A stretch of 6,219 nucleotides of DNA from NCBI GenBank assembly GCA_049973735.1, contig JBMFJL010000033.1:1-6219 (forward strand). The letters are read 5' to 3'. The notes below the pieces were generated by a model, which did no database searches, was not told the origin of the DNA, and was given only the letters and a program-made list of their open reading frames with translations. Every line of letters starts with the position of its first letter. Positions within the stretch are counted from its first letter, which is position 1. The position numbers and the translations under genes are program-made. The stretch is from Nanopusillaceae archaeon. Lineage in GTDB: Archaea > Nanobdellota > Nanobdellia > Nanobdellales > Nanobdellaceae. Below, one piece after another: positions 1-6,219 of this stretch.

Positions 1-357
1 GGCCCTAGCACATTTCTAAAATCAGCACTCACAAATTCTCTATTAAATTATACTTCTTTTCCAACATCTGGAGGTACTATATATTCATATTTGTTGGTAA
101 ACTCTACGTATGCACAAACAGGATATTATATTTATAATTCAAATCAAGTTTGGGTACCTTTAACATTATTGAATACTTATACAGTAAATTATAATAATTA
201 TACTTATTCTAATCTAAATTATAACCCATTTCAATATCCAACTCTAGGAATAAGTATGCGTGCTGACGCTGGTAGTCTTCAATATATTCAATGGGTAATT
301 GCTAGAGCATATCCTCCAAACGGAGTTATGCCTTATATTATTATTGAGAAGATTTAG
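1..357 (+). CDS. 3' portion of a longer gene whose 5' end lies upstream of the window: Asn/Tyr/Thr-rich putative secreted or surface (glyco)protein
   Basis: Frame 1 is open from nt 1: GPSTFLKSALTNSLLNYTSFPTSGGTIYSY precedes the track's TTG at 91, with no stop. So the TTG start is probably an artefact and the gene continues upstream. Stop TAG at 355-357. Beta-strand-like Asn/Tyr/Thr-rich composition with several N-x-S/T sequons (NYT, NST, NYT). The C-terminus ...WVIARAYPPNGVMPYIIIEKI vaguely recalls C-termini of some archaeal secreted proteins, from unverified memory. No family assigned. Confidence 0.55.
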   Translation, partial: GPSTFLKSALTNSLLNYTSFPTSGGTIYSYLLVNSTYAQTGYYIYNSNQVWVPLTLLNTYTVNYNNYTYSNLNYNPFQYPTLGISMRADAGSLQYIQWVIARAYPPNGVMPYIIIEKI

Positions 358-1156
358 TTTCTTTTTCTTTGATAGATTCAATTACTGCATCAACAATTGT
401 TATTATTAATCCCCAATACATTATATATCCTAATAGATCTGCAAATGATGTAAAATTAAATTCATATAAAACACCAGCTAAGATTAAGAAATAAATTGAA
501 AATATTAAAAATATCCTATAATCCCATTTAAATATTCTTGTTAAAATTATAGAAAGAATTACCAATGCAAGTTGATATAATGAAGGTAAAAATTTCATAA
601 TATAAAATATTAAAGGAATTATAAACAATGTGGAATATTTTTCCATTAAATTTCTCATATCTTTTTCTAATAAATATGTTATTAAAACTAAAACAAAATA
701 TGGTATAAGGAATACTAGTATTTCATATGCAGTAAATATATTTGATAAAAATAAAAATGTGTAAAAAATAAAACCTACAAGAATTCCATTATAATCTTCT
801 TTTTTAGAAATTATAACAAAGAACAATGATGAATAAAATAAGAATGGATTATAATAGAATATTAAAGGTAAGAATATAAATTCTGGATAAATTTTTATAT
901 CTGAAAAATAGAATAAAATAATGTAAAATATTGAAAAAACATATAATAAAAAGTTAAGATTTGTATAATAATACAAAGCATAAGAAATTAGAAATATAAA
1001 CGGAAAAAATAATAATGAAACATTTTTAATTAAAATAAATTTATTTTTTTCATTGAACAAATTTTTTACATCTACCATTTTTAAAATATTTAAATATACA
1101 TAACCTAAAGATATAGTAAATATAATCCACAATATTAAATAAGTTGTTTCTAACAT
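341..1156 (-). CDS. Polytopic integral membrane protein (about 9-10 predicted TM helices), function unknown
   Basis: 271-codon ORF, ATG at 1154-1156, stop TAA at 341-343. Almost continuous Phe/Tyr/Ile/Leu-rich hydrophobic segments of about 20 aa, separated by short charged loops (KNLFNEKNK, SKKEDYNG, EKDMRNLMEKY), with a charged C-terminal tail (ESIKEKETKSSQ). No Cys, so an archaeosortase-type catalytic Cys is absent. No family recognised. Confidence 0.7.
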   Translation of the reverse strand: MLETTYLILWIIFTISLGYVYLNILKMVDVKNLFNEKNKFILIKNVSLLFFPFIFLISYALYYYTNLNFLLYVFSIFYIILFYFSDIKIYPEFIFLPLIFYYNPFLFYSSLFFVIISKKEDYNGILVGFIFYTFLFLSNIFTAYEILVFLIPYFVLVLITYLLEKDMRNLMEKYSTLFIIPLIFYIMKFLPSLYQLALVILSIILTRIFKWDYRIFLIFSIYFLILAGVLYEFNFTSFADLLGYIMYWGLIITIVDAVIESIKEKETKSSQ

Positions 1157-1178
1157 AAGATTAATTTTTTATAGAAAA

Positions 1179-1186
1179 TTTAAAAA
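1179..1186 (-). promoter_or_regulatory. Putative TATA box for the membrane-protein gene (leaderless transcript predicted)
   Basis: Plus-strand TTTAAAAA (minus-strand TTTTTAAA) is centred about 26 nt upstream of the minus-strand ATG at 1156. The same octamer occurs at 1851-1858. The AT-rich background limits certainty. Confidence 0.35.
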
Positions 1187-1219
1187 TTTAGATAAAGTAT
1201 CTTAATTTTCTATTTTTAT

Positions 1220-1294
1220 TAGCGGGGCCCGGATTTGAACCGGGGACCTGGGGGTTATGAGCCCCCCGGGCACTCCAGGCTGCCCTACCCCGCT
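1220..1294 (-). tRNA. Initiator tRNA-Met (anticodon CAT), no intron, CCA not encoded
   Basis: Reverse complement: AGCGGGG-TA-GGGC-AGCCTGGAGT-GCCC-G-GGGGG-CTCATAA-CCCCC-AGGTC-CCCGG-TTCAAAT-CCGGG-CCCCGCT plus discriminator A. This is a full cloverleaf. The A1:U72 pair and the all-G:C anticodon stem are the archaeal initiator signature. About 72% GC by my count, against the AT-rich background. Confidence 0.9.
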
Positions 1295-1310
1295 ATAATA
1301 ATAAAATATA

Positions 1311-1327
1311 AAAATAAAAAAGAAAAG
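1311..1327 (-). terminator. Oligo-T tract downstream of Alba (putative archaeal intrinsic terminator)
   Basis: The minus strand reads CTTTTCTTTTTTATTTT, starting 16 nt after the Alba stop codon. Archaeal termination typically uses oligo-T runs. The region also has to host the tRNA-iMet promoter. Confidence 0.3.
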
Positions 1328-1342
1328 TTTTTCTGTTATATG

Positions 1343-1633
1343 TTATTCCACTTTTGCGAGAACTATTTCTATTGTAGATACTCTTCTCTTTCTTCCACTC
1401 TGATCTACAGCCCTTTCTTCAGAATCTGTTTTTATAGACTTTATATCTACCTGGCCAGCTAGGAATTTTTTTCTTACAACCTCTGCTACATCTACAGCTC
1501 TTGAGATATATCTTCCCCTTGCCTTTATTACAACTTCCTTTGCATCTTGGCTAGTAAATTGCATTACTACTGCTGTTACGTAGTTCATAAATGGTTTGTT
1601 TCCTACGTAGATGATACCTTGTTCTGCCATCAT
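1343..1633 (-). CDS. albA: Alba (Sso10b/Sac10b family) chromatin and RNA-binding protein
   Basis: The 96-aa product has the family hallmarks IYVGNKPFMNYV, VVIKARGRYISRAVDVAEVVRKKF and RVSTIEIVL. Tandem ATG ATG at the start. Stop TAA at 1343-1345. Confidence 0.93.
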   Translation of the reverse strand: MMAEQGIIYVGNKPFMNYVTAVVMQFTSQDAKEVVIKARGRYISRAVDVAEVVRKKFLAGQVDIKSIKTDSEERAVDQSGRKRRVSTIEIVLAKVE

Positions 1634-1827
1634 GAGTAAAGTGACAATCTTTTAACTTTTCTTGTAATATATCCTGCTATCATATTTCTAAGTCTCTTTG
1701 ATGGGATGTCAGCAACAACTTCCAAGATCTTTACATTTTTCTTATAGTCTGTGCTAAATAAGTTACCATATTTTTCAAATATTTTATCTGCTTCTCTTCT
1801 GAATTTACCATGAAGAATTCTACCCAT
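1630..1827 (-). CDS. rps17e: 30S ribosomal protein eS17 (S17e)
   Basis: MGRILHGKFRREADKIFEKYGNLFSTDYKKNVKILEVVADIPSKRLRNMIAGYITRKVKRL matches the archaeal eS17 pattern (MG.I....V.R.A..L.EKY...F..DF..NK........IPSKRLRN.IAGY.TR). The track ORF starts 8 codons earlier at 1851 (MFSLNINI). I prefer the ATG at 1825-1827 because homologues start at MG and the TATA spacing fits. Stop TGA at 1630-1632 overlaps the Alba ATG. Confidence 0.85.
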   Translation of the reverse strand: MGRILHGKFRREADKIFEKYGNLFSTDYKKNVKILEVVADIPSKRLRNMIAGYITRKVKRLSLYS

Positions 1828-1850
1828 TATATTAATATTTAAAGAGAACA

Positions 1851-1858
1851 TTTAAAAA
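1851..1858. promoter_or_regulatory. Putative shared bidirectional TATA element for eS17-Alba (-) and pyrophosphatase (+)
   Basis: TTTAAAAA contains the palindromic core TTTAAA. Its centre (about 1854) lies about 27 nt from both the minus-strand ATG at 1827 and the plus-strand ATG at 1881. This implies leaderless transcripts in both directions. Confidence 0.4.
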
Positions 1859-1880
1859 ACAATACTATAAGAAATATACA

Positions 1881-2396
1881 ATGAAAGCAGGAAAGAACCC
1901 ACCAGAAGATATATATGTATTCATAGAGATACCAAAGGGAAGCAATATAAAATATGAATATGACGAAGAAGATAAGGTAATAAAAATAGACAGAATTTTG
2001 TATACAGCAATGTTTTATCCATTTAATTACGGATTTATTCCAGAGACTTTAGAAGAGGATGGAGATCCATTGGATGTACTGGTCGTATCCTATGATGTAT
2101 TCCTACCAGGTACAGTTCTTAGAGCAAGACCAATAGGAGTATTAATAACTGAAGATGAAGAGGGGATTGATAGAAAAATAATTGCAGTACCACATGATAA
2201 GATAGATCCAAGATTTTCAAATGTAAAAGATATAAAAGACTTACCAGAATCTATATTGAATCAAATAAAGCATTTCTTCGAACATTATAAAGAATTAGAG
2301 CCAGGAAAGTTTGTAAAGGTAAAAGAATTCAGAAATAAGGAGGAAGCATTTAAAATAGTAAAGGAGGCAGTAGAAAGATATAAAAATAAAAAATAA
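1881..2396 (+). CDS. ppa: Family I soluble inorganic pyrophosphatase
   Basis: The 171-aa product carries the diagnostic motifs [32 protein letters not shown] and DRKIIAVP (Asp/Glu/Lys metal and PPi ligands). Length is typical. Stop TAA at 2394-2396. Confidence 0.95.
2379..2386 (+). promoter_or_regulatory. Putative TATA box driving the C/D sRNA and methyltransferase transcript
   Basis: TATAAAAA lies inside the last codons of ppa. Its centre is about 26-27 nt upstream of G2409, the first base of the C box. Confidence 0.35.
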
Positions 2397-2408
2397 TATT
2401 TTATTTTT
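2397..2408 (+). terminator. T-rich tract after ppa (putative oligo-T terminator)
   Basis: TATTTTATTTTT follows the ppa stop codon directly, with a T5 run at 2404-2408. Confidence 0.3.
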
Positions 2409-2457
2409 GTGATGATGCATTACGCTTCTGAGATATGATGATGTTCGCCGCTGCTGA
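2409..2457 (+). ncRNA. Archaeal C/D box sRNA (dual-guide 2'-O-methylation guide RNA)
   Basis: C box GUGAUGA 2409-2415; 12-nt guide UGCAUUACGCUU 2416-2427; D' box CUGA 2428-2431; 3-nt linker GAU; C' box AUGAUGA 2435-2441; 12-nt guide UGUUCGCCGCUG 2442-2453; D box CUGA 2454-2457. Box order is canonical and both spacers are exactly 12 nt. Local GC is well above background. The true ends may extend a few nt on either side. Confidence 0.8.
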
Positions 2458-3527
2458 TGATCATTAAACAAAGTTTTGAGGAACATTATAAAAAATTATT
2501 AAGAGATAAGTATGAATTATTCTTGGAATGGTCATTTAAAATACTAAAAAAATCTATAAGAATAAATACGATAAAGATAAAAGATGATATTAATTTTGAA
2601 AATTTAAAAGATATTTTGTTAGATAAGCAAGATCATTTAAAAGAAAAAGAATTGAAAGAACTTTCTGAAAAGATAGATAATTTATACCATCTGAAGCAAA
2701 ATCCATTTAGATTAAATATTTCTGCAAAAGAAGTATTATCTAGAATAAAAGAATATGGGTGGGAAATTGAAAGGATACCCTTCTATAAATATGGTTTTTG
2801 GGTTAAGGGAGAAAGAAGAGATATAGGAAATACTGTAGAGTTTCAATTAGGATATTATTATCCACAAGAGGCAGCATCTATGATTCCACCAATAGTATTA
2901 AATCCAAGTAAGGATGATTTAATTTTAGATCTAGCTGCTGCTCCAGGATCAAAGACAACTCAAATTGCTATGCATATGGAAAATGAGGGATTAATTATAG
3001 CTAATGATGTTGATATATATAGGATAAAGGCATTGGGGGAAAATTTACAGAGGCAAGGTGTTTTAAATACAATAATAACAATGATGGACGGCAGAAAGAT
3101 AAATAAATTGAACTTGAAATTTGATAAAATATTGTTAGATGCCCCATGTTCTGGTACTGGTGCTATAAGAAAATCCTATAAGACAGTTCACATGTTTAAT
3201 GAAAACACAATAAAAAGATTAAGTAATTTGCAGAAACAATTAATTTTGTCTGCATTCGATTCTTTGAAAGAAGGTGGTTTGCTTGTATATTCTACATGTT
3301 CTGTAGAACCGCTTGAAAACGAATTTGTAGTAGATTATTTGTTATCTAAAAGGGAAAATGCAGTTGTAGAAAAAGTAGATATACCAAATCTAAAGAAATC
3401 TGAATTAATATTCGAATATGAAAATATGAAAATAGAACATGAAGATGAGATAAAGCATACTATTAGACTATGGCCTTGGGATAATGATACAGAAGGATTT
3501 TATATAGCAGCAATAAGAAAAAAATAA
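2457..3527 (+). CDS. NOL1/NOP2/Sun (RsmB/Trm4-like) SAM-dependent RNA cytosine-C5 methyltransferase
   Basis: SAM motif I DLAAAPGSKTTQ; motif IV DAPCSGTG (catalytic Cys231); motif VI YSTCS (Cys281); the upstream QEAASMIPP block; and an N-terminal ...SIRINTIKI pre-catalytic domain. The ATG at 2457 is supported because homology to the family N-terminus begins within the first 10 residues. The substrate (tRNA or rRNA) cannot be told from sequence alone. Confidence 0.9.
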   Translation: MIIKQSFEEHYKKLLRDKYELFLEWSFKILKKSIRINTIKIKDDINFENLKDILLDKQDHLKEKELKELSEKIDNLYHLKQNPFRLNISAKEVLSRIKEYGWEIERIPFYKYGFWVKGERRDIGNTVEFQLGYYYPQEAASMIPPIVLNPSKDDLILDLAAAPGSKTTQIAMHMENEGLIIANDVDIYRIKALGENLQRQGVLNTIITMMDGRKINKLNLKFDKILLDAPCSGTGAIRKSYKTVHMFNENTIKRLSNLQKQLILSAFDSLKEGGLLVYSTCSVEPLENEFVVDYLLSKRENAVVEKVDIPNLKKSELIFEYENMKIEHEDEIKHTIRLWPWDNDTEGFYIAAIRKK

Positions 3528-3530
3528 AAA

Positions 3531-4511
3531 TTAATATAAAAATCTGTTCATTTCTTTTAGAATCTTGTCAATATTATAACCTTTATTTCTAATTGTTATT
3601 GCAAATCTTTTTATGAATAATAGCAAATTTTCACTATCTTTATTTTCTGAGATATATGTATCAAGTTTTAATATAAATCTTTTATAATAATCTGTATCTT
3701 CATATTCTTGAGAAAAAGTTTCAAATAATGTTCCAATAAATGAGATTACTGTAGAAACGTATCCAGAAAATTCTTTTTCATTGACTTTATCATAATTTTT
3801 ATTATACATGTAAAGAAGATTTTCCATTATATTAATGTAGTAAAATAATAAATGTGGGGCTTTTGTAAGTAAAAACTTTGATATATGATAAAATATAATA
3901 TTTTCTCTTAAATCATAATCGAAATCCGATAAATTATAAATATTTCTTAATCTTTTAATACTATCTTCATCTTCAAATAAATTTTTAATTGTATGATATA
4001 CATTAATTAAATTAATATTGCTCAAATCTTTTTCTTCATATAAAATATCTGTTTTTTGAGTAGATACTGTAATATCTGGAAATATAATTGATCTTAAATT
4101 TCTTATTATAGTGGATAGTATGGCATAGTCTAATCCATCATGTTTAATAAACTCTTTTAGATTTATTCTCAACTGTCTGTTGTATTTTATTATACTATTC
4201 AAATTATCTGGGAGTTGTTTTATTACATTATCATTAAAATTTTCAATGATTGATATATAATTCCTTAAGTCTAAATATGAATAAAACCTTTTAACTATGC
4301 AATCAAACTCTTTTAGATCATCAAATTCTTGAGTACAGTCAAGTTCCATATTTTTTAACAATTCTGTTAAGTTATGGGCAAATACTTTAACTTTATTATT
4401 ATTTATATATTTTTGCAATATTCTAAATCCATCAAAAAATTTTTTATCATTTACATCGAATCTCTCAGCAATATATTTTGCTATATCACCATAATTAGTA
4501 GTATTTATCAT
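3531..4511 (-). CDS. Hypothetical protein, 326 aa, soluble, predicted all-alpha, acidic; no family recognised
   Basis: Long uninterrupted ORF with ATG at 4509-4511 and stop TAA at 3531-3533. Codon and amino-acid composition match the neighbours. No TM segments and no recognisable catalytic motif. A TTTAAA box lies about 26 nt upstream of the ATG. Confidence 0.65.
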   Translation of the reverse strand: MINTTNYGDIAKYIAERFDVNDKKFFDGFRILQKYINNNKVKVFAHNLTELLKNMELDCTQEFDDLKEFDCIVKRFYSYLDLRNYISIIENFNDNVIKQLPDNLNSIIKYNRQLRINLKEFIKHDGLDYAILSTIIRNLRSIIFPDITVSTQKTDILYEEKDLSNINLINVYHTIKNLFEDEDSIKRLRNIYNLSDFDYDLRENIIFYHISKFLLTKAPHLLFYYINIMENLLYMYNKNYDKVNEKEFSGYVSTVISFIGTLFETFSQEYEDTDYYKRFILKLDTYISENKDSENLLLFIKRFAITIRNKGYNIDKILKEMNRFLY

Positions 4512-4534
4512 TTAATAATAAATATAATTAAATC

Positions 4535-4540
4535 TTTAAA
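4535..4540 (-). promoter_or_regulatory. Putative TATA core for the 326-aa hypothetical gene (leaderless)
   Basis: Palindromic TTTAAA centred about 26-27 nt upstream of the ATG at 4511, in the 35-nt spacer between the tRNA-Arg 3' end and the CDS. Confidence 0.35.
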
Positions 4541-4546
4541 CTTAAA

Positions 4547-4621
4547 TGCCCCCGCGGGGATTCGAACCCCGGATCTCCAGGACCGAAGCCCGGAATGTTG
4601 TCCTGGCTACACTACGGGGGC
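4547..4621 (-). tRNA. tRNA-Arg (anticodon TCG), no intron, CCA not encoded
   Basis: Reverse complement: GCCCCCG-TA-GTGT-AGCCAGGACA-ACAT-T-CCGGG-CTTCGGT-CCTGG-AGATC-CGGGG-TTCGAAT-CCCCG-CGGGGGC-A. Full cloverleaf with anticodon loop CU-UCG-GU. GC-rich island. Confidence 0.9.
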
Positions 4622-6142
4622 TTTTTTATAGTATATTAATTCCTTATATTTATTGAAATATTCTGCAAAATAATCTTCAAATCGATAGTTAATATTGTAC
4701 TTTTTCGAAATATAATAATACATGTCTATGATCCTCTTAGGATATGAAACATCTGGTAAAGAATTAGATAATTCAATATACTCGAATAAATTTAATATAA
4801 AGTTTTCCCTTCTAATATCATGTTCAATTGTTATCTCTTTATTTTCTACATTATTTATTTCTAAGGTAGATTCAAGTTTACCAAAGTTTAGTGAAGCATA
4901 ATCTTTCGGATTCATGGGATTCATCAAATGATCAGAAAAATATTTATCATATATTATGTTTGGTAAAATCAAACCGAGAGAAATATAAGGATTTATTGTG
5001 GCAGAATACTCAGTTCCTAATGGAATATAAAATGCTATATCTTGAAGATTTAGCGTATTAGCAATATATCTTATATTCTTTCCAAATATTGATAACTCTT
5101 GATAAGCAATTTTTTCAATTAAAAATTTTGCAATATTATAATTAATCTCAGAATCGACATCTTTGAAATCAAATTTGGATTTGCCAAACTCTTTTATTTC
5201 TATTTTTTCTAGGTATAATCCCTCTAAAACTAATCCTAGGATATATCCAATATAAACTGCATCTATACCATATTTATTTACATCATGTAATAGATCTGCT
5301 ATTAATTTTTCATCAAAGATTCCTATGAAAGGTCCTAGCATATTAAAGGGTTCATATGGATAATTACCCTTTAGATTATCTATTAATGGATAAATATAAT
5401 TTTCAAAGAATTTTTTATTTTCTTGTTCTTCAATATATATATTTTTAAAATTTAGAATAGGGAGCTTGTCTAGTGCGAGTTTATATACATCTTTCAAAGA
5501 TTCATGAAAAGGAATTTTATTGTTATCTTCAACAAATATACCTTTGAATTCAATTTTATTATCTCCTCCTATAGATAAACCAGTGATGTTATGATAATTA
5601 TATAGCACCGATCCAATCCCGCCTTTTGTAGCTTTGATCTTATTGTTTTCAAATATTATTAAATTACCATATATGGTATATTTTGATCCCAAACCTGTTA
5701 ATAATATTATAAAATCTTTATTTCCGTAAATATCTTTTAATGTATTATATAAATTCTTTTCTTTATTAAAAATATCTTCTTCTATATTATCTTCTAAAAA
5801 AACTACATTGTCATTTTCTATAATCAAAAAATATTTTTTGTCAGACCTACCTTTAATAATTATCAAATCATTACCAGTCTCTTTTATATATCTTCCAAAT
5901 GATGTTAAATTGATATCCAAAGAGCCTGTAATTGGAGATCTGTAAATTATTAAGGAATTAATTTCAGATTTATTTTTCATATGTCCTACTGAAAAAATTG
6001 TTATATTATTTTCATATGGATTCTTTTCATATGTTTTATATACTTTTTTGTGTATTTCTACAGCATATTCTATTGTTTTTTTATCTATTAATTCATTTTT
6101 TATTAATTTTTTATCTAAGTCTATGTACAAAGTTCTTATCAT
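4607..6142 (-). CDS. Highly divergent aldehyde:ferredoxin oxidoreductase (AOR)-family-like protein lacking all cysteines (probable non-redox homologue)
   Basis: 511-codon ORF, ATG at 6140-6142, stop TAG at 4607-4609. By-eye alignment to approximately remembered Pyrococcus-type AOR blocks: LYIDLDKK ~ IRVNLSTG; YRSPITGS ~ TKSPLTGF; FGRYIKETGNDLIIIKGRSDKKYFLII ~ FGAELKFAGYDAIVVEGKAEKPVYIYI; ATKGGIGSVLYNYHNITGLSIGG ~ AAGRGGVGAVMGSKNLKAIAVEG; YEPFNMLGPFIGIFDEKLIADLLHDVNKYGIDAVYIG ~ PEYESVWALGANLGINDLASIIEANHMCDELGLDTISTG; LIEKIAYQE ~ YIEKIAKRE. The ORF has zero Cys codons. Confidence that it is coding is high. The family assignment is moderate. Confidence 0.7.
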   Translation of the reverse strand: MIRTLYIDLDKKLIKNELIDKKTIEYAVEIHKKVYKTYEKNPYENNITIFSVGHMKNKSEINSLIIYRSPITGSLDINLTSFGRYIKETGNDLIIIKGRSDKKYFLIIENDNVVFLEDNIEEDIFNKEKNLYNTLKDIYGNKDFIILLTGLGSKYTIYGNLIIFENNKIKATKGGIGSVLYNYHNITGLSIGGDNKIEFKGIFVEDNNKIPFHESLKDVYKLALDKLPILNFKNIYIEEQENKKFFENYIYPLIDNLKGNYPYEPFNMLGPFIGIFDEKLIADLLHDVNKYGIDAVYIGYILGLVLEGLYLEKIEIKEFGKSKFDFKDVDSEINYNIAKFLIEKIAYQELSIFGKNIRYIANTLNLQDIAFYIPLGTEYSATINPYISLGLILPNIIYDKYFSDHLMNPMNPKDYASLNFGKLESTLEINNVENKEITIEHDIRRENFILNLFEYIELSNSLPDVSYPKRIIDMYYYISKKYNINYRFEDYFAEYFNKYKELIYYKKAPVV

Positions 6143-6180
6143 AAAAATATAATTAATTTTTGAAATATAATACTATTTAT

Positions 6181-6219
6181 GGACCCGTGCCCGAGTGGCC
6201 AAAGGGGGTCGGTTCAGGT
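6181..6219 (+). tRNA. tRNA-Leu (anticodon CAG), 5' half only, truncated by the window end
   Basis: GGACCCG-TG-CCCG-AGTGGCCAA-AGGG-G-GTCGG-TTCAGGT: acceptor 5' strand, then a class II-type D arm (GCCCGAG...CAAAGGG, typical of Leu tRNAs), the 5' strand of the anticodon stem, and loop UU-CAG-GU. The window ends at loop position 38, so the 3' half and long variable arm cannot be verified. Confidence 0.7.

Follow-up and report, generated by a model that had tools for sequence, protein, structure and literature searches.

The locus described here raises the question of how one stretch of archaeal DNA can serve both as the 3′ end of a guide RNA and as the beginning of a protein gene. The DNA comes from a Nanopusillaceae archaeon, and the window (the whole stretch analysed, 6,219 nucleotides) contains, in this order, ppa, a C/D box sRNA, the hexamer CTGATG, and a gene for a NOL1/NOP2/Sun RNA methyltransferase. 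The question includes whether the sRNA is genuine, what it guides, where its transcript begins, and whether that transcript is also the mRNA of the methyltransferase. The features discussed below are on the plus strand except where stated.

A Conserved C/D Box sRNA between ppa and a Methyltransferase Gene

Searches with Pfam and NCBIfam identified an inorganic pyrophosphatase upstream of the sRNA and a NOL1/NOP2/Sun RNA methyltransferase downstream of it. The ppa gene (1881-2396; Pfam PF00719, 207.6 bits) ends with the stop codon TAA at 2394-2396 and is of the leaderless type, with the box TTTAAAAA at -30 to -23 from its ATG. It is followed by the T-rich spacer ATTTTATTTTT (2397-2408), which measures 10 to 14 nt across the orthologues and retains its T run in all of them. 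This conserved run of T5-T7 after the ppa stop could be an oligo-T terminator of ppa, part of a promoter-proximal region, or both. In archaea, transcription usually terminates at a T run.

A canonical C/D box sRNA of 49 nt follows at 2409-2457. It consists of the C box GUGAUGA (GTGATGA in DNA; 2409-2415), the 12-nt D′ guide UGCAUUACGCUU (DNA TGCATTACGCTT; 2416-2427), the D′ box CUGA (CTGA; 2428-2431), the 3-nt spacer GAU (GAT; 2432-2434), the C′ box AUGAUGA (ATGATGA; 2435-2441), the 12-nt D guide UGUUCGCCGCUG (DNA TGTTCGCCGCTG; 2442-2453), and the D box CUGA (CTGA; 2454-2457). An RUGAUGA-type C box near the 5′ end, a CUGA D box near the 3′ end, internal D′ and C′ boxes with a short spacer in a symmetric RNA of about 50 nt, and guides of 12 and 12 nt (9-12 nt in orthologues) are all features of archaeal C/D sRNAs. 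The sequence-only reading, made before the present analysis, had described a textbook archaeal C/D sRNA filling the space between the two genes and had noticed that the last base of the D box, A2457, is the A of the methyltransferase start codon. Its coordinates were all correct, and the classification is borne out by the box architecture, by shuffled sequences, and by conservation among orthologues.

A search for the full box architecture gave one occurrence in the window and none in 200 dinucleotide-preserving shuffles. Nine archaeal C/D families of Rfam, plus the eukaryotic SNORD105, match the plus strand at 2397-2474, all below their gathering scores; the best is sR5, with 27.6 bits (E=0.002) against a threshold of 40, so that no curated C/D family, including sR5, snoPyro_CD, sR1, and others, was reached at gathering thresholds. 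Such scores are expected since the models are guide-specific, and they bear on family identity rather than on membership in the C/D class. RNAfold predicted no competing secondary structure for the leader (z=0.02).

Conservation was assessed in aligned orthologous loci from 13 genomes in which synonymous sites are saturated. Despite this saturation, the order ppa, sRNA, CTGATG, methyltransferase is kept in all 13, and CTGATG itself is invariant, as is the D′ box. The UGAUGA of the C′ box is also invariant among the orthologues, and the C box of relatives reads GUGAAGA, GUGAGGA, AUGAUGA, or AUGAAGA, as in N. equitans sRNAs. At a methyltransferase dS of 0.9-1.3, 19-21 of the 22 box positions are identical to the window, which is conservation above the neutral rate. 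The D′ guide keeps 9-11 of its 12 positions across the orthologues, compared with a third-position identity of about 0.6 in the flanking gene, and the D guide varies between lineages. Orthologous sRNAs are 46, 48, 49, and 50 nt long, and this variation excludes coding on either strand. A minus-strand ORF of 63 aa at 2295-2486 was considered as a coding sequence and ruled out, as the orthologous sRNAs differ in length by 1-4 nt. By comparative sequence analysis, positions 2409-2457 are thus confirmed as a real, conserved archaeal C/D box guide RNA.

The Predicted rRNA Target and the Counterpart in N. equitans

The core of the D′ guide, GCAUUACGCU, pairs with helix 70 of 23S rRNA. Retrieval of rRNAs with the guide complement AAGGTAGCGTAATGC would be circular; the target rRNAs were instead Nanopusillus and Nanobdella 23S sequences found through synteny with S19, independently of the guide, and include that of Nanobdella's own genome. 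The window's own guide forms 10 Watson-Crick pairs with this site (UAGCG*UAAUGCC), those of the relatives L001 and YN1 form 11 and 9, respectively, and at least 9 bp to rRNA is the usual requirement for a C/D guide. Shuffled guides gave p of about 0.02 for the match. The N+5 position falls on the G of UAGCG, position 1991 in the 23S rRNA of Nanobdella, and the predicted Gm corresponds roughly to E. coli G1935 in helix 70. Its equivalent in yeast 25S rRNA would be C2278, where Rcm1/NSUN5 acts in helix 70; as the base here is a G, no functional link between the targets of the sRNA and of the methyltransferase is claimed.

For the D guide of the window, with its core UUCGCCG, the picture is different. 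Its best matches in three Nanopusillaceae 16S/23S pairs, taken from relatives of the window organism, have 7-8 Watson-Crick pairs and are no better than 96% of shuffled guides, and no target was found in the tRNAs or related loci searched with up to 2 mismatches allowed. The best site for both the window and L001, at position 672 of the L112 23S rRNA, was rejected: shuffled guides do as well as its 7 Watson-Crick plus 2 G-U pairs, and Nanobdella does not have the site. The D guides of the window and L001 share 8 of 12 positions; with most other orthologues the window has 1-3 positions in common (of 12, or of 9 and 11 for the shorter guides of YN1 and Nanobdella). The D guide of N. acidilobi forms 10 of 10 pairs with its own 23S rRNA at 1874, which would predict an Am at AAAAA*CAUAG.

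The closest relative with expression data is C/D box sRNA9 of N. equitans, for which 19,600 reads were reported (Randau 2012, Genome Biol 13:R63; PMC3491384, Additional file 2). The two RNAs agree in box layout, in the last nine nucleotides of the D′ guide (AUUACGCUU followed by CUGA), and in the nucleotide that they are predicted to target, 23S UAGCGm (position 2028 in N. equitans); a C box of the AUGAAGA/GUGAAGA type is found in sRNA9 and in most Nanopusillaceae copies. Three bases at the 5′ end of the guide differ, matched by a difference in 23S rRNA, a compensatory change in which UAGUCCC faces the guide GGGAUUA in N. equitans and UAAUGCC faces GCAUUA here. On the other hand, sRNA9 differs from the Nanopusillaceae sRNA in having the D box CAGA and an unrelated D guide, and it is a separate unit: TTTTAAAA follows it, and the next ATG, that of NEQ274, lies about 28 nt later, so that NEQ274 has its own promoter. 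A literature search found no description of NEQ274, and N. equitans is absent from the best 120 homologues of the methyltransferase.

These results bear on whether the sRNA is a chance resemblance or a decaying, functionless relic. The Rfam scores under the gathering thresholds and the D guide of the window, for which no target was detected, would fit such a reading. However, the architecture is absent from the shuffles, the boxes and D′ guide have been kept across saturated synonymous divergence, the rRNA target is confirmed in the rRNAs of the lineages themselves, and the N. equitans counterpart is expressed. The conservation pattern alone effectively refutes the reading, and its probability is negligible.

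The Methyltransferase Gene and Its Start Codon

The methyltransferase ORF (2457-3527, ATG at 2457-2459) encodes 356 aa and has the RsmB/F catalytic domain, with 198.9 bits for PF01189 (cut-off 27) and 311.3 bits for TIGR00446 (cut-off 210). The equivalog model NF040814, tRNA (cytosine49-C5) methyltransferase, gave 307 bits, below its cut-off of 550, so that the substrate may be either tRNA or rRNA, and a m5C map of T. kodakarensis offered no usable target assignment for the orthologous methyltransferase class (PMC11344067). The closest solved structures are of the archaeal Trm4/Nop2 type, PH1374 (PDB 1IXK; E 3e-57) and MJ0026 of M. jannaschii (PDB 3A4T; E 1e-52). The window protein shares the RsmB/F catalytic domain and the RsmF_N domain with them and differs in an additional N-terminal region of about 85 aa.

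The start codon is correctly called, because the N-terminus MIIKxSFEEH aligns with homologues that have no sRNA upstream; these keep the protein sequence of residues 3-25, with synonymous changes in the codons. The dN/dS of 0.08-0.12 indicates purifying selection, from which it may be concluded that the methyltransferase is expressed and functional. In two other Nanopusillaceae, L140 and L013, a second, unrelated C/D sRNA divergently adjoins the same methyltransferase gene, which hints that the association is not random.

Promoter Geometry and the Origin of the Transcript

The TATA-like box TATAAAAA (2379-2386) lies inside the last codons of ppa, at -30 to -23 from the C-box G2409, and is the putative promoter of a transcript covering the sRNA and the methyltransferase. 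Its spacing is the same as that at ppa, tRNA-Arg, and other leaderless genes, and 12 of the 13 genomes have a TATA-like box 30-32 nt before the C-box purine, with a weak box, TTTAGTAA, in Nanobdella. Among 55 ORFs from related loci, TATA-like octamers begin at -31 to -28 from the ATG in a sharp peak, in agreement with the earlier observation of a TATA-type box some 24-27 nt before the ATG of most other genes. In evaluating the C-box signal, an A/T octamer has a chance of about 10% per 4-nt window in this genome of 25% G+C, the 13 orthologues are not independent of one another, and the box is within coding sequence. In N. equitans, the first base of sRNAs with their own promoters is the purine at the C box (Randau 2012, PMC3491384). 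G2409 is the likely transcription start on this geometry. A scan for sigma-70 promoters and intrinsic terminators was uninformative and is not relevant for archaea.

The methyltransferase, as previously proposed, has no box of its own: all 13 genomes are without an A/T octamer in the region at -33 to -22 from its ATG, which reads GCTTCTGAGATA in the window. Between the D box and the ORF there is neither a T run nor a promoter, and no upstream ORF abuts the gene. When 67 ORF starts from 8 loci were compared, those with neither a -30 A/T box nor an abutting upstream ORF were five methyltransferase copies and two probably spurious TTG ORFs. An anti-SD is missing from the 16S rRNA of this family, as has also been published for N. 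acidilobi. Collectively, the promoter geometry at the C box, a methyltransferase without box or abutting ORF, and the missing anti-SD make a shared transcript the best model. The sequence-only reading had proposed one transcript starting at the C box with the sRNA as its 48-nt leader. The geometry and the box-less methyltransferase favor this proposal; the single transcript itself is something we infer, and transcripts entering from ppa may compete with it as a source.

Under polycistronic read-through of this kind, the sRNA and the methyltransferase mRNA would both come mainly from the ppa transcript, with the sRNA cut from the intercistronic region and the box being Lys/Asn-rich coding sequence only. 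Most archaeal C/D sRNAs have no promoters of their own and are excised from longer transcripts (PMC7994747), ppa has a clear promoter, the T-rich spacer may fail to stop ppa transcripts, and an A/T octamer in coding sequence is a common occurrence in this genome at the rate given above. However, the distance from box to C box stays at 30-32 nt in 12 of 13 genomes while the spacer from the ppa stop to the C box ranges from 10 to 14 nt, and the T5-T7 run after the ppa stop is conserved. Furthermore, the ppa stop is 60 nt from the methyltransferase ATG, which makes translational coupling of the two genes unlikely. Read-through as the main source is unlikely.

Alternatively, the two genes could be independent, overlapping units, with a leaderless methyltransferase mRNA starting at A2457 from an unconventional promoter in the D′ box, spacer, and C′ box, so that the sRNA would never be a leader. 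Where leaderless mRNAs are the norm and no anti-SD is present, a 5′-terminal AUG is the simplest start for a conserved ORF, and many orthologues have an A-rich spacer between D′ and C′, such as CTGAAAAATGA. Against this, the octamer missing from the -33 to -22 region in 13 of 13 genomes is present at all other promoter-bearing genes, and the sequence of that region is dictated by the box consensus. Independent units are less likely still than read-through.

The shared transcript would place the AUG 48 nt from the 5′ end. How ribosomes would find it there is puzzling in a lineage that is overwhelmingly leaderless and has no anti-SD. One conceivable route is a leaderless mini-ORF, in which ribosomes would load at the GUG or AUG of the C box, translate 8-9 codons until they reach the UGA in the C′ box, terminate there, and re-initiate 15-20 nt downstream, with loading competing with the RNP for the 5′ end. 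Leaderless initiation and stop/start coupling both exist in the lineage, and a frame of 8-9 codons is open from the C-box purine to the C′ box in 12 of 13 orthologues, ending 15-20 nt before the ATG. But this frame arises automatically from the 7+12+4+3-nt geometry of C/D sRNAs and occurs in unrelated N. equitans sRNAs too, and because the geometry is generic, the frame is no evidence of selection. In addition, the frame is broken in N. acidilobi (L002) by a 4-nt spacer, and a precedent was not found in the literature. This route is very unlikely.

Two Possible Fates of the Proposed Shared Transcript

The C- and D-box strands, with tandem G.A at the initiation region, fit a k-turn at the level of sequence only. 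In the canonical C/D k-turn, the GA of the D box pairs with the GA of the C box. Because D box and AUG overlap by one base, the start-codon A would be the very D-box A that pairs in the k-turn.

The account that we prefer can be set out as follows. First, the sRNA is the guide-level counterpart of N. equitans sRNA9, and its D′ guide would direct 2′-O-methylation of a G in 23S helix 70. Second, a rearrangement in one Nanopusillaceae clade would have put the methyltransferase gene directly behind the sRNA, creating CUGAUG with one A common to both. Third, transcription would begin at the C-box purine, or 1 nt before it, from the box in the 3′ end of ppa and run into the methyltransferase ORF. 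This transcript would then have two fates. L7Ae, Nop5, and fibrillarin could assemble on the C/D and C′/D′ motifs, followed by trimming to an sRNA of about 50 nt in which the AUG is occluded or destroyed; alternatively, the free transcript could be translated in an SD-independent manner. Mutually exclusive sRNA and mRNA fates would follow from the geometry, and a competition between RNP assembly and translation is what we infer from it. We assign this full account, comprising a functional sRNA with a helix 70 guide, fusion by rearrangement, a shared transcript, and two fates, a probability of about 55%.

A stronger claim would be that the one-base fusion of D box and AUG is a selected binary switch, so that only transcripts on which no C/D RNP assembles would yield the methyltransferase. 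Ribosomes might in that case load on the 5′-terminal GUG or AUG of the C box and then re-initiate. We consider such a switch unlikely, slightly more so than read-through. The autoregulation suggested earlier has no support, as the methyltransferase is not a known component of C/D RNPs.

Relation to Known Overlaps and Their Regulation

The methyltransferase start codon lies within an sRNA gene on the same strand, which places the locus in the 5′-overlapping sense class. According to the account of Tripp 2017 given by Breuer et al. 2021 (PMC7994747), sense C/D sRNA genes over an ORF 5′ end account for 7% of genes in six archaea and cause a strong fall in the expression of a downstream reporter. 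Lui et al. 2018 (PMC6009581) suggested explicitly that a sense sRNA that has not been excised could, when bound by L7Ae/Nop5/fibrillarin, block translation initiation, and repression by L7Ae through a k-turn in the 5′ UTR was shown experimentally by Daume et al. 2017 (mBio; PMC5539422). N. equitans sRNAs overlapping genes of RNA-modification enzymes had also been noted (Randau 2012, PMC3491384). The suggestion that burial of a start codon by an sRNA RNP would be new here was thus mistaken, since the overlap class, the reduced expression, and the occlusion by L7Ae or the RNP had already been published.

With the published class (PMC7994747, PMC6009581), the locus shares a same-strand sRNA containing the start codon and an ORF without a separate promoter. 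An orphan guide beside the ORF is typical of that class, as is seen in the D guide of the window, for which no target was detected. Unlike the class, the overlap here is a single base, which leaves the guide free of coding constraint; several genera retain the fusion, with strong purifying selection acting on the ORF; and the host lineage has no anti-SD, nearly all of its other genes being leaderless or coupled. The locus is an unusually clean, long-conserved example of an overlap type already known.

The locus can also be compared with the l7ae system of Daume et al. In both cases a k-turn that L7Ae could in principle bind is placed beside the translation start. However, the k-turn of the Daume system stands by itself, covers an SD, and controls l7ae, whereas the putative k-turn of the window belongs to a complete guide RNA, has no SD to mask, and precedes the gene of an unrelated RNA methyltransferase.

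On its own, the locus gives the Nanopusillaceae an annotated sRNA, together with a Gm predicted in 23S helix 70. It is also a compact test bed for three questions that earlier papers have posed: how C/D sRNAs are cut from mRNAs, whether L7Ae or RNP assembly controls translation in vivo, and how ribosomes without an anti-SD translate non-leaderless mRNAs. It is present in two cultivable co-cultures, N. acidilobi with Acidilobus (CP010514.1, about 381,288-381,337 on the plus strand) and Nanobdella aerobiophila with Metallosphaera (NZ_AP019769.1, about 419,777-419,730 on the minus strand). If the switch were true, the free pool of L7Ae, Nop5, and fibrillarin would set the level of the m5C methyltransferase and coordinate two kinds of RNA methylation. 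If the shared transcript is true, these archaea would provide a stable natural case in which one primary RNA becomes either a guide RNP or the mRNA for another RNA-modifying enzyme.

The box C/D sRNA and its overlap with the methyltransferase gene

A box C/D sRNA gene occupies 2409-2457 on the forward strand, between the inorganic pyrophosphatase gene ppa (1881-2396, with its stop codon TAA at 2394-2396) and a methyltransferase gene. It consists of a C box (GTGATGA, 2409-2415), a 12-nt D' guide (TGCATTACGCTT, 2416-2427), a D' box (CTGA, 2428-2431) followed by the spacer GAT, a C' box (ATGATGA, 2435-2441), a 12-nt D guide (TGTTCGCCGCTG, 2442-2453) and a D box (CTGA, 2454-2457). The box layout and coordinates proposed by the sequence-only reading match the sequence, as does its claim that the last D-box base, A2457, is also the A of the methyltransferase start codon (ATG, 2457-2459), the first codon of a 356-aa ORF that runs to 3527. 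The window contains the complete box architecture just once, and none of 200 dinucleotide-preserving shuffles reproduces it. Nine archaeal C/D families of Rfam (and the eukaryotic SNORD105) match the strand and span of the sRNA, all below threshold, the top match being sR5 (27.6 bits, E = 0.002; gathering score 40). In addition, CUGAUGAU at 2455-2460 (D box plus first codons) is a perfect C-box core, UGAUGA, lying across the D box and start codon; the core is present in all fused orthologues except that of Nanobdella (CUGAUGGA), and may be a coincidence or a vestige of the fusion's origin.

By its orthologous loci, the window belongs to Nanopusillaceae (Nanobdellota). The gene order ppa, sRNA, methyltransferase is kept in 13 genomes (the window, MAG KM4331-08, N. 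acidilobi, several Nanopusillus and Nanobsidianus MAGs, strain YN1 and Nanobdella aerobiophila), with CTGATG invariant in them. Between the window and relatives, at a methyltransferase dS of 0.9-1.3, the four boxes are identical at 19-21 of 22 positions and the D' guide at 9-11 of 12, while in the D guide just 1-3 positions agree (8/12 with KM4331-08, the sole exception). The sRNA measures 46, 48, 49 or 50 nt in the orthologues, a variation that rules out protein coding on either strand.

By Pfam and NCBIfam, the flanking genes encode inorganic pyrophosphatase and a NOL1/NOP2/Sun RNA m5C methyltransferase. The latter is predicted to modify tRNA or rRNA; its nearest solved structures are PH1374 (1IXK) and M. 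jannaschii MJ0026. Its dN/dS of 0.08-0.12 at the above dS (third-position identity about 0.6) indicates a working gene rather than a decaying one. Elsewhere in the window (about 25% G+C; tRNAs 67-71%), long reverse-strand ORFs at 341-1156 (271 aa) and 3531-4511 (326 aa) gave no Pfam or NCBIfam match, and the DNA holding the first has a G+C content of just 13-18% and shows a strong spike in local GC skew at about 800-1000. A 511-aa reverse-strand ORF (4607-6142) weakly matches aldehyde:ferredoxin oxidoreductase domains (AFOR_N 46 bits; AFOR_C below cut-off; GAPOR equivalog 54 bits versus 1300) and adjoins the methyltransferase gene in several lineages, in either orientation.

Target searches for the two guides

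For N. equitans, the supplement of Randau 2012 (PMC3491384) lists sRNA9 with 19,600 reads and a predicted target, 23S Gm2028 in UAGCGmUAGUCCC. The D' guide of sRNA9 (GGGATTACGCTT followed by CTGA) has its 3' nine nucleotides in common with that of the window. One rRNA contig, L112, was fetched with the inferred target 15-mer, which is circular, and its S19 protein then confirmed it as 'Candidatus Nanopusillus sp.'; the rRNAs of an N. acidilobi-lineage MAG (L145) and Nanobdella aerobiophila (L146) were fetched by S19 synteny, the guide playing no part. UAGCGUAAUGCC is present in helix 70 of all three 23S genes. The D' guides form 10 Watson-Crick pairs with this site (11 in KM4331-08, 9 in YN1), and the N+5 position falls on the G of UAGCG. 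Their variable positions are exactly the two flanking the paired core, and there is a compensatory change between N. equitans (target UAGUCCC, guide GGGAUUA) and the genomes here (target UAAUGCC, guide GCAUUA). The site is position 1928 in the E. coli strain retrieved, which we take to correspond to about G1935 by the m5U1939 landmark, and falls within helices 68-71, an archaeal 2'-O-methylation hotspot. Against about 4.4 kb of rRNA, p for a lone 10-bp match is about 0.01-0.02, so the argument draws its weight from three lines taken together: the pattern of conservation, the covariation and the precedent in N. equitans. We judge the sRNA to be real and functional.

The D guide of N. acidilobi (AACTATGTTTTT) pairs at 10/10 positions with the 23S of that lineage (position 1874), some 130 nt away from the D' site. 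No convincing target was found for the window's D guide among Nanopusillaceae 16S/23S and the retrieved tRNAs and loci, nor for the Nanobdella D guide or those of most Nanopusillus genomes, which are A/U-only (AAAAAUAUUUUU), perhaps through decay or because selection keeps the stretch ahead of the AUG unstructured. Orphan guides beside the overlapping ORF are described as typical of 5'-overlapping sRNAs by Lui et al. (2018, PMC6009581). Across the window (2442-2453) and loci L001-L014, the D guide has been swapped repeatedly among lineages, with at least five unrelated versions, and the D' guide is fixed.

Promoters and translation initiation

Among 55 ORFs of related loci, the starts of TATA-like octamers peak sharply between -31 and -28 relative to the ATG, so leaderless mRNAs are the rule there. 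The promoter observations of the sequence-only reading (boxes before other genes, none before the methyltransferase, one before the C box) hold. Boxes lie at -30 to -23 for ppa (TTTAAAAA) and tRNA-Arg (AAATATAA, counted from the first mature base), and TATAAAAA (2379-2386) occupies the identical position relative to G2409. Of the 13 orthologues, 12 have a box 30-32 nt ahead of the C-box purine and Nanobdella has only TTTAGTAA; by chance, a 4-nt window would contain one in about 10% of cases. Read-through from ppa might also supply the transcript, which we hold to be unlikely. None of the 13 has a box similarly placed before the methyltransferase ATG. A cryptic leaderless start at A2457 would conform to the local rule and would have to do so lacking that box, which leaves it quite improbable. 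Neither a T run nor a promoter was found between the D box and the ORF.

Among 67 ORF starts in eight loci, 38 have a -30 box, 8 are coupled to an upstream stop and 21 have neither. The last comprise 11 with near-miss A/T boxes, three Alba genes coupled to a short S17e ORF, two TTG ORFs (probably spurious) and five methyltransferase copies, making the methyltransferase the one gene consistently outside both routes. The 16S rRNA genes of Nanopusillaceae end in GGAUCUAGUUAA, not GGAUCACCUCCU (L112, 10290-11783, reverse strand; L145, 4458-5952; L146, 6739-8227), and no CCUCC follows within 80 nt of these ends. The anti-Shine-Dalgarno is therefore absent, in Nanobdella aerobiophila too; an earlier publication reports its loss in N. 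acidilobi (PMC10783764, Table 4). Leader secondary structure is not significant (z = 0.02). Ribosomes might load on the 5'-terminal GUG/AUG of the C box, read an 8-9-codon frame that stops in the C' box and re-initiate 15-20 nt downstream; however, this frame is generic C/D geometry rather than evidence of selection, and we give the route very little credence.

The box of tRNA-Arg(TCG) (4547-4621, reverse strand; upstream region 4622-4660) suggests leaderless transcription of this gene, about 15 nt of which lie within the 3' end of the AFOR-like ORF. N. equitans is free of RNase P, and its tRNA transcription is leaderless. Unlike tRNA-Arg, tRNA-Met(CAT) (1219-1295, reverse strand) has no TATA-like box at about -30. 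It shares its strand with the Alba gene and follows it by 48 nt, so it may belong to one transcript with the S17e-Alba operon. In Nanopusillus and Nanobdella (L112, L145, L146), 16S and 23S are not linked and lie on opposite strands, separated by about 6-7.5 kb, with a conserved block of TGT, S19 and type IV pilus/archaellum-like T2SSE/T2SSF genes between them.

Relation to published systems and proposed mechanism

Sense overlap of C/D sRNAs with ORF 5' ends is a described class (7% of genes, six archaea), and a 5'-overlapping sRNA markedly lowered downstream reporter expression (Tripp 2017, as reported in PMC7994747). Lui et al. (2018, PMC6009581) explicitly raised the possibility that an unexcised sense sRNA bound by L7Ae, Nop5 and fibrillarin could hinder initiation, Daume et al. 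(2017, PMC5539422) demonstrated L7Ae repression via a 5'-UTR k-turn, and Randau (2012, PMC3491384) noted N. equitans sRNAs overlapping RNA-modification enzyme genes. The conceptual novelty claimed for the locus had thus been anticipated by these four studies, and the proposed autoregulation is without basis. The literature searched yielded no description of Nanopusillus or Nanobdella C/D sRNAs. Compared to the known class, the locus is peculiar in its single-base overlap, conserved across genera, in a lineage lacking the anti-Shine-Dalgarno, at the only gene seen with neither leaderless promoter nor coupling.

A shared transcript is the best-supported hypothesis, and we assign a probability of about 0.55 to a four-step model. 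First, transcription would start at or beside the C-box purine, driven by the box in the 3' end of ppa. Second, the transcript would continue into the methyltransferase ORF. Third, C/D RNP assembly and trimming would yield the sRNA, with the AUG sequestered or removed, because the D-box A, here also the A of the AUG, forms a sheared G.A pair in the C/D k-turn. Fourth, transcripts left unbound would be translated by a Shine-Dalgarno-independent route.

Evolutionary setting

The fusion is limited to one clade. In L139 (a close relative, 79% identity), L141, L142, L012 and L015, a Hef-like helicase gene overlaps the methyltransferase start and there is no sRNA; in L143, the methyltransferase gene is preceded by a TATA box of its own. 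L140 and L013, from two other Nanopusillaceae lineages, have a C/D sRNA of another family, divergently oriented, about 27 nt upstream of the methyltransferase gene (2425-2473 and 3886-3933, respectively, reverse strand; guides GTTACCCATC and TGCCGAGTT), and the two genes appear to have a common bidirectional TATA region. The best matches of this sRNA are L112 23S positions 2119 and 1778. Unlike the fused locus, N. equitans sRNA9 is followed by the neighbouring gene's own TATA box. From the restriction to one clade, the other contexts in relatives and the separate promoter after sRNA9, we infer that the fusion is a derived rearrangement that has been stably maintained since.
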